DNA from: a virus
Direction: 5' to 3' (one strand)
Virus record (IMG/VR): IMGVR_UViG_3300045988_133829
Location: 19,257 to 83,256 of that record
DNA length: 64,000 nucleotides
In this document: piece by piece, positions 1-64,000 of the stretch
Position numbering within the stretch: position 1 is the first letter of the stretch
How the letters are laid out: every line of letters begins with the position of its first letter
Program-made: the position numbers and the translations under genes
The notes under the pieces: generated by a model
Database searches by the model: none
What the model was told of the DNA's origin: nothing
The model's input: only the letters and a program-made list of their open reading frames with translations

Positions 1-267
1 CTGTCTCCAATGATAATATGTCGTTCTACCCGTTGCATACACAAAGATAATCATTTATGTGTTAAGTTGTATATAAGTGCTTTGTTTATACTTTAAATGA
101 TTCTACCAACCACCAAATTAATAAACCATCTACCACCAATTTGAAAAGATTGGCAAGGAAGCTAACTTCTACTTCTTCTCCATTTAAACATGCTGCCAAT
201 GTTAATTTAATGATTCTTTGTTGTTTTAGAATCTAATACTAAGGTGATTTTCTTTGTTTTCATATCA

Positions 268-471
268 TTATTCAATTACATACATTAATAAACCATCTTT
301 TGCTTTTATTTCTACCAATATTTCTTTGCAATTTAATCTCTCTTTTAGAAATTCTAAGGTACTTGTTCTAGCAAAGCAATTCTTTGTGGAAACATACATA
401 ACTTTCCCATTGCTTTCAATAGAAACTATTCCTTTGATATATTTTCTAATAATATCCTCTTTGCTTTCCAT
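268..471 (-). CDS. hypothetical small protein (67 aa)
   Basis: ORF track; co-oriented and tightly packed with neighbouring minus-strand ORFs; no motif recognised. Confidence 0.4.
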   Translation of the reverse strand: MESKEDIIRKYIKGIVSIESNGKVMYVSTKNCFARTSTLEFLKERLNCKEILVEIKAKDGLLMYVIE

Positions 472-474
472 AAC

Positions 475-678
475 TCAAATATTTAATAGTTCATTTTCTT
501 TAATTCTTAACTCCAATGTTTTAGGGTATCTCATCTTCACATCTATAAATTCAACGACATAAAGATTGTTCCCTTTGACTCCAAACATATCCTCTATAGT
601 ATGATATGCTTTGAACTGATACCTTTCATCAGGATATTTATTCCTGAAATAATTCTCTATTAAAATTCTTTTGCTCAT
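475..678 (-). CDS. hypothetical small protein (67 aa)
   Basis: ORF track; 3-nt spacing to next minus-strand ORF; no motif recognised. Confidence 0.4.
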   Translation of the reverse strand: MSKRILIENYFRNKYPDERYQFKAYHTIEDMFGVKGNNLYVVEFIDVKMRYPKTLELRIKENELLNI

Positions 679-709
679 AGCTTTATATAAATTTAATATT
701 ATCTCGTTT

Positions 710-1444
710 TTACTTCATTATCTTTTTAAGTTTACGATACATTGCAGCCGCACGAACTGAATTATATTCCATTCCTGTAGCTGTCTTTTGATTCAGATTA
801 TTCAATTTTTGTGCAATATCTCCCCAAATTTCGTAGTTTCTAGGCTCTCCCTTATCTTTTATCCAATCAGTAATGAAAGCCCAAAAAAACACATTACTTT
901 CATTAATACGTGCATTTTCTCGCCTTTTGTTTGCGGACTCATCATGCATCTTATTTATTGAAACTATTCTATCTGTAGAACTATTCTTTCCCCACAATTC
1001 TTTTGTTCCTCCTGTTTGCTCATTACGTTTTTTCTTTGCTGCTAAAGCCGCTTTTGTACGTATGCTAACCAACAGTGCTTCTCTTTCAGCCAAACTGAAG
1101 AACAATGTCAAAGTAAATTTGTCACTATTAGGTAAATCACAAAAAACAATATTGTTTTCACCAATTTCTGCTAATACCTGTAGTGCTTCTAATGTATTAC
1201 GGAAACGATCGCACTTAGCAATAATCAATTTAGCATTTTCTTTCTTTGCGTGTTCAATCGCTTTCCGTAATTCCGTACATTTAGACAATTCCGTTCCGGT
1301 ATAAATTTCTTCATAGTCCGCCAACAACAAACCGTTATCTTTTTCTATGAAGTAATTTATAATGTCTTTTTGTGCCTCAAGTCCTAAACCAGACCGCCCT
1401 TGTTTTTGCGTTGACACCCTACGCCAAGAAATATACTTATTCAT
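710..1444 (-). CDS. small serine recombinase (resolvase/invertase family), 244 aa
   Basis: N-terminal YISWRRVSTQKQ (catalytic Ser motif), AKCDRFRN (DRLxR-like), AEREALLVSIRTKAAL (E-helix), C-terminal HTH-like IAQKLNNLNQKTATGMEY; too short for a large serine integrase. Confidence 0.85.
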   Translation of the reverse strand: MNKYISWRRVSTQKQGRSGLGLEAQKDIINYFIEKDNGLLLADYEEIYTGTELSKCTELRKAIEHAKKENAKLIIAKCDRFRNTLEALQVLAEIGENNIVFCDLPNSDKFTLTLFFSLAEREALLVSIRTKAALAAKKKRNEQTGGTKELWGKNSSTDRIVSINKMHDESANKRRENARINESNVFFWAFITDWIKDKGEPRNYEIWGDIAQKLNNLNQKTATGMEYNSVRAAAMYRKLKKIMK

Positions 1445-1536
1445 ATTACTATTTTTTAGTTAGCCCTTCAAATACAGTACAACTACCCCAAATAATCAAA
1501 CATATTATAAACAACATTTTTTACTCATTTCTTTAT

Positions 1537-1740
1537 TTAAAAACCACTATTAATAGCCTTATTAACACTCATAAATGAGAATATTTTTGAATTTATTTCA
1601 TGTAAACTCATTCTATTTTTAGCTTTTTTCATTTCGTAATAACTTTTAAAACCTTTCGTTATTTCCGGCTTATTGGCAAAATTAGTAATTTCAACCAATA
1701 CATGTGTATATCCATTATCTTTGTAAACTTTTGCTTTCAT
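1537..1740 (-). CDS. hypothetical small protein (67 aa)
   Basis: ORF track; co-oriented cluster. Confidence 0.4.
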   Translation of the reverse strand: MKAKVYKDNGYTHVLVEITNFANKPEITKGFKSYYEMKKAKNRMSLHEINSKIFSFMSVNKAINSGF

Positions 1741-1744
1741 ATTA

Positions 1745-1912
1745 TCACTTTTTATTAATATATTTATTACTTTTCTTTAAAAATAAATCCCTTTGAATTC
1801 CATTCGCTCCAAATCCTTTCAATTCTTTTTCAAAAGATTCATTAAAAATACTTCTTTGATATTTTGACTGATTAGGAATGAAATTTATTGGATCAAACTT
1901 TTTCTTTTTCAT
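1745..1912 (-). CDS. hypothetical small protein (55 aa, below ORF-track cutoff)
   Basis: Hand translation MKKKKFDPINFIPNQSKYQRS...; its ATG overlaps the stop of 1909..2295 as ATGA (translational-coupling layout). Confidence 0.35.
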   Translation of the reverse strand: MKKKKFDPINFIPNQSKYQRSIFNESFEKELKGFGANGIQRDLFLKKSNKYINKK

Positions 1913-2295
1913 AGTATTTCTTTTAATTCATTTAAAATATCCTCTTTTGTGGCGTAATCACGCAAATTTAATAACTTTATCATATATTTACGATCTATTT
2001 TGTCGGGGAGTAAATATTCCTCATTGTCTTTAACTATATATTTTAATATATTTTCGGGGTGATCGTAGCTTTCTATTAATTTACCTATTAAATCACCCTT
2101 TTCTCCTCTTGCATCCCACTCGTTTACTATTTCATTAGTTGTAAGATCTTCAAAGGTGAAATATCCCTCATCTATTTTATGAATATCTGTTGAAATTTTT
2201 CTACATAGTTCGCAATCTCCATCTATTTGAGATATTATACCGTTATTAATCATTTCTTTAAATGATTCTATTTGCTTTTCTGTATACTTTTTCAT
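1909..2295 (-). CDS. hypothetical protein (128 aa)
   Basis: ORF track; co-oriented cluster. Confidence 0.5.
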   Translation of the reverse strand: MKKYTEKQIESFKEMINNGIISQIDGDCELCRKISTDIHKIDEGYFTFEDLTTNEIVNEWDARGEKGDLIGKLIESYDHPENILKYIVKDNEEYLLPDKIDRKYMIKLLNLRDYATKEDILNELKEIL

Positions 2296-2298
2296 GAT

Positions 2299-2448
2299 CT
2301 ATTCCTCCATTAATTTAACTTTGATTATTTCTAAACCGTTTTTAAGTTGCTTTTCTATTATCTCTTTTGCTTCTTGTTCATTCTTAGCATATACACCTAT
2401 ATTATAGCGTGCATTCTCTTTTCCGTAATATACTATATATTCTTTCAT
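2299..2448 (-). CDS. hypothetical small protein (49 aa, below cutoff)
   Basis: Hand translation MKEYIVYYGKENARYNIGVYAKNEQEAKEII...; ATGA overlap with stop of 2445..2669. Confidence 0.35.
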   Translation of the reverse strand: MKEYIVYYGKENARYNIGVYAKNEQEAKEIIEKQLKNGLEIIKVKLMEE

Positions 2449-2669
2449 CCCCTAACCGCTACTTTTATACCGTTATGTATTAACTTTACTAAAATGCTAT
2501 CTAACAATTCCCAAGAAAAACACAATATACCGTTTTTATTTAATTTAATATCTAAAATTTCCTTAGCTATAATTGCATCACTTTCATATATTTGTCCCAA
2601 ATTATTATTTTTTATAATTATTAGATAATCGGGATTATTATTCTTTATTTGTTTAAATATCTCTTTCAT
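2445..2669 (-). CDS. hypothetical protein, weak resemblance to MutS N-terminal (domain I) fold
   Basis: YLIIIKNNNLGQIYESDAIIAKEILDIKL...LVKLIHNGIKVAV resembles the MutS_I pattern (GDFYE..DA....L.I.L......L...G.KVA); resemblance judged by eye only. Confidence 0.45.
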   Translation of the reverse strand: MKEIFKQIKNNNPDYLIIIKNNNLGQIYESDAIIAKEILDIKLNKNGILCFSWELLDSILVKLIHNGIKVAVRG

Positions 2670-2681
2670 AGCTTTAATATT

Positions 2682-2849
2682 TTAAATAGTTCTATCAACT
2701 TTTGCAATTATTACAACGTCGTATTTTTCGCGCATTAACTTTGCGTATTGTTTTATATATCGCTTAGTTACCGCTACTTTAAAATCGTAATACCGTGGAG
2801 TTGTATTGATGTTATGATACCGAATCAAATAATTATCTAACTTCCCCAT
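2682..2849 (-). CDS. hypothetical small protein (55 aa, below cutoff)
   Basis: Hand translation MGKLDNYLIRYHNINTTPRYYDFKVAVTKRYIKQYAKLMREKYDVVIIAKVDRTI; fills an otherwise empty gap in the minus-strand array. Confidence 0.3.
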   Translation of the reverse strand: MGKLDNYLIRYHNINTTPRYYDFKVAVTKRYIKQYAKLMREKYDVVIIAKVDRTI

Positions 2850-2990
2850 ATCTGTATTATTTTAAACTATTAAGTACAAACATTCTTCTTTCTATTCTTT
2901 TTCGTTCGTTCTCTGAATAATATACTTTGTTATTCATCACCGTACAAACGAATTCTATTCTTTTATTTATAATTGTTCTTTTTTTCATGA

Positions 2991-3203
2991 TTACATATTT
3001 TTTTTAATAACGTTACTGCTTAAATTCCATTCATCGAATGTGTCTAGTATAATTTCCTCTGTTTTTCTTTCCGAAATTATAATACGGTCGTAATATAAGC
3101 CGCTAGTATCAGAACATTCGCTACAGATAAATTCTATATCTGCATTGTATTCATCTAACAAATTTGCTAACTTTGTTAGAAACTCATTTCTTTTGTCTAT
3201 CAT
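2991..3203 (-). CDS. hypothetical protein (70 aa)
   Basis: ORF track; co-oriented cluster. Confidence 0.5.
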   Translation of the reverse strand: MIDKRNEFLTKLANLLDEYNADIEFICSECSDTSGLYYDRIIISERKTEEIILDTFDEWNLSSNVIKKNM

Positions 3204-3480
3204 AGTTCTATAATTTTAATTCCTTTTTCCTCTGCTTTATCACAATAATAGCCACCGGAACGCCAATAAGTTTTAGAAAGATTATAGAAACTTTGAGGTA
3301 TTTCTTTTAACTCTATTAAAGTACAAAATACTTCGCTTATTGCTTGTTTACAGCTCCCAGTACTAAAACGTGCTACGCCTACATATATAGGCTTATTGTT
3401 TTTAACTCTGTAAATATTGCAAATAACATTTCGTAGTTTCTTGATCTTCTGTATTCCTTTGTAAAAATATAAGTTTTCAT
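3200..3480 (-). pseudogene. ATG-less 93-codon ORF, apparently 1 nt out of frame with the ATG at 3478-3480
   Basis: Open frame ...NLYFYKGIQKIKKLRNVICNIYRVKNNKPIYVGVARFSTGSCKQ...KGIKIIEL ends in TGA overlapping the ATG of 2991..3203 (ATGA). The only ATG (atgaaaac, 3480 down) is in another frame and stops after 33 codons. One extra A in the A4 run would join them. Confidence 0.3.
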
Positions 3481-3607
3481 ATCTATTTATTATTTAGTGA
3501 AAGATTAAACATAAAACATAACTAACTAAAAGAATACCACATAAAGCGGTAAAACCTTTAATAATATCTTTAAATTCTTTTCTGTCCATGTTAAAATGTA
3601 TTTTAAT

Positions 3608-3850
3608 TTAAAATTTCATTCTTGATAATATTTTTATATTTTCATAGCCTCTATTTTTTAAATAGGCAAGTAGATCACCTGTATTATATCCTTTTGCAGG
3701 TTTACATTCTCTTATAAAGGTATCATCAGCCTCAAAGTGCATGTTATCATACAAAGAATAAACTAAAAACTTCCCGTTCATTAGCTTTTCTATAAACACG
3801 GCAATAATTTCACCGTCTTTCGTTATTCTGAAATTTACTTTTGTTTTCAT
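3608..3850 (-). CDS. hypothetical protein (80 aa)
   Basis: ORF track; co-oriented cluster. Confidence 0.5.
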   Translation of the reverse strand: MKTKVNFRITKDGEIIAVFIEKLMNGKFLVYSLYDNMHFEADDTFIRECKPAKGYNTGDLLAYLKNRGYENIKILSRMKF

Positions 3851-3856
3851 TTTTCC

Positions 3857-4186
3857 TTATTTATTAAAACGTCTTATACAGTAATCAAAAGCTTCACCGG
3901 ATAAACTACTACTAAAGCCCCTTTTATCAATATAAAAACATTGAAACAAACTAGTATCTCCGTAATTATTTACAAGGTTATGAAACATTTGTTTTTGCGC
4001 TTTCTTTGTTGCAAAACAATATTTGGAAAAGTTTTGCAATACCTTTTTCTTTTCTTCTTCGTCTAATTTAAAGTTTATCCACCCTTTTGTATTGTGATGA
4101 AACCGATTGTTAAGAAATTGTTCTACAGTCATTTGTCTAGTTTGATTTAACAAACCGTTTAAAGTCTTATACTTAATTGTTTTCAT
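3857..4186 (-). CDS. hypothetical protein (109 aa)
   Basis: ORF track; co-oriented cluster. Confidence 0.5.
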   Translation of the reverse strand: MKTIKYKTLNGLLNQTRQMTVEQFLNNRFHHNTKGWINFKLDEEEKKKVLQNFSKYCFATKKAQKQMFHNLVNNYGDTSLFQCFYIDKRGFSSSLSGEAFDYCIRRFNK

Positions 4187-4210
4187 AACTCTATGATTTT
4201 AATTATTGTA

Positions 4211-4450
4211 TTAAAAAATAAAAGCAATTTGTATATATCCCCTTCTTTGTCTTTTTTCTACGAAAACTTTTGCTTTATCCGCTTGATGAAAGGCAAATCT
4301 ATTTCGGGGTATATTACACGTAGAAGAAGAAATACCTTTTGCGCCTGTATTTACTTCTCCGCAAAGTTTATTAAAACTTTCTACATTAACCAATGAGTCT
4401 ATAAAAGAGTCAGACCAAAATTTTTGTGATATATTAAATGTTATTTCCAT
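4211..4450 (-). CDS. hypothetical protein (79 aa)
   Basis: ORF track; preferred over the antisense 4193..4396 ORF because of strand consistency. Confidence 0.35.
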   Translation of the reverse strand: MEITFNISQKFWSDSFIDSLVNVESFNKLCGEVNTGAKGISSSTCNIPRNRFAFHQADKAKVFVEKRQRRGYIQIAFIF

Positions 4451-4464
4451 TTTATAAAATGTAT

Positions 4465-4833
4465 TTAGTTTAATTTCTCTTTTAACTGAATTAATCTAAA
4501 TGCGATAACGCTAAACCAATTATTTTGAAAATCATATCTTTGCTTTTCCGTTTTGCAATATCCCCAAGATTTCCCGATGTTAATAATAGTGTCCGTACAA
4601 TAATCTACACCAAAACAAGAAGGCAAACCTTTAATATATTCTTTTATACGTTCCTGTAAATTAGGGTATAAACGCTTATAATAGGCGTCGTTATATTCTT
4701 TATTAAAACAATCAAAGAAGTAATTAATAGCTTCTTTATCACTCATATTATCTTTTTCATCGTTATAAATGCAGTCCAAAACGTATGCAAATTGTACGCC
4801 TAAGTTTTTGTAATTTCTTACATTCTTTTTCAT
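4465..4833 (-). CDS. hypothetical protein (122 aa), first gene of leftward cluster
   Basis: ORF track; first ORF left of the long non-coding region. Confidence 0.55.
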   Translation of the reverse strand: MKKNVRNYKNLGVQFAYVLDCIYNDEKDNMSDKEAINYFFDCFNKEYNDAYYKRLYPNLQERIKEYIKGLPSCFGVDYCTDTIINIGKSWGYCKTEKQRYDFQNNWFSVIAFRLIQLKEKLN

Positions 4834-4941
4834 TGTTATATCTCCTATATTTTTATTATTAATAATCTATTTTGTACTCTGTATTTAACGGGCTTGTAAC
4901 CGTCTATAAAATATAGGCTACATTACAAAAAAATAGCAAGC

Positions 4942-4949
4942 CAAATATA
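4942..4949 (-). promoter_or_regulatory. candidate Bacteroides-type -7 promoter element for the leftward cluster
   Basis: Plus strand caaatata = minus strand TATATTTG (TAnnTTTG), about 110 nt upstream of the ATG at 4833. Confidence 0.35.
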
Positions 4950-5679
4950 ACAGAACTAAAATAAGAACTAATATTTGTTAGCTCTTATCAGATTTACCCG
5001 TTATATTGGATACTTGCTATTTATTAGATTATTTTTATAAGGAATATATAACTTACATTCATTCACCTAAATGTAGTCTTATATATTATATTGTATTGGT
5101 TTATTCACTATATTATAACTACTAGGGTCGGTCTCCTCTCGTCTCACCCGTATAACTCAACTATTACGGTCTCATAACTAATTACTAGTTTGTAGGTACT
5201 GATATAACCAACGTTTGAGTAATACCTACTTAATAGTCTTACGTTTGTTAGGTTGCTACTATGCAACAAATAAACCGCTATTTTCAACACGTGAATGAAC
5301 GAAAACCAATTAACCAATATACAGAGAATAACACAAAGAAAAGATAAATATTATTATATATGTCTACTAACACAATCTTACGTTAACCTTTCGTATAAAG
5401 GTCTATATAACAATATCGTGTTATCTGTAATATAGATAAGAGTTAATCAGTATATCAACGTCTAACAACCTTTTTAAAGGCTATCGGAAATACTCTTTAT
5501 TTCCTTTTGACATTACAAAGATACGTAATAGTTGTAACATACCAAACAATCGCACAATATCTTAACACTAGTTACAATTGGCAGCGTGTAACACCTATTA
5601 CATTAACACAAATAACTACGATTTTACCGTAGTTAAGTTAATTTCGTGTTAAATGTAAACAATAACGAAAAACACAATC

Positions 5680-5704
5680 GGGGAAAGGGATAAAGGGAAA
5701 GGGG
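5680..5704 (+). other. canonical G-quadruplex motif (G4 N3 G3 N5 G3 N3 G4)
   Basis: ggggaaagggataaagggaaagggg read directly; unusual in this AT-rich sequence. Confidence 0.6.
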
Positions 5705-5734
5705 AGAAAGCACACAGGCAAGCACTATTAACGA

Positions 5735-5769
5735 ATATAGTTATTATATCGAAGATGTAATAACTATAT
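5735..5769. repeat. perfect 12-bp inverted repeat with 11-nt spacer
   Basis: atatagttatta (5735-5746) and taataactatat (5758-5769). Confidence 0.85.
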
Positions 5770-5780
5770 GAGTAAATAAT

Positions 5781-5819
5781 ATATATATACTACTATATTA
5801 TATATATATACTATATAGA
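5781..5819. repeat. AT-only direct repeats (possible DNA-unwinding element)
   Basis: atatatatacta occurs at 5781-5792 and 5802-5813 (21-bp period) within an uninterrupted A/T-rich stretch. Confidence 0.7.
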
Positions 5820-6011
5820 GAAAATACACATGTAAAAAAAACAGAATAGATAAAACATATCGAAAAGATAAACATCATAGAAAAAATCTATAAGAAGAAA
5901 ACAAAAAGCGAAAAAGGTTATATATAAAAAGTTGCGGCTTTCTCACACGCCAAACATTTTGCGCATGCTTGTTTAATGCGGCCTATTTTTTGCACATTAC
6001 AGGAAAAAACA

Positions 6012-6093
6012 ATGTTTTTAAAACACGAAACGAGTGTTTAAGACGTGTTTTAAGGCTAAATGAGATGTTTTAATATAAAATACTATGTTTATA
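6012..6093. repeat. five iteron-like repeats, (A/G)TGTTT(T)A(A)
   Basis: Copies start at 6012, 6034, 6045, 6065 and 6085. Spacings of 22, 11, 20 and 20 nt are roughly multiples of a helical turn. aaaacacg/cgtgtttt form an inverted pair. Confidence 0.5.
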
Positions 6094-6185
6094 TCGTCTT
6101 ATTATTGATCTTTTAAAATTAAGCCTAAAAATACGTTCATTCCTGTATTTTGCCCTCTGTTTCCCGGTGGCTTTTCCCGTGCCTA

Positions 6186-6199
6186 CCCCCCCCCCCCCC
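6186..6199. repeat. homopolymeric C14 tract
   Basis: Counted directly: 5 C at 6186-6190 plus 9 C at 6191-6199. Confidence 0.95.
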
Positions 6200-6664
6200 T
6201 ATTTGCATCCATCGGTTGATGCGGCTATACTTCTCATTTTTTTTATTTTTATTTTTTTATTTTGCTAAGAAGTTATATTTTTGCATACCTTCTTTCTTTC
6301 TTAATCCCCTTCCTGTTTTTTCGTGTTTTCAGGTTGGGGATTTTATATTTTTTGGGTGTTATAAAGTAGCATTTAATAGCCATAATTGATTTTGTCTATT
6401 TTCTGCTATTTTTTGTTGTGTCTATTGGCTTAATTTATTATTTTTGTGCTTAGCTATAAAACTAAGATTTTACAATTTGTACTTTCCCCGGTCTGTGAAG
6501 ATAGGGGTTTCTTTTTTTTGATTTAACTATTACTGTATTTTTCCTATTTTAGCCATTAAGACGATAAGTTCTTCATTTTTGGTACGAAAATCGTTATTTA
6601 TGCCACTTATTAAACCTCATTTGGTGTCTATTTAGTTAAAGTCAGTGTTATATTTTGTATATTT

Positions 6665-6696
6665 CTTGTTTTTTGCTTTAAATGGGTGTATATTTG
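6665..6696 (+). promoter_or_regulatory. candidate Bacteroides-type promoter for the rightward replication cluster
   Basis: -7 TATATTTG at 6689-6696; partial -33 (cTTG) at 6665-6668, 20 nt upstream; 30 nt upstream of the ATG at 6727. Confidence 0.45.
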
Positions 6697-6726
6697 CGAC
6701 ATATTTAACTAAAAAAGATAGAAATC

Positions 6727-7170
6727 ATGTTTATGAAGAAGAAAGAAGAGAAGGATTTGTCTTGGTATCAGGACAAGTTGGCGCAATTGGATGAGGAGCT
6801 TTATGTTGTTAGGGAGGAATATGAAAATTACCTTGCTAAAAGGTATTATCCTGAATTTAAGGATAAGATAGGTCGTTATTATAAGTCCGAACATCGCTAT
6901 AGTTCCCGTTCTCCTTTTTACGAATATCATGTATTGTTAGATGTTCAGCCGGAAGATTTGTATACTGGTTCAGATGGTAAAGTGTTAGCAGAATGTATGG
7001 TATCTTCTGTTAGTCGTGATGATAATGGCTGTATTAGGATTAACTTATCAGAGAAGGCTTATGTTCATTATTTGGGCGATGAGATAAGCGAGAGGGAGTA
7101 TAAAGATGCTGTTTCTAGTATTTTGTTTGATGCTGCCGGTGTTTTACCTAGTTTGAAGATTTCTGAATGA
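6727..7170 (+). CDS. hypothetical protein (147 aa)
   Basis: ORF track; stop overlaps the methyltransferase ATG as ATGA. Confidence 0.6.
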   Translation: MFMKKKEEKDLSWYQDKLAQLDEELYVVREEYENYLAKRYYPEFKDKIGRYYKSEHRYSSRSPFYEYHVLLDVQPEDLYTGSDGKVLAECMVSSVSRDDNGCIRINLSEKAYVHYLGDEISEREYKDAVSSILFDAAGVLPSLKISE

Positions 7171-8149
7171 GGGTATTGTCTTTGTTTGATGGTATGGGCT
7201 GCGGCATGATTGCTTTGAGGGAGCTTGGCATAGAGCCGGAGGTTTATTATGCTTCCGAGATAGACAAATATGCTATTATGCAGACAAGTCGCAACTTCCC
7301 TAACGTTATCCATGTAGGTGACGTTAGGGAATTGGATGCATCCAAACTTGGCAGGATAGACTTGCTTATTGGCGGTTCTCCGTGCACTTCGTTCAGTTCC
7401 GCTGGTAAGATGAACGGTATGAGTACTAAGTGCAGTGAAGAGGTGGTTACTCTTGACCGATATTTGGAATTGAAAGAACATAATTATGAATTTGAGGGTG
7501 AATCCTACCTGTTTTGGGAGTATGTGCGTATTTTGAAGGAATTGAGAAAAGTCAATCCTGATATTCTGTTTTTGTTGGAGAATGTGGAGATGCAGACTAA
7601 ATGGGAGAATGTGATAGATAGCGTTCTTGGAATCAAGGGTGCGCATATTAATTCCGCATTGGTATCCGCCCAAAACAGGAGACGAATATATTGGAGCAAT
7701 ATAAAGACTACAAGATATGGTCTTTTTAATCATGATTTATATACCCATATACACCTCGTCCTGCTGACAGATGTATCTATTTAAGGGATATTCTTGAAGA
7801 TGAAGTTGATAAAAAGTACTTTATCAGTGACAATATGCATGATTGGCTTGTATCTCGTAGCAAAAAGAAGAATGTAAAAATAAGAATTATGTCAGGAGAT
7901 GATAAGTCTCATTGTATAACAGCCACAGCGATATATAAAGGGAATTTAGATACTGATTATGTTCCTGTTACTATAAATGGTGAAAGAAGGCTTAGGAGAT
8001 ATACTCCTTTGGAATGTGCTCGTTTGCAAACTGTTCCTGATTGGTATAAATGGTATTGTTCAGACACCCAAATCTACAAGATGCTTGGCAACGGATGGAC
8101 TGTAGAAGTCATAAAACATATATTTTCTTTTATAAAAACAAAAAAATGA
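7167..8149 (+). pseudogene. DNA (cytosine-5)-methyltransferase split into two ORFs (7167..7784 and 7835..8149) by a frame change
   Basis: ORF1 carries motif I (LFDGMGCG), IV (GGSPCTSFS), VI (ENV) and VIII (QNRRR). ORF2 carries motif IX (RYTPLECARLQTVPDWY) and X (GNGWTV). The ORF2 frame is open back to 7736 and reads IYPYTPRPADRCIYLRDILEDEVDKKYFIS. Confidence 0.85.
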
Positions 8150-8448
8150 AAGAGTTGGAATTGGTTATAAAGGGTCGTGGTGAGACTAAGGGTTTCACTT
8201 TTACTTTGGTGAACAAGTCTCCTTATGCTTATATGTATAGAAGCGTTGACGATTGTGGCGGTAATGTTGTTTATGAAGTTTTCCGTCGTGTTGAGAACAA
8301 GATGTTTGATTGTGTGAGTTATCCCAGTAGCAACGGGTTTGGCGATTCGCTGTACATGGGTAAAACGTATAGGTCTGCCGACCTTGCTGTTCGTTGGTTT
8401 AACCATTTGACAGAGATGGGGCAAAAAAAACAAGGAATTTCTTTGTAG
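8146..8448 (+). CDS. hypothetical protein (100 aa)
   Basis: ORF 8050..8448 trimmed to the internal ATG at 8146, which overlaps the methyltransferase stop (ATGA). Confidence 0.55.
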   Translation: MKELELVIKGRGETKGFTFTLVNKSPYAYMYRSVDDCGGNVVYEVFRRVENKMFDCVSYPSSNGFGDSLYMGKTYRSADLAVRWFNHLTEMGQKKQGISL

Positions 8449-8472
8449 TATTGAAAATGTTCTCTATATTTG
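8442..8472 (+). promoter_or_regulatory. Bacteroides-type promoter (-33 TTTG, -7 TATATTTG)
   Basis: TTTG at 8442-8445 and TATATTTG at 8465-8472, 19-nt spacer; no ORF follows for about 280 nt. Confidence 0.5.
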
Positions 8473-8611
8473 CAGTACTGGTACAGTAGAATTTACTTAT
8501 AAGTGTTTGACAAAAAATGTAGGGGTGATAGTGATATTACCCCTATATATTATCTCTAATTTTTTATTCATTTAAAGGTGTTTGATTACTTTTTTCTTTC
8601 AGTTGAACATG

Positions 8612-8650
8612 GGGACGGGGATGGCTTAGTGAAGCTGTCCCTTGTTTTTT
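8612..8650 (+). terminator. intrinsic terminator-like hairpin plus T tract
   Basis: gggacgg (8612-8618) pairs with ctgtccc (8635-8641), one G-U pair, followed by ttgtttttt. Confidence 0.5.
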
Positions 8651-8692
8651 ATATATGCTAAACGTTAATGTAATGTTAAAGCCTTAATTACA

Positions 8693-8724
8693 TTTGGCGA
8701 TTGCCAATCGCCAATATATCTTTG
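8693..8724 (+). promoter_or_regulatory. promoter (-33 TTTG 8693-8696, -7 TATCTTTG 8717-8724) with embedded 21-bp perfect palindrome (8694-8714)
   Basis: ttggcgattg c caatcgccaa is a perfect 10+1+10 palindrome that fills the -33/-7 spacer. The spacer is 20 nt. It lies 30 nt upstream of the ATG at 8754. Confidence 0.55.
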
Positions 8725-8753
8725 TCAGACGTTAAACTAAAAACATATAAATT

Positions 8754-9017
8754 ATGGAAATGATTAAAGTAAGTTGTTTTGTAGATGTGGAAAATGTGAA
8801 AGCCATCTTGGATTTACCACAAGTAAAAGAGACAGGTGTTTCAAGTGATGATATTAAGGGAATTCAGGAGATTCAGATTGACCCTGATTATCTTCCTTTG
8901 AATGACGATGAAGATCGTATAAAATTTAAGAATAGCATTATTGGTGCAGCCGTTCTTCGTTTGATGCAATGGAAAGAGCAGGAGAAAGATATTAAGAAAG
9001 GAGATAATAATGAATAA
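8754..9017 (+). CDS. hypothetical protein (87 aa)
   Basis: ORF track; first gene after the promoter/operator. Confidence 0.6.
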   Translation: MEMIKVSCFVDVENVKAILDLPQVKETGVSSDDIKGIQEIQIDPDYLPLNDDEDRIKFKNSIIGAAVLRLMQWKEQEKDIKKGDNNE

Positions 9018-9080
9018 TGCTACATATTAGCAGAGACAGTTTTTTATAAAGCATTAGAAAGAGATAAAATTAATAGACTA

Positions 9081-9416
9081 ATGAGTAAATTTAAAGATTT
9101 AGTAGTTGAGGATTCAATCGTACTTTCTGTTAGCGATCCTATTACGACACAAAAGGCTGATAATATCAGTTCTCATGTAAATGTAGGAGTAAATATGAAA
9201 GTGTTTTATTATCCTGATTCTTATCCGTGTATTGATAAAAAATTAAAGGAGATTATTGATTGTATTGAGGATAATAGAGTATATGACAATTTGGTAACTA
9301 TCCGCCATTATGCAGAGATGAATAACCTTGCTAAGGAGACAGTTAGACAGAGAATAAAGAAGGGACTTATCCCTTACGTGTTAATTGATGGTATTTATTT
9401 TGTAAAATATGAATGA
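9081..9416 (+). CDS. hypothetical protein with C-terminal HTH (excisionase/MerR-like)
   Basis: C-terminus VTIRHYAEMNNLAKETVRQRIKKGLIPYVLIDGIYFV fits the short excisionase-type HTH pattern. Confidence 0.55.
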   Translation: MSKFKDLVVEDSIVLSVSDPITTQKADNISSHVNVGVNMKVFYYPDSYPCIDKKLKEIIDCIEDNRVYDNLVTIRHYAEMNNLAKETVRQRIKKGLIPYVLIDGIYFVKYE

Positions 9417-9684
9417 AATGACAGATGAAGAATTGTTGAGAGGTAATGAAATAAAGCTTGAAATAAAATCATTATCAGACAAGATTGAAGTATTATATGC
9501 TCATAAAGAAGGAACAAAATCAACCGTCTTTAATGATTCTGAAATAAAAATACACAATAATTCAAGTCTTGTACGCGATTTATTTATTTTAAATAATAGT
9601 GAAGTGATAGATATATTGGATTTTTTGATAGAAAGAACGAGAGCGAAATTAAAAAAATTAGAAGAAGAATTTGAAAACTTATGA
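9409..9684 (+). CDS. hypothetical protein (91 aa)
   Basis: ORF track; overlaps neighbours by a few nt. Confidence 0.55.
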   Translation: MNEMTDEELLRGNEIKLEIKSLSDKIEVLYAHKEGTKSTVFNDSEIKIHNNSSLVRDLFILNNSEVIDILDFLIERTRAKLKKLEEEFENL

Positions 9685-9860
9685 AACCAGAAAATTTAAA
9701 GAAGTTAGAAGAAACCATTAACAAAATGGACGAAATGTATGAGAACCAATTAAAGCCATACATCTCAATATCTAGCCAAGCGGGTGAAGCAGCCAGTTTC
9801 TTGGTAGATAGAATGAATGAACTAATCGCTATCTATAACGATGAAGGAGGTGATAAATAA
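9681..9860 (+). CDS. hypothetical protein (59 aa, just below cutoff)
   Basis: Hand translation MKPENLKKLEETINKMDEMYENQLKPYISISSQAGEAASFLVDRMNELIAIYNDEGGDK; ATGA overlap upstream and TAATG overlap downstream. Confidence 0.45.
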   Translation: MKPENLKKLEETINKMDEMYENQLKPYISISSQAGEAASFLVDRMNELIAIYNDEGGDK

Positions 9861-10033
9861 TGAATCTTTCCTTTTGTCTTGGTTTAAACTGTAGGATTAA
9901 GAGTCAATGTCTTAGATATGTTCTAGGAGAGAAATGGTCTTATGATTTCTCAATAATGCAATACTCTCATAATTTTGTAGAACCTGCATATAACGGTTCA
10001 TATTGTGAAAACTATATAAAGATAACAGAATGA
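9860..10033 (+). CDS. hypothetical Cys-rich small protein (57 aa, below cutoff)
   Basis: Hand translation MNLSFCLGLNCRIKSQCLRYVLGEKWSYDFSIMQYSHNFVEPAYNGSYCENYIKITE; stop overlaps the clamp ATG as ATGA. Confidence 0.45.
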   Translation: MNLSFCLGLNCRIKSQCLRYVLGEKWSYDFSIMQYSHNFVEPAYNGSYCENYIKITE

Positions 10034-11130
10034 AGATTAAGTTTAATAAGAAGGATTTTTTGAAAGCTATTAAGATTGGTGGGTGTTTCGCTTCAAAAAG
10101 AACACCTCTCCCAATTTTACGATGTATTAAAGTCACAGTGACAGATAATTCATGTTGGATTCTGTCTTATGATGAACAGAATGCGATAAAGACTAATTTT
10201 GGATTAGAAAATCATTATGATTTGATTGACTTTTGTATTGAAAAGGATGACATTGAAAGATATGTTTCTCTTTTGTCAGAGGATTATTTTGAATTGGATA
10301 TAAATAACGAATCATTGACAGCTGTCGCTTCCACATCAGATAGTACTATGACTTTTCCTCTTTTCAATGTTGATGAATTCCCCTCATTGGCAGTTGAAGT
10401 GCAAAGTGATACCTTTGAATTGGATGCTGGGTTATTTGGATATTGGGTACAAAAGGCTTCTCCATTTTTGGATACAGATGAATTTCAATTAAATCATGAG
10501 CATTTACATTTTTTCATTAAAGAAAAAACATTAGATGTTTTTGCATTTAATTTTGATAAGATGTATCATGATAGTTCTTCTGTGGATTTTGATGGAGAAT
10601 TAAAAATGAGTATTAACCGCAGTTCATTTATGGGACTTCGTAATGCTTTGTCCAATGAAAAGAAGGTTACAATTAAGAATGGAGAAAAAAACATTGTAGT
10701 TATTGGTGATAATACTATGTTGCTTATCCGAAAGCGTGAGTTTAACCCATTAGACTTTTATATGCTTTTAAAGTATAAGCCTTTGTTTGAAGTAGAAGTA
10801 GATAAAGAACGCCTAACTTCTGTAGTTTTAAGAGCAATGAATGTACATGATGATACGAAAACTGGGACGTTAACCATTAACTTTGATGAAAATGGATTAA
10901 CACTTGTATCTGAAAGACCGGAAGTTAAGAAGAAACTAAAAGAAACTATTCAGGCAACAGGTGCTAAAGAATTTAAACAGACATATATATTGTCAAAGCT
11001 AATTCTTGCATTAAATGCTATATCATCAGACAAGGTAGTCCTTCGTCCTTGTGGTACTAATGCGCTATTTGAGATAGGTAATACTGAATATACAACTGAA
11101 AGTGGATATGTATCCCCTTGTAGAGATTAA
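10030..11130 (+). CDS. dnaN: DNA polymerase III beta subunit-like sliding clamp (366 aa)
   Basis: N-terminus MKIKFNKKDFLKAIKIGGCFASKRTPLPILRCIKVTV matches the DnaN signature (R.TLPIL); length is typical of bacterial beta clamps. Confidence 0.8.
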   Translation: MKIKFNKKDFLKAIKIGGCFASKRTPLPILRCIKVTVTDNSCWILSYDEQNAIKTNFGLENHYDLIDFCIEKDDIERYVSLLSEDYFELDINNESLTAVASTSDSTMTFPLFNVDEFPSLAVEVQSDTFELDAGLFGYWVQKASPFLDTDEFQLNHEHLHFFIKEKTLDVFAFNFDKMYHDSSSVDFDGELKMSINRSSFMGLRNALSNEKKVTIKNGEKNIVVIGDNTMLLIRKREFNPLDFYMLLKYKPLFEVEVDKERLTSVVLRAMNVHDDTKTGTLTINFDENGLTLVSERPEVKKKLKETIQATGAKEFKQTYILSKLILALNAISSDKVVLRPCGTNALFEIGNTEYTTESGYVSPCRD

Positions 11131-11206
11131 AGATATTGATTCAGAAAGTGAAATGGAAACTAAAATGTTAATTGCAGCTCTTGTCGCAATGAAAATACAC
11201 AAAAGG

Positions 11207-11237
11207 TTGGAGGATTAAAAATAAAACTTTATATTTG
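11207..11237 (+). promoter_or_regulatory. candidate promoter (-7 TATATTTG 11230-11237, partial -33 TTG 11207-11209)
   Basis: Motif read directly; followed by a short structured leader and a terminator. Confidence 0.4.
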
Positions 11238-11284
11238 TAATCCTATCCCTCACTTGGGATTATTACAATCATGAGTAATTGAGT

Positions 11285-11319
11285 AAGCCGGAAGCCGCCT
11301 ATTATTCCGGCTTATTTTT
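11285..11319 (+). terminator. intrinsic terminator (9-bp stem plus T5)
   Basis: aagccggaa (11285-11293) pairs with ttccggctt (11305-11313), followed by attttt. Confidence 0.65.
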
Positions 11320-11369
11320 CACCTCGTGTTGTTGCAGGTAAAACATATAACATTATAAATAAATTGGAT

Positions 11370-11510
11370 ATGAAAAAGAAATTAGTAAAAGTATCAAATT
11401 ACGCTCATGCAACAGGATTGTCTGCTGTTCATGTATATCGTCTCATTAAACAAGGTAAGATCAAATCAGAAAATATTGATGGAGTTATATTTGTTGTAAA
11501 GGAGGATTAG
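11370..11510 (+). CDS. small HTH DNA-binding protein (46 aa, below cutoff)
   Basis: Hand translation MKKKLVKVSNYAHATGLSAVHVYRLIKQGKIKSENIDGVIFVVKED; excisionase/MerR-type HTH pattern; ends 2 nt before the next ATG. Confidence 0.5.
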   Translation: MKKKLVKVSNYAHATGLSAVHVYRLIKQGKIKSENIDGVIFVVKED

Positions 11511-11512
11511 TT

Positions 11513-12358
11513 ATGGCATTGAGTAATAATCCGTATTTACCTCTATATATACAGGATTTTATGACAGATGAAAAACTAGCAGAATGTAGTCCTCATGCAA
11601 CAGGGGTATATATTCGTATAATGTGTCTACTTCATAAATGCGAAATATATGGAAAGTTTTTGCTTAACCAAAACTACAAGCAAAGTTCTAACCAAATTTT
11701 TAATTTTGCTTGTAACTTTGCTAGACATTTGCCGTATACAACAGAAGAAATTGAAAGAGGCTTAATAGAACTTATTAATAATCATGTGTTGTATATTGAA
11801 GGTGATTATCTATGTCAAAAAAGAATGGTAAAAGACGGAGAAATAAGTCTAAAAAGGGTTTTGGCAGGTTCTAAGGGTGGAAATCCCAATCTTAAAAAGA
11901 GTAAAGTTTGCTTAACCAAATCTCCAAGCAAAAGCTCAAGCAAAAATGAAGCAAAGCTTCAAGCAAACTCTGATAATGAAATTGATAATGATAATGATAT
12001 TAATATTAATGATAATATAGAGAATAAGAAAGAGGGTTTAAGGGAGGAAGAAAAGGAGAAGAAGAAGAAACTAACTTTTTCAGAAGATGTCGAATATCTG
12101 TATTCTCTCTATCCATCAAAATGTCCGAAGAGGAATATGGGGACTGGCAAAAGTTCTAATGACAAGAAGAAGCTGGAATCTTTGCTAAAAACGATACCCA
12201 AAGAGGAATTGGAGTTTACTATAAAATCCTATGTAGAAGAAAGTTTAAGAAATGATAGTTTTTTGAAGAATTTTTCTACATTGCTCAATAACTTGCCGGA
12301 CATGGGATATTTGAAAGAACAACCAATCATTAAAGCTCAAACGAGCAAATATAGATGA
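11513..12358 (+). CDS. DUF1376-family protein (putative replication-associated)
   Basis: N-terminus NPYLPLYIQDFMTDEKLAECSPHATGVYIRIMCLL fits the DUF1376 pattern; sits immediately upstream of the primase-helicase. Confidence 0.6.
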   Translation: MALSNNPYLPLYIQDFMTDEKLAECSPHATGVYIRIMCLLHKCEIYGKFLLNQNYKQSSNQIFNFACNFARHLPYTTEEIERGLIELINNHVLYIEGDYLCQKRMVKDGEISLKRVLAGSKGGNPNLKKSKVCLTKSPSKSSSKNEAKLQANSDNEIDNDNDININDNIENKKEGLREEEKEKKKKLTFSEDVEYLYSLYPSKCPKRNMGTGKSSNDKKKLESLLKTIPKEELEFTIKSYVEESLRNDSFLKNFSTLLNNLPDMGYLKEQPIIKAQTSKYR

Positions 12359-12390
12359 TTGTTGATTATTAATTCAAAACGAATAAATAT

Positions 12391-14493
12391 ATGAATGAAC
12401 CAATGATACGTAAATGGTACGATATATTCAAACATAACCATGAGCTTGTTGAGATTCGTATTGTTGACAATAATAAAAAAGGCACATATTCAGGATATTT
12501 TACGGATATTGATACTCTTCTTAATGCTATCAGGCGTTATGATGATTGTAATATTTATTTCACTCTTAATTCTATATTAGATTCATGTTATTCACGTGAA
12601 CAGAGAGATAGAATAGTGACTAGACCAAAATCTACAACATCAGATGCTGAAATTATTGGTAGAGATTGGTGTTTGATAGATATAGACTGCGAGAAGCCAT
12701 CTGATACCAATTCTACTGATGAAGAGAAAGAAGCTGCCAAAGCTGTAGTAAATGATGTATTCAAATTTTTAAGAGATGAAGGATTTACTAAACCAATTGT
12801 TTGTGACAGTGCCAATGGCTTTCATCTGTTGATAAATATGAATATGGCTAATACTCCTGAAAATACTCAAACTATGAAGGATTTTCTACAAGTATTAGAT
12901 ATGCTTTTTTCTACAGAAAAAGTAAAAGTAGATACAAGTACTTTTAATGCTAGTCGAATATGTAAATTATATGGTTGTTATAGTAGGAAGGGGAGTGATA
13001 CACCTGAACGACCTCAACGTGAAAGCAAAATATTAAAAATACCTGACGAAATAAAACCTACCCCAAATGAGTTTTTTGAAAAGGTAGCCGCCATGCTTCC
13101 TAAGCCGGAACAACCGAACAGGGCTAACAACTATCAACCGACTCAATTTGATTTACAGGAATTTTTAACCAAGTATGGAATAAAAGTCAGAAATATAGTA
13201 AAAACAACATCTTTTACTAAGTATGTATTAGAAGAGTGTCCATTTAATAGTTCACATCGTGCGCCTGATTCAGCTATTTTTGAAATGGCAGGTGGAGGAT
13301 TTGGATTCAAATGCTTGCATTCGAGTTGCAGCGGATATACTTGGAAAGATTTTCGTTTACATTTTGACCCTAATGCCTATACTAAATCAGACTATGTTGA
13401 ATATCAAAGTAAAGCGCATAGACCTTATTTCCATAATCGTGAAAAAGAGGAATTTGTTCCTATAGGTGAAACGGAAGATAAGGGGAAGAAATGGCTTGCG
13501 ATGAAGGATATTCAATATGTGGATATGAATAATATACCACGTATGCCTACTGGATATAGGGTTTTAGATAAAAATATCGGAGGTCTATTGTTTGGAGAAG
13601 TGACATTGGTATCAGGAAGTAATAGCTCTGGTAAATCTTCTTGGTTGAACAATTTATCTTTGAATATAATCAACTACGGATATAAAGTAGCAATATGGTC
13701 TGGGGAATTAGTGGCTTCTCGATTGAAAGGGTGGATTAACCAACTTGCAGCTGGGAAAAACTATGTCCAGAAAGTACAAGGGTATGATGAATTTTATTAT
13801 GCTCCAAAACATATTTCTGACCGTATAGATAGTTGGACGGATGGAAAGTTATTCCTCTATAATAACAAATATGGAACACGTTGGAAGCAATTAATGAGCG
13901 ATATTACAAATCTGATTGAAACTGAAGGTGTAAACTTAGTCGTAATTGATAATCTGATGACTCTTAACTTAGAGGATTACGAAGGAGACAACAATAAGAA
14001 ACAAAGCCAGTTCATATTGGCTATTTGTGATTTCGCTAAAAAATATAATGTTCATATTATACTTGTAGCTCACCCTCGTAAACAGACTGACTTCCTTAGA
14101 AAAGAATCTATTTCAGGTTCAGCCGATTTAACTAATGCAGTGGATAACTGTTTTATTATTCATCGTGTAAACAAGGATTTTGAAACGCGTGGGAAAGATT
14201 TTTTTGGAACGGTTAAGATAGCAGAAATGCTCCAATACGGCAACGTGCTAGAGGTGTGCAAAAACAGAAGCTTCGGAAAGGTAGATTTGTTATGTGGTAT
14301 GTACTATGAGATTGAAACAAGACGTTTTAAAAATGATATTGCAGAAAACATAAATTATAATTGGCAAGAAGAACCAAAGCCTATCCCTCTTATGCAAAAT
14401 AGAGAGCCGGAAATAGATGACATGAGTGATTATCAACAGTATTATTATGACGATGACAATGTATTTAAGGAAAGAGATACTTGTCCATTTTAA
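12391..14493 (+). CDS. bifunctional primase-polymerase / DnaB-like helicase (700 aa)
   Basis: AEP-type motifs (CLIDIDCEKP, ANGFHLL), a Zn-binding CPFNSSH...FKCLHSSC, then Walker A GSNSSGKSS and Walker B LVVIDNLM with AHPRK. Confidence 0.85.
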   Translation: MNEPMIRKWYDIFKHNHELVEIRIVDNNKKGTYSGYFTDIDTLLNAIRRYDDCNIYFTLNSILDSCYSREQRDRIVTRPKSTTSDAEIIGRDWCLIDIDCEKPSDTNSTDEEKEAAKAVVNDVFKFLRDEGFTKPIVCDSANGFHLLINMNMANTPENTQTMKDFLQVLDMLFSTEKVKVDTSTFNASRICKLYGCYSRKGSDTPERPQRESKILKIPDEIKPTPNEFFEKVAAMLPKPEQPNRANNYQPTQFDLQEFLTKYGIKVRNIVKTTSFTKYVLEECPFNSSHRAPDSAIFEMAGGGFGFKCLHSSCSGYTWKDFRLHFDPNAYTKSDYVEYQSKAHRPYFHNREKEEFVPIGETEDKGKKWLAMKDIQYVDMNNIPRMPTGYRVLDKNIGGLLFGEVTLVSGSNSSGKSSWLNNLSLNIINYGYKVAIWSGELVASRLKGWINQLAAGKNYVQKVQGYDEFYYAPKHISDRIDSWTDGKLFLYNNKYGTRWKQLMSDITNLIETEGVNLVVIDNLMTLNLEDYEGDNNKKQSQFILAICDFAKKYNVHIILVAHPRKQTDFLRKESISGSADLTNAVDNCFIIHRVNKDFETRGKDFFGTVKIAEMLQYGNVLEVCKNRSFGKVDLLCGMYYEIETRRFKNDIAENINYNWQEEPKPIPLMQNREPEIDDMSDYQQYYYDDDNVFKERDTCPF

Positions 14494-14504
14494 AATAAAC
14501 GATT

Positions 14505-14828
14505 ATGAATAGAAGAGCTAAAAAGTATATTCAAGATAATACTTTAGATTTGAATAAAAATGAGCGAATGGACACAACAGGATATGTATCTTTAGCGGTG
14601 TCTATTGGCAAAGCGTATGGAGCATTAGCTATAGTAGAAGATGATATGATAGAAAAGGCTATTGATTCATATATTGATACTTGTGGAAATCGTATATATG
14701 GCGTATGTTCTACTATTAGGTCACGTCATCCTTTTGGGGAAGGAGGATATTCACATGGTTATTGTTTGGGTCGTGATTGTTTATTAGTAAAAGAATTTAT
14801 TGAAAAATTAAATGAGGATGAAAAATAA
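14505..14828 (+). CDS. hypothetical protein (107 aa)
   Basis: ORF track; co-oriented. Confidence 0.55.
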   Translation: MNRRAKKYIQDNTLDLNKNERMDTTGYVSLAVSIGKAYGALAIVEDDMIEKAIDSYIDTCGNRIYGVCSTIRSRHPFGEGGYSHGYCLGRDCLLVKEFIEKLNEDEK

Positions 14829-15222
14829 AATACATTGTTTTATAAATCACATATATCCGAGAAAGTTATATGTAGTTATAACGGATTCAGCTTTATTTTT
14901 AAATCAGCATTTTACAAATAGGGAATGTGATAAAGGAATTTCACAAGAAGAATTTGACAATAATAAAGCAATAACTTTCAGATGTACTTATTATGTAAAT
15001 GGAGATTATGGAGTATGTGTTGCCTTTCATAAAAAGGAATATATGACTGTAAGAGAAATAGCACACGAAGCATTGCATGTAGCTACCGCCATACACAAGG
15101 ATTTAGGAATGTCTATGGGTTTTGATATAGGAGAGGATGAGACTTGTGCATATATTGTAGGTTGGGCTGCCGATTGTATTAATAGAGTTAAAACTAATAA
15201 TTTTGATTATGAAAAGATTTAA
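14812..15222 (+). CDS. hypothetical protein with HExxH motif (HEALH)
   Basis: REIAHEALHVATAI contains a zinc-metallopeptidase-type HExxH; no further family assignment possible. Confidence 0.55.
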   Translation: MRMKNKIHCFINHIYPRKLYVVITDSALFLNQHFTNRECDKGISQEEFDNNKAITFRCTYYVNGDYGVCVAFHKKEYMTVREIAHEALHVATAIHKDLGMSMGFDIGEDETCAYIVGWAADCINRVKTNNFDYEKI

Positions 15223-15364
15223 ATACCTAGTAAAAGAATATTATTTAGATAATTTTCCTTCCTATGAACTAAATAATTATGGGGCAGATGGTTGGGAATT
15301 AGTAGAAACAGTAAAGGGAATTAAAAAAGTAGCTTTTATTTTTAAAAAAGAATATAATGAGTAA
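15209..15364 (+). CDS. hypothetical small protein (51 aa, below cutoff)
   Basis: Hand translation MKRFKYLVKEYYLDNFPSYELNNYGADGWELVETVKGIKKVAFIFKKEYNE; overlaps both neighbours. Confidence 0.35.
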   Translation: MKRFKYLVKEYYLDNFPSYELNNYGADGWELVETVKGIKKVAFIFKKEYNE

Positions 15365-15830
15365 GGTCGTTTTTCTTGATTTTGATGGTACTATAACTAC
15401 ACTTAAAAGTAATTGGACTATTGATAATAGCAAGGTTGAGATGGTTAAGCAAATATGTGATGCAACCGGAGCTAAAATAGTTATATCTTCTTCTTGGAGA
15501 AGATATACATTAGAACAGACTATTGAAGCAATCACAAATCAAGAGTCAGCTCGCGGTCATAATCCCTTTCCTTATCCTGAATATATTATTGACATTACTT
15601 CAAGAATGTACGGTTTTAAATATGGAAATAAAGAAAAACATTATGGTTTATGCCGTGGTGTAGAAATAGACCGTTGGTTGTGGGAGCATGAAGATGTGAC
15701 TAATTATGTAATCCTTGATGATGATTCAGATATGTTGCTTTCTCAAAAGAAACATTTCATAAAAACTCATGCTTTGCGAGGCATTTCTAAAAGAGATGTA
15801 GAAAAGGCTATTAAAATTTTGAATAGTTGA
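15357..15830 (+). CDS. HAD-superfamily phosphatase-like protein
   Basis: Motif I VVFLDFDGTI, motif II ISSSWR, motif IV VILDDDSD. Confidence 0.7.
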   Translation: MSKVVFLDFDGTITTLKSNWTIDNSKVEMVKQICDATGAKIVISSSWRRYTLEQTIEAITNQESARGHNPFPYPEYIIDITSRMYGFKYGNKEKHYGLCRGVEIDRWLWEHEDVTNYVILDDDSDMLLSQKKHFIKTHALRGISKRDVEKAIKILNS

Positions 15831-15848
15831 TATTTATCTTTATATTTG
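15818..15848 (+). promoter_or_regulatory. Bacteroides-type promoter (-33 TTTG, -7 TATATTTG)
   Basis: TTTG at 15818-15821 and TATATTTG at 15841-15848 (19-nt spacer), 20 nt upstream of the ATG at 15868. Confidence 0.5.
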
Positions 15849-15867
15849 TCCCAAATATGAGGATTTT

Positions 15868-16398
15868 ATGATAGACTTAAAGCAATTTAAAGATAATGCA
15901 ATCGCAAAAGGGTTGTGTGATAATTACACAGAAAGGTGGGCTGATGGTAAAAGCAAAAGGCAATTATTTGAGCTTGCTTGCGATGTAAACTCTATAAAGT
16001 ACATGGCTAAGTCTCTTTCCGAAGGATGGGGGCTTAGTCCTGTTTTTATTAGTGACAAATTCAAGGCTTACATAAATGGTAAATATATATGTGAGTATAA
16101 GAATGAAAAAAGAGGTTGCTATACGAGTGCAATGCTTTGCAATTATTATAAAGAATCTTTTTATGTAGACACGACATTGCTTTGTATATTAGAATCTAAA
16201 ACAGCCCTAGATATTAAACCTAATCATATATGCGAGATATACGTTGCCGGAAATACCTATTTGGATATTCAAGTAGGGGAAAACAGCAAGGTATATCTTT
16301 TTGTATATGGGGGAGAACCTTTTATTACAGGAGATATAGATAAAAATAAAGTAATCATTAAAAGGTATATTGATGAAAAGGAGGTAACTAATGTCTGA
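15868..16398 (+). CDS. hypothetical protein (176 aa)
   Basis: ORF track. Confidence 0.6.
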   Translation: MIDLKQFKDNAIAKGLCDNYTERWADGKSKRQLFELACDVNSIKYMAKSLSEGWGLSPVFISDKFKAYINGKYICEYKNEKRGCYTSAMLCNYYKESFYVDTTLLCILESKTALDIKPNHICEIYVAGNTYLDIQVGENSKVYLFVYGGEPFITGDIDKNKVIIKRYIDEKEVTNV

Positions 16399-16840
16399 TT
16401 ACAAATGCTATATGCGTAGAGTTGACATCGCTGGTCAACCAGAAATGGACTTGGAGAAAAATTTTAAAGGTTTAATATATAAGGAATTTACAGGATTGGA
16501 TTCTTATGGTAAGATAAAATCAGTATATACTGAAGAATTTGCCGAGACTGACGAATTACAAGTGTATCAGAATCCTACTCCTATTAGAGAAAATACAGAT
16601 TTGACGTTTACCTGTATATTCACAGGTAATGATAGAAGGAATGTGTATCATTCTTTTGTTGATTTTATAAGTAAGGGTAAGATTCAATATTGGGATAACA
16701 TTAGAAACAGAAAGGTTACTTTCATTTTGATTGAAGCTATTGAGCCTAGCGATGATAAATTATATGGGTCAACACCTTATATCATCGCTTCTTTTAAGTT
16801 GAAAAATATCAAAGGTCAAACAGATGCATTAGAAATTTAA
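16391..16840 (+). CDS. hypothetical protein (149 aa)
   Basis: ORF track; overlaps upstream ORF by 8 nt. Confidence 0.6.
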   Translation: MSDYKCYMRRVDIAGQPEMDLEKNFKGLIYKEFTGLDSYGKIKSVYTEEFAETDELQVYQNPTPIRENTDLTFTCIFTGNDRRNVYHSFVDFISKGKIQYWDNIRNRKVTFILIEAIEPSDDKLYGSTPYIIASFKLKNIKGQTDALEI

Positions 16841-16851
16841 AAAAAATAATT

Positions 16852-17367
16852 ATGAGAACATTAGAAGAAGTAAAAAAGCATTTAGAAAAAACGGTTTATG
16901 GTAGAAATGAACAAGAAAATATTCTTGGATTTCTTGTAGGAAAAGGTATTCTTAATTTTGATGATTTTGAATTAGACTTCGCAGGTAATGAAGAAAAAGA
17001 TTTCAAGGATTTTATCGAATGGTTCAATAAAGAAGATCTGAAAGTCAAAGCTTATCAAAATGGAGAATGGAAAGAAGTCAATTTTGATGAAATGATAGAG
17101 AGTCTAAATGATTTCAAACCTGTAATTTACGAAAAAGTTCTTTCAGACAGTATGTTTGAAAAAATAATGAAAGAATTAGGCATTGGAGATAATGATAACT
17201 CGAAAAAATCTAATAAATATAAAGAAAGAGAATTGTCTATTTTGGACTCTATGGGATTAGATAAAATAAATCCTTTGGCTTTATCAACCGAAGCTTTGAA
17301 GGCTGTAAATGAGCTTTTACAGCGAAGGAATGAATTAGAAAAAGAACTTAATGAAACAGTGGATTAA
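16852..17367 (+). CDS. hypothetical protein (171 aa)
   Basis: ORF track. Confidence 0.6.
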   Translation: MRTLEEVKKHLEKTVYGRNEQENILGFLVGKGILNFDDFELDFAGNEEKDFKDFIEWFNKEDLKVKAYQNGEWKEVNFDEMIESLNDFKPVIYEKVLSDSMFEKIMKELGIGDNDNSKKSNKYKERELSILDSMGLDKINPLALSTEALKAVNELLQRRNELEKELNETVD

Positions 17368-17905
17368 AACATATAGTCCATATATATTAATTGGTATCTG
17401 TTTAGTATGGATTGTTACCTCTTTTTTAGTTAACAGGAAACCTCATATTCAAACAGTTCATACAACAGATACCGTTTTTATTACTAAATGGGATACGTTG
17501 ACAATAGAAAAACCGATAAATAAATATAAAAAAGTCATAGATACTTTGATTGTTTATGTAAACGATTCCACTAAAGTCAAACTTCCCGTTGAAGAAAAAT
17601 TTTATACCGAACCCGATAAATACGAAGCTTGGGTGTCGGGCATCAATCCAAGTTTAGACCGAATAAATGTATTTAATAAAACAGAATATCAAACAGTCAC
17701 TAATACCATAACAAATACAGTTTATAAAGATGCTTGGAAAGGGTATATAGGTGGTGAAATTATGACGTTTGACGGAAAGATAATCCCAAGCATAAATCTA
17801 CTGTTTGTTACTCCAAAAAAAATAGCCTTTGGCGGTGGAGTGGGTATTTACAACAACAGTGCCGTTTACAAATTTAATTTAAATTATTCAATATTCAAAA
17901 AGTAA
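17351..17905 (+). CDS. hypothetical membrane-anchored protein (184 aa)
   Basis: N-terminal hydrophobic segment YSPYILIGICLVWIVTSFLV. Confidence 0.55.
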   Translation: MKQWIKTYSPYILIGICLVWIVTSFLVNRKPHIQTVHTTDTVFITKWDTLTIEKPINKYKKVIDTLIVYVNDSTKVKLPVEEKFYTEPDKYEAWVSGINPSLDRINVFNKTEYQTVTNTITNTVYKDAWKGYIGGEIMTFDGKIIPSINLLFVTPKKIAFGGGVGIYNNSAVYKFNLNYSIFKK

Positions 17906-18513
17906 TGAGAACAAAAAGTAGAACAGAAGAATCTTTGTTGGAGATGCTAATGTATAGTGGCGTTTCATCTCTTCCTGAACCCAACGATAAAGAACAGGTA
18001 TGGGCTAGGGCGATTGTTAAGATTTTAAGAAAAAATGGACACATGGACTATGCTCTTGCATATCATGATTTTTTCGCATGGAATGAGGTAAATGTAACAA
18101 AAACATTGTCGGGATTAGGTATAGCACATGAACTTGTGGAGATATATCCCTATGAATATTTGAAAGACGAATTTATCCCTGCCGTGGAAAATAAAAAGGA
18201 TATTATAGATTTCATCTCTTCCAGAACATCTGATGATGAAGAATACCTTAATGGCATGACGAATGATGATCTTAAAAAATATTTCTTCAATGTTTGCATT
18301 AAAGAACAAATTAGCAGAAATGAATTTAAGAACAACATGAAAAATTATAAGCGTCAGCCTATAACCTTTGAAGAAGATTTAAAAGAAGAAACAAATAAAG
18401 AGGAGGAAAATGAACATGAAGAAATTGGAAATGATGGAGAATCAGAAAGAAGAAGCGGTCAAGAAAACAGACAAACAAATAATAGAGGAAGGAAAAGCAA
18501 AGCTGAAAAGTAA
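17905..18513 (+). CDS. hypothetical protein (202 aa), acidic/basic low-complexity tail
   Basis: ORF track; ATG overlaps the upstream stop. Confidence 0.55.
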   Translation: MRTKSRTEESLLEMLMYSGVSSLPEPNDKEQVWARAIVKILRKNGHMDYALAYHDFFAWNEVNVTKTLSGLGIAHELVEIYPYEYLKDEFIPAVENKKDIIDFISSRTSDDEEYLNGMTNDDLKKYFFNVCIKEQISRNEFKNNMKNYKRQPITFEEDLKEETNKEEENEHEEIGNDGESERRSGQENRQTNNRGRKSKAEK

Positions 18514-19084
18514 GCTTGACGAAAAGATAGCATTACTTAAATCCCAATGCAAGGATGCGCATTTTTTCGACTCTATAATGGACGAAATCATATCTTTAAA
18601 AGGACAATATGATGTAGCTCCAACTAGAATCTTTGTACGTGAGGAGGATTTACTCGAAGAGTATGATTATGGGTCATTTAATATTTCAAGATTTACAACA
18701 GGAATTCTTTTTCAAATGACTGGTTATTATATGTTTGTAAAACCGATATGTAGAACTCTATATGGACATTTAGATTTTCTTCTTGAATATAAATCTAAAT
18801 ATGATTCTTTAAGAAAAGAGCAGAAAGATATTTACGATACATTCTTTAATGCAACTATGGATATTCTGTTTACTCCTCCACTTTGCTTTATTGATGATCC
18901 TTATTATCTTGATATTGCTACATTTATTTGTAAAAGAAGAAACCAATTATTTGAGGAATTAGGAGATACAAAATTACTTCCTGAAACCGAAGAAGATGAT
19001 AAATTTATGGAAGAGGTTCAAAGAATGGAAAAACTTAAAGATTCAGTAGATAAATATGTCGAAGAGCATGAAGATGGAAGATGA
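18410..19084 (+). CDS. hypothetical protein (224 aa; true start uncertain)
   Basis: ORF track; overlaps the previous ORF by about 100 nt in another frame. Confidence 0.5.
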   Translation: MNMKKLEMMENQKEEAVKKTDKQIIEEGKAKLKSKLDEKIALLKSQCKDAHFFDSIMDEIISLKGQYDVAPTRIFVREEDLLEEYDYGSFNISRFTTGILFQMTGYYMFVKPICRTLYGHLDFLLEYKSKYDSLRKEQKDIYDTFFNATMDILFTPPLCFIDDPYYLDIATFICKRRNQLFEELGDTKLLPETEEDDKFMEEVQRMEKLKDSVDKYVEEHEDGR

Positions 19085-19424
19085 TGCAAGACCACATGGG
19101 TTAGAAGCTATTCCGATTGAAATAAATAAGGCAATTAGCGCATTAAATACCCAAGAGGGAGGTTCGCATTACAAAAAACTAGCAATAGAACCTGTTGAGT
19201 TTATATATGCAAATGATATACCTTTTATGGAGGGTAATTGCATAAAGTATCTATGTCGGCATAAGAACAAGAATGGGGCAGAAGATATAAAGAAAGTTAT
19301 TCATTATTGTCAACTAATACTTGAATTAGAATATGGCGAAGAAGGCGATTCGTGTCAAAACAAACACGAAGGTTGTGCGTGCGCAAAAGGGCAATGCTCC
19401 TGTAAAACCTCAATTGAGGTCTAA
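19056..19424 (+). CDS. DUF3310-family phage protein
   Basis: GGSHYKKLAIEPVEFIYANDIPFMEGNCIKYLCRHKNKNGAEDIKKVIHY fits the DUF3310 signature (IEP...GN.IKY..R...K...ED..K). Confidence 0.7.
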   Translation: MSKSMKMEDDARPHGLEAIPIEINKAISALNTQEGGSHYKKLAIEPVEFIYANDIPFMEGNCIKYLCRHKNKNGAEDIKKVIHYCQLILELEYGEEGDSCQNKHEGCACAKGQCSCKTSIEV

Positions 19425-19515
19425 AGCTCCGGGTTTATTTACCGAGAAGATTGTAATTGCTGTTAATTCTAATAAAAAATAGCTGGATAATATTTTATAT
19501 TATAAATATTAATAT

Positions 19516-19523
19516 TATATTTG
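19516..19523 (+). promoter_or_regulatory. candidate -7 promoter element TATATTTG
   Basis: Read directly, 27 nt upstream of the ATG at 19550. Confidence 0.4.
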
Positions 19524-19549
19524 CATATAATTTAATAAATAATGTAATA

Positions 19550-20269
19550 ATGAAAACAACAGTCACAATGAAGTCGAAAGACAGGGAGTTATTTGGAGTT
19601 ACAATTAGACAAGATACTAAAAGTCAATTCTTGTCTGTGACGGATTTACAAGAAGCTTATACTCATGCTAGGATTGAAAAAGGATGGTCTGAAAAAAGGA
19701 TTGAAAATATCCTTTCAAACATAGAATCATCAGAAAGAGTGTTTTATATACTTGAAAAACAAGGACTTATAAAAACAGGATTTCCTGTTTTTATGGAAGA
19801 GGTTAGAAAAACGTCTCTTATAAAAGTAATGAAGAAGTATGGGGTATATAAAACAGTAGGTGCTAGGGCTAATAAGCATGTTTCATGTAATCCTTATATT
19901 TGGGTATTGTTAGCATTAGAACTTAATCCTGAAATATATGCAACTGTAGTAATGTGGTTGACTGATAATTTAATTATTAATAGAATTGAAGCAGGAGATA
20001 GATACAATGAACTTTGTCGTGCTGCATCTATTTTTAATAATGTTGATTATAGAATCATTGCAAAAGGATTAAATTACATTGTATTTAATGTACATGAAAC
20101 TTTATTACGTAATAAAGCAACCCAAGAACAATTAAAAGAATTGGATGATTTACAAAAATCTTTAGCCTTTGCAATAGATATGGGTTATATTAAATCGTTT
20201 GAACATTTAATAAATGAAATGAGACTGTTATATCAAAAAAAATGGAATAATGGAAAAGCTAATAGTTAG
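19550..20269 (+). CDS. KilA-N-like DNA-binding protein (239 aa)
   Basis: ORF 19457..20269 trimmed to the ATG at 19550 downstream of the promoter motif. N-terminus RELFGVTIRQDTKSQFLSVTDLQEAY resembles a KilA-N domain. Confidence 0.45.
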   Translation: MKTTVTMKSKDRELFGVTIRQDTKSQFLSVTDLQEAYTHARIEKGWSEKRIENILSNIESSERVFYILEKQGLIKTGFPVFMEEVRKTSLIKVMKKYGVYKTVGARANKHVSCNPYIWVLLALELNPEIYATVVMWLTDNLIINRIEAGDRYNELCRAASIFNNVDYRIIAKGLNYIVFNVHETLLRNKATQEQLKELDDLQKSLAFAIDMGYIKSFEHLINEMRLLYQKKWNNGKANS

Positions 20270-20630
20270 AGCAACTATATTTGGAATGGCTATTTATTTG
20301 CTTATTATATTTTGTTTCGCATGGAATGGGATATTGGTAACATTTGATGGCTATGTGGTATTATTGGATTACTGTTTATACCGATTGGCTTGCGATGAGG
20401 GTCATTATCATTGTAAGTATGCAAGAGCAATACCAATTAACCTCATGTTTACTGATACTATTGCTTGTCTTGATGACACATTCAATATTATGCCAACTGC
20501 GGAAATATATCTGTTTATCGTATCAACTACTTGGATTATCAGTATTGCACTTACTGTCTATCTTGGTATTCGCCATTTCATTAAAGTACGTAGAATTAAA
20601 AAACAAAAGAAAAGCTATGAAGAATTATAA
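20250..20630 (+). CDS. hypothetical integral membrane protein (126 aa)
   Basis: Several hydrophobic segments (IFGMAIYLLIIFCFAW, IYLFIVSTTWIISIALTVYLGI) and a basic C-terminus. Confidence 0.5.
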   Translation: MEKLIVRATIFGMAIYLLIIFCFAWNGILVTFDGYVVLLDYCLYRLACDEGHYHCKYARAIPINLMFTDTIACLDDTFNIMPTAEIYLFIVSTTWIISIALTVYLGIRHFIKVRRIKKQKKSYEEL

Positions 20631-21096
20631 AGACATTAATAAGTTCAAGGCGAGTGTTCTTGATTCAGTTAAAGAGGAATTATCAAAACTTAGTCCTATC
20701 AAACGTTGGTTATTTGAAACATTGTTTGATAAAATATGGGCGATATTTAGTGATGAATGTAGTGAAACAGAGATTTCATCAGCTATTAATTCTCTTGAAA
20801 AGGTTAATAGTGAATATGTACGACCAACTGATGTTTTGAATTATGATGAAAGTATGCGTGTCCTTAATTTCTCTAACAATAGAGTTGGATTTAAACGTCT
20901 CATGGATGCTAAAGGAATTGAGCAAGTTATTTTTAAGAATCGCAAGATTGGTTATCGCAAGTCCGAAATCCTAGCTTTAAAATCAGAACTAGAAGCGGAA
21001 CAAAAAGCTAAAAGAGAAAAGGAAAAGTCTTACAAACAAAATAATAAGGCGGTGAATAATAAACCTAAACTCTCCAATATGGAGAAGATGTACTAA
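20617..21096 (+). CDS. hypothetical protein (159 aa)
   Basis: ORF 20344..21096 trimmed to the ATG at 20617; the upstream part overlaps 20250..20630 out of frame. Confidence 0.5.
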   Translation: MKNYKDINKFKASVLDSVKEELSKLSPIKRWLFETLFDKIWAIFSDECSETEISSAINSLEKVNSEYVRPTDVLNYDESMRVLNFSNNRVGFKRLMDAKGIEQVIFKNRKIGYRKSEILALKSELEAEQKAKREKEKSYKQNNKAVNNKPKLSNMEKMY

Positions 21097-21099
21097 ATA

Positions 21100-21123
21100 A
21101 AAGGGAGCAATTAAGCTCCCTTT
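21100..21123. terminator. hairpin between convergent gene blocks (bidirectional terminator candidate)
   Basis: aaagggagc / gctcccttt 9-bp stem, flanked by A-rich sequence on the left and T-rich on the right. Confidence 0.6.
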
Positions 21124-21127
21124 GTTG

Positions 21128-23125
21128 TTATCCTAACCATTTTAATTCAAAAGCGAAATCACCATCATTCGCTGTTGAATCATCTGATAACCATACATCG
21201 AATCCGTTGGTTACCCATTGTTTAAAAGTAGCTTTAATCGGAGAATTACTTCCTCCTTCTATAATAGAAAAACCTATTCCGGTTAACATAACATAAGCAG
21301 TATTTATTCCTATGTTTAATGCACTCCAAGAAGTAGGGAAATTAATTCTATAAATACCTTCTCCTATTCTAGTCGCATTTGGGAAAGAACTTCCATCAAA
21401 AGTTCTAATTGCTTTATAAGTAGGAGAATTACCTCCCCACACAACACCATAAGCTATCAATGAAGGTAAGAATCCCCAATGTCCATTTCTTTTAGAATAA
21501 GTCCCACGTGTATCAATTTTTAATCCTGAAAAATCATTTACAACTTCAAAAAATATATTTTTTATATTCAATAATGGGTCAGGTTCTCTATTTATTACAT
21601 AAAATAAATTATTTGTAGAAGTTCCTAAAGCCATACCGTTAGCAAATATATTAGCTATATATGAATTAATATTAAATTCAGTACTTAGAGTTGAAATTCG
21701 TAAAGCTGTTACATTGGAATCCCTTTTCAAAAAAGCCCTTAATACATGATAACCTTTATCTATATTCACATTCCCATAAGTGACGAATGTTCCTGTTCCT
21801 GATACTGGGTGGGAAAAAGAAGCTGCTATTGTACTTTTTTCATATTTAGTCATAGCACTATCAGAATATGTATCAACAATTAGTTGACCTACAATATTAC
21901 CAGTAGTTACAGTTGTTGAAAATTCAGAATAATAATAATTCATTTCTGTTGATAAATTCATCAACGTTGATGTATAGAACTTTTCTGATATTACCGTTTC
22001 ACCTTGTAATACTCCACCTGCGAGAGAAAAAGGTATATTTTTAATTGTAATAGAAGGTGCAGAACCACCAAAAAAATCATCTATACTATTCCTATTATAT
22101 CCTTCAATAGAAAGAACGTTTTTATTTTCAGTATCAAAAACCTTAATATCTTGACTAATTGGACTTATGACAATTCTCTTTCCTGATTTATCCCCAATAA
22201 TATTTTCTCCTTCTTCAGTCACTTCCCATACATTATTTTCATCTATTTGTAGCAAAATACTTCCTGAAAAAGAAGGTGAACCATCTTTAGTCCATGAAAA
22301 TTTACCTCTAGCAAAAAACCCTGAACCATCAGGATTTATTTCATATATCGTTTCACCTTTTTCATCAACTGAAATAAGTTTACCATTTACAGCGTAAAGT
22401 CCTCTATCTCCCTCTGTTCCCGGAAGATTACCTCCTACGCGAACCTTTATAGCTTTAGACCAATCCTTAGAGTACATTTCAGTCATCAAGTCGATAACAG
22501 GCTCATCTTCGTCTACATGAAGATAAATAGCAGAATGTCTGTTCTTGTATTTCTCTTGATGTGATGCATTACCAAACTGTACTATTTCATCGCCTTCTTG
22601 GGGAGCATTTAATACTGCTCCTGTATCTGGGTCTGAATCAAATTCTGATACGGGTATATTGATATAATATTGGAATACGCTACCAACTTGTACTAAGTAA
22701 TGTCTCCCATTCTTCAAACATTGAACAAAATCATATTCCACAATAGAGTTTGATTCATCATCTATTTCCAAGCGATAACATGGTGCTTTAGTTATAGTAT
22801 CAACTCCATCAACTTCTTTATATACATCAGCCTCAACCGTTGTAACAGCTTTTATTTTAGCGTGTCCCTGACTTATATTTAGCCCTCCCTTAATTGAAGT
22901 AATCTGTGATATAATGTGTTCAAAAGTAGTGAAAGATTTACGCACTAGAAGTTCGTCTATTTCTAATTTCCAAGAGTTGTCCTTCTTCCATAATTTCCAA
23001 CCATAACCATTGAATCCTGAAAGAAAATCTTCAATCATTACTGCTGCTCCATTCTTTAACTTTCTTCCAGTATCTTTTATGGAGCATAAGAAACCGGAAA
23101 ACTTTCCATTTGATAGAATTGCCAT
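21128..23125 (-). CDS. tail fibre / receptor-binding structural protein (665 aa)
   Basis: Large Gly/Ser/Thr/Asn-rich beta-type protein at the distal end of the fibre cluster; no specific motif. Confidence 0.55.
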   Translation of the reverse strand: MAILSNGKFSGFLCSIKDTGRKLKNGAAVMIEDFLSGFNGYGWKLWKKDNSWKLEIDELLVRKSFTTFEHIISQITSIKGGLNISQGHAKIKAVTTVEADVYKEVDGVDTITKAPCYRLEIDDESNSIVEYDFVQCLKNGRHYLVQVGSVFQYYINIPVSEFDSDPDTGAVLNAPQEGDEIVQFGNASHQEKYKNRHSAIYLHVDEDEPVIDLMTEMYSKDWSKAIKVRVGGNLPGTEGDRGLYAVNGKLISVDEKGETIYEINPDGSGFFARGKFSWTKDGSPSFSGSILLQIDENNVWEVTEEGENIIGDKSGKRIVISPISQDIKVFDTENKNVLSIEGYNRNSIDDFFGGSAPSITIKNIPFSLAGGVLQGETVISEKFYTSTLMNLSTEMNYYYSEFSTTVTTGNIVGQLIVDTYSDSAMTKYEKSTIAASFSHPVSGTGTFVTYGNVNIDKGYHVLRAFLKRDSNVTALRISTLSTEFNINSYIANIFANGMALGTSTNNLFYVINREPDPLLNIKNIFFEVVNDFSGLKIDTRGTYSKRNGHWGFLPSLIAYGVVWGGNSPTYKAIRTFDGSSFPNATRIGEGIYRINFPTSWSALNIGINTAYVMLTGIGFSIIEGGSNSPIKATFKQWVTNGFDVWLSDDSTANDGDFAFELKWLG

Positions 23126-23126
23126 A

Positions 23127-23579
23127 TTACTTTCTAGTTTTGATTATAAACTTCGTCCATGCATAATAATGGCTGTTTTCAAGATAATTATTATCTTTTT
23201 CAGCCAATCGAGCTTCTTGTTCAAAAGAGACTTCTCTATAAGCTATACTTTGTTTATCTCCTTTATCCGAAGAGAATAGACCAATACAACGCCTAATAAT
23301 ATATTCCAATCCGTACCATAAATAGAATATGATGGGCGATAAAGCCAAATACCATGCCGAATAATCCCAAATAAGTAGCCCAATCCAAAGCAATAAACCG
23401 GAAGCAACCGTAAGTTCTATCCATTGTCTGGCATGAGTACATTCATGGTTTATCGTTTCTTGTGTCAACTTCTTGTATATAGTCAATACCCAAGCAAATA
23501 TTGTTATTGTTGAATAACCATCAAATAAAATAGCTTTAGCTATTTTTGAATCATAAAATACTTTCTTCATTATAATCAA
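23127..23579 (-). CDS. membrane protein with HExxH motif (HECTH), 150 aa
   Basis: INHECTHARQW followed by hydrophobic segments (LTVASGLLLWIGLLIW, YLALSPIIFYLWYGL). Confidence 0.55.
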   Translation of the reverse strand: MIIMKKVFYDSKIAKAILFDGYSTITIFAWVLTIYKKLTQETINHECTHARQWIELTVASGLLLWIGLLIWDYSAWYLALSPIIFYLWYGLEYIIRRCIGLFSSDKGDKQSIAYREVSFEQEARLAEKDNNYLENSHYYAWTKFIIKTRK

Positions 23580-24099
23580 ATTTTAATTTAGTTGGATAAT
23601 TCTTTTCGTAATCGTAATCGTCAGCCTCATCTATATCGGTTATAGCATTTACATTAGCAATATGCCTTTGTGTAACACTATTACAAGTATCTGCGTATAT
23701 CTCAATATCATCAAGCATATTTAAGATAAAATCAACAGGGAGAACATACTCTTTCTGATTATACCAAATACTTGATGTTTTAATGTTTCTGCTCTTTTTA
23801 ATCGCAACAGCATTCATTATGGAAGTTCGTAAATCTTTGCTTAACCAAATACTATCTCCATTGAGCAAGAAACTATTTACATATTCAGATTTATCGTACC
23901 TCTGAATATTGTATAATGTATGCTCTTTTACTTCTTCTAAAGTAAATATGTGTTCTTGAAGGATAGGACGACCATTTACATCTTCTACTATCTCCTTTCC
24001 ATCGCTTTGCCCATCAAGTAATGATTGCCAATATTCGTCTGTTATTTCTACCGAACCCTCTATTGGTTCATCGTAAAATCCTTGCTTCCAGTATTTCAT
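23551..24099 (-). CDS. hypothetical protein, possible tail-fibre assembly/chaperone-type protein
   Basis: Position directly downstream of a fibre gene. N-terminus FYDEPIEGSVEITDEYWQSLLDGQSDGKEIVEDVNGRPIL resembles fibre-assembly proteins, judged by eye only. Confidence 0.4.
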   Translation of the reverse strand: MKYWKQGFYDEPIEGSVEITDEYWQSLLDGQSDGKEIVEDVNGRPILQEHIFTLEEVKEHTLYNIQRYDKSEYVNSFLLNGDSIWLSKDLRTSIMNAVAIKKSRNIKTSSIWYNQKEYVLPVDFILNMLDDIEIYADTCNSVTQRHIANVNAITDIDEADDYDYEKNYPTKLKFDYNEESIL

Positions 24100-24131
24100 G
24101 TCTTTTTTTTTGTAAATTTAATAATTAATTT

Positions 24132-24163
24132 TCAAATCTATCTCAAAACGGTTATCAAAAGTT
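24132..24163. repeat. IR-L of a 32-bp inverted repeat pair
   Basis: tcaaatctatctcaaaacggttatcaaaagtt; its reverse complement matches 24571-24602 at 31/32 positions. Confidence 0.9.
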
Positions 24164-24179
24164 ATAATGAAATTTGTAA

Positions 24180-24290
24180 AATCAGCGTGGTGTAACTTTA
24201 GTGATTACTGCCTTTATTATAAAATCTATACAGTATGGGACTATTGCCGGAGAAGCTTATAATTGGATTGCAATAGGTAGATGGAAATAG
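24180..24290 (+). pseudogene. remnant of an alternative tail-fibre C-terminus (opposite strand)
   Basis: Translates NQRGVTLVITAFIIKSIQYGTIAGEAYNWIAIGRWK*. It ends like the intact fibre (..NFTWLAIGRWK*) but uses different codons. There is no ATG, and three in-frame stops (24165, 24168, 24177) separate it from IR-L. Confidence 0.6.
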
Positions 24291-24869
24291 TTACTTCCAA
24301 CGTCCTATAGCTAACCATGTAAAATTCCAGCTAGTCCAAACAATAGCCGGAGTTGAATTTATTCCACGGGTGAGAACTCTACAATATGATGTATATTTAC
24401 CATTAAGGTCATACCCCGGAGCATATATAAAAGATTCACTTGTATTATTTACTGCTCCAGTGAAATAAATGTTATAATCAGTATTATAGAAAGTGGTAGG
24501 AAAATATAGATTAATTGCTCCCCCCGTTGCTCCAACTCTTGTTCCCCACTGAATCATCAGCCCATTACTAAACTTTTGATAACCGTTTTTAGATAGATTT
24601 GAGCCTGAATTCCAATCAATTACTTCACCAACTCCAAGTCCAGCATTAACAAACGTATTACTACTGTTAAGCTTGTAAATTTTATCCCCTTTTACATTTA
24701 CTAGCATTCCTTCTTTTCTTCTTGCAGCAGGAATAGCATTCATCTCGCTTACACTATCTACTGTTCTATATCCTCCTACACCATATTTTTCGTCATGAGT
24801 AGCATATTCGTCTGAATCAGTATAGGGAACTATTTTAGATGCAACATTTGTACCTTTAATTTCTGCCAT
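24291..24869 (-). CDS. short tail fibre protein (192 aa)
   Basis: N-terminal 65 aa are paralogous to the N-terminus of the 684-aa fibre. The C-terminal part has NGLMIQWG ... WLAIG, a pattern I recall from a widespread phage fibre C-terminal domain (gp53-like; name from memory). Confidence 0.7.
   Translation of the reverse strand: MAEIKGTNVASKIVPYTDSDEYATHDEKYGVGGYRTVDSVSEMNAIPAARRKEGMLVNVKGDKIYKLNSSNTFVNAGLGVGEVIDWNSGSNLSKNGYQKFSNGLMIQWGTRVGATGGAINLYFPTTFYNTDYNIYFTGAVNNTSESFIYAPGYDLNGKYTSYCRVLTRGINSTPAIVWTSWNFTWLAIGRWK
24571..24602. repeat. IR-R of the 32-bp inverted repeat pair (inside fibre ORF 24291..24869)
   Basis: aacttttgataaccgtttttagatagatttga; encodes SNLSKNGYQKF on the minus strand. 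Confidence 0.9.
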
Positions 24870-24902
24870 AAATATGTATTATTTGGAGAGAGAGTAAATT
24901 TA

Positions 24903-24911
24903 CCCCCCCCC
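24903..24911. repeat. homopolymeric C9 (G9 on the coding strand) between two fibre genes
   Basis: Counted directly; lies 34 nt upstream of the ATG at 24869 on the minus strand. Confidence 0.95.
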
Positions 24912-24923
24912 AATTTGTAAATA

Positions 24924-26978
24924 TTATTTAAATTCAATGGAGAGGACTCCGGTTTGAATATTTGTTAATCTAATAACTTTGTAGGCTTGGGAAGAACCAG
25001 AAGCATTAGTAACGGTCATGTCAGTTACAGTTATATCTGTATTTTTCAATCCTCCCACCCATACTTGAAGACCATTATATACATTAGCAGGGATTACATA
25101 ATAGGGGTATTTCCCACCTGTACAGTCGAAATTAGTTGACTCCATAAGTCTATTGTCTGCCCAAGTACTACCTTCTAACGCAAGAACTTGTGCATTAGTA
25201 AGTGATGTATTTGCAGAAGTACCCCAATATTTTTTGTTTTTAAAAAATACATAGTAAACCTTAGAAGCACTTTGAGAACCATACGTAGCTGTTACAGTTA
25301 GTTTTTGGTTTGCTGTAACTGCTTTTGTTGGAGTCCACGTCTGTTTATCACTTGAAATACTGCCGGATAGAGTAGGTTCACCTACAACATTTATATTAGA
25401 CTCTGATGTGACATTAGTTCCTTTACGGGAAACAGATATATTAATAGTTGGAGTGTACGAACTCCCCTTCTCAAATACAGAATTCGAAGATGGTACTATA
25501 TTTAAATTTAATGGGAACGTAGCTAGTTCTATCTCTTGAAATGTATTGAACATATCTGCTGTCATAACACCTGCTTTAGATGTTGTTACAGAAGGTATTT
25601 CAAATCCATCACCATTGTTTTGCTCTCCATTAAAGTATAAAATATCATCTTGTAGAATAATATTATTACTATAAGTGTTTACATGAAGAGTTTTAATAAC
25701 AGAGGCATTACCAGCACTTCCAAAATCTCTTTTTAATTTTGCAAAACAATCTCTAGCATCTTGCGTACCTGTCAGATTTGTGCTAGTTCCAAAGTTTGTA
25801 TAAAGAATATTACCAAGGTCACCATAAAATGCGGTTGAATGAGTAAGTCCTAATGCTAAAGCATTTCCACTACCAATATTAACCATATCCGTACCAGACC
25901 AATAGTATGACTTATTTGCATTTTGGTCAATATAAATCATATCATTACCAATAGGGTTAGATACAGAACCGCTTGTAGCACTTGTAGCAGTAAATATCTT
26001 TTTAGTAGAAGTAATATACCATTTTTGTCCTATAGTCATTCCAGATGTTGGAGCATTGGCTACAAATGCAACTAACTTATCAACGTTGTCATATCCTGCC
26101 GGGAGTTGTGATGCAGAAATCTTGCCGCTAGCATCAAGACCCGCTACGCCATTAGCCTGATTCTTATTACCAATACCGTTCTTCCATGTTTCAAGAGTAG
26201 TAACCCTTCCTGAAACGGAATTTATACTTCCATCTATCGCAGTTCTCTGTGATTTGACATAAGTGACTGTAGCAGCTACAGATGGAACGGCATCATTTGC
26301 TGTTTCTGTTCCATCAATACTAGTATCTATCTTAGACTTTGGTATAGCTGCATTTGCTTTATCATAGGCTGAATCAGCAGAATCTTGTGCATTCTGTATT
26401 CCTGCGACTAGAGTTGAAGTAATTGTATTTAATAGCTTTGTACTAGGAACTCTTGTATCTGATGCGCTACTGTCCAAAGTTGTATCAATATAGCTTTTAG
26501 GAATGGCTGCGTTAGCCGTAGTTCTTATAGGTGAAATAGTACTCTCTATCGCCTTTGATGAAGCTGGATTATTACTAGTCGCATTCCATACAGTATCAAC
26601 AGTAATTATTGGTATCCCATTAATTATTTCTGCTAAAGCATTTAATTGATTTGTAATAACTTTATTCTGTACAGGATTTTGGCTTGTTGTGCTCAATGCA
26701 GCATCTACAACCATTGAGCCTTTAGGAAGCCATTCTACCCATGCCGAGCCTGTCCATGTCCAATGTAGTCCAGTATCATTGACGCGAACAACCATACCTT
26801 TAACTTTTCTAGCCGCAGGTATAGCATCTCTTTTCGCGTTAGTGTCAACACTTCTAAAACCACCTTTACCATATTCAGCGTCATGCGTTGCGTATGTATC
26901 AAGGTCAGTAAACGGTACTATTGCCGCAGCGACCTGCGTTCCTTTTAATTCTGCCATTTGTTTTTTATTTAAATTCAA
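24924..26978 (-). CDS. tail fibre protein (684 aa)
   Basis: N-terminus is paralogous to the 192-aa fibre. The C-terminal ~100 aa are paralogous to the C-terminus of the 1239-aa protein (KKYWG...FDCTGGKYPYYVIP...VIRLTNIQTGVLSIEFK). Confidence 0.7.
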   Translation of the reverse strand: MNLNKKQMAELKGTQVAAAIVPFTDLDTYATHDAEYGKGGFRSVDTNAKRDAIPAARKVKGMVVRVNDTGLHWTWTGSAWVEWLPKGSMVVDAALSTTSQNPVQNKVITNQLNALAEIINGIPIITVDTVWNATSNNPASSKAIESTISPIRTTANAAIPKSYIDTTLDSSASDTRVPSTKLLNTITSTLVAGIQNAQDSADSAYDKANAAIPKSKIDTSIDGTETANDAVPSVAATVTYVKSQRTAIDGSINSVSGRVTTLETWKNGIGNKNQANGVAGLDASGKISASQLPAGYDNVDKLVAFVANAPTSGMTIGQKWYITSTKKIFTATSATSGSVSNPIGNDMIYIDQNANKSYYWSGTDMVNIGSGNALALGLTHSTAFYGDLGNILYTNFGTSTNLTGTQDARDCFAKLKRDFGSAGNASVIKTLHVNTYSNNIILQDDILYFNGEQNNGDGFEIPSVTTSKAGVMTADMFNTFQEIELATFPLNLNIVPSSNSVFEKGSSYTPTINISVSRKGTNVTSESNINVVGEPTLSGSISSDKQTWTPTKAVTANQKLTVTATYGSQSASKVYYVFFKNKKYWGTSANTSLTNAQVLALEGSTWADNRLMESTNFDCTGGKYPYYVIPANVYNGLQVWVGGLKNTDITVTDMTVTNASGSSQAYKVIRLTNIQTGVLSIEFK

Positions 26979-29900
26979 CTTTTAAAATACCCGTCTGAAT
27001 ATTATTTAAACGCATGACCTTATAAGTCGCGGTAACATTATATGAATTTGTAACCTGCATATCAGTTACAACAACATCATTGTTTTTAAAACCGTTTACC
27101 CAAAAGTCAACACCATCTCCATAAATATTAGACGGTATAATATAATAAATATATTTCCCACCTGTGCAATCAAAAGTAACCTCATTCATTGTACGACTAG
27201 CCCATGTGCTATCCATTGATATAACATCATAATTATTTAATTCCGTTGAAGAAGATACTCCCCAATATTTCTTCAAGGAAAATTCATAAGAAGCCGCTTT
27301 CTCAATAGTTTGGTTATTATAACTGCACTTTACTATGTATGTCTTATTTGTTGTTATGGAAGTTGGAGAATTATATTCATCCTTAGTACTGCTCACGCCT
27401 GTAGTGCTGTCGTTGACAGTAGCAGTAGTAGGCGTTACTATTTCATCCTTCCATTTTATAGTCCAATATAAATATGGCGTGACACTTTCGCCCTGTTCAA
27501 AAGTTCCTCCACCATAGAAAGTACGGAACGAAATCTTAAAAACTTCGTTCATTAATTCATTTATATTCATAGTTATAACTTTGTTTTGTACTGCATTAGT
27601 TGAATTTAAATCTAAATGGTCGTCTATAGTTAAACTTCCTCCGCCACCAGTCGGTATATTAACGGTGATAGCACTAGAACCATCATACACAGCCTGTACT
27701 GCTCCTGTAAAAGTGATAGCGTTTGGATTAGGAAGTTTAGTCGGAATATCGGGGACTTTAGTCCATGCTCTATTCTTACGTCCATACAATACTCCATCAT
27801 TAGGAGCTTCTGTTACTCCTTCCGCTACGCTCTTTCTTTCTTGTGTCCATTCAGAACTTCCTGTCTTTTTTACAAGGATTACATCTTCTGTCGCAACACC
27901 ATCTACTACTTCGTTGACATTAGATAATCCTCCTAATGTCAATACAGCAGACCTTGATTGGATGGTTGTTTCACCTTCTTGGATGAAGTCGCCATTATCC
28001 TCCTGTATGTAATCTTCATCCGATTCAAGAATAAAGTCTGTGCCACCTTCTACACTTTTACCTGTTACATATATACCATCTCGGAATACAATATTTCCAT
28101 TAGCAAAATCATCTACATCTTTTCGGATAAAGTATTTAAGTCCCATCTTCAAGAAGTCAATAGAACCAATACTTGACATAATATCCTGCTTTACAGCATC
28201 AATGGATTTTTGAACGTTTCCTTTACGGATAGTGATAGTATCTGAAAGCTCTACTGTGATTTCAGGAAGCGGGTCAGTTCCATTTACTTTATAAGTGTAT
28301 TGACTGACATAAAGTTCATGTAACTTGTCATTGTATTCTATTTGTAGCCTTGCATTTGCATCAATCTGTGAAAGCATTTCAGGAAATTCAGCAAAGAAGA
28401 TACGCTTAAAGTTAATAGAGAAGTTGAACTTTTCACTATTATTAGCAGCCATATACTTGATGATAGCTTCTTTAAGTTCGTTCTCTGCGTTACGTATATA
28501 TGCAATCGGTAGATCAATATTTGTTATAACAAAAGAATCTCCGGCTTTAGGTTTGTAATTTCTAGTATTAGATGGCATTACAGTACCAAAAGTATCTTGG
28601 TCTTTAGCTACTCTAACCCATACGTTATTAGTTCGCGTATCTTGTTGTTCTGGCTGTATATTAGCCTCATTCCATTTATCTTTTTCGTTACCTGCAACAA
28701 TATTACCGTTAGAATCTACCTGAACAGGGTTCTTGAATACTTGATTTCCATTTTCTGTATTTTCTAATACACTTAGTTTGAAATTACAAGCACCACAATT
28801 ACCCGAAGTTATAGAGAAAGTCCCATCATTTCCAGCTATTGCATGGTCGAATAGATTAAAACCGTAAGCACCATCAAATTTCCTTAATCGGATATAAAAA
28901 TAAGGATGCTCTAATTGATTTGTATTAGGGTCAATCTCGTCATTATCATCATCATCAAATGCAACTGCATCTATTTCTCCTATCTTATACCCGGCTGCAT
29001 TTTCAACTCCTTTGATAGTTGGTTTGATATAGTCAAAGGAAACAATCATTTCTTTTGGATTTCCTTCTGTATATTCATTCTCAAAGTCGTAATATCCTCC
29101 TGTTTCTGGATTAATATATGTATTATTCTTAGCATTATAGAAACGTTCAGCACCCATTGTTTCTCGATAGATAGGTGGCAAAAGGTTGGGAGAGGTAATC
29201 ATATAATCTCCTTCAACCTGTTTCTGAATGAAATAATCTCCAATAGTCGGTGTTTTAGTAATATATATACCAATATTACTAAGACTAATAGTACTATCTT
29301 TATAACTCCATAAATTATATTCTGCTGTTGATTCTCTACTTATTTCAAGAAATGCTCTTTGATTTCCATATAAATAATAATCACTAACATTTACTAAGGT
29401 AGAATAAGAACCTACTATTTTTAATTTGTTTGTTCCTTCATTAAGATTAAACGATACTGTCGTTTCAGAGTTTTGGTCGGCTTTAATTAAAACCCAATCG
29501 GTATCAGCTTCATTTCTTTTATATAAAGAAAATGAAGCAAAATCCATTTTTCTTTCAGCTTGCTTTTCTCCAAATAGAATACCGCCCTTTTGTATATAGG
29601 AATATTTTAAGTTAGCCCATAAGTTTAAAGTTAAATAAATAGTAGCCTCATCAGATAAATCTATAATAGCATAATAATCATAAGATGTTTTAAACCATTT
29701 AAAGTTTGTGGTAATACCATCACTAATGGTTGGGATAGTCTCTACTGCTTGTGTATAAGGATATTGTTCATTTAAATTAATATATAATTGAGTAGTAATA
29801 GGAAGCTTAGTCTTTTTAAATTCAACCTTTTCTTCCAATGATACTTTCTCTTTATATAAATCGTTATTTACAACTTGTATATCTTCTGTTTTAATTGAGA

Positions 29901-30684
29901 TATTATCTTCTCCTGCGATAGCCTCTACTGCTCCCTTTCTCGTATCATTTGGATAGTAATAAGGTATATTCTCGGTACTACCAATACCTGTACAGCGATT
30001 AACTATTTTATAGTTTGCGTTTGTTTTGGTTATTGTCAGTAGTTCCCTATCATAACCGTATTTAAATGTATGAGTAATAGCATTATTAGTAAATCCGATA
30101 TGGATTACCTTACCGACAAAATAATAAGGTAGTTCATAAACATTAAATACTTCTTGTAGAACTTCACTAAAATACTTGTCCTCAAACGACATTAGTTTAG
30201 CTTCGGAGGATATACCTTCGTCAATTACAACAGAATAACCTACTCCACTGTATTGTAAAGAGTAATTCAATCTTGTTGCAAACTCTGCAATATCTCCAAA
30301 GAAGGTGAACTTTGTACTATTGCTGACAAATTGGTCTACATCACCTGCATCAGGAGATACTACATCAAAGAAATAAGTATTATCCAGTTTAGTTCTATCG
30401 GATTTAAATACAAGCTCATGTTTATATCTTAAATCTGTATTTGACTTAGATGAAGTAGGTGTATCTAAAATCCAATATCTTTCTCCCCTAAATTCCACAA
30501 ATTCCCTCTGCGTCCATTCATCATCCAAGCACTTAGGATACATGAGACTGCTACTTATATTTACGCTACCCATTCTTCCCTCGGTGAATGTATAACTACT
30601 AAGGGCAGCTTGCGTTCCATCTTTAGGGAAAGATATAACGCCTAATTCCTCATCATCAGTATATATAAGTAACTTTTCTACCAT
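26965..30684 (-). CDS. large tail tip/baseplate-fibre protein (1239 aa)
   Basis: Size, position at the head of the fibre cluster, and a C-terminal domain shared with the 684-aa fibre. Confidence 0.65.
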   Translation of the reverse strand: MVEKLLIYTDDEELGVISFPKDGTQAALSSYTFTEGRMGSVNISSSLMYPKCLDDEWTQREFVEFRGERYWILDTPTSSKSNTDLRYKHELVFKSDRTKLDNTYFFDVVSPDAGDVDQFVSNSTKFTFFGDIAEFATRLNYSLQYSGVGYSVVIDEGISSEAKLMSFEDKYFSEVLQEVFNVYELPYYFVGKVIHIGFTNNAITHTFKYGYDRELLTITKTNANYKIVNRCTGIGSTENIPYYYPNDTRKGAVEAIAGEDNISIKTEDIQVVNNDLYKEKVSLEEKVEFKKTKLPITTQLYINLNEQYPYTQAVETIPTISDGITTNFKWFKTSYDYYAIIDLSDEATIYLTLNLWANLKYSYIQKGGILFGEKQAERKMDFASFSLYKRNEADTDWVLIKADQNSETTVSFNLNEGTNKLKIVGSYSTLVNVSDYYLYGNQRAFLEISRESTAEYNLWSYKDSTISLSNIGIYITKTPTIGDYFIQKQVEGDYMITSPNLLPPIYRETMGAERFYNAKNNTYINPETGGYYDFENEYTEGNPKEMIVSFDYIKPTIKGVENAAGYKIGEIDAVAFDDDDNDEIDPNTNQLEHPYFYIRLRKFDGAYGFNLFDHAIAGNDGTFSITSGNCGACNFKLSVLENTENGNQVFKNPVQVDSNGNIVAGNEKDKWNEANIQPEQQDTRTNNVWVRVAKDQDTFGTVMPSNTRNYKPKAGDSFVITNIDLPIAYIRNAENELKEAIIKYMAANNSEKFNFSINFKRIFFAEFPEMLSQIDANARLQIEYNDKLHELYVSQYTYKVNGTDPLPEITVELSDTITIRKGNVQKSIDAVKQDIMSSIGSIDFLKMGLKYFIRKDVDDFANGNIVFRDGIYVTGKSVEGGTDFILESDEDYIQEDNGDFIQEGETTIQSRSAVLTLGGLSNVNEVVDGVATEDVILVKKTGSSEWTQERKSVAEGVTEAPNDGVLYGRKNRAWTKVPDIPTKLPNPNAITFTGAVQAVYDGSSAITVNIPTGGGGSLTIDDHLDLNSTNAVQNKVITMNINELMNEVFKISFRTFYGGGTFEQGESVTPYLYWTIKWKDEIVTPTTATVNDSTTGVSSTKDEYNSPTSITTNKTYIVKCSYNNQTIEKAASYEFSLKKYWGVSSSTELNNYDVISMDSTWASRTMNEVTFDCTGGKYIYYIIPSNIYGDGVDFWVNGFKNNDVVVTDMQVTNSYNVTATYKVMRLNNIQTGILKVEFK

Positions 30685-30688
30685 TATA

Positions 30689-30719
30689 TTTGCTATTTTA
30701 AAATAAAGCCGTATATTTG
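30689..30719 (+). promoter_or_regulatory. Bacteroides-type promoter on the plus strand inside a minus-strand gene block
   Basis: -33 TTTG at 30689-30692 and -7 TATATTTG at 30712-30719 (19-nt spacer). Confidence 0.45.
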
Positions 30720-30758
30720 TATGTGTTTATTATATGGCTTTGGATAAGGACATTTTTT

Positions 30759-30805
30759 CCCACTACGTTTATCGACATTTGCGTAGTGGGGTTCTTTATT
30801 CTTTA
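30759..30805 (+). terminator. 9-bp hairpin plus T-rich tail (T tract follows on the plus strand only)
   Basis: cccactacg (30759-30767) pairs with cgtagtggg (30782-30790), followed by gttctttattctttatt. Confidence 0.55.
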
Positions 30806-31185
30806 TTATTTTCTTTCATGGATTGGTGCAACGCTTCTACCTTTTTAGTTATTAGCTCTTCGGCTCGGTCTACGAAATCAGATACGGGACACACTGCATC
30901 TTTTGGTAAATGGGAACATTTAACCCATTGTTGAATAGCTTTCTGTAATACAGAATTGGTTATTTCTATTTCACCTAATCTTCGTTCCAATTTTTGCCTT
31001 TCTTGTGCAGCCTCTAGCTTGTCCTCTTCTCTCTCTTTCTTTATAGTTTCTATTATTTCACGAAGAGTTTTTACCTCGTAGGATATTTTTTCAGGACGTG
31101 CTTTATAGAAAGCTATCAATACTGTCAATATTCCCCCACTTCCCCCTATAGCTAATGCTAATTGTATAATATTTGACCAATCCAT
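30796..31185 (-). CDS. membrane-anchored coiled-coil protein (129 aa)
   Basis: N-terminal TM IIQLALAIGGSGGILTVLIAF, then a charged heptad-like region. Confidence 0.55.
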   Translation of the reverse strand: MDWSNIIQLALAIGGSGGILTVLIAFYKARPEKISYEVKTLREIIETIKKEREEDKLEAAQERQKLERRLGEIEITNSVLQKAIQQWVKCSHLPKDAVCPVSDFVDRAEELITKKVEALHQSMKENNKE

Positions 31186-31233
31186 TATTTCTATATTTCT
31201 TTGTTAATCTTTATACAAAGATAATAATATTTT

Positions 31234-31590
31234 TTATAACACGGTATTTTTTGTACTCTTTCTTGTTTTAGAAGAAGTAGTTTTCACCGTTGGAGATTCA
31301 AGAATAGATTCGCCTAAAACAGAATTATCTTGACTAGTCCATTCGCTACTTTGCAATAAAGTATTTAGGGCATCTCCTTCATAAGTAGGATATGGATATA
31401 TTGGTTCAACAGGAGTATCTTCTCCTAGTTCAGGAAGAGTTACAGCAAGAGGAAAAAGTAATTCGTAATTTGCGACTTTCATTAATACAGATTCCCCATC
31501 TGTGCTTACTCTAGGTACTAAATGCAACTCATTTAACGTCTCTTGTGGAACTTCGTCTAAAACGGATTTTGGTAATACAATATATTTCAT
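31234..31590 (-). CDS. hypothetical protein (118 aa)
   Basis: ORF track. Confidence 0.5.
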   Translation of the reverse strand: MKYIVLPKSVLDEVPQETLNELHLVPRVSTDGESVLMKVANYELLFPLAVTLPELGEDTPVEPIYPYPTYEGDALNTLLQSSEWTSQDNSVLGESILESPTVKTTSSKTRKSTKNTVL

Positions 31591-31591
31591 C

Positions 31592-31888
31592 TTATTTTAT
31601 AATTAAGTAAATAATTAAACAAACAATATCAATCAGTATAGGATATGTCATACCCGCAAGAATATCTAGCCAATCAAACAAAGAGCCATGTTCCTTGTCT
31701 TTATATTCAGCTGACATCATAGAAGCTACTGTAGCTCCTGTAGCGATAACAGCATTAGGAATAAGTTCTATCCCTAATGCAAAACCTACTACAAAAAAAG
31801 TACAATAGATGATAGCACCCACGTATGAGTGCTTATCTCTATTGCTTTCTTTATACCAAGCTTTTATTTTTTCAATTAACTTTTTCAT
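31592..31888 (-). CDS. small multi-pass membrane protein (98 aa), holin-like topology
   Basis: Three hydrophobic segments (GAIIYCTFFVVGFALGI, AVIATGATVASMM, ILIDIVCLIIYLII); function inferred from topology only. Confidence 0.45.
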   Translation of the reverse strand: MKKLIEKIKAWYKESNRDKHSYVGAIIYCTFFVVGFALGIELIPNAVIATGATVASMMSAEYKDKEHGSLFDWLDILAGMTYPILIDIVCLIIYLIIK

Positions 31889-32055
31889 TTTATTGTATAA
31901 ATATTGGGTTATTTAAATCAATTATCTCGTTCAAATTCGCTGTGGGGAATGTAATGTATTTCATAAGTTTACTGTTAATTATCCATTTGATATTTACATA
32001 TATCTTTTATTACACTCATAATGATTTATCAAGTTTATTAGGAATGCGGTGAGTT

Positions 32056-33624
32056 TTATAGCATTTCACTCGCTGCCTTTGCCAATCGCATGATAAGGTT
32101 GTATTCAAACTGCATTTGTTCCTTGAGAGTTTGTGTCATTTTTTCATCATAACTTAAAGGTGATTGCGGTGCAAAAAAATTATATGGGTTTGCACAGCAC
32201 TCAATTAGAGTACATATACAATCTTCATCATATTGTGAAATCCAATCGTATTGAACACCAAAATAAACTTCATTTGGCATTTCCTCTACATATGTTGCAC
32301 TACTTATACAAGTATCAGCACTTTGAGGATATATGTCATTGCCTAATATGAGGTTGTTTGTTGTTGTCCTTGCTACAAGTGTTATGACATCAAGTGCGTT
32401 GTTTTTACAACCCGTTTCAATCACACAAGTATCACCATATTCAGTAACTCCTCCTGTGTGAATGTCTATTGAAACATTTGGCTTTATCTTGTTGTAAAAA
32501 TACATAAATACTTGTGTTTCATATTCACTACCAGCAGAGTTTCCACCCCAATCACCAGTTGCGTACATCGTGCTATCGCCATTAGGCTCATCACGATTAT
32601 CTCTCCAATACATTGAAGGATAATTGCGATTGAGATTTACATTGTTATAGTTAGTTCTTCCCGCAAATGGATGAGCCTCTGAACTATTATTATTGAAACC
32701 CCACGGGTTGTGACAAGGAATGACATAGAACTCCACAAGTGTTCGTAGGATTTCTGCATTCTTGTCGTTTCTCCAATTTTCGCAGATGTACTTCATCAAA
32801 TTGTAGAACGCCCACATACCTACTCTTTCTCCAGAATGCTCACCGAGAGTTATTAGTATCTTTACCTTGTTGGCATTATCACTAACCCTAATTCTTTTTG
32901 GTTTGAATGCGTAGCAATAATAGTTAATGTCATTTAGATAATCAGGCTTTGATATACTTAATGCTGAATCCGCCTCACTACTACTCCAACGAGTTATATA
33001 GTTTGGATACAATGACATTAACTCATCCCATTTTGAATAGAAATCATTGACATCTAGGCTTTCATAGAATTGTTGATTATGTTCTCCAAAAACTTTAGTA
33101 ATATCATAATCAAAGTTCAAAAAGTACGAGTAATTGTTTCTTTGTTTTTTAATGTCGTCAATTTTATTTGTTATGCTTTTGCTTTGAATAAATATTGAAT
33201 GCTCAAATGCTTTTTTATACGACACCAAGACAAAGCAATCTTCATCAGCAGTATATGAGTATTCCTTTTCAGCATCAACGCCTTTGTACTCTACACCAAG
33301 ATTTTGTAGTTGGTCTCCTACTTGTGGCTCTTTATTCGAGCCTTTTGCGAGAGCATAAAAACCACTACCACAATTAGAAAAAACATTTATAGTTTTTCCT
33401 TTTTTTAGTTCAATAGGATTGGTGACTTTCATACTTCCCGCCGCTTGAATATTAAGCGCAGTGTCGATAGCCATATTATATTCATCGGTTGGAGTGTACT
33501 CGCTTTCACCACCAACTAACCCACTTAATTGTCGTTCTATTTCCTCAAAATTTCCATCTATCCCTTGCGCAATGACTCCCCACTTTTGTTCGGAGTCTTT
33601 TGCTATATCAAATATCTTTTCCAT
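32056..33624 (-). CDS. M14-family zinc carboxypeptidase domain protein (522 aa)
   Basis: HSGER (HxxE zinc ligands), NPWGF (NPDG-like), NLNRNYP, GSEYETQ, DIHTGG, in the canonical M14 order. Confidence 0.8.
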   Translation of the reverse strand: MEKIFDIAKDSEQKWGVIAQGIDGNFEEIERQLSGLVGGESEYTPTDEYNMAIDTALNIQAAGSMKVTNPIELKKGKTINVFSNCGSGFYALAKGSNKEPQVGDQLQNLGVEYKGVDAEKEYSYTADEDCFVLVSYKKAFEHSIFIQSKSITNKIDDIKKQRNNYSYFLNFDYDITKVFGEHNQQFYESLDVNDFYSKWDELMSLYPNYITRWSSSEADSALSISKPDYLNDINYYCYAFKPKRIRVSDNANKVKILITLGEHSGERVGMWAFYNLMKYICENWRNDKNAEILRTLVEFYVIPCHNPWGFNNNSSEAHPFAGRTNYNNVNLNRNYPSMYWRDNRDEPNGDSTMYATGDWGGNSAGSEYETQVFMYFYNKIKPNVSIDIHTGGVTEYGDTCVIETGCKNNALDVITLVARTTTNNLILGNDIYPQSADTCISSATYVEEMPNEVYFGVQYDWISQYDEDCICTLIECCANPYNFFAPQSPLSYDEKMTQTLKEQMQFEYNLIMRLAKAASEML

Positions 33625-33628
33625 AATA

Positions 33629-35986
33629 TCATTCGTTTTTAATTAATGTTTCATTTGAAATTAAAGTTGAGTTGCTTAACATTGTCAAGTAACTGGAGAT
33701 AACTATGTTTATCTTTTGAGGGGATTTGACTATCTTTCCCGTAATCTCGTAAACGCCATTGTCACCGGATATGGATATATCACTGATAGCATTGCACGAT
33801 ACCTCCATTAGCTTATCAGAGGTATTTGGCAACGTTACAGTGATGGTAACCATGCTATCTACAGAGATATATTCTCCGGGATTAACAGAATAGGTTATGG
33901 AAGAATAAGGTATATTACTCTTCACTATCGGTCTAAACTCCACCATATCCGGATACAGCGTACCCAGCTTATGCTTCTTCAACTGGCGCTCTATCAAGAA
34001 CTCGGACATACTATAAGGGAAGGACATGAGAGAGTAGATAGCTCCATTGAAGAAACGAGAATCTCTATCTCGAATTGTTCCTAGCCATAACTTATCACTA
34101 TCTTTAGATGTTCCGACAGTTAAATCTTTCCCATTATAACTATATGTTGATTGATAACTTATACCTCTAGTAAAATCAGTATTAGCAACTTTACCATTAT
34201 CTTTATAGAAACTCCAAGCACTTATATTATTAGGAGCACCTAAGTACTCAAATAAGAAAGCACCTTGTTTGTTTACATCTGTTGAATCTTCGGATTTAGA
34301 AGCGACTATTCCGGCTGTATCACCAATAGATATTATTTGTCTATCTATAATGAAAGTATAATCCTTGTAAACAGGCATCCCTGTCACCTTACCGAAGTCA
34401 TTTACTCCGTCAAGGCAGAGAGCACCTGCGTGGGAGGGAATCTGGATAACTTTATAACTGCTATTAGGATTAATAATAAAAGCATTAAATTCAGCAGTAG
34501 TAAGTATAGAATTATGAGATGTAGGTAGTGTATATATCTTACTCTCATTCAAAGTAAAATACTTTATTTTGCCTTCCTCGTTATAATATTTATACTCTCC
34601 TCCGGTTCCTTTTATTATCTCAACTTTTATTTTGTACTCTTTTATGTCGCTATTACCCGGAGTCAGATTATACGACAACGCAGTTCTTTTTGCATCGGTA
34701 TTGTTTGTAATGTGAAAAAGTTCACTGGTTTTATTTACTACATCGATTGAAGAACCGGTAATCCAAGTTGAAAAATCAACCTCATACTTCCCAATACCTG
34801 AATCCCCCTTCCAAGCAATATTGTTCAACTGAATATCCCTACCGTTGCCGGAAAAGTCAATCAGCCTGTCGCCAAACTCTGCGTGGTTCTCGTTTGTGAT
34901 TCCCTGTTTCTTGACATTACACAGGATATCAGGTTTAAGAGTTCTATCCAAGTTGAAGTAGGCGATTACCTGATTGATTTGGTCGGTGGTTAGTACCTTG
35001 TTGGCGATGATTGTCCAGTACCAAGCAATAGAAGCTGTTTCTCTTAAAATGTCGTCTTCTCCAATCCAGCCTACAACTGAAAACTTAGCTTCTAAATTAG
35101 AAGTATAATCTCCGCCTATAATTCCATAATCATTTTTATCTCCAAGAATATTATTTATAACTGTAATATTTTGATTTTTTACAGTATAACCATATATTCC
35201 GGTTTTATTATTAGAAAAACTTGTAATTCTATTACTTGTCCCCCAAGAACCTAATTTAATTCTAACAGTATTTGAATGTATATTACCTTCTGGGACATCT
35301 ATATGATGTATCATAGATAAGACAGTATATTCGCTACTTCCTCTTAGCATCTCCTGTACGGTCTTGGTGGAAGTAATCAGGTCGTCGATTCCGTCGGTGA
35401 CGAAGGCGCCTTCAAAAGAGGGGATTTGCTCGATAGTAATCTCACTATCCCCTGATATGTAAGCAAAGCCTATATTGTACGTTTGTCCATCGTCCTTCGC
35501 ATAGCTTTTCGGAAGAGTATTTATACCAGAAGTCAATCTTATTTCCGACCTAGTAGTATCATCGGGATTTGCTATATACCAATATATTAATTCGGTAACA
35601 TTTCCGATAATGTTTACTTTCATTTCATCAACTTCAATAGCTGCATGATTACACAGCCTACCGTTGAGTGATATAGTGGCTTTGTTATGTTGTTTTTGGC
35701 TTATGTTGACAGCCCAATCAAAAGATTCAAAATCTGCACTATACTTTCCAAACCCGCTATTGAGTTTGAAAGCGGCATTACTTATGATGAACGGATTACT
35801 AGCATCAACCAGATTCTTAACTATAGAACGGTCAGCATCATCATTGGATTTACCATAAGCAGAAGCAACAACACGTAATGAATCTAATACGTCTTTTTCA
35901 ATGTAGGGCTTACTAGTAGCCCTACAGTATTGATTTGGTATACCAAAATCAATACCAATGCCTATACCTTTAGCCCCACCAATCAT
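33629..35986 (-). CDS. large tail/baseplate protein with LamG/concanavalin-like repeats (785 aa)
   Basis: Two LamG-type signatures (GAFVTDGIDDLITS; GALCLDGVNDFGKV ... FFNGAIYSLMSF). Confidence 0.5.
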   Translation of the reverse strand: MIGGAKGIGIGIDFGIPNQYCRATSKPYIEKDVLDSLRVVASAYGKSNDDADRSIVKNLVDASNPFIISNAAFKLNSGFGKYSADFESFDWAVNISQKQHNKATISLNGRLCNHAAIEVDEMKVNIIGNVTELIYWYIANPDDTTRSEIRLTSGINTLPKSYAKDDGQTYNIGFAYISGDSEITIEQIPSFEGAFVTDGIDDLITSTKTVQEMLRGSSEYTVLSMIHHIDVPEGNIHSNTVRIKLGSWGTSNRITSFSNNKTGIYGYTVKNQNITVINNILGDKNDYGIIGGDYTSNLEAKFSVVGWIGEDDILRETASIAWYWTIIANKVLTTDQINQVIAYFNLDRTLKPDILCNVKKQGITNENHAEFGDRLIDFSGNGRDIQLNNIAWKGDSGIGKYEVDFSTWITGSSIDVVNKTSELFHITNNTDAKRTALSYNLTPGNSDIKEYKIKVEIIKGTGGEYKYYNEEGKIKYFTLNESKIYTLPTSHNSILTTAEFNAFIINPNSSYKVIQIPSHAGALCLDGVNDFGKVTGMPVYKDYTFIIDRQIISIGDTAGIVASKSEDSTDVNKQGAFLFEYLGAPNNISAWSFYKDNGKVANTDFTRGISYQSTYSYNGKDLTVGTSKDSDKLWLGTIRDRDSRFFNGAIYSLMSFPYSMSEFLIERQLKKHKLGTLYPDMVEFRPIVKSNIPYSSITYSVNPGEYISVDSMVTITVTLPNTSDKLMEVSCNAISDISISGDNGVYEITGKIVKSPQKINIVISSYLTMLSNSTLISNETLIKNE

Positions 35987-36252
35987 TGTATATAACCTAT
36001 AAATATTCTATAATTTGAAAGCATATCATCTGTAACAACAATGTTGTTTAATGCAATAGGATTCCAAACGCAAGTTAACAGAGGCAAAGCTAAATTTTCT
36101 TTCTTACTCTGATATGTAGGTAGACCATCTACAATAATCACATTGCTAGCATCCTCTGATTTCGGATATAAGAAAACATAGTAAGGTTTTATATCAATAA
36201 ATGTTTCTACCTTTTCTAATTCTATAATGTTGTTTATGATATTCGTGTACAT
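35983..36252 (-). CDS. hypothetical protein (89 aa)
   Basis: ORF track; overlaps its neighbour by 4 nt. Confidence 0.5.
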   Translation of the reverse strand: MYTNIINNIIELEKVETFIDIKPYYVFLYPKSEDASNVIIVDGLPTYQSKKENLALPLLTCVWNPIALNNIVVTDDMLSNYRIFIGYIQ

Positions 36253-36254
36253 AG

Positions 36255-37820
36255 TTATTCCTCCTTTTTATTATTGTTATTATTACCTTGTTCTGAATAT
36301 TTTTGAGATATTATCAATGCCTGTTCCTGTTGGTATAGTTGCTCATCTATTTTATTTTGCTTTTCTTTTTCAAGTCTAGCTTTCTCATCCGGTTTTGCAT
36401 CAGGGTTCATTTCACTGGCAGTTTCAACAGAAAGAAATCCTGATGTAACTCCTGTTTGTAATCTTGTTACAATATCAGTTTCAGATTGAGGTCTATATAC
36501 TTTGAATTTAGCGTTAATATGTAAGTTGTCGAAATCCGTAATAGCACTGGGTTGAATTTGTGAGACTACAAGTTCTTTTGCTAATCCTTGTTTGAATAGA
36601 CGAACCATTTTATCCGCAACATTTTGCCATTCTATTACACCTTTTGATGCATTCTCAATATCCATTGATTGAGTAAGCATTATAGCAACACCTGATATAT
36701 CTCCTGTTGTCTTTACATCTTTAGGGAGCAAGAACGTTGTACTGGAATTTTTCTGTATAGTTTCCTCCATTAACTGCAAAGTATCTATCGTTCCCTGTGG
36801 TGATGGTGGAGTTAAAAATTTAGCATCATCCGTATTTGCTTCTTGACTATATGATGTGTTTTTACTGTTTAAGATAACTGAACCTGCTATCTTCTTTCCA
36901 TTGTTTTCAAAATCTCCTTTTATATATAATATTCCCCATCCATGTCTCTTTTGAATTACAAGGAAGATATTGTATAATATTTCATAAGCCTCAATAACAC
37001 TTTGAGCATTTTCCCATGCGACCTTTCCTCTTTTAGTTATTAAAGGGATTTCTGTAAAACCATGAGCCTTTGGTGCTAGACGTCTCCATCCATTATCATC
37101 TACGTTAGTATTATCTCTTATCATGCGATAAAAATAAGTATCATCGTATGAATCAATATATTCTACATCATCAATCTTATAATAAACGCTTTCTAATATA
37201 CGGTCGCCATTATCATCGTCATGCGGACATAAGACATAGCCATCCATATAGGATAATATACGGGATTTTATTCTATTGTTTTTATCAAAATAATATAAAA
37301 GTCCTACATCACCAACTGATTTTTGAACGTCAACCATTTTGGTTTTCATTCCGTCTTGGTTTCTTAAATCCCAATACTGTTTAAAGGTAACAAAGTCAGC
37401 TCTTTGTTTTTCATCAGGATTGGCATCCATAAGAGTAAAAGACATTGGAAGTCCGCATAAATGTTGTACCTGCTTGTCTTTAATATTTTGTTGGAAAGAA
37501 ACCGCCATTTTCTTATATTGAACCTCAACAAAGCCACCATTATCAAGTTTCATCGTAATAGAAGGTATGTTCTGATCGTATAAAACCTTATGGTTTTCAG
37601 GCTCTAATTCCATCAAATACTCATCTTGCGTAATAACACGTTTTTTTAATTGAGGAAGAGTAACCGAAATCATATCTGTAAATCCGGCTCTTTTCAAATA
37701 ATTATTCAGTGTATTGTTACATACACACGATGTATCATAACCTCGAAAAAAAGGTTTCTTTTGTAGTATCTTTTCAGGGTTATTCAATAATTCTTGTACT
37801 TGTTCTGAAATTTCACTCAT
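36255..37820 (-). CDS. portal protein (521 aa)
   Basis: Size and position one gene downstream of TerL; charged C-terminal tail; no motif verified. Confidence 0.55.
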   Translation of the reverse strand: MSEISEQVQELLNNPEKILQKKPFFRGYDTSCVCNNTLNNYLKRAGFTDMISVTLPQLKKRVITQDEYLMELEPENHKVLYDQNIPSITMKLDNGGFVEVQYKKMAVSFQQNIKDKQVQHLCGLPMSFTLMDANPDEKQRADFVTFKQYWDLRNQDGMKTKMVDVQKSVGDVGLLYYFDKNNRIKSRILSYMDGYVLCPHDDDNGDRILESVYYKIDDVEYIDSYDDTYFYRMIRDNTNVDDNGWRRLAPKAHGFTEIPLITKRGKVAWENAQSVIEAYEILYNIFLVIQKRHGWGILYIKGDFENNGKKIAGSVILNSKNTSYSQEANTDDAKFLTPPSPQGTIDTLQLMEETIQKNSSTTFLLPKDVKTTGDISGVAIMLTQSMDIENASKGVIEWQNVADKMVRLFKQGLAKELVVSQIQPSAITDFDNLHINAKFKVYRPQSETDIVTRLQTGVTSGFLSVETASEMNPDAKPDEKARLEKEKQNKIDEQLYQQEQALIISQKYSEQGNNNNNKKEE

Positions 37821-38394
37821 TGTCTTTTTCTACTAGGTTATATTTTTTCATTAAATCTTCTTTTGTGGGAATATATAACTCATGTGAACAGTATTCACAT
37901 ACAGCGTTATACTTTTGTTCTACAATGATATATTGTTGTCCTCCCTCTTCTGATACCTTAAACTTATCATTAAGTTTACTGCGGATTTCAATCTCTGCTT
38001 TAACACCATCTTTAGCAGACATATCACCACTTTGAACAAGATCGTTAACCTTTTGTAGCATTGCTATCAATTTAGCTTTATTCTCCTCAAAAGTAATATC
38101 TTGGATCAATTCATCATTGTTAATTTCATTCTTCTTGATTTGTTTAACTTTCTCTTCTTTTTTAAAGTTACTAGAAATATACATTTTCAAGAAATCAATT
38201 TTTTTGCTTGTATCATACTTTTTAATACTATTTTCGTCAGCATCCTTATCGAAAATAGATTTATAAGCTACAACAGAACTGCAATATTCAAAGAATAAGA
38301 TAACATACGATATGTCTCTTACCGTCACTTCATGCTTCATCTTAGAAGCATCCTTAATTGTTTTTTCTATATCTTTAACTGTCATTACGCCCAA
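37813..38394 (-). CDS. hypothetical protein between TerL and portal (193 aa)
   Basis: ORF track; overlaps both neighbours. Confidence 0.5.
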   Translation of the reverse strand: MGVMTVKDIEKTIKDASKMKHEVTVRDISYVILFFEYCSSVVAYKSIFDKDADENSIKKYDTSKKIDFLKMYISSNFKKEEKVKQIKKNEINNDELIQDITFEENKAKLIAMLQKVNDLVQSGDMSAKDGVKAEIEIRSKLNDKFKVSEEGGQQYIIVEQKYNAVCEYCSHELYIPTKEDLMKKYNLVEKDNE

Positions 38395-39998
38395 AAACTA
38401 TCGTTATAAATTTCAAGATTTGTCTCTCCGGTTTTTCTATCGTTTCTTTTGATAGAAGTTTTTTCTAGCTCATCTCCTTTTTGATATTGGAGAACAGGCA
38501 AAAATCTCATAGCTATTGGATCTAACACGTCCATTGAACGTCCTCGACCAAGCATTTGATTCATCTCTTTTTTAGATGCTAATCGTTTCCTTCCTGTCCC
38601 TTGTTCATTAAAACGCACTACTGAACATTCTTCAACAAATTCATCAAAAACGGTAATTTCGTCTTTCATTTTTTCATGGGTGTACATTTTGGAAGCGACC
38701 TTATCGCTAAAAGATATTCCTTTTTCGTTTACATGGTAAACAACTCTATCATAGCATTCATCTTTTAATGTACAAAAAGCTCTGAAATAGACACCTCTCG
38801 TTTTACTGTATGATATAAATGGTATAGCATCTGGTATATAATCGTTGATATAAGCACCATTATTACCATCAAATATAATATGAGTGTCCGGGATATTATA
38901 TCTAGCAGCCAAAATTTGTAATGTATTCGCATTTTGTTGTGGAGTTGAATGTCCCAATACTACAATATCTATAATGTGAAATCCATCCCATACCAACGAA
39001 ACGAAATTATCTTTACCTGTATCAGCTAAGTCGGCAGTAATCCATATATCACCATTAATTTGCGGATCTGCCAATTCTATTTCACGAGCTTTATAAGAAG
39101 GGATAGGAGCTTCGGAATCATCTTCCATGTCAACATTCCAATTACCTTCAATTAACATGTGGCTCATCTTCCCACCAGTGGAAGCTACACTACCAATATA
39201 TCCCGGATTGTTTTTTAATAAAGCTGTATTTTCCGCTAGATTACCTTTAATAAACACGAATGACTTAATAAGCTCGTTATAGTCAAAATTACCTTTTAGA
39301 CTAGATAATTTCCTATCTATATCTATTTTAGCTTGTTTATATACTTCTTCTTTCGTATTTCCCCAAATAACATCATCAATAGTGTCTCCATTGATATAGA
39401 AATATCTTACTACGCCATCTCTTTCAGGGATAATGTAGCCATCTATACCGATATACCAGCTTAGCCATTTTCTTACCCAATGATTTTTTTTAGGATTTAA
39501 GGTAGCTCTAATTTTCCCTGACCATTTTGCAGAACCTCTACAGCGAGACATTATATATTTAAACGTCTCAAATTTATATCCTGTTAATTCTTCCCAGAAA
39601 AACGCATCTGCTTGGACACCCTTCCAAGTCTCTACGATTAATTTATAATCTTCATTCGCTAAATGTCTAGCTTCTACATACGCTTTGCTTGGAAACGTAA
39701 TTCGAGGGGAATCAGACATTTTTGTATCTATAATATCCCCATAAGCTTCACGAAAACCATCTACAATACCGCCTGCCGTTTTTAAGTCTCCTAAATTTTT
39801 TCTAAGGAAAATGGCTTTGAAATTGGGGTCTAAGACAGCTTCCGCCACAGAAAGAATTGAGCCAAAGGTTTTTCCTCCTCCAAGCGTTCCGCCAAAGAAA
39901 GCAACATCAACATTTGAACGTACAAATTTGGTTTGTCCGCCTTCTTGTGGTGTCACCACCTTAAAACCTTGTCTTTTTAATTCCTCTGCTAAACTCAT
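38385..39998 (-). CDS. terL: terminase large subunit
   Basis: Walker A GTLGGGKT, Walker B-like FFWEELT, C-terminal nuclease-type acidic motifs (DLADTGKDNF). Confidence 0.85.
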   Translation of the reverse strand: MSLAEELKRQGFKVVTPQEGGQTKFVRSNVDVAFFGGTLGGGKTFGSILSVAEAVLDPNFKAIFLRKNLGDLKTAGGIVDGFREAYGDIIDTKMSDSPRITFPSKAYVEARHLANEDYKLIVETWKGVQADAFFWEELTGYKFETFKYIMSRCRGSAKWSGKIRATLNPKKNHWVRKWLSWYIGIDGYIIPERDGVVRYFYINGDTIDDVIWGNTKEEVYKQAKIDIDRKLSSLKGNFDYNELIKSFVFIKGNLAENTALLKNNPGYIGSVASTGGKMSHMLIEGNWNVDMEDDSEAPIPSYKAREIELADPQINGDIWITADLADTGKDNFVSLVWDGFHIIDIVVLGHSTPQQNANTLQILAARYNIPDTHIIFDGNNGAYINDYIPDAIPFISYSKTRGVYFRAFCTLKDECYDRVVYHVNEKGISFSDKVASKMYTHEKMKDEITVFDEFVEECSVVRFNEQGTGRKRLASKKEMNQMLGRGRSMDVLDPIAMRFLPVLQYQKGDELEKTSIKRNDRKTGETNLEIYNDSFWA

Positions 39999-39999
39999 T

Positions 40000-41001
40000 T
40001 TAATCTGTTATTTCAACTTCGTAATTCATCAATGCATTATAAGCTATATCTGATAGCTTATCTTTATATTTATTTGCCACCTCTTTTATAAAAGATTCCT
40101 TCTCTCGTTTGTATGCTAAAAAGGCTTCTTCTTCTGTAGGGAAAACACCAAGATAACATGTTTTACCCCATTTCAATAGCGTTGCTGTATAATTTGTTCC
40201 ATTATGTGAAACCCCTATATAAAAGTCACCTCTTTTGTTTTTATTTGTAATAAAAATAGTATTTATTTCTTTAGGTACGAAGCAACAAGTTTTAGGTGAA
40301 TATTCACGGTTGTTGTGAACCCGAATGTCTTTGTCAAGAGAATATCCTTCTTGGTAGTTTTCATCAAACCATTGTTTGAAATTAGAGAAAGATAACCATT
40401 CATCACATACTGTACAGTCTTGATATGTAGTCTTATATTCTAAAGATTTAGAATCATAACATCTGCGTATCATTCCGTACCATATATCATAACTTTTTAA
40501 TAAATTCCCATTATCATCAACACAACGACCTTTATAATCATTTCTAGCAACTCCATAAATTAATGTATTTCTATCTAATATACGTTTGCTTTTTGAACAT
40601 TGAGGGCAACCATGTCTATTTAGCAAATTGTTGGGAGTTTGAAAGAAAAGACCATGTTCTGGACATATTACACATACTTTCACGTTCGATTTTATATAAT
40701 CCACTTTGGAATAATCATAATGTGGATATATTAATGAAGCCTTTTCAATAAATAATTCTGTATCACTTGCTACATTGCTACATTTAGGGCATCCACACTT
40801 TGTTGACACATGAGTTCTTGGTAGTTGCCAGAATGATCCATGTTCAGAACATACTATCTCCACCTTTGTATTATTGTTTACATATACAACTTTGGAGTAA
40901 TCATATTTATTTCCATGAACCATAATTGCTTCTTTAATAAATTCTTCTTTAGTCTTTTTTCTAGGCATAATATTTTTTTTGTTGGCATGGTTAATATTCA
41001 A
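40000..41001 (-). CDS. HNH-like/AP2-domain homing-endonuclease-like protein (333 aa)
   Basis: Two N-terminal YDYSKV...C.EHG....P......CP.CS zinc-ribbon repeats. Central W..MIRRC...V.CDEW and LDKD...N block. C-terminal AP2-like YIGVS...YLGVFPTEEEAFLAY. Paralogue of 52730..53446. Confidence 0.6.
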   Translation of the reverse strand: MNINHANKKNIMPRKKTKEEFIKEAIMVHGNKYDYSKVVYVNNNTKVEIVCSEHGSFWQLPRTHVSTKCGCPKCSNVASDTELFIEKASLIYPHYDYSKVDYIKSNVKVCVICPEHGLFFQTPNNLLNRHGCPQCSKSKRILDRNTLIYGVARNDYKGRCVDDNGNLLKSYDIWYGMIRRCYDSKSLEYKTTYQDCTVCDEWLSFSNFKQWFDENYQEGYSLDKDIRVHNNREYSPKTCCFVPKEINTIFITNKNKRGDFYIGVSHNGTNYTATLLKWGKTCYLGVFPTEEEAFLAYKREKESFIKEVANKYKDKLSDIAYNALMNYEVEITD

Positions 41002-41070
41002 ATAATGGGAAGTGTCATGCCTAAACCACTTATCGCAGGTTAATTACTCCTGCTATCCCATTATCCAATG

Positions 41071-41078
41071 CAAATATA
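41071..41078 (-). promoter_or_regulatory. candidate -7 promoter element for the leftward late block
   Basis: Plus strand caaatata = minus strand TATATTTG. Confidence 0.35.
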
Positions 41079-41136
41079 TACATTTATCTGCAAAAATACT
41101 ATTCTAAATCTTCTGCTTTTTTAATATTAGAAAAAC

Positions 41137-41156
41137 TTAGTACACCGGTGTACTAA
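41137..41156. promoter_or_regulatory. perfect 20-bp palindrome TTAGTACACC/GGTGTACTAA in the divergent late intergenic region
   Basis: Read directly; the half-site recurs three times at 54708-54749. Confidence 0.6.
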
Positions 41157-41235
41157 ATAGTTCCCTTATTTCATGGGATAACTTAGTTTATTCCTTTATT
41201 TTGTGTGCAAATTATTAACATAACTTAGAGGAATT

Positions 41236-41856
41236 ATGAAGTTTACAAAAGAACAAGCCGTTGAACAACTCAAAGGCTTACTGACAGAAGGTGGGAAAAC
41301 CCTGCATTTGTCAGACAGAACAATTAATGAGAATATAGATGACCTAATTCCATTATTGGTAAATGATGAAACTGAACTTTCTGATTTTATAAGTAAGGCA
41401 TTACCTTTTGTAAAAAGGACAAATGCAAACTTTGAAAAAGAAAAGGCAGATTTTATTAAGAGCTATAAACCCACTCAATCTCAAACTACACAGCAGCAAC
41501 AGTCTAAAACTCCGCCTACTGATGACGATGCCTTATCGCAATTACAAGCGCAGATACAGCAGTTGCAAGACAAAATAGAAAGAGAAGAAAAGGAAAAAGC
41601 TCTATCGCAAGTAAGGAAAAACTTTAAGTCTGAATTGAAATCCGCTGGGATTAAGGATGATAAGTGGATTGACACTTACATTTCTAAAATTCAAATTTCG
41701 GAAGATTTAGATATAAAGGAAGAAGCGAAGTCTACATTAGAATTATACAACCTTTCCAGAGTTGATATACCTGATGGGACAACCCCTTACAAGCCTATTG
41801 GTGGTGATCCCTCTAAGAGTAAGATAAGTTGGGATGATGTTAAAAATGAAAAATAA
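41236..41856 (+). CDS. putative scaffolding protein (206 aa)
   Basis: Q/E/K-rich coiled-coil-like protein two genes upstream of the capsid gene. Confidence 0.5.
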   Translation: MKFTKEQAVEQLKGLLTEGGKTLHLSDRTINENIDDLIPLLVNDETELSDFISKALPFVKRTNANFEKEKADFIKSYKPTQSQTTQQQQSKTPPTDDDALSQLQAQIQQLQDKIEREEKEKALSQVRKNFKSELKSAGIKDDKWIDTYISKIQISEDLDIKEEAKSTLELYNLSRVDIPDGTTPYKPIGGDPSKSKISWDDVKNEK

Positions 41857-41871
41857 AAAAATTATAAGAAT

Positions 41872-42615
41872 ATGGTAGAAAATCTTTTAAATACGACCGC
41901 AGCCGTAATGTATGGTAGAACCATGTTACAGGGGAGTGGTATTATCGGAGGTACTAGAGAAGTCTTTGTGCCGAGAGTATGCGTATTGAATGACCAAGTA
42001 TTCCCTCAAACTGGTGGTATTATCAAGAATCCGTTTAAAACAGGCGGTAAGATGTACGCAGGTGATTTGGTAGAATATCATTGGAATGGTAATGGTGTCG
42101 CTAATAGTCACGAAAATGCAGAAGTGATTCTTTTGAAGGTATTTGAAGTTCAGGCAGCTACTGGTTCTTCCGATACAACAGTATATATAAAAAGAGATGG
42201 TTTCAGACATAAACCTTGTGTAGGTGATGTTTTAATGAAAGCTCCTGATGATTTTGCTACGACAGGTACAGCAGTCACAGTTTCAGCAGTAGAGGCAACA
42301 ACTAATACAAAAGAAAATGTATGGAAATTAACGTTGTCTGCAACTCTCGGAACATTAGCAAAAAATGATATTTTGGTTGAAGCTGCCGAAGCTGGTTCCG
42401 GTAAAAAGATGCTTGTTCAGAATCCGAATGCTGTTCTTCCTTGTGATTTGGATTTGAAATATAGACCTGCAACAGGTGAAGAAGATGAGGAAGGAGCTAC
42501 GTATATGGTTACACCTGCATTGCACGCAACAATGTACACCTATTTGATGTCTCCGATTCCTCCAGCTGTTAAAACTATTAACAAGTCAAGAATTGATGGT
42601 TGGTTTGAAATTTAA
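41872..42615 (+). CDS. head-associated protein (decoration or accessory; 247 aa)
   Basis: Position between scaffold and capsid genes only. Confidence 0.4.
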   Translation: MVENLLNTTAAVMYGRTMLQGSGIIGGTREVFVPRVCVLNDQVFPQTGGIIKNPFKTGGKMYAGDLVEYHWNGNGVANSHENAEVILLKVFEVQAATGSSDTTVYIKRDGFRHKPCVGDVLMKAPDDFATTGTAVTVSAVEATTNTKENVWKLTLSATLGTLAKNDILVEAAEAGSGKKMLVQNPNAVLPCDLDLKYRPATGEEDEEGATYMVTPALHATMYTYLMSPIPPAVKTINKSRIDGWFEI

Positions 42616-42629
42616 AGAAAATAAGAAGT

Positions 42630-43805
42630 ATGTCAAGATTCGATTTTAATAATAGTAGATATGCGGCTTTTTTCCGTAGCGGAGAAGGTCAGCAAATACT
42701 CCGTGATTATATTGATAATTCAGGAATGATTAATATCAATTATAATTGGTGGAGAAATCAATTTGCAGTTAATCCTGAAGTAACTCCTACCGATTCTTCT
42801 GGTAAGGCTAGCTTCATGGTTCAAGCATCTGAAAATCGTGCTGCTGGTGTTTTGGATATGCGTGCTCCATTAGGTAAGGCACATCCGTATAAAAAGGAAG
42901 GAATTTCTTTCTATACAGGAACAATCCCCGACTTTACATCAGATGCTATTGCTGAAACAGCAATGGAACGTATGTATAAGGAAAAATATTTTGCAGAATT
43001 TGGGAATGATGCTAAATTTATCAGAGAATGGACTAAAAGAGTCCAAGACTTGATTGATGCTAAAGACCAAACTGCAAATTATATGTGCGCTCAACTTCAG
43101 ACAGAAGGTTATGTTAAGTATGATATTGGTCGAGGTATCAAAGGCATTAAACAAAAAGCCGCTATTCCAGAAGAAAACTTTGTAAAGGCAGGAGAAAAAG
43201 TGTGGACTGCTCCCGATGCTAAATTATTCTCTCAAATGGCAATTATTGAAGATGGATTTAGACAAAGAACAGGATTTACTGGTGCGATGAAATGGCTTAT
43301 CCCAAAGAAAATGTACAGTGATGTATTTCTGCATAATGCGGAAGTCAAACAGTGGATAAACTATTTGCGTAATTTGAACACAAATAGCCCAATGGAAGCC
43401 CCAGATATTCCTGTTGTTCTGAAAAAACAATTCGATGATGCTGTTGCAGCATTTGATGGTCTTTCTCCTATCGAAATTGTAGTAGAGGAAGAAAAGAATA
43501 AGGATTGGAAAGGTGATACTACTGTTAATGGTTGGGCTGCAAACGTTGCTGTACTTCGTCCAGTCGGATATGCAGGTCTTATTATGCATACAACTAGTTT
43601 AGACCAAGAGATGGCTAATATGGCGGGTAATAACGTTGTGTCACAGGCTTTTGCTCCAATTGATGGATTCTCGCTTATCCATAATGCTGAAATGGTAGAT
43701 GGTGAATATAAGTCATGGAATACTCGTTTGATTACGTCATTTATTCCTGCTTTAACAGAGTTCCCTGAACATATTATTGTTGATACATCAACAGCAGATT
43801 CTTAA
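42630..43805 (+). CDS. major capsid protein (391 aa)
   Basis: Size and synteny (scaffold, accessory, capsid, connectors); family not verified. Confidence 0.6.
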   Translation: MSRFDFNNSRYAAFFRSGEGQQILRDYIDNSGMININYNWWRNQFAVNPEVTPTDSSGKASFMVQASENRAAGVLDMRAPLGKAHPYKKEGISFYTGTIPDFTSDAIAETAMERMYKEKYFAEFGNDAKFIREWTKRVQDLIDAKDQTANYMCAQLQTEGYVKYDIGRGIKGIKQKAAIPEENFVKAGEKVWTAPDAKLFSQMAIIEDGFRQRTGFTGAMKWLIPKKMYSDVFLHNAEVKQWINYLRNLNTNSPMEAPDIPVVLKKQFDDAVAAFDGLSPIEIVVEEEKNKDWKGDTTVNGWAANVAVLRPVGYAGLIMHTTSLDQEMANMAGNNVVSQAFAPIDGFSLIHNAEMVDGEYKSWNTRLITSFIPALTEFPEHIIVDTSTADS

Positions 43806-43806
43806 T

Positions 43807-44169
43807 ATGGCTCAAATTGATATTATACACTATCTTGAAGGTTTGACTGCCTTTGTCTTTGACAAGGCAGTCCTTACCCGTATTGCAGTAGATAGAGACG
43901 TTATAGATATTGCAGATACCAAACAGCTTACACAACAGCAAAAAGATTTGCTATTGGCTGATTTGCTTTATGTTATTTTTACCGCTCCCAATTACACTGC
44001 TAGTCTGACGAACCAACATGGAGCTTATACTCAAACGATTGGTAGCCAACGATACGATTCTAAAAAAGATGTATATAATATTATGATAGGTCTGTATAAG
44101 AAATGGGACGATCCAAAGGCTGAATTATTAGGTGGTAGTACAACAACTTGGATAAATGAGTACGACTGA
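43807..44169 (+). CDS. head-tail connector/adaptor candidate (120 aa)
   Basis: ORF 43777..44169 trimmed to the ATG at 43807, just after the capsid stop; synteny only. Confidence 0.45.
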   Translation: MAQIDIIHYLEGLTAFVFDKAVLTRIAVDRDVIDIADTKQLTQQQKDLLLADLLYVIFTAPNYTASLTNQHGAYTQTIGSQRYDSKKDVYNIMIGLYKKWDDPKAELLGGSTTTWINEYD

Positions 44170-44516
44170 TGATTATAGATAGGGACATAATGCAAGAATA
44201 TCCTTTTGATGGAGTATTTTACACTTATGGGATTGATGGAAGCAAACCTGCCGATCAACAGGTAGAAGAAGAGATTATAGTCTTGGAAACTAAATGTGAT
44301 ATACAAGGGGCGCAGAAAGAAGATTCAGGTGTAATATCAAACGCATACAATGTGTATTTCCCTTTTGATAAATCAGTAGGTATATCAATAAAAAAAGGTC
44401 ATAAATTTAGGAGCAAGATGTATGGCTTCTCTATTACTGATGCTATCGTTATTGATATTATACCAACTCAATTAGGTGGTTGTGCGGTTTATGTAAAAGA
44501 TAATACTAGTGGATAA
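44169..44516 (+). CDS. head-tail joining protein candidate (115 aa)
   Basis: Synteny; start overlaps the upstream stop. Confidence 0.45.
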   Translation: MIIDRDIMQEYPFDGVFYTYGIDGSKPADQQVEEEIIVLETKCDIQGAQKEDSGVISNAYNVYFPFDKSVGISIKKGHKFRSKMYGFSITDAIVIDIIPTQLGGCAVYVKDNTSG

Positions 44517-44986
44517 TGAGACGTGTAAGTCCATATATTGATGATTTGGCGAAGAAATTAGCTATAAAAGGTCGGAACTTAATTGAAAAGGCTTATTTAG
44601 AGGCTGACTACAATAAGAATAAGACCCAAAATCTTCACGATAGTTATGGGAGTGCAGTTTTTTATAATGGCGAACTTTATCCAAATAGTAAAATGTATTT
44701 TAGTAAAGCTGCAACAACTTCTAAATACGATCCATATCAACAAGAGGCAATTACAGGTAGACAGGCTATCTCTGAATTTTTCGATGATTATAAGCCAAAA
44801 GATAAGGGAATGCAGCTTGTAGTTGCAGTAGCCATATTTTATGGTGGAATATTAGAATTAGGCGGAGGTAATTTACGTAGGAAATATAAAGTTATATCTA
44901 TGATTGGAGATGACATTAGAGCATTGGCACAAGAAGTAGGTAAAGCTAAAGTTTCTATAATTCAAAACGGGAAAGTAAATGGATAA
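44516..44986 (+). CDS. head-tail joining/neck protein candidate (156 aa)
   Basis: Synteny; start overlaps the upstream stop. Confidence 0.45.
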   Translation: MRRVSPYIDDLAKKLAIKGRNLIEKAYLEADYNKNKTQNLHDSYGSAVFYNGELYPNSKMYFSKAATTSKYDPYQQEAITGRQAISEFFDDYKPKDKGMQLVVAVAIFYGGILELGGGNLRRKYKVISMIGDDIRALAQEVGKAKVSIIQNGKVNG

Positions 44987-45371
44987 GAATTTATTAAATA
45001 TATCAACTATTGAAACCTTTTTCAATGAATTATTGGATGAAAAAGTATCTTCTAATACTTTCTTTACAACTGTCCCTACAAATATTGATACTACTTGGTC
45101 TGACCTTGTTGTGATTGACTGTGCTAATTCTATCCAAGATTTGAATGCCTATGGTGTAGGAACTGTATTAGTTTGGTTATATGCAAAGCCATTCAGCAAT
45201 GGACGTAAGAATGTTGCTGTAATGTCTAAACTCGAAAAAGCTCTAAATGAAGCTTTAGAAAACAATAAAAATGCGTCTTATGCAGTTAGCAAGAAAGGCA
45301 CATTTGCTGATTTTGACAGTGATGCTAAGATGCATTGTAATATAGTAGAAATTCAATTATTAATCGTTTAA
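44979..45371 (+). CDS. tail terminator/completion protein candidate (130 aa)
   Basis: Synteny, immediately upstream of the tail tube gene. Confidence 0.45.
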   Translation: MDKNLLNISTIETFFNELLDEKVSSNTFFTTVPTNIDTTWSDLVVIDCANSIQDLNAYGVGTVLVWLYAKPFSNGRKNVAVMSKLEKALNEALENNKNASYAVSKKGTFADFDSDAKMHCNIVEIQLLIV

Positions 45372-45384
45372 AAATAAAAAAATT

Positions 45385-45984
45385 ATGGCATTAACAGTTA
45401 CAGAGACTAGAAAAGATAATGCTAACTCCATTATCTACAATCCCAAGTTTTTATATGTAACACCGTATGTAGATGGCAAACCCGGTACAAAAACTTGGCA
45501 ATGTATGGATATTATTCGTGATTCAACAACTATCACACAAGAGGATAATACTGAAAATCCTATTGAAAATGAATTATCTTCAACTCCAATCATTAATAAC
45601 ATTCAAGCAGGTAACTATACGTTTACTACTGAAATTGGAGATTTGCAGGCAGAACTCTTAAAAGATTTGCTAGGATTTACCATTGGTACAAGTAAGAACG
45701 CCTATGCGCCTGATGGCTATGTAGAGAAATTTGCTCGTATCGACATGGTATTTCAAAATGGCAGTAAATATACCGCTGTTGTATTGCCGAAATTGCAATT
45801 GAGTCCGACAATTACTCTTGATTCAATGAGTACTTCTATCGGTCGTATTGCTCTTGGCGGATCAGCGCAGGCTGTTCAGTTCAAATATGGGTCAGATACT
45901 GCAACATTGACTCCTTTGGCTATGATTTATGATTATACCGTTCCGCCTACAGATATGTCATTAGATGGCACGGGGGGAGCGTAA
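45385..45984 (+). CDS. major tail (tube) protein (199 aa)
   Basis: Position immediately upstream of the chaperone pair and tape measure; no sheath gene present. Confidence 0.55.
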   Translation: MALTVTETRKDNANSIIYNPKFLYVTPYVDGKPGTKTWQCMDIIRDSTTITQEDNTENPIENELSSTPIINNIQAGNYTFTTEIGDLQAELLKDLLGFTIGTSKNAYAPDGYVEKFARIDMVFQNGSKYTAVVLPKLQLSPTITLDSMSTSIGRIALGGSAQAVQFKYGSDTATLTPLAMIYDYTVPPTDMSLDGTGGA

Positions 45985-46129
45985 GGGAATCAGTATCTCC
46001 GGCTAATTCCCTAGAAAGCTCAATCGGAGAAACAGCGGTAGCTTCTAATAGAGTTACGTCTAAAAATAAAAATACAATTCTTTAATAAAAGGGAGGGAGG
46101 TTACTCCTTCCCTTGTTTTTTTAAAAGAT

Positions 46130-46663
46130 ATGACAAATAGTAAAATAACATATAAAACGATAAAAGATCCTGTTTCTGATGAAGCTATGGAACGTCTTGT
46201 ACAGATTATGACTGACAGCCCTAGCCTTTTAAAATTAAAAGATACAGAATGGGAAATTACAGCATTGAAACCCGGTATAATGTGGCTGATAGCTAAAGAA
46301 GCCGCACAAATAAATAAAGTAGAAAAGGCGACCTTTAGTGATGTATTACAAGGTCTTTCTATCAATATGCCATCTGTCTGTCGTATTCTGACGCTTGCTT
46401 TGTTGAATAATAAAAACCATATTAAAAGTGGTGACCCTGAATATGACAAAGTATATGATGCTCTGTTTTGGGAGTGTGAAGACATGAAAGATTGGGCTAC
46501 TATTCTATTTGAAGTTCTTAACTTATTGTCAGTTGAGTTTTTTTTTGCAATTACAGAGTTGACACAGACGTTCCGCCAAATGACACTGGAAAGAAAGACG
46601 AAGATGGAAGAACGAAAACAGTCATCGCAAGAACAAGCTACGGGGAAATGTTTGATTTTATAA
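46130..46663 (+). CDS. tail assembly chaperone (G-like)
   Basis: First of two overlapping ORFs between the tube and tape-measure genes. Confidence 0.6.
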   Translation: MTNSKITYKTIKDPVSDEAMERLVQIMTDSPSLLKLKDTEWEITALKPGIMWLIAKEAAQINKVEKATFSDVLQGLSINMPSVCRILTLALLNNKNHIKSGDPEYDKVYDALFWECEDMKDWATILFEVLNLLSVEFFFAITELTQTFRQMTLERKTKMEERKQSSQEQATGKCLIL

Positions 46664-46860
46664 AAGCTTATCCTTCTGTTACAATGGAACAATACATGTG
46701 GCACATGACAGTTCCTCAAATATTGCTAGCACAATACGATACAACTCATATTGAATATTTGTCAGAAGAACAGGCTAAAAAAGACAAAGCACCAAAAATA
46801 AATTCAGCCGACGACTTATTTAAAAACGATTTTGGCATACCAATTTTTAATCAAAAATAA
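46648..46860 (+). CDS. tail assembly chaperone -1 frame extension (T-like)
   Basis: In the -1 frame relative to 46130..46663 and overlaps its last 16 nt; GGGGAAA at 46642-46648. Confidence 0.5.
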   Translation: MFDFIKAYPSVTMEQYMWHMTVPQILLAQYDTTHIEYLSEEQAKKDKAPKINSADDLFKNDFGIPIFNQK

Positions 46861-46869
46861 ATAATAACA

Positions 46870-49800
46870 ATGGGAGCAACAGGATATGTATTAACAATAC
46901 CTGATGAGGTATTAAAGAAACTAGAATTAGCAGATACTAAAATAAATGCTATAGCTGAAAGTAGCGAAAAAACAGCAAACAGGTTCAATCAAGCATTTTC
47001 GAGCATGGCTTTATCTGTTGACCCATTGATAAAACGGCTTGATGCATTAAAAAATATAGGTAAATTAGATTTAGGGTCAGGGTTAAAAAAATACACGAGT
47101 GATTCGGAAAAGGCTGCTGCTGGAATAGCCGAAGTTGCGAATAAGCTGAATCAATTAAAATATATATCTTCTCAATCATCGTCTGCCAATAATTCTGTTT
47201 TGGCATGGCAAGGTATTAATGAGAACTTAAAGATACAACAACAGCGGTTAGATGCAATAAATCGCTCAATCAAAGAATATGAAAATACTTTATCTCAAAT
47301 ACAAAGTGGTAAGGGTGGTGTGTTATCAAAAGAAGATCAGTCTAATTACGCTTCAAATCTAGCCGAAGCTGAATCAATCAAACAAACAATAGCATTATAT
47401 CAACAAAAACAACAAGCGATTGTAAATTACCAGTTAGAGCAAAAGAAGGTAGCTGACAATTTAGCTAAACTAAAAAGTTTAGAATCCGACTCAAAATCTT
47501 TGCCTGAACAAAGAAAACGTGAAGAATTAGAAAGATTGAATGCTTTATATAGAAGTGGTCAATCCTTACTGCAAAAACAAGCGAAGGCGGAAGATGAACT
47601 TGGTAAAGCTGCTCAAAAGGTTGCAATAGCATTAGATAAAGCTGCGAAAGCCGAAGAAAAGAAAAATAGCGCAAGAGCAAATAAGGCTAATCAAGAAGCA
47701 GCAAGAGCCGAAGAACAATACGCAAGAGCATTAAATAAAAGCGAGGTCACTATTGTTCAACGGGCAAGAAAGATTGAAGCATTAGCTAATGCACAAAGAG
47801 CCTTAAACTCTACTGGACGAGATTACTCTTCCCAATTATCTAAAATAGCATCGGAAACACAACGGCTTCAACAAGCAAATGATAATGTTGCAAAAAGTAT
47901 GGAACGAGTTAAAAGATCTCAAAGTAGTGTACTCAATACTACCGATCAATTAACTAGGAAAATAGCATTATTATTTAGCGTTTCAGCTATACAGGGATAT
48001 GTGGAAAAGCTAGTTTCTGTACGAGGAGAATTTGAACTACAGCAAAGAGCATTGCAAGCAATTTTGCAAAACAAAGATGAGGCAAACGCTTTATGGGAAA
48101 AAACAGTGGCATTAGCTGTTAAATCACCATTCCAAGTAAAAGAATTGGTAACTTATACAAAACAATTAGCAGCATATAAAATTGAAGCTGATAAACTATA
48201 TGATACGACCAAAATGCTTGCTGACGTATCAGCAGGATTAGGTGTAGACATGGGGCGTCTTATTCTTGCATACGGGCAAGTAAAAGCTGCTAATTATTTA
48301 CGTGCGTCAGAAGTAAGACAATTTACAGAAGCTGGTGTCGGATTGCTTCAAGAGCTTGCCACTATGTATACAGAACTAGAGGGTCGTATGGTATCTGTTG
48401 GCGAAGTCCAAGCTAGAATAACTAAACGTATGGTTGCCTTTGGTGATGTAGAAGAAGTTTTTAAACGGATTACGTCAGCAGGAGGTATATTTTATAACAT
48501 GCAAGAAATCCAAGCCGAGACATTGGCAGGTATGATTTCCAATCTTAAAGATAACTTTGATGTTATGTTTAATGAGATAGGAAAGGCTAATGATGGAGTT
48601 TTGAAAGGATTTATCAATATATTAAATACTATAGTTGCACAATGGAGAGATTTTGCAATAGCATTAAATACCGCAGGCGCAGTTTTTGTTACATATTCTA
48701 TAAAAGCTGCAATAGCAGCAGCAGCGAATAGAAAGATTGGCGTATCGGCAGCCGAAGCAATGATAGCACAAGGTGGATTAACTAAAGCTATTGGGTATAC
48801 TAGAAATGCTCTAATAAAATCATTTAATTTTGTAAAGGCAAACCCGTGGATTCTTGTAGCTACAGCTATTGCAGGAACTATCTTCTATCTAAAAGATTTA
48901 ACAGAAAGACTTGACGAAACTCGTGCTACATACGATGTTTTAAATAATCAAATAGATACTCAAAAAAGCAATCTTGAATCTTTAACAAATAAAATAGAGA
49001 AGCAAGTTAAGGCACAAGAAGATGCAGAATCTTCTTTATCAAACGTAAAGAAGGGAACGCAAGAATATAAAGAAGCCGAACAAAAAGCTAATGAAGAAAG
49101 AGAAAAAACGCAGAAACTTTTAAATATACTAAAAACGCAATATCCCGAAGTATACGCAAAGGTAATGCAGAATAAAGAAGGTATAAAATCATTAGCATCT
49201 GAACAAAAAAAATACAATGATGAACTTGAAAGAACGCAGACCTTAAATCGCTTAATGCAAGCAGGAATTCCTTTATTTGGAGATAGTTTTAGAGAACAAG
49301 CAGAATCTTATACACAATCTTTAGATAGACAAAAAAAAGCTATCAAAAATCTAACAGGAGATTATGATTCTTTAGTAAAAGAAATCCAATTCCTATTTAA
49401 AACGGAAAAAGAAATACCAGATTCTATTAAAACACAGGTTAATTCAATAATAAATAGTAATACGACTATTGAAGAAAAAACACAGGCTCTTTTAGCATAC
49501 GCTAGATCATTGGCGACGCATACTCAAACATCAAATCGTATGCTCAATAATCTAAGGATTACAGCTGAAAAATCACTTGAAGATTTAGAAGATGCTAATA
49601 AAAATAGAGTAGTTCAAATGCAGGAGATGAACAAAAGTTATGTTTCTTTAAGAGATAACGCTCTTAAAGAAGCAAATATTACATTAGCTGAATTTAAAGC
49701 TTTATCAAAAGAGCAACAAGAAGATTTAGGAAAGAGAATGGCAACATTTATAAAATCTTCTGCCGGGGCGGAAAGCAATTTTGCACGCTTTTTTTTAAAA

Positions 49801-52677
49801 AATAGAATAAAACAAGATTTAGGTATTAGCATTTCTTATGACGAAAAGGAAGTCGAGAAAGAAATGACCGACCTGCAAAAAAAACTATCTGAATATGTAA
49901 ATGAATATAATAATAAGCCTGAAATAAAAGGGAAAAACGCTTTAAAATTACCAATTGTTACAGCAGAAACAGATGTAGAAGAATATAGAGATAAAATTTT
50001 TGCAGCTGGTAAAGCCTTAATTGAAGCAGCGCAGGAAAATGCCAATTCAGTTGAGAATCTTGCACCTCATATAGACAAGAATCAAAAAGTCGCAATTCAG
50101 TTAGCAAAATCAGCTGGGGAGGCTCAACAAGCTCTAGCTAAACTTTTTGGATATACGGATAAGAAAGGCGAAAAAGCCGGAGAGACAGCCTATGAGCGTA
50201 AGATAAAGGCTCAATTAGACTTATTGAAAAAAATGCAATCTCAATATGAGAAGCTAAGACAGACAATGGGAGAAGAAGATGCTACAAGCACTATAACTTC
50301 ATCTTTTGGAACAGCTTATCAAAAATTATTCAATAAGCCATTAAAACTTAAATTTGATAAGGCTTCGATAGCTAATGAGATGGAGTCCATTTCTAATACT
50401 ATTAGTGGTAAATCTGCGGAAGCATTAAAGAGAAGTTGGCAAAATACCATTGGTGAATTACGTTCAGAAATTACAGTTTCAGCGACTCTTGATAATATCA
50501 GTGAATTTGAACGTCAAATGGACTCAATGTTTAATAGTTATCAACTGTATATCGAATTGGAGGCTAAAGGTGTTCCTAAAGATCTGATTCAAAATCTGTT
50601 TGGCATTGATGTAACTACGTTGGACGATATAGCTAGAGCGTTAGAGGAAAAATATCCCGATGTTACAAAATTAGGAGAAAAAGAACTTGATTCTTATTTC
50701 AAGATACAGAAAAAAATAACTGATAATCAAAAGAACGAACTTAAAAGACGTTCTGATTTATTGTATAATTATTTAGAACAATCTGTAGACAAGGTTAAAC
50801 AAGTACAAAATTCAGGAGCACTGGAAATCAGCTTTGCCACTGATTTCTTTAATAAAGGAAGCTTGAATGCCGAACAATATGCGACAGTCGTTAAAAATGT
50901 CACAGAGAAAGTAAATAAGGAAGTTAGCAAGATTAATACAGATAAGTTCAAAGAAACTCCTGAATATATTCAAGCTATGGGGGACTTATCCGCTTATTCT
51001 GCTTCTCAATTAGAAGTAATGATAGCTAGAATGCAGGAGCTTATAAACTCTTCTGCCGGAAATCTAAATGCATCAGATTTGAAAGTATATACAGATTTGA
51101 TAGATAAGATACAAGACAGATTAAAGCAGATTAAATCTCCGTTTAGTAAAAATGCTTTTGCAGAATTTAGAGAACTAAAAAGACTACAAGCGGAATTTAA
51201 TGCAGAAACAGAAAGATATAATCAACTGTTGAGAGAGCAGAAAATTGCTAAAGATAGACTTGAAAGCGCAAAAACAGAAGCCGAACAAGCTAGAGGTAGA
51301 GTTGGAATAGATGCGTCCGCAAAAGATGACCTTATAGCAGCTACAGAGAGTTTGCAAGATGCTAATAGTGCTTTAAATAATTCTAATGATAAATTGAACA
51401 TTTCACAAGGTAAACTGTCTAACATATCCGGTAAAATGGGACAGATACAGGGTGGAATGAGTGCAGCCATGTCAATGATTGACAAGATAGTTACAGGAAT
51501 CTATCAATCTATCAACGCTACCATTGACATAATGAATCAATTTAAAGAACTTCAAGAATCACAAGGCGTTGATACGTCCAAAGGAGGATGGAGAGAAGCG
51601 GCACAAGCAGGAGAATTATTGGGTAATGTAAACGAAAAAGTTATGTCCTCTTGGAATAATTTCAAGAGTGGTAATATTGCTGGAGCAGTAGCCGATGCGG
51701 TTGGCTCTATAACATCTATTTTCACAACATTAAATAAGCAACATGATGCTAGAAGAGAGCAAACCATTCAAAAGGAAATAAAGCAAGTAGAAAAGCTTCA
51801 AAAGGCTTATCAAAGATTAGGTAATGCAATAGAAAATGCATATACTATTGATACTCTGAATATGAGTACTGAAAATGCTCAACGTAATATTCAAGACCAA
51901 ATAAAGAGTTATCAAAATATGATAGCTGCCGAAGAAGATAAGAAAGATACAGATTGGGATAGAATAGATGAATGGAAAGAAGCTATAATTGATTTGCAAG
52001 AACAGGCAGATCAACTTAGGAGTCAGAAACTTAATGAATTAGGAGGTTTTGGTAGCGGAGCAGACATGAAATCTGCCGCAGAAGAATTTGCATCTGCTTG
52101 GCTAGAAGCCTATAAAGAAACAGGCGATGGATTAACAGCATTAGAAGATAAATGGGATGAATATATCAATAATATAATTATGAAACAGTTGGCTCTAAGA
52201 GGAATAGAAAAATTCTTAGAACCGATAATGAATAAATTGGATAATATGATTGGAGACGATTCTTATCTATCTAATGATGAATTGAAAGAGCTTCAAGACG
52301 ATATTGATAAGACTATGCCAGCCTTGAATGAATATTGGAAAAAGCTTGCAGAAAGTTTTAAAATACCAATTGTCGATGAAGGCGGCTCTGATAATGCTTC
52401 TACCTTAAGTAAGAGTGTGCAAGGTGTCACAGAGTCAACTGCTAATGTGATTGAAGCATATTTAAATTCTATGCGATTCTTTGTGTCAGATAGCAATATG
52501 GTTCTAAATAATTTCTATATGGCATTTACAAGTATAGACCCATTGCTAAACCCAATGTATAGTGAACTAAATAATCAGACTAAATTGTTGAGAAGTATAG
52601 ATGAAAGATTAGCAAGTGTAATCACTTATAGTGGCGACCATCCTAATGGAGGTGCTGCGTTAAAAACTGTTATATAA
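46870..52677 (+). CDS. tape measure protein (1935 aa)
   Basis: Very long alpha-helical/coiled-coil protein with a central hydrophobic segment, directly after the chaperone pair. Confidence 0.9.
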   Translation: MGATGYVLTIPDEVLKKLELADTKINAIAESSEKTANRFNQAFSSMALSVDPLIKRLDALKNIGKLDLGSGLKKYTSDSEKAAAGIAEVANKLNQLKYISSQSSSANNSVLAWQGINENLKIQQQRLDAINRSIKEYENTLSQIQSGKGGVLSKEDQSNYASNLAEAESIKQTIALYQQKQQAIVNYQLEQKKVADNLAKLKSLESDSKSLPEQRKREELERLNALYRSGQSLLQKQAKAEDELGKAAQKVAIALDKAAKAEEKKNSARANKANQEAARAEEQYARALNKSEVTIVQRARKIEALANAQRALNSTGRDYSSQLSKIASETQRLQQANDNVAKSMERVKRSQSSVLNTTDQLTRKIALLFSVSAIQGYVEKLVSVRGEFELQQRALQAILQNKDEANALWEKTVALAVKSPFQVKELVTYTKQLAAYKIEADKLYDTTKMLADVSAGLGVDMGRLILAYGQVKAANYLRASEVRQFTEAGVGLLQELATMYTELEGRMVSVGEVQARITKRMVAFGDVEEVFKRITSAGGIFYNMQEIQAETLAGMISNLKDNFDVMFNEIGKANDGVLKGFINILNTIVAQWRDFAIALNTAGAVFVTYSIKAAIAAAANRKIGVSAAEAMIAQGGLTKAIGYTRNALIKSFNFVKANPWILVATAIAGTIFYLKDLTERLDETRATYDVLNNQIDTQKSNLESLTNKIEKQVKAQEDAESSLSNVKKGTQEYKEAEQKANEEREKTQKLLNILKTQYPEVYAKVMQNKEGIKSLASEQKKYNDELERTQTLNRLMQAGIPLFGDSFREQAESYTQSLDRQKKAIKNLTGDYDSLVKEIQFLFKTEKEIPDSIKTQVNSIINSNTTIEEKTQALLAYARSLATHTQTSNRMLNNLRITAEKSLEDLEDANKNRVVQMQEMNKSYVSLRDNALKEANITLAEFKALSKEQQEDLGKRMATFIKSSAGAESNFARFFLKNRIKQDLGISISYDEKEVEKEMTDLQKKLSEYVNEYNNKPEIKGKNALKLPIVTAETDVEEYRDKIFAAGKALIEAAQENANSVENLAPHIDKNQKVAIQLAKSAGEAQQALAKLFGYTDKKGEKAGETAYERKIKAQLDLLKKMQSQYEKLRQTMGEEDATSTITSSFGTAYQKLFNKPLKLKFDKASIANEMESISNTISGKSAEALKRSWQNTIGELRSEITVSATLDNISEFERQMDSMFNSYQLYIELEAKGVPKDLIQNLFGIDVTTLDDIARALEEKYPDVTKLGEKELDSYFKIQKKITDNQKNELKRRSDLLYNYLEQSVDKVKQVQNSGALEISFATDFFNKGSLNAEQYATVVKNVTEKVNKEVSKINTDKFKETPEYIQAMGDLSAYSASQLEVMIARMQELINSSAGNLNASDLKVYTDLIDKIQDRLKQIKSPFSKNAFAEFRELKRLQAEFNAETERYNQLLREQKIAKDRLESAKTEAEQARGRVGIDASAKDDLIAATESLQDANSALNNSNDKLNISQGKLSNISGKMGQIQGGMSAAMSMIDKIVTGIYQSINATIDIMNQFKELQESQGVDTSKGGWREAAQAGELLGNVNEKVMSSWNNFKSGNIAGAVADAVGSITSIFTTLNKQHDARREQTIQKEIKQVEKLQKAYQRLGNAIENAYTIDTLNMSTENAQRNIQDQIKSYQNMIAAEEDKKDTDWDRIDEWKEAIIDLQEQADQLRSQKLNELGGFGSGADMKSAAEEFASAWLEAYKETGDGLTALEDKWDEYINNIIMKQLALRGIEKFLEPIMNKLDNMIGDDSYLSNDELKELQDDIDKTMPALNEYWKKLAESFKIPIVDEGGSDNASTLSKSVQGVTESTANVIEAYLNSMRFFVSDSNMVLNNFYMAFTSIDPLLNPMYSELNNQTKLLRSIDERLASVITYSGDHPNGGAALKTVI

Positions 52678-52711
52678 TACTTCAACTAAAGCCACCTTTT
52701 GGATTTTTGAT

Positions 52712-52719
52712 TATATTTG
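52712..52719 (+). promoter_or_regulatory. candidate -7 promoter element TATATTTG for the free-standing HNH/AP2 gene
   Basis: Read directly, 11 nt upstream of the ATG at 52730. Confidence 0.4.
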
Positions 52720-52729
52720 CTGAAAAAAA

Positions 52730-53446
52730 ATGAAAAAAGGAGATGTTTTTTATAATAAATATGGTAAATATATTGTAGATGATTTACTTCCAAATAGTAA
52801 ATGTATAATATTTTGGGAAGATTTTAATCAAAAAAATATCGTATTTAGATATAACGCTAAAAAGGGTAAAGTTAAACCTAAATTGAATGGTAACGAAGTA
52901 AAATTTAAAAGCGGCTTTTTCCCATCCAAATTAAATGGTAAGCATACTGTTTATTATAATGTTTGGATGGGAATACGTAAAAGATGTCTTAATAAAGATA
53001 GGAGGCATCCATCTTATTCCAACTGTATAATTTGTGAAGAATGGCTAGACTTTCAAAAATTTGCTAAATGGTATGATGAAAATTATAAAGAAGGATATAA
53101 CATAGACAAAGACATTCTTATCAAAGGGAATAAGGTTTATTCTCCTGAAACCTGTTGTGTAGTTCCTAAAGAAATTAATTTAGCAGTCATGAATGATAAA
53201 AATAGGAGAGGTAAATATCCAATAGGAATGTATTTTGATAAAGGAAATAATGTTTTCCAAGCAAGAATATCAAAATATGGTATTCCTACATATCTTGGTT
53301 GTTATAATAGCACAGATGAAGCTTTTGAAGTTTATAAAAAAGCTAAAGAAGATTATTTAAAGGAATTAGCGAATAAATATAAAGAAAATATATCAGAAGC
53401 AGTTTATAACGCATTAATGAATTACAAAGTTGAAATAACAGACTAG
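52730..53446 (+). CDS. HNH-like/AP2-domain homing-endonuclease-like protein (238 aa)
   Basis: Same W..M..R.RC / C.EW / DKD...N / AP2-like YLGCYNSTDEAFEVY architecture as 40000..41001; the two end alike, NALMNYKVEITD here versus NALMNYEVEITD there. Confidence 0.6.
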   Translation: MKKGDVFYNKYGKYIVDDLLPNSKCIIFWEDFNQKNIVFRYNAKKGKVKPKLNGNEVKFKSGFFPSKLNGKHTVYYNVWMGIRKRCLNKDRRHPSYSNCIICEEWLDFQKFAKWYDENYKEGYNIDKDILIKGNKVYSPETCCVVPKEINLAVMNDKNRRGKYPIGMYFDKGNNVFQARISKYGIPTYLGCYNSTDEAFEVYKKAKEDYLKELANKYKENISEAVYNALMNYKVEITD

Positions 53447-53466
53447 TATTGTTTTCAGGAAAGAGT

Positions 53467-53486
53467 AGCCGGATTAATTTCCGGCT
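53467..53486. terminator. hairpin between convergent genes
   Basis: agccgga / tccggct 7-bp stem; overlaps the last codons of 53474..54301. Confidence 0.5.
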
Positions 53487-54301
53487 TTCTTATATCCCAA
53501 TGATGCTAGTAATTTTCGTATACCTTCTACACCTTTTTGATATACTATTGTTTTGAAGTTAATACAAATATCTCCACTTTTCTTAGTAAATTGAGTTTCT
53601 ATTACTCTAAACCATCCTAAATCAATATAACGTTGCATTGGTTGATTATTCCCTTGTAATATCTTGTTGTTTCTAAGAATCTCAAATAGATTATTTCTAC
53701 CAATACCCATATTTAATACTTTGGCAACTGTTGCCATGTCACAAGCATCTTTACTATCAGTAACTTGGTCAAAGAACTCTTCTTTCGGTTTCATTTCTTC
53801 AATTCGAGCTTGTTGTTTTTCCAATTGCTCTGCTTGTTCGGCAGCTAATCTTAGAGCTTCGGCAAAAGTTTTAGGCAAAACTATATTGTTTATAGCCTTA
53901 TGAAATACTTGTCGATATACTTCAAATACAGGTCTTACTTTACGAGCTATAAAGAACTCTAAACAAGAGACGGATAATTTGTAATCAACCTTGTTATTTC
54001 CACCCCATGAATTTTCTAAATCTTGCTGCGCATCTTTGCGCACCGACTGATAATCAACGCCTTCTATGAATTGGTCATTTGATGTTAATGCTCTTACAGC
54101 TTCTTGTTTTCTTCCATAAACAAGCATCCAAACATCATCAAGATTGACAGGAAACTCATTGTTAGATTGAGATAATTCAAGTACTGCATTAAAGTATGTT
54201 TTCAATTCCTCATTAGAACTTTCTTTTGATAAGATGATATTGTTCATAATAGTATAAAAAGAATGTTCCGAAAAGAGCCACAACACATCTTCCCGGAACA
54301 C
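53474..54301 (-). CDS. antirepressor-like protein (KilAC/ANT C-terminal domain)
   Basis: C-terminal MATVAKVLNMGIGRNNLFEILRNNKILQGNNQPMQRYIDLGWFRVIE...VYQKGVEGIRKLL fits the ANT/KilAC pattern. Confidence 0.7.
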   Translation of the reverse strand: MFREDVLWLFSEHSFYTIMNNIILSKESSNEELKTYFNAVLELSQSNNEFPVNLDDVWMLVYGRKQEAVRALTSNDQFIEGVDYQSVRKDAQQDLENSWGGNNKVDYKLSVSCLEFFIARKVRPVFEVYRQVFHKAINNIVLPKTFAEALRLAAEQAEQLEKQQARIEEMKPKEEFFDQVTDSKDACDMATVAKVLNMGIGRNNLFEILRNNKILQGNNQPMQRYIDLGWFRVIETQFTKKSGDICINFKTIVYQKGVEGIRKLLASLGYKKAGN

Positions 54302-54357
54302 TCCGCTAATAAATTAGCAATTTCTTCTTGTCAGTTGTGGTTGACGCTGCAAATATA

Positions 54358-54708
54358 CTATAAATTTTCTCTATTCCAAAATTTGTCTAAGTCTTTTGGT
54401 AGAATTGGTTCTATTTTTTTGAGCAAATCATCATAGATAGTATTATATATTTTGTGGAATTTCAAACCATTTTTTATTTTAGCACACAACTTCTTTATTC
54501 CTCTAGGTTGTCGAGGATATATTTTACTGATTGTTAGTGGAGACATTTCCAACTTATAATGTAATATATAAAAAAGGAAAGCTCTAGCCGATACGACATT
54601 TTCCATCCTTTCTTTATTTACAAGTTCTTGTTCTGTCACTCCAAAATGAGTGCAGACTATTTTCTCAATCTCATCTATTTTCTTTGCTACATCAAGTTCT
54701 AAAGTCAT
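54358..54708 (-). CDS. small HTH protein resembling the DnaA C-terminal DNA-binding domain
   Basis: VVSARAFLFYILHYKLEMSPLTISKIY...GIKKLCAKIKNGL resembles Bac_DnaA_C, judged by eye only. Confidence 0.4.
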   Translation of the reverse strand: MTLELDVAKKIDEIEKIVCTHFGVTEQELVNKERMENVVSARAFLFYILHYKLEMSPLTISKIYPRQPRGIKKLCAKIKNGLKFHKIYNTIYDDLLKKIEPILPKDLDKFWNRENL

Positions 54709-54749
54709 AGTGTACTATTATGGACACAAATGTACTAATTAGTACACTA
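54708..54749. promoter_or_regulatory. three copies of the TTAGTACAC half-site in a divergent intergenic region
   Basis: GTGTACTAt (54710), aTGTACTAA (54730) and TTAGTACAC (54739); gtactaattagtac (54732-54745) is a perfect 14-bp palindrome. Confidence 0.55.
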
Positions 54750-54892
54750 TTATCCAAATATATTCGGTAATATTTGATAATACGTTGATAAACAACATAA
54801 TACAAGCACTAAAATACTACGTAGTATTTCTTGATAAGTTTTGCCTTATTTATTCCATAGTTCAATGTCGGACTATATTAAATGTATTTTTT

Positions 54893-55804
54893 ATGGAATC
54901 AAAAACAGTAGTTTATACACCCGAAGCTGGGTGTGGATGCGGAAGTGGCATGATGGGTATGCTTGCACCACTTTTGCAACAGAAGGGCATTGACCCTAAT
55001 TTATTGATGGCTCTTAACGGCAAAAACAATGGCTTTGGCGGAGATGGGTCGTGGTTTATGTGGATTATCTTCTTGTTCTTCCTGTTCCCATTGATGGGTC
55101 GTGGAGGCTGGGGCAATGGCTTCGGTGGAAATGACGGTGGTGTTCCGGCTAATGCAGGACTTGCTGGATTGATTAACAACGATACTGGTCGTGAGCTTTT
55201 GATGCAAGCAATCAATGGAAACGGACAAGCAATTAACAACTTGGCTACTAACTTGAATTGTTCTGTAGGTCAAATCCAACAGGCAATTAATGGAGTTAGC
55301 TCTAAGGTTTCCGAAGTTGGTTGTCAGGTAGGTATGTCATCTCAACAGATTATCAATGCTATTCAAGCAGGAAATTGCCAGATTGCAGGTCAACTTTCTA
55401 GCTGCTGCTGCGATATTAAAACCGCAATCCAACAGCAGGGATTTGAAAACCGTATTGCAACAATCAATCAGACAGATGATTTGAAGTCTAATGCTAATAC
55501 GCAGTTTAACATCATATCTTCTAAGATTGATGCTCAAACTCAAATCATTAATGATAAGTTCTGTCAGCTTGAAATGCGTGAAATGCAGCGTGAAATCCAA
55601 CAGTTACGTGATGAACGCAACGGTTATCAGATGTCCGCATTAACGCAACAGCAGACACAGAATCTTGTTAATACATTGCGTCCGTGCCCAATTCCGGCTT
55701 ACATTACCTGCAACCCGTTCGGTTGTCAAGGAGGCTTGAATGACGGTTATCCTTATGGATATGGCAATGGAAACTGTGGTTGCAATAATGGTTGTGGTTG
55801 CTAA
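54893..55804 (+). CDS. Cys/Gly-rich membrane protein with Q/N-rich coiled-coil region (303 aa)
   Basis: ORF 54785..55804 trimmed to the ATG at 54893. CGCGSG near the N-terminus, TM WFMWIIFLFFLFPLM flanked by Gly-rich tracts, C-terminus NGNCGCNNGCGC. Confidence 0.55.
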   Translation: MESKTVVYTPEAGCGCGSGMMGMLAPLLQQKGIDPNLLMALNGKNNGFGGDGSWFMWIIFLFFLFPLMGRGGWGNGFGGNDGGVPANAGLAGLINNDTGRELLMQAINGNGQAINNLATNLNCSVGQIQQAINGVSSKVSEVGCQVGMSSQQIINAIQAGNCQIAGQLSSCCCDIKTAIQQQGFENRIATINQTDDLKSNANTQFNIISSKIDAQTQIINDKFCQLEMREMQREIQQLRDERNGYQMSALTQQQTQNLVNTLRPCPIPAYITCNPFGCQGGLNDGYPYGYGNGNCGCNNGCGC

Positions 55805-55815
55805 ATAACGTTATA

Positions 55816-55840
55816 GGGATAACAGGCATATTGTTATCCC
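55816..55840 (+). terminator. 9-bp hairpin after the Cys/Gly-rich gene
   Basis: gggataaca / tgttatccc; weak T tract. Confidence 0.45.
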
Positions 55841-55872
55841 ATAACTATTAATAACAAATTAAATTTACAATT

Positions 55873-56337
55873 ATGTTTAATCCTTATTTTTTACCTTATA
55901 CGCAATGGAGCAATCAAATGCTTTCTCGTAGATTTCCAATTCGTAGATTAAATGGGTCAGGAATACCTGAATTGCGTACTATTGCGGTAACGACTACTGG
56001 TAATGTGGTTACATATTCACTTTGCCCGTGGCGATTTAAACAGTTATGCAACGAAGGTTTAATGTTGCTCCGTATCTCACAAATACCATCAGCTGGTGCT
56101 GGTTCATCCGCATTTACGGTGTCTTTACAAACATCTTCAAATCCGCCTGCGGGTTCTACTGGAACACCTCTTGTAAATGGTGTTGGTGCTCCGATGACTT
56201 CTAATGAAGTTGTAAATGGCAATTACTTGCTGATATATTTCAATAAATGTGATGGAATATTCCAAGTTGTCAACCATATACCTGCGGCAGCACCAGCAGC
56301 AGAGGCAGCATCAGAGACTTTGAAAGCAAGTAAATAA
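55873..56337 (+). CDS. hypothetical protein (154 aa)
   Basis: ORF track. Confidence 0.55.
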   Translation: MFNPYFLPYTQWSNQMLSRRFPIRRLNGSGIPELRTIAVTTTGNVVTYSLCPWRFKQLCNEGLMLLRISQIPSAGAGSSAFTVSLQTSSNPPAGSTGTPLVNGVGAPMTSNEVVNGNYLLIYFNKCDGIFQVVNHIPAAAPAAEAASETLKASK

Positions 56338-56353
56338 TTAAAAAAGTATTGTT

Positions 56354-56887
56354 ATGTTTAGTAACGTAAGACAAGGGAATCTATTTTATATCCTTTCAAA
56401 AGGTGAAACGCCTACAGTGAAGATTGGTCAGGTTGAATCTGTCAGCAACCCTACTCCTAAATATCCTTCATACACACCCGGTCAACCATTTGGGCAACAG
56501 CCGGAAATGCTTGTGGATATAAAGATTAAATGTGGTGAAGAGCTATTAGACTTTCAAAAACTTCCTGCAAACGGAGAAGTGTTTTCTTATCCGAATGCGA
56601 TAGTATCTGACAAGAAAGAAGCTATCATATCGGAAGTGGAAGCTATGCTCCAAAATAGTAGGCAGATTGTGAGTAGTGTAGATTATCATGAATCAGTGAT
56701 AAACAGCTGTGATGAAATTCTAAAACAGCTTAATCCCCAATTTGCAAAAGAAAAGCAACAAGAGGAAAAAATAGGCTCTTTGGAATCGGAAGTTAAATCT
56801 TTGAAAGGAGATTTACATGATATAAAGGATTTGCTGTTGAAGCTAAACAATAGCAATAGTAGTAATAAATCAACTAATAGTAAATAA
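56354..56887 (+). CDS. hypothetical protein (177 aa), C-terminal coiled coil
   Basis: ORF track. Confidence 0.55.
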   Translation: MFSNVRQGNLFYILSKGETPTVKIGQVESVSNPTPKYPSYTPGQPFGQQPEMLVDIKIKCGEELLDFQKLPANGEVFSYPNAIVSDKKEAIISEVEAMLQNSRQIVSSVDYHESVINSCDEILKQLNPQFAKEKQQEEKIGSLESEVKSLKGDLHDIKDLLLKLNNSNSSNKSTNSK

Positions 56888-56889
56888 TT

Positions 56890-57141
56890 ATGGGAATGAT
56901 AGAAATAGCTGAAAAGCATAGAGGTGGCGGTTTCGGAAGAGCAATCAAGGATTTCAAAGAAAGTCTTGAATGTTTAAAAGAGGATTTTGAAACTCTTTGG
57001 GATGAAATCGAAGAAATGGGCGAACGTGATGACCGTGAGTACGACAGAATGTACAATAAAGAGCGTGAGCGTGACGACCGTTATTGGGACGAAAATGAAC
57101 GTATGGGCGAACGTAGAGGTCGTCGCAGACGTTATCGCTAA
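56890..57141 (+). CDS. highly charged Arg/Asp/Glu-rich small protein (83 aa)
   Basis: ERDDREYDRMYNKERERDDRYWDENERMGERRGRRRRYR. Confidence 0.5.
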   Translation: MGMIEIAEKHRGGGFGRAIKDFKESLECLKEDFETLWDEIEEMGERDDREYDRMYNKERERDDRYWDENERMGERRGRRRRYR

Positions 57142-57151
57142 TTGACTTTTC

Positions 57152-57176
57152 AAGGGGAGAATCATCTCCCCTTTTG
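57152..57176 (+). terminator. intrinsic terminator
   Basis: aaggggaga / tctcccctt 9-bp stem, 4-nt loop, followed by ttttg. Confidence 0.7.
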
Positions 57177-57200
57177 TCTAACAATTAATAATAAATTATT

Positions 57201-57608
57201 ATGGATAAAGGTATTAGCTTCGATGTATGGGATAATGTTCCTCGTGATATGAGAGCTTATCTTCAAAACTATGGTATGAATTTCAATAAAAAGGCTTGTG
57301 ATTTTGCTGTTTCTTTAATGAAAGACAAGAATGGAAAAGTCACTCCTATACCTAAAGAAAAGTTTGAAGAATTGATGAACAAATATAATATCAAATTGGA
57401 GAACGATAATGGATATAATGGAGTTTATACTTTAAATATGGCTAAGGCTGATTACTATGGAAGTTCAATTCAAAATGAGCAACAGCTTGCACAATTTGTA
57501 AAAGATTTTCTCGACGATGTAGACGGGAGTCCAGAAAAGCCATTTAGATATTTCTACTCTATGTGTATGGCAAATGGTGTCGTTATAGAGTGGAGTGATA
57601 TTTTGTAA
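57201..57608 (+). CDS. hypothetical protein (135 aa)
   Basis: ORF track. Confidence 0.55.
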   Translation: MDKGISFDVWDNVPRDMRAYLQNYGMNFNKKACDFAVSLMKDKNGKVTPIPKEKFEELMNKYNIKLENDNGYNGVYTLNMAKADYYGSSIQNEQQLAQFVKDFLDDVDGSPEKPFRYFYSMCMANGVVIEWSDIL

Positions 57609-57613
57609 AACAT

Positions 57614-57648
57614 AGGGTATCGGCAGCTACGATACCCTTATTTGTTTT
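57614..57648 (+). terminator. intrinsic terminator
   Basis: agggtatcg / cgataccct 9-bp stem followed by tatttgtttt. Confidence 0.7.
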
Positions 57649-57665
57649 AACTTAACAAATTTACT

Positions 57666-58079
57666 ATGATAAGGAGAACTATTTACTTAGATAAATATGA
57701 TTGGTTGGCAGATATTTATTTTGATTATAAATGCAAATATTCTGATGACCTTATAGATAAATTGGAGAGTATGGGTATAAGTGAGGAAAGGTTAGATATT
57801 GCTTATGCTGACCTAAATTCTTGTAAAGACAATATAGGCTTAACATATTCTTCGTTTATTGAAAAGAAAACGATTATTGTGATAGGTGAAGCTACAAGTG
57901 CAAAAGAATTTATGAAAACATTCACGCATGAAATAGGGCATCTTTCAACACATATTTGTCAATATTATTATATTGATGTATATGGGGAGGAAATACACTA
58001 TATAGACCAAGATATAATCGAAGAAACGTGGGATATAATAAGAGAATATTTGTGTGATTTTTGTAATGATAAAAAATAG
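57666..58079 (+). CDS. hypothetical protein with HExxH motif (HEIGH)
   Basis: KTFTHEIGHLSTHI. Confidence 0.55.
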   Translation: MIRRTIYLDKYDWLADIYFDYKCKYSDDLIDKLESMGISEERLDIAYADLNSCKDNIGLTYSSFIEKKTIIVIGEATSAKEFMKTFTHEIGHLSTHICQYYYIDVYGEEIHYIDQDIIEETWDIIREYLCDFCNDKK

Positions 58080-58084
58080 TAAAA

Positions 58085-58246
58085 ATGAGAAACAAAGATT
58101 TTAAGAAAGCATTAGAAAGCGACAGACCTATCAATTCAATGTTTGCGCTCATTCCTGAAAAACAAAAGAAAGCTTTTATGAAGTTTGCAAAGAAATTTGG
58201 TTTTACGGAAGAGAAGATAAATAGTATTCTCCAAAGCGAAAAATAA
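58085..58246 (+). CDS. hypothetical small protein (53 aa, below cutoff)
   Basis: Hand translation MRNKDFKKALESDRPINSMFALIPEKQKKAFMKFAKKFGFTEEKINSILQSEK. Confidence 0.4.
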   Translation: MRNKDFKKALESDRPINSMFALIPEKQKKAFMKFAKKFGFTEEKINSILQSEK

Positions 58247-58254
58247 TACAGCCT

Positions 58255-58440
58255 ATGAAAGTCAAGAAAGTGAAATATGATGCTGTCAAATTGGCAATCA
58301 TACGTAAGAATTACATGATTAATGAGGCAATCAATGATTTAGTGAGAGATTTACCTCATTGTGATTTTGAGAAATTAAGATTTCAACTTACAAATGAAAT
58401 TATGGAGTTGCAATCACTAAAAAGCGAAGGGGCTAAATAG
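58255..58440 (+). CDS. hypothetical protein (61 aa)
   Basis: ORF track. Confidence 0.5.
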   Translation: MKVKKVKYDAVKLAIIRKNYMINEAINDLVRDLPHCDFEKLRFQLTNEIMELQSLKSEGAK

Positions 58441-58450
58441 CCCCTCTTCT

Positions 58451-58864
58451 CTAAAGTTTCAATACTTGCCGCTTTATATCATTTTTATTATAAGAAATAT
58501 GCACCCAACTAAAATCCTTTTCGTCTATTAGTTGTCGGAATGGAAGTTTTAATTGTTGCGCTAATTCAAATAGTTTTTTATTTTCTTCTTTACTTCCACC
58601 TGTAATGTCAGCAGCAGCACTTCTTGTACAGAGATGTTCACTTGATAAAGCTCCCCTTACAGCTTTATTTAGTTCTTGACAGCGAAAACCACTATTAACC
58701 ATAATAGCTTTCCCGTATGCTTCTCTTAGAGGGTCTAATACATTTTCTATTAAATCTTTTAATCTCTCTTTTTGAGCGTTATTAGGAGTATTGTCTATTC
58801 CTTTTGCATCAGCTGTATTTGACCGACATAATTCTTCAATTGTAAAATACTTTCCCATGTTCAA
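58451..58864 (-). CDS. peptidase M15-family cell-wall hydrolase (endolysin candidate)
   Basis: SGFRCQELNKAVRGALSSEHLCTRSAAADI ... WVHISY fits the M15 (VanY/L-Ala-D-Glu peptidase-like) H..D..H arrangement. Confidence 0.8.
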   Translation of the reverse strand: MNMGKYFTIEELCRSNTADAKGIDNTPNNAQKERLKDLIENVLDPLREAYGKAIMVNSGFRCQELNKAVRGALSSEHLCTRSAAADITGGSKEENKKLFELAQQLKLPFRQLIDEKDFSWVHISYNKNDIKRQVLKL

Positions 58865-59085
58865 TCTTTATTTTCATTACGTCTATTATATTTCTTCAAT
58901 GCAAGTTCGCTTATATTATTATCTTTGATATATTGATTACGTCTTTTCAGAGCATCTTCTAATGTCCTAAACATGCCGACATCAATACTTTTAGCACTGT
59001 AATATACACGAACCTTATACCTTATTGGGTTTTTAAGACGAGGTATTATTCTGCGGTAGATCCATTTATGTCCTGTATTACTCAT
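58861..59085 (-). CDS. small protein with AP2-like DNA-binding pattern (74 aa)
   Basis: IRYKVRVYYSAKSIDVGMFRTLEDALKRRNQY resembles an AP2 beta-sheet plus helix; weak. Confidence 0.4.
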   Translation of the reverse strand: MSNTGHKWIYRRIIPRLKNPIRYKVRVYYSAKSIDVGMFRTLEDALKRRNQYIKDNNISELALKKYNRRNENKD

Positions 59086-59543
59086 TTCTTAAACAACAAT
59101 TTTAATTCTTCAACACTAGCCTTATGATAATTATCTGTATCATTATCTTTGGGTAGATACATAAATTCGATTCCTGATAATCCTCCTTCTAATTCGTTAT
59201 CATGATATATACCCCAATCTCCTTTATTGTTAGTAAAAACTTGTCTGTCATCGGTATCATCTCGGAGTGCAGCAATAAAATAGAATAATTTTTCATTTTC
59301 ACCGCAATCAATATCGTTTTCTTCTTTTTCAGATAAAAAACGCTTTAATTCCTGCTCCAAAGGAAGATTGTAACACTCATCAGGATAACCAACGCCATGA
59401 ATAGATTGGGTAGGAATACATATATGAATCCATACAGCTCTATCAAAATAACAGCAAGGACAAATATGATAACCAAGTTCCTTTAGTTTATCTAATATTT
59501 TCTTGTTGTTTGCTCTTAAAAAAGCTTTTTGAATAAATCCCAT
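59082..59543 (-). CDS. hypothetical protein (153 aa)
   Basis: ORF track. Confidence 0.55.
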   Translation of the reverse strand: MGFIQKAFLRANNKKILDKLKELGYHICPCCYFDRAVWIHICIPTQSIHGVGYPDECYNLPLEQELKRFLSEKEENDIDCGENEKLFYFIAALRDDTDDRQVFTNNKGDWGIYHDNELEGGLSGIEFMYLPKDNDTDNYHKASVEELKLLFKK

Positions 59544-59545
59544 AT

Positions 59546-60004
59546 CTATTTCCTCCCTGTACTACCTATTCCGTTTAAACCTCTTTCTTTTTCATTTAGC
59601 TTTTCAACTTCTACAAAGTCTATTTTAGGAGTTAACCCAATCTTCAACTGGGCTACTCTATCTCCTACTGAATATCGTTGTAAATTTGTTAATACGTGAT
59701 AGAAGATAGCGCATATCTCATTAGTGTAGCCTTCATCCACTGTACCGACAGAGTTAGTCATAATCATCCCTGTCTTCCAAATACTGCTTCTTGGTCTTAT
59801 ATCAATGGATAATACATATCCGCCTTTCCGCATAGTCTTAATATAGTCTTCATCTATTTGGAAAGCTAATCCCAGTCCGTACTTATACACATTTGGTGCT
59901 ATCTCTTCGCATGAAGTAGCATATAGGTCATAACAAAAATCGTCATCGTAATGTTTAACTGGAATCTTTGCATCGGGATGCGTTTTCTTAAATTTTACTT
60001 TCAT
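59546..60004 (-). CDS. dut: dUTP diphosphatase
   Basis: dUTPase motifs CYDLYA, IRPRSSI, GTVDEGYTNEI, and C-terminal RGLNGIGSTG. Confidence 0.9.
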   Translation of the reverse strand: MKVKFKKTHPDAKIPVKHYDDDFCYDLYATSCEEIAPNVYKYGLGLAFQIDEDYIKTMRKGGYVLSIDIRPRSSIWKTGMIMTNSVGTVDEGYTNEICAIFYHVLTNLQRYSVGDRVAQLKIGLTPKIDFVEVEKLNEKERGLNGIGSTGRK

Positions 60005-60008
60005 AATC

Positions 60009-60938
60009 TTAATATAATTCTTTAAAATATTCGTTACACTTGAAAAATTTTCTTGGAGTATAGTCTTTAAAATCCATACTTTTATATAGTTCTCTTCTGT
60101 TAGCCCATCTAGCCATATCTTTCTGCCATTGCGGTATTATTTGTTCCTTCTTATCCAAGTCTCTATAAGGTTGGCAATAAGGAATGTATCTTTTCCCTTT
60201 TTTCTTCCAATAATTGACTCGCTCAAAAGATTCTTTAAAATCATTCAACAGAATACAGTAGAAAAAGTATTCTTTTTTATACCCATACTTATCAAGTAAA
60301 GTTGCGGCACGATCACATTCTGCAATCTGTCCAGGAGTATCACAACCAAATCGAATATGTTTTAACCATTTTACTTTAGCTAGTAACTTGGCAATATCTT
60401 CTGTTACCAAGCGAGCATCTAACCCCTGATTAAAGTCAACCCGCATGCCCATGGAGATTATTTTTTCAATCTGCTGCAAACCGTAGTCAGATGCAAGTAC
60501 GTTGTTATCCATAAGGATTATGTTTTTGCGACCATTGACGGCTATCTCTTCAATATCCATGTATGGGGTAATCTTGCCTTCTTTCTTAGGTACAATACAC
60601 CACTTACATTTATTAGGGCATCCACGAGTTAAAAATCCGTATGCTGTTTTATTGTCTATTTGAGAATATAGACTATAATCAGGTATGACGTGTTCTATCT
60701 CTTTTGGAAGATTAGAATGTATGTCATATCCAGTACCGCCTTTGAATACCTCTTCTGTATTAATTAAAGGATAATAATCATCGGTAAAAGTAAAGACTTT
60801 AGCCATATACACTCTATCATATTCAAACATTGGAGATACCCATTCTACAGTATCTCCTTTATTTTTATGATATTGGCTAATCTTCATTAAAGCCAAATTA
60901 GGATAGTAACTATCAACAGCTATAAGTCCTACTTTCAT
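60009..60938 (-). CDS. radical SAM-type protein (309 aa)
   Basis: CPNKCKWC is a Cx3Cx2C cluster motif in FLTRGCPNKCKWCIVP; substrate unknown. Confidence 0.7.
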   Translation of the reverse strand: MKVGLIAVDSYYPNLALMKISQYHKNKGDTVEWVSPMFEYDRVYMAKVFTFTDDYYPLINTEEVFKGGTGYDIHSNLPKEIEHVIPDYSLYSQIDNKTAYGFLTRGCPNKCKWCIVPKKEGKITPYMDIEEIAVNGRKNIILMDNNVLASDYGLQQIEKIISMGMRVDFNQGLDARLVTEDIAKLLAKVKWLKHIRFGCDTPGQIAECDRAATLLDKYGYKKEYFFYCILLNDFKESFERVNYWKKKGKRYIPYCQPYRDLDKKEQIIPQWQKDMARWANRRELYKSMDFKDYTPRKFFKCNEYFKELY

Positions 60939-61626
60939 CTTCTTTATCGTTTAAATGTTGAGCCTTTATTATACATTCACCAATAATGTTTGGATTTTGG
61001 TATGCGTCTACAAGATTCTTATATGCTTCTACACATTCAGGGCTATCATTATAGTTTATATCTTCCGCTTTTCTAAACACCCACTTTACAAGATTGTTTA
61101 TAATGTCCAATAATTCTTTCTGCTTATAATGTCTTAGAGCAATCGAATCTTCCGCAAATTTAATACATTCTTTTATTCTATTTGATATTTCGGTGATAGA
61201 AAGTTTAGTCATTGAGCGAGCAACTTCTACCAATGATGCAAAATAGGGATTTTCGACACCCTTTTTTGTAGATAGGTAATCCTCTAAAGCTTGACGATAT
61301 TTAAGTAAAAGTGGCTGTGTGTAAAGGTCTAAACTATCGTTAAAGTCTACATAAACTGTTCCACTGGAAATAGTCAGGTTATTAACTTCCTTTTGATACC
61401 AATTTACCCTTTTCTTTGCGGCATAAAATAGTTTCTTGGTTTCTTTATCTTTATTTTTAATTGAAGGTTCAATATCCAAAACGCAACAGTTGCACATTTC
61501 ATTTAGAGCCATTACCTGATAAACACTTACCAGCAATATTTGGTTAGGCTTCATTGGTACTTCCTCCGGCTCTACTTTATTTATCAATGATTTTATTTCC
61601 ATAATGATTATTTTAGTTATAAGCAT
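60913..61626 (-). CDS. hypothetical protein (237 aa; start uncertain)
   Basis: ORF track; overlaps the radical SAM gene by 26 nt. Confidence 0.55.
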   Translation of the reverse strand: MLITKIIIMEIKSLINKVEPEEVPMKPNQILLVSVYQVMALNEMCNCCVLDIEPSIKNKDKETKKLFYAAKKRVNWYQKEVNNLTISSGTVYVDFNDSLDLYTQPLLLKYRQALEDYLSTKKGVENPYFASLVEVARSMTKLSITEISNRIKECIKFAEDSIALRHYKQKELLDIINNLVKWVFRKAEDINYNDSPECVEAYKNLVDAYQNPNIIGECIIKAQHLNDKEDESRTYSC

Positions 61627-61923
61627 AGTAAGCCTTTATTCTCTGCATCTATACAGCGAATCTTTTTGCACTGAATAAACAAAGAAGTTCAGAGCCTTCA
61701 AACTCCTACACCCAATAAACGCACTTCCGTCTCTGCTGCTCCTAACCCGTAGAAGACTTTATTTATTTCGTTCATATTGTAAACGCTGATGCAGCACCTA
61801 GTTTTGACAGGCTTGGGTCTCATAGGATTTTAAACACGCAAACAATATGTCGTTATTGAGTATATCCCATTTTCAATGTTGAAGCATCGTGTTCGAGGTG
61901 TGGAGATAAGAAACCTCTTGCCG

Positions 61924-61986
61924 TTTAGAACAATAAAGCCGTATCAAGACTCTTCTTAACACGGCTTTTAGCTTTATTGTTCTAAA
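61924..61986. other. long hairpin (16-bp outer stem)
   Basis: tttagaacaataaagc (61924-61939) pairs with gctttattgttctaaa (61971-61986); an inner agccgt/acggct pairing is also possible. Confidence 0.7.
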
Positions 61987-61992
61987 TAAACC

Positions 61993-62038
61993 GCATTGTG
62001 GGCATATTCTCTTTAGAATATGATGGATAGCACAATGC
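61993..62038. other. two-tier hairpin (8 + 8 bp)
   Basis: gcattgtg / cacaatgc outer stem and catattct / agaatatg inner stem; on the minus strand it is followed by tttattt. Confidence 0.7.
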
Positions 62039-62145
62039 AGTTTAATCTTATATATTGAATATTATAAGCAATTTATGTCTGTATTAGGCTATCCATTTCC
62101 TTGATACATCGACAAATATCCGAATAATATTTCATACTACCAAAT

Positions 62146-62424
62146 TTATTCGTCTCTTTTTTCATTTTCTTTATTTTCAAGAATAATAATATGGCTATGT
62201 CCTTTCCCTGCCGACCAGCTATCTCCTTTAATGACTGTATAATCTTTAAGAGAGTTTTCTGCGCATTTAACAAAGTCATCGACTCCATCAAAGATTAATG
62301 GTTCTTTATTCTCTAATTTTTTCTTTGGTCTATTTAAGAACTTATAAGTTTTATCTCCAAGACAAGTTAAGATACGACCGATAAACAGTCCTATAATGAA
62401 TGCCAAAAAGTTTTCTATTGTCAT
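62146..62424 (-). CDS. hypothetical membrane-anchored protein (92 aa)
   Basis: N-terminal TM FLAFIIGLFIGRILTCL; preferred over the overlapping ORF 62073..62291. Confidence 0.5.
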   Translation of the reverse strand: MTIENFLAFIIGLFIGRILTCLGDKTYKFLNRPKKKLENKEPLIFDGVDDFVKCAENSLKDYTVIKGDSWSAGKGHSHIIILENKENEKRDE

Positions 62425-62428
62425 ATTA

Positions 62429-62626
62429 CTATAATGATTTTAGAAGTTCCTCTTTTGTAGAAAACAAATGCTTTTCAGATAACCATATACTATTTTCATC
62501 AAACATATATTGGACATACTTGTGATATACGTCTATGTTTATATTTTCAACTTTCTTTAATACACAGATATTGTCATACATAAACCAAACCATATCTCCA
62601 ATATCATATTTTGTACTTATTGTCAT
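62429..62626 (-). CDS. hypothetical protein (65 aa)
   Basis: ORF track. Confidence 0.5.
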   Translation of the reverse strand: MTISTKYDIGDMVWFMYDNICVLKKVENINIDVYHKYVQYMFDENSIWLSEKHLFSTKEELLKSL

Positions 62627-62630
62627 AAAG

Positions 62631-62873
62631 CTACATTTTTAACTGATTAATAATATCTTTTATTTCTTCCGAATTGATATGACCTCTCCCTTTTGGTTGA
62701 AGGAGCATGTCTGCAAACAAGTCGGCTACAACGTTATTGATAAATTCTTGAAGTAAATGCTTGGCTAAATAATCATCATCGGTGATTTTTTCTATGTGTG
62801 AGATTATCTTAGCAAGCATTTCATTGTTTTCTTTCGTTAGCCGAAGAAGCTCTTCAATCTGTTCACTGCTCAT
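62631..62873 (-). CDS. hypothetical protein (80 aa)
   Basis: ORF track. Confidence 0.5.
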   Translation of the reverse strand: MSSEQIEELLRLTKENNEMLAKIISHIEKITDDDYLAKHLLQEFINNVVADLFADMLLQPKGRGHINSEEIKDIINQLKM

Positions 62874-63555
62874 GACATAAATTTGCTAACTCACTGTATT
62901 CAATAATAAAATCACTCCATTGTTGTGCCATTGCATTAGCAATTCCTTGAAAAGTTTTAGATCGTAAAGTACTTCTCTCTTCTTTTGTTTTGCATTTATA
63001 AAAAGCTTCCGCATACCATTTTGGCATACTTTTCCCTGATTTAAATTTTATAATTTCTCCTTTACCTACAATATGGGTTGGTTTTAATAAAGGTAGATTT
63101 TTTAGCCATAAACAAGTGCTTTTTTGTGCTTCATCACCAAACATATAAGGCTGGACAATCTGATCGGGCTTTCTATATACAGTACTCATTATCCCTATGG
63201 GATTCTCTATTGCGATATAAGGAATATCCATTTTAGATAAAGAGATAAAGAAATTAATTGCATCTTCTCTGTCTTTTTTTCTTTTTATAGCTTTTTCTCC
63301 ATATTTTTCTTCATTAAACCATCTATTCCCCGTCACTGTTAGAAAAGTACATGGGGGATGCGCAATCATTAAATCGAATTTAGGTTCTCTCTCTAAAACC
63401 TTAAATATATCCTCTTGGAAATGCCATTCAGGATGTCCTCCACTACAAGGAAGAATGTCACAAGAAAAAGCTTCATGCCCTAGTTTTCTAAAAGCACTGC
63501 ATACAGCCTGGCTTTCTTCGCAAGCTACAATTACTCTTATTTGCTTCTCTTTCAT
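62863..63555 (-). CDS. short phage-type C5 cytosine methyltransferase-like protein (230 aa)
   Basis: AHPPCTFLTVTG (PC catalytic motif), IAIENPIG (ENV-like), C-terminal RSKTFQGIANAMAQQW. Confidence 0.65.
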   Translation of the reverse strand: MKEKQIRVIVACEESQAVCSAFRKLGHEAFSCDILPCSGGHPEWHFQEDIFKVLEREPKFDLMIAHPPCTFLTVTGNRWFNEEKYGEKAIKRKKDREDAINFFISLSKMDIPYIAIENPIGIMSTVYRKPDQIVQPYMFGDEAQKSTCLWLKNLPLLKPTHIVGKGEIIKFKSGKSMPKWYAEAFYKCKTKEERSTLRSKTFQGIANAMAQQWSDFIIEYSELANLCHEQ

Positions 63556-63560
63556 AATCT

Positions 63561-64000
63561 TTAATTTATTCGTACATATTTCCCTGCAATATTACAAGTT
63601 CTTAATATTTCGGCATTATCTTCACCGAAAGCTATTAGGATACTGCCGCAGCCGGGAGAATCTCCACGAGTCCCATCATGCCGGAAGAACCTAATCCGGT
63701 TACGCAAAAACTTCATCGCTGTTGCTTTTTCAAAGATGATATCTTGAAACATCTTTGAATCACAACGATTGAAAAGTAATGCGATTCCGTTTCCATGCTC
63801 TGCCAGACGTTTAACGAAACGTTCTATTAGAGGACGGGAGTAAGGTGGATTTAGCCAAACACGACCTACCCAATCTTTAGTTAATCCGTCATGGTTCTTG
63901 TTGTACATTTGTGTAGCTGTTTGCCAAAGCGGTTTAACCGGAGCGCATGGATCTAAATCGAACTTTCCCAATGCGTCTATAATTTCCTTTGGCGTGTACC
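63561..64000 (-). CDS. phage Dam-type N6-adenine DNA methyltransferase (5' end runs off the window)
   Basis: FDLDPCA and VWLNPPYS motifs. The frame stays open upstream of the annotated Met to the window edge (..TPKEIIDALGKFDLDPCA). Confidence 0.8.
   Translation of the reverse strand, partial: YTPKEIIDALGKFDLDPCAPVKPLWQTATQMYNKNHDGLTKDWVGRVWLNPPYSRPLIERFVKRLAEHGNGIALLFNRCDSKMFQDIIFEKATAMKFLRNRIRFFRHDGTRGDSPGCGSILIAFGEDNAEILRTCNIAGKYVRIN

Follow-up and report, generated by a model that had tools for sequence, protein, structure and literature searches.

The closest described systems to the locus treated here are the invertible segments G of Mu, C of P1 and P of e14 with their recombinases Gin, Cin and Pin. 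In these systems one repeat arm lies inside a fibre gene at the junction between its constant and its variable part, the alternative 3' cassettes stand tail to tail, inversion swaps the receptor-binding end of the fibre in frame and the serine recombinase is encoded by the phage, in Mu and P1 adjacent to the segment. Multiple-inversion systems in which an adhesin or fibre gene exchanges its 3' cassette are known as well from p15B (Min), from the R64 shufflon (Rci) and from the Rin shufflon of a Bifidobacterium prophage (PMC6109161), and prophage tail-fibre inversions have been broadly catalogued (PMC9881135). Among phages of Bacteroidaceae a tail-fibre shufflon of BV01-like Phocaeicola vulgatus phages was described in a preprint of September 2026 (PMC13596623). 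Its three cassettes are not homologous to one another, they carry a directional motif of 10 bp (TGGGAGAACT) at their borders and a recombinase gene flanks them; the system was proposed as a counter to host capsule phase variation (PMC13596623). From Bacteroides the master invertase Mpi is known, which works in trans on inverted repeats at a distance, but it flips promoters and not coding cassettes.

Here, we describe an inverted repeat pair at the small tail fibre gene of an uncultured gut phage. The stretch analysed, called the window below, comprises 64,000 nucleotides of the IMG/VR record IMGVR_UViG_3300045988_133829. Very probably the pair is what is left of a DNA-inversion switch with two cassettes for the receptor-binding tip of the small tail fibre, and in the window this switch has decayed through an insertion sequence (IS). 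In the phage family as a whole the fibre-tip switch appears to be genuine and to work like Mu G and P1 C, which means that it is of a kind already known in phages.

The left arm of the pair (IR-L, 24132..24163, plus strand, TCAAATCTATCTCAAAACGGTTATCAAAAGTT) lies in the intergenic gap of 191 bp at 24100-24290, 33 nt upstream of a tail-fibre-assembly-like gene. The right arm (IR-R, 24571..24602, minus strand) is situated inside the open reading frame of a 192-aa tail fibre protein, where it covers codons 90-100 (SNLSKNGYQKF) at the constant/variable junction. IR-L and the reverse complement of IR-R agree in 31 of 32 positions, the sole mismatch at position 13 leaving perfect blocks of 12 and 19 nt, and a repeat search lengthens the pair to 41 nt at 88% identity. 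Given the base composition of the window, the chance expectation for such a pair is about 9e-9 (~1e-8) within 1 kb and about 3e-7 for the whole 64 kb irrespective of spacing. No internal dyad symmetry was found in the repeat, and the window holds no further copy of its 17-nt core save one match with three mismatches at chance level. A direct template/variable repeat pair of the type belonging to diversity-generating retroelements was not seen. Reading the repeat as an RNA hairpin is implausible with arms 407 nt apart, and a likeness of TTATCAAAAG in the repeat to a hix half-site was given no weight, having neither a dyad nor literature support.

The fibre gene (24291..24869, minus strand) consists of two parts. 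The constant N-terminal part (24603..24869, minus strand, aa 1-89) matches PHROG tail fibre families, and over some 59 residues at its beginning (~59 aa) it shares 61% identity with the start of the 684-aa fibre ORF. The expressed variable cassette, designated D (24291..24570, minus strand), ends with ...WLAIGRWK and a stop codon and represents a Gp53-like_C domain (Pfam PF21882; aa 99-190 of the 192-aa ORF, E = 6e-10) directly after IR-R. Beyond the gap follows the gene of a 182-aa tail-fibre-assembly (chaperone)-like protein (23551..24099, minus strand; PHROG 188 'tail fiber assembly protein', E = 9e-8). This Tfa-like gene is constant and located outside the segment, directly past the second repeat arm (IR2) in all relatives. 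The architecture had largely been recognised in a sequence-only reading of the window: its 32-bp repeat with blocks of 12 and 19 nt was reproduced exactly and is indeed beyond chance in 64 kb, IR-R does lie at a domain junction of the 192-aa fibre, the N-terminal region common to the 192-aa and 684-aa fibres was recovered over aa 1-59, and the fibre C-terminus remnant proposed in frame with IR-L was found as a shortened, stop-riddled cassette on the plus strand.

Modular relationships are seen among the neighbouring fibre-like proteins as well. Those of 684 aa (24924-26978) and 1239 aa (26965-30684) have a common C-terminal region of ~180 aa with 43% identity (...FDCTGGKY.YY.IP.N.Y...V.GFKN.D..VTDM.VTN...), and an N-terminal module of ~60 aa is common to the 684-aa and the 192-aa protein. 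The tail genes of the window thus appear to be built from shuffled modules.

IMG/VR and metagenome contigs were scanned for relatives in a protein-guided way and with an exact 19-mer. The same locus organisation, i.e., 684-aa fibre, small fibre, segment and 182-aa Tfa-like gene, was recovered in about 19 viral contigs (53-100 kb) and in 17 loci from metagenomes. The repeat pair recurs in more than 30 independent assemblies of a family of uncultured gut Bacteroidales phages of ~85 kb. Exact copies of the 19-nt core (AAAACGGTTATCAAAAGTT) were found in 17 viral contigs, represented by 20 stretches, and in 17 fibre loci from metagenomes; the window and each sister locus have only two core copies. 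Over 19-23 nt this core is invariant at all synonymous positions, while the flanking coding sequence has diverged to 70-80%. A close homolog of the fibre was not found in deposited phages, and the terminase is ~27% identical to those of cultured Bacteroides and Parabacteroides phages. Because of these distant fibre and terminase matches and of the IS described below, a host of the Bacteroides group is indicated.

Three states of the locus can be distinguished in the family. In the first state two intact cassettes of 88-92 aa stand tail to tail between the repeats, in the pairs A/B, C/B, D/C, E/C and F/A, all of them divergent Gp53-like_C domains. The repeat is perfect over 48-61 nt here and continues beyond the end of the window's arm, through ...TTTAGTAATGGGCTGATGTTGCAGTGGGG and ...QKFSNGLMLQWG; at ~60 bp it encodes a conserved linker (...SNLSQNGYQKFSNGLMLQWG). 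In ten intact pairs (contigs 154675, 149538, 161850 and 144274 and loci L122, L129, L135, L141, L148 and L152) the silent copy is a full-length ORF that continues the frame of the repeat; decayed silent copies occur only in L124 and L159. Cassette D, expressed in the window, is the silent and intact copy in L152 and the decayed one in L124 and L159. The window and the other loci of the second state, 15 in all, combine one intact cassette (D, A or C') with precisely the window's IS-scarred remnant on the opposite side, and their repeat ends at 32 nt. A single cassette without a second repeat arm, the third state, characterises four viral contigs together with their counterparts from metagenomes. 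The cassette types of the family number at least six, and the segment of intact pairs measures ~0.55 kb (0.41-0.57 kb across the family) compared with 407 bp in the window. IR-L of the window is a truncated version of the ~60-nt repeat.

The evidence for inversion comes from the comparison of assemblies, in all cases from different samples. In L143 cassette B is expressed and A is silent, in L135 A is expressed and B is silent; the segment of 550 nt is 98.9% identical between them in inverted orientation, and the upstream flank (96.6%) is collinear over 1,550 nt. The same holds for L152 (C expressed, D silent) and L141 (D expressed, C silent), with an inverted segment of 99.2% identity and a collinear downstream flank of 99.2%. 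Between L152 and L076 the inverted segment is 96.6% identical and both flanks are collinear (97.9% and 91.3%). Each of the cassettes A, B, C and D occurs in the expressed and in the silent position, and the intact pairs are about evenly split between the two orientations (three versus three for D/C). Near-identical genomes thus differ by a clean inversion of the segment, which argues for a working Mu-G-like fibre-tip switch in the family, and flips between genomes of ~99% identity suggest that inversion events are frequent. The search for the flipped configuration in relatives that had been recommended for this locus was therefore successful in sister phages, but for the remnant variant of the window it gave none in 15 loci.

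In the intact form, as found in sister phages, one arm lies at the constant/variable junction of the fibre gene and the other heads a promoterless second cassette, tail to tail with the first. Inversion of the 0.55-kb segment would then fuse the constant N-terminus in frame to the other Gp53-like_C domain of ~90 aa, with the single chaperone-like gene remaining outside the inverted segment. The crossover point could not be mapped from arm polymorphisms, since informative sites are too few and the arms show signs of homogenisation. The ends of several contigs, or the points at which they are circularly permuted, fall at or close to the segment (L082 and L095 of contig 144274, L076 of 161850, L007 of 156344, L143 and L148). 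Such breaks within a few hundred nt of the segment are consistent with mixed orientations in the assembly graph.

The family locus therefore resembles the segments of Mu, P1 and e14 in the placement of its repeat arm, in its opposed cassettes with in-frame exchange and in the phage-encoded serine recombinase, but it differs from Mu G and P1 C in several respects. The segment is only 0.41-0.57 kb long with a tip domain of ~90 aa per side. In Mu, U and U' are included in the segment, whereas here a single Tfa-like gene lies outside. The recombinase is encoded 23 kb away and is not detectably Hin/Gin-like, in contrast with the adjacent genes of Mu and P1, and the repeat of ~60 bp has no dyad symmetry. 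In the window one of the two cassettes is destroyed, while sister phages have two functional ones; both orientations are found between near-identical sister genomes from different samples, but 0 of 15 loci with the window's variant are flipped.

With the BV01 shufflon, a system of a Bacteroidaceae phage, the locus has in common that inversion rearranges a tail fibre gene at its distal end. In contrast with BV01, there are two homologous cassettes, a different repeat and an unrelated phage family, and the motif TGGGAGAACT is absent from the window and from 13 loci tested. The sequence-only reading knew of no description of such a switch for Bacteroidota-type siphophages; with the BV01-like shufflon (PMC13596623) the kind of system has now been described for Bacteroidota phages, although site and family differ. 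The family locus shares its mode of cassette exchange with p15B, R64 and the Bifidobacterium prophage, but it is not a shufflon, because it has two sites, where a shufflon needs three or more, and because no match to Phage_integrase, i.e., no tyrosine recombinase, was obtained among 40 ORFs of the window.

The second cassette of the window is a pseudogene, tail to tail with the expressed one. In frame with IR-L the plus strand reads SNLSQNGYQKL, two stop codons, NL, a third stop and then NQRGVTLVITAFIIKSIQYGTIAGEAYNWIAIGRWK with its terminal stop, which is far too short for a cassette. Its last part, 25 codons and a stop (24213..24290, plus strand, FIIKSIQYGTIAGEAYNWIAIGRWK), is the surviving 3' tail of a silent cassette G placed tail to tail with cassette D; the nearest intact relative of this tail is ...AGEIFGWIAIGRWK in L044. 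The first ~200 nt of the silent cassette are replaced by a solo terminal end of an IS1595-family element (24164..24212, plus strand). The IS match itself spans 24154-24212 and overlaps the last 10 nt of IR-L via the microhomology ATCAAAAGTT. These 59 nt are 96.6% identical to the terminal inverted repeat of a ~2.9-kb element in MT838557, whose 302-aa ORF is an IS1595-type transposase (PF12762 DDE_Tnp_IS1595, E = 1e-43); Bacteroides sp. f07 and a B. ovatus MAG likewise have transposase genes between these same IS ends. Neither a transposase homolog nor a second IS end was found in the window, so that the piece is to be regarded as a solo-end scar. On its outer side the scar borders directly on the 25 terminal codons of a genuine cassette, and the repeat is shortened exactly at the IS border.

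Complete IS1595-family copies of 3,453 bp with transposase are present in two sister phages (L169 2663-6115, contig 149538; L171 2436-5888, contig 3300029830_000007), one of them with a clean 8-bp target duplication (TTTTTTTA), and this indicates that a Bacteroides IS is actively colonising the phage lineage. The simplest history of the remnant would be insertion followed by microhomology-mediated deletion. In the lineage of the window an IS1595-family element would have inserted into the silent cassette, and a deletion across the 10-nt microhomology would then have taken most of the IS together with about 200 nt of the cassette, leaving the solo IS end and the 25 terminal codons and cutting the repeat to 32 bp. 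What the sequence-only reading had called a host-range switch with alternative 3' cassettes is thus right in geometry and kind, as seen in the sister phages, but the alternative in the window itself is an IS1595-scarred pseudogene, and the window encodes only one functional tip, cassette D.

A candidate for the catalyst is the 244-aa serine recombinase encoded at 710..1444 (minus strand; Pfam Resolvase PF00239, E = 3e-13), which may act as an invertase in trans. It belongs to PHROG 125 'DNA invertase' (E = 1e-17) and carries WRRVSTQKQ, a serine-recombinase catalytic motif of the YxRVSTxxQ type. Its nearest curated family in NCBIfam is Mpi (NF009949), the enzyme known to act on remote repeats, but with 28.2 bits the score is far under the cutoff of 272, and no PDB match to Gin/Hin structures was obtained even at E <= 10. 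The protein is 99-100% identical in phages with an intact pair (L102, L103 and L105), and it is equally conserved in single-cassette and two-cassette phages. Co-occurrence of recombinase and repeat pair is therefore not discriminating as a test of the catalyst, since single-cassette phages also encode the recombinase. Homologs at 56-58% identity are found in early-gene modules of other phages and not near fibres, one of them with a tyrosine integrase nearby. Two alleles of the recombinase exist in the family, with 96-100% and 52-54% identity (window 710-1444; L115-L118), and both accompany the same repeat core. Among the 40 window ORFs scanned there is no other site-specific recombinase, with ~21 kb of the genome located outside the window; none was found just past the window edge in a sister genome, and none of about 40 loci has a recombinase gene beside the segment.

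That the phage's own serine recombinase is the invertase, acting over 23 kb in trans as Mpi does, is a tentative assignment with slightly less than an even chance; what remains of the probability after this and after the homologous recombination treated below goes to a host enzyme or to a phage enzyme encoded outside the scanned part. Its role is unproven because of the distance of 23 kb, the lacking likeness to Hin and Gin and its retention in phages without a switch. The earlier proposal of this gene as the catalyst was correct insofar as it is a serine recombinase and the only one detected, but it is weakened by these same three properties.

It is also possible, if rather unlikely, that the inversions result from general homologous recombination, by host RecA or a phage recombinase, across the perfect repeat of 50-60 bp, the serine recombinase serving otherwise, e.g., in multimer resolution or integration. 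In favour of this are the lack of a recombinase gene next to the segment in any of about 40 loci, the retention of the recombinase in single-cassette phages as well as in distant phages that do not have the locus, and the missing dyad symmetry of the repeat. Patchy single-base variants common to both arms (L008 compared with L129 and L143) suggest gene conversion and point in the same direction, although such arm homogenisation fits site-specific recombination as well. The invariance of the 19-23-nt core at synonymous sites despite flanks of 70-80% speaks, however, against this reading, and so do the sharp and recurrent outer boundary of the repeat and the frequent events indicated by flips between ~99% identical genomes. 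Moreover, the only recombinase falls in a PHROG annotated as 'DNA invertase'.

Whether the switch is alive in the window is a separate question. The remnant cassette is silent in all 15 loci carrying it, and the flipped junction (constant region, repeat and truncated cassette) had no matches in 241 million metagenome records. A flip in the window is predicted to give a 100-aa stub ending in ...NGYQKL before the stop; against a set of 5.8 billion proteins only two candidates were returned for this product, with one match (P0121), which is a constant-region variant. Because of the silent remnant in 15 of 15 loci and the absent flipped junction the switch may be dead in the window. Counter-selection of flipped genomes or a loss of recombination at the shortened repeat would account for this, and for the 32-bp remnant the chances of still recombining are evenly balanced.

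A switch that still lives in the window as an ON/OFF device is rather improbable, but there are arguments for it. The recombinase would flip the 407-bp segment so that a subpopulation makes the 100-aa stub, and particles without the accessory tip would rely on the 684-, 665- and 1239-aa fibres; the phage indeed has several other fibre-like proteins. The 32-bp repeat retains the universally conserved 23-nt core, the arms are still identical at 31-32 of 32 positions in all 15 remnant-bearing loci, and arm variants co-vary per genome (CTCTCTC in both arms of L009-L013, CTATCTC in both arms of L004). Furthermore, the recombinase gene is intact with a protein 99-100% identical to that of the intact-pair phages, and the identical remnant persists beside three different expressed cassettes (D, A and C'). 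Yet the lineages are so similar that repeat identity may reflect recent origin, and a crossover site in the lost 28 nt of the repeat would leave the remnant unable to recombine. None of the 15 loci is flipped while intact pairs are about even (D/C three versus three), and the flipped junction is absent.

A homopolymer of nine C (24903-24911), which reads G9 on the coding strand, precedes the start codon (ATG) of the 192-aa fibre by ~33 nt. Among 22 sister loci this run varies from 7 to 11 G between nearly identical flanks, and an adjoining (CT)n tract also varies, once. The length differences could reflect slipped-strand phase variation of fibre expression or homopolymer assembly noise. We consider it improbable that the remnant recombines through a remote Mpi-like serine recombinase acting in trans over 23 kb and so forms an ON/OFF switch of the accessory fibre layered on the G7-G11 tract. 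If true, there would be two independent stochastic controls on one receptor-binding protein in a widespread uncultured family.

A reading without any inversion biology, with the repeat as an inert relic of an ancient duplication or inversion or as an artefact of assembly, would agree with the dead second cassette of the window and the single orientation of the remnant variant, but it is very improbable in the light of a repeat pair in more than 30 independent assemblies, silent cassettes retained as intact ORFs in ten relatives and the same cassette pairs in both orientations between near-identical genomes.

The cassettes of the decayed and intact switches extend beyond the family. A separate group of viral contigs (L017-L027, L029, L030, L032, L044, L062, L064-L066, L072 and L079; e.g., L020 5960-9000) encodes a 1,085-aa fibre that ends in cassette D (92%) and is followed by two opposed Tfa-like genes. 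After these, 1-4 further cassettes are found in an order and on strands that vary between contigs. In total, loci of this group contain 3-5 cassettes in shuffled orders, cassettes D and C being common to the family of the window at 92-93%, and the cassette borders carry a repeat (AAGTTCTCTCGGAAC) resembling but not equal to the BV01 shufflon motif. This locus, for which no match was found among deposited phages, appears to be a multi-cassette shufflon sharing cassettes with the window's family. In 43 loci (L028, L031, L033-L063 and others) on otherwise unrelated viral contigs of 30-120 kb, cassette D is present at 90-95%, with a Tfa-like gene of 50% identity following it. The similarity begins exactly at the repeat/linker boundary (residues ~87-92), and for this reason the linker looks like a general boundary of module exchange.

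DNA inversion is a means by which gut Bacteroidales vary capsules and surface proteins, and their phages need counter-measures. In a common uncultured family of ~85-kb gut phages we meet a minimal inversion switch that would exchange only the fibre-tip domain of ~90 aa, with at least six interchangeable cassette types that are also common to unrelated phages. For annotation some caution is needed, as the repeat in the genome of the window marks a dead alternative and not a second host range. All stages in the life of such a switch are represented in the family, from intact via IS-decayed (as in the window) to lost, and the family gives a defined set of natural receptor-binding modules together with a compact 60-bp site for work on the host range of Bacteroides phages.

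Follow-up and report, generated by a model that had tools for sequence, protein, structure and literature searches.

Our analysis of a 64,000-nucleotide stretch of an uncultured gut phage genome (positions 19,257 to 83,256 of IMG/VR record IMGVR_UViG_3300045988_133829; hereafter the window) indicates that a short block lying between a tail-fibre gene and the chaperone-like gene downstream of it is very probably the fossil of a two-cassette host-range switch, which resembled the Mu G segment (for Mu, see PMC9881135 and PMC13501310) and was killed when an IS1595-family insertion sequence entered its silent cassette and stepwise deletions followed. The phage belongs to an uncultured gut family with genomes of about 84 kb, the host of which is probably Bacteroides. 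We propose that in the working form of this switch a constant N-terminal part of the fibre, 89 codons long, would be joined to an exchangeable tip of about 95 codons with a Gp53-like_C domain, and that a second, promoterless tip cassette would lie tail-to-tail with the first on the opposite strand. The common start of both cassettes, SNLSQNGYQKFSNGLMxQWG, would form an inverted repeat of 60-74 nt, and recombination between its arms would swap the tips; a single chaperone gene outside the segment would serve both cassettes.

The tail genes of the window lie in a minus-strand run, and among them is the fibre gene (24291..24869, minus strand), which encodes a protein of 192 residues with the C-terminus TWLAIGRWK. 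From reading of the open reading frame, residues 1-89 (24603..24869, minus strand) form the constant N-terminal part, which is 98-100% identical across most carriers of the decayed cassette. The variable part, active cassette A (24291..24572, minus strand), comprises residues 100-192 and the stop codon and forms the receptor-binding tip; the Gp53-like_C model (PF21882) matches residues 99-190 with a score of 40 bits, which passes the Pfam gathering threshold of 24.9. The tip (residues 92-192) is found at 85-92% protein identity in dozens of otherwise unrelated gut phages of 30-60 kb (L028-L080), with the similarity beginning precisely at the inverted repeat, and it appears to be a widely exchanged module. 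Downstream of the switch, and outside the invertible segment, is a tail-fibre assembly gene of 182 codons (23551..24099, minus strand), the chaperone-like product of which matches PHROG 188, 'tail fiber assembly protein' (E 9e-8); the homologue of this product in L020, a phage of another family, gives a weak match to DUF4376.

The window also encodes fibre-like proteins of 684, 1239 and 665 aa. An N-terminal domain of about 85 aa is common to the 192-aa fibre and the 684-aa protein (24603-24869 and 26720-26978), and a C-terminal region of about 110 aa, containing the motif ...FDCTGGKY.YY.IP...NIQTG.L..EFK, is common to the 684-aa and 1239-aa proteins (24924-25260 and 26965-27300); several fibres seem to be assembled from shared modules. 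Elsewhere, the paralogous genes at 40000-41001 (minus strand) and 52730-53446 (plus strand) carry a 51-nt inverted repeat of their own (40323-40373 and 53067-53117), and their products have the common C-terminus ...NALMNY(E/K)VEITD.

The 3' third of the fibre gene is bracketed by an inverted repeat that lies within the fibre reading frame. The left arm, IR-L (24132..24161, plus strand), codes for SNLSQNGYQK in the frame of the silent cassette and marks the 5' boundary of that cassette, and the right arm, IR-R (24573..24602, minus strand), lies inside the fibre gene and codes for SNLSKNGYQK, residues 90-99. The two arms match at 29 of 30 positions, and at 88% when extended to 41 nt; the repeat occurs nowhere else in the 64-kb window, and none of 100 shuffles gave any match. 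Within the repeat is TTATCAAAA, which may resemble hix/gix half-sites. The IR-L arm also opens the intact silent cassettes of four relatives (L008, L010, L076, L146). The repeat measures 63-74 nt in the intact-cassette relatives L010 and L008, where it corresponds to the shared domain start given above, and about half of the original 60-74 nt survives in the decayed alleles; the arms match at 27-30 of 30 positions in those decayed-cassette carriers whose two arms were compared.

Searching viral contigs with the fibre as query gave 79 loci, and tblastn together with six-frame reading sorted the sister phages of about 84 kb into three kinds. Phages of the first kind have a complete promoterless cassette on the opposite strand at the position of the stub, tail-to-tail with the fibre stop, and these intact cassettes are of type C (L008, L010, L115) or type B (L076, L121), or of type G in L145-L150, which came to light in the protein search described below; stop codons and the chaperone-side spacer come before each of them. 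The second kind has the stub seen in the window (L002-4, L009, L011-14, L016), and in the third, switch-less kind (L005-7, L015) there is no second cassette and 16 nt lead from the fibre stop to the chaperone gene. The first-pass annotation had offered the fossil of a two-cassette host-range switch as one of two readings and had advised that an intact second cassette be sought at this position in related phages; such a cassette is found there in every phage named above for the first kind. The refuting condition named in that annotation, relatives lacking a longer cassette on the opposite strand, thus does not hold, and the fossil reading is strongly supported. Cassette B is active in L008, L014 and L146 and silent in L076 and L121.

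Other mobile DNA is also seen in several relatives: an IS605-type TnpB gene (OrfB_IS605, Cas12f-like) is present in L145, L147 and L148 (3176-4408), in L164 and L165 (1157-2389) and in L143 and L144 (from about 5970). It lies either upstream of the large fibre gene or next to the chaperone gene, the product of which then has 175 aa in place of 182. Membership of the 'Flandersviridae', Bacteroides phages of 85 kb (PMC8008677), was considered; the best the major capsid protein gives is a match of 31.6% to Bacteroides phage C3_41T2LP.

The stub itself (24132-24290) is a composite of a 30-32-nt repeat arm, 51 nt of an IS end and 78 nt of cassette. The cassette-derived portion (24213..24290, plus strand) codes for FIIKSIQYGTIAGEAYNWIAIGRWK followed by a stop, faces the end of the active cassette tail-to-tail, and is an exact substring of intact cassette G, namely the final 78 nt of its 294 nt (L146). 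This ancestor surfaced when the translated stub was searched against a large protein collection, which yielded four proteins; a degenerate nucleotide pattern written from the remnant peptide retrieved the same 10 known contigs from the viral contigs and no others. Derivation from cassettes C or B was considered and rejected, as the middle of the stub fails to align with either. At 25 residues, the remnant is too short for PF21882 scoring.

The resemblance of the remnant to the end of the fibre, which had been remarked upon from the sequence alone, goes beyond chance. Were it fortuitous, only the short repeat would be real and a second cassette would never have existed; taken in isolation the peptide gives this some room, given that only its last nine residues are significantly cassette-like and that the 17 residues preceding NWIAIGRWK show no significant similarity to the cassettes at the protein level (58 of 300 shuffles scored equally well). 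However, the identity with the end of intact G extends over 78 of 78 nt at the same genomic position, and shuffling produced no repeat matches, which makes chance an extremely unlikely explanation. The codons of the two RWK ends, stops included, differ (GCA/GCT, GGT/GGA, AGA/CGT, AAA/AAG, TAG/TAA), and because G was a genuine cassette this difference reflects real past protein-level selection, as the first-pass annotation had suggested.

The middle portion of the stub (24162..24212, plus strand) is what remains, 51 nt in all, of the right terminal inverted repeat of an IS1595-family element of Bacteroides; the match to that element begins at 24154. Comparison with phage records by BLAST matched 24154-24212 to MT838557.1 over 59 nt with 96.6% identity (E 7e-18), and in that record the 59-nt sequence is present twice, in inverted orientation, flanking an IS1595-family transposase (L001, 307..1215; DDE_Tnp_IS1595, PF12762, E 1e-43). 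MT838557.1 (L001) was deposited as 'Bacteriophage sp.' and looks like Bacteroides chromosomal DNA; the IS in it adjoins what appears by eye to be a fragment of a phosphate-dikinase-type gene. Matching IS ends with differing flanks are present in Bacteroides sp. f07 and in a B. ovatus MAG, and the f07 sequences L081 and L082 share 2896 nt at 100% identity before diverging directly past the IS end. In every copy the similarity ends straight after ...TTAGTGTTCACTGCC (...ACTGCC). The element is 2.9-3.5 kb long with passenger ORFs, and the complete copies examined carry 8-bp target duplications (AATACGAA, ATTTTTTT, TTAATAAG and TTTTTTTA). Full-length copies of 3453 nt also occur at other loci of sister phages, at 2663-6115 of L169 (contig _149538) and at 2436-5888 of L171, the latter at a position equivalent to about 14900 of the window; TTTTTTTA is the duplication of one of these two copies. 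These phages have therefore been invaded repeatedly by a host IS. As judged by sequence, 24162-24212 thus comes from the end of an insertion sequence of Bacteroides; the reverse relation, in which the IS would have captured a piece of phage DNA, is made unlikely by the 8-bp duplications and the paired inverted ends. The remnant links this uncultured phage to Bacteroides hosts of the B. ovatus group.

Identification of the IS end changes how the plus-strand reading of the stub is understood. The reading given in the first-pass annotation was reproduced exactly: from 24132 it runs SNLSQNGYQKL, two stops, NL, a third stop, NQRGVTLVITAFIIKSIQYGTIAGEAYNWIAIGRWK and a terminal stop, with the three internal stops at 24165, 24168 and 24177. 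All three fall inside the IS-derived 24162-24212 and do not, as had been supposed, represent decay of fibre codons. The description of the block as a cassette of 52 codons is right for the last 26 (stop included), which are cassette-derived; ten of the others are the repeat, and the 17 in between are IS DNA holding all of the stops.

Four alleles of the silent side can be placed in a series. Allele G (L145-L150) is intact, measuring 294 nt or 97 codons from repeat to stop, and is a complete cassette with a PF21882 domain (P0003, precomputed match). Allele D1 (L141-144, L154-163) has 254 nt, made up of the repeat, the 51-nt IS end and the last 173 nt of G, with the IS end abutting CTTTTTAT. Allele D2 (L151-153) has 164 nt, 90 fewer than D1, and allele D3 (the window, 10 viral and three metagenome contigs) has 159 nt, five (CTTAT) fewer than D2, together with two substitutions in the IS end. 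The junction between repeat and IS is identical in D1, D2 and D3, and these alleles therefore have a single origin. At this junction (24154..24163, plus strand) lies ATCAAAAGTT, a 10-nt microhomology between the cassette (the end of the repeat and the first bases after it) and the interior of the IS; intact cassettes have ATCAAAAGTTTAGTAATGGG here, and the IS has ATCAAAAGTTATAATGAAA. The frame shared by the repeat and NWIAIGRWK, which had been read as meaningful, does exist in D3; however, it is accidental, because only D3, after its 5-nt deletion, is in frame, and D1 (254 nt) and D2 (164 nt) are not.

The series gives the following course of events. The silent cassette of the window lineage was of type G, and a Bacteroides IS1595-family element of 2.9-3.5 kb inserted into it at CTTTTTAT. 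A deletion, presumably running between two copies of ATCAAAAGTT by use of the microhomology, then took out nearly all of the IS together with 90 nt at the start of the cassette to give D1; a further deletion of 90 nt gave D2, and a deletion of 5 nt with two substitutions gave D3, the allele of the window. This order of IS truncation and later deletions is the most parsimonious one.

The stub is widespread, with 57 index blocks for D1 alone, and it occurs with three different active cassettes. Hitch-hiking of a neutral fossil in mosaic phages can explain this spread, and a useful element would also spread in this way. We infer that the stub has no selected function; its progressive erosion, the frame relation that varies between alleles and the existence of switch-less relatives with a 16-nt spacer are all signs that it is under no constraint. 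Selection on 24141-24271, which is perfectly conserved in 14 of 14 D3 sequences, was considered and set aside: this identity is not read as constraint, because the search pattern itself fixes 41 nt and the neighbouring fibre N-terminus, too, is 98-100% identical in most carriers.

IS ends can carry outward promoters in Bacteroides, and in D1 and D2 an ORF from the IS end (MKFVKSAWCNF...) continues in frame into the cassette remnant for 72 and 42 aa, respectively. Both points would fit a new role for the IS piece, either as an outward promoter that gives antisense RNA across the active cassette or as the source of a small protein. We consider such a role very improbable, as the 5-nt deletion in the D3 allele of the window disrupts the ORF, no good Bacteroides-type -33/-7 promoter is seen by eye, and the piece is conserved no further than its recent common origin would lead one to expect, the adjacent fibre N-terminus being also 98-100% identical in most carriers.

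The geometry of the repeat is such that recombination would fuse fibre residues 1-99 to a leucine and a stop, giving a stub of 100 aa without the Gp53-like_C domain; on this point, that a flip would cut the fibre right after the repeat, the first-pass annotation is correct. Its second reading, in which the locus is an ON/OFF phase switch, finds no support in the orientation of the contigs. Flipped isomers were sought with a junction pattern that matches either orientation, to which 10 viral and three metagenome contigs matched, and none of the 27 decayed-cassette contigs inspected was flipped. The fibre was intact in all of them: in 14 of 14 D3 sequences, in 10 of 10 distinct D1 places (24 contigs read) and in 3 of 3 D2 sequences. 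An assembly shows the orientation that is in the majority, however, and these counts are therefore weak evidence.

A working switch of this kind would require the 30-nt repeats to recombine and a minority of phages with the 100-aa anchor stub to be selected, for example through hiding one receptor-binding protein or altering host range. The arms do still match at 27-30 of 30 positions in the decayed carriers compared, the stub is retained in many contigs, alongside three active cassettes, and the phage has further fibre-like proteins (684, 1239 and 665 aa), one of which shares the N-terminal domain, such that a tipless variant might be viable. Against this, none of the 27 contigs is flipped, the stops stem from an accidental IS insertion, erosion of the stub continues, and only about half of the 60-74-nt repeat is left, the part that is homogenised between arms in relatives having been deleted here, such that the shortened arm may recombine poorly. 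We therefore regard a selected ON/OFF function as unlikely. We likewise give little credence to a co-opted IS accident, in which low-rate flipping of the 30-nt repeat would keep a reversible 'tip-off' state for one of several receptor-binding fibres or an advantage of locking would have spread the dead cassette between phage backbones. If the shortened repeat still recombines, the 100-aa tipless fibre would most plausibly be a by-product of the decayed switch.

Comparison of the arms gives information on whether they recombine in the family at large. Mismatches between arms, counted per 58 nt, average 2.4 within genomes versus 4.2 between genomes (permutation p about 0.0006, with genomes that are not independent), and lineage-specific variants are common to both arms of the same genome. 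Much of this homogenisation within genomes falls in the inner half of each arm, as in L145, L150, L076 and L121. These sequence comparisons constitute moderate evidence that the arms recombine within the 84-kb family, and only moderate because of the non-independence of the genomes. The occurrence of cassette B as the active tip in some genomes and as the silent one in others points the same way. No pair of direct inversion isomers was found among the contigs of the 84-kb family, and in a collection of 5.8 billion protein clusters cassettes G and C appear solely as short silent ORFs, never as the end of a full-length fibre; we therefore infer inversion in this family from its architecture and the concerted evolution of the arms.

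The inner 30-40 nt that co-vary within genomes are absent from the left arm in D1-D3. With the inner half of that arm deleted, the shortened arm may therefore recombine poorly or not at all. This is also what would be seen if the deletion had taken the exchange site and fixed the fibre in its active state, with the dead cassette then spreading as a favoured or neutral allele. The same orientation in 27 of 27 contigs fits such a locked switch, as does the presence of D3 in a backbone that otherwise resembles that of L010, with its intact cassette C and a fibre 97.5% identical. However, the relatives with intact G and C are likewise seen in one orientation only, and orientation therefore cannot separate a locked switch from one that flips rarely; furthermore, L009 and L010 have mosaic flanks (89-98%), with no clean replacement evident. 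A locked switch that spread in this manner thus seems to us distinctly unlikely, and decay of a host-range switch to a fossil remains our preferred account.

The enzyme that would invert the segment is a separate matter. A scan of the window for recombinases, made by eye over ORFs of at least 110 aa, noticed a single one, a small serine recombinase of 244 aa (710..1444, minus strand) that is a candidate invertase (Pfam Resolvase, E 3e-13; PHROG 125 'DNA invertase', E 1e-17); its product scores 28 bits against the Mpi family model, the cutoff of which is 272. The ORF reading shows no recombinase within several kb of the segment, and the adjacency of gene and segment that characterizes Gin/Cin/Hin-type systems is therefore not seen. 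The neighbourhood of the 710..1444 gene holds no further copy of the repeat, and a profile search did not find a relative of its product on the multi-cassette phage contigs described below. The gene stays a mere candidate because it is 23 kb distant from the switch, is also kept in switch-less relatives and was not found on those contigs. A host invertase or homologous recombination may equally well account for inversion. Two versions of this recombinase occur among sister phages (L108-L111), with widely different catalytic N-terminal domains and nearly identical C-terminal regions of about 100 aa, most of the invariant columns being in the C-terminal half; this pattern suggests a domain swap that retained one DNA-binding part.

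Cassettes with the same tip domain are found in greater numbers in another phage family. Unrelated gut phages of 30-77 kb (L017-L027, L044, L062-L066, L072, L079) have a 1082-aa fibre followed by three to five homologous Gp53-like_C cassettes, with two convergent chaperone genes, which in the family of L020 lie inside the segment. Contigs that are nearly identical differ there by an inversion: in L020 (4968-8002), compared with L066 and L064, a stretch of 1775 or 3036 nt is turned round between flanks that are 99.97% collinear. The crossover repeat of these phages is about AAGTTCTCTCGGRAC (coding for SSLGT), a sequence absent from the window, and no recombinase lies within 5 kb in this family. 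These arrays look like a shufflon-like host-range system.

One classical means by which phages change host is the invertible receptor-binding cassette, and in the literature searched we found no account of such cassettes in uncultured Bacteroides phages of the human gut. Taken together, our data indicate that the gut phage family of about 84 kb has a minimal two-cassette switch, and that an unrelated family has multi-cassette versions of which the isomers are visible. They also show that such switches can die, in that a host IS struck the silent copy here and four successive alleles still circulate. For annotation, the stub is best recorded as a fossil; neither a gene nor a designed OFF switch should be entered there. 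The stub is of modest interest in itself, and the inversion switches of the surrounding family, in gut phages that are abundant, offer the better line of study.

In the Mu G segment (Gin) and the P1 C segment (Cin), the constant N-terminal part of the fibre gene lies outside the segment and alternative C-terminal parts lie inside it in opposite orientations; the repeats fall within the coding sequence, no promoter precedes the silent copy, and a flip swaps host range. The family of the window has the same plan, with a constant 5' part outside and two opposite 3' parts inside (L008, L010, L076, L121, L145-L150), and with border repeats inside the fibre reading frame (29 of 30 in the window, where the second 3' part is a dead 78-nt remnant). 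It differs from these systems in that only a tip of about 95 codons is exchanged, that no Gin-like invertase gene adjoins the segment in the window, and that the repeat of the family is 60-74 nt of shared coding sequence as opposed to a 34-bp site. Whereas U and U' both lie inside the Mu segment, the single chaperone-like gene of the window lies outside the repeats.

The IS remnant can be compared with the IS1595 family of Bacteroides in the same way: 24154-24212 is the terminal inverted repeat of a member of that family, full copies of which have a transposase, 8-bp duplications and passenger ORFs, whereas the window keeps one end, without transposase or second end, and the piece is not mobile. 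Decayed switches also have counterparts among prophages, as the cryptic E. coli prophages e14, Rac and Qin keep an adjacent Pin recombinase that still inverts their segments. The likeness lies in decayed tail-fibre inversion modules that persist after partial loss of coding sequence, as in e14 Pin, Rac PinR and Qin PinQ (PMC12529663, 10.1101/2025.03.28.646004); these are defective prophages with an adjacent active Pin, whereas the phage genome of the window looks complete and is without an adjacent recombinase. Finally, the multi-cassette phages (L017-L027, L044, L062-L066), with three to five cassettes, resemble the multiple-inversion systems p15B Min, the R64 shufflon and the Rin shufflon of Bifidobacterium prophages, and PMC6109161 is a precedent for shufflons in gut prophages. 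These arrays belong to another phage family, and the switch in the family of the window has two positions only.
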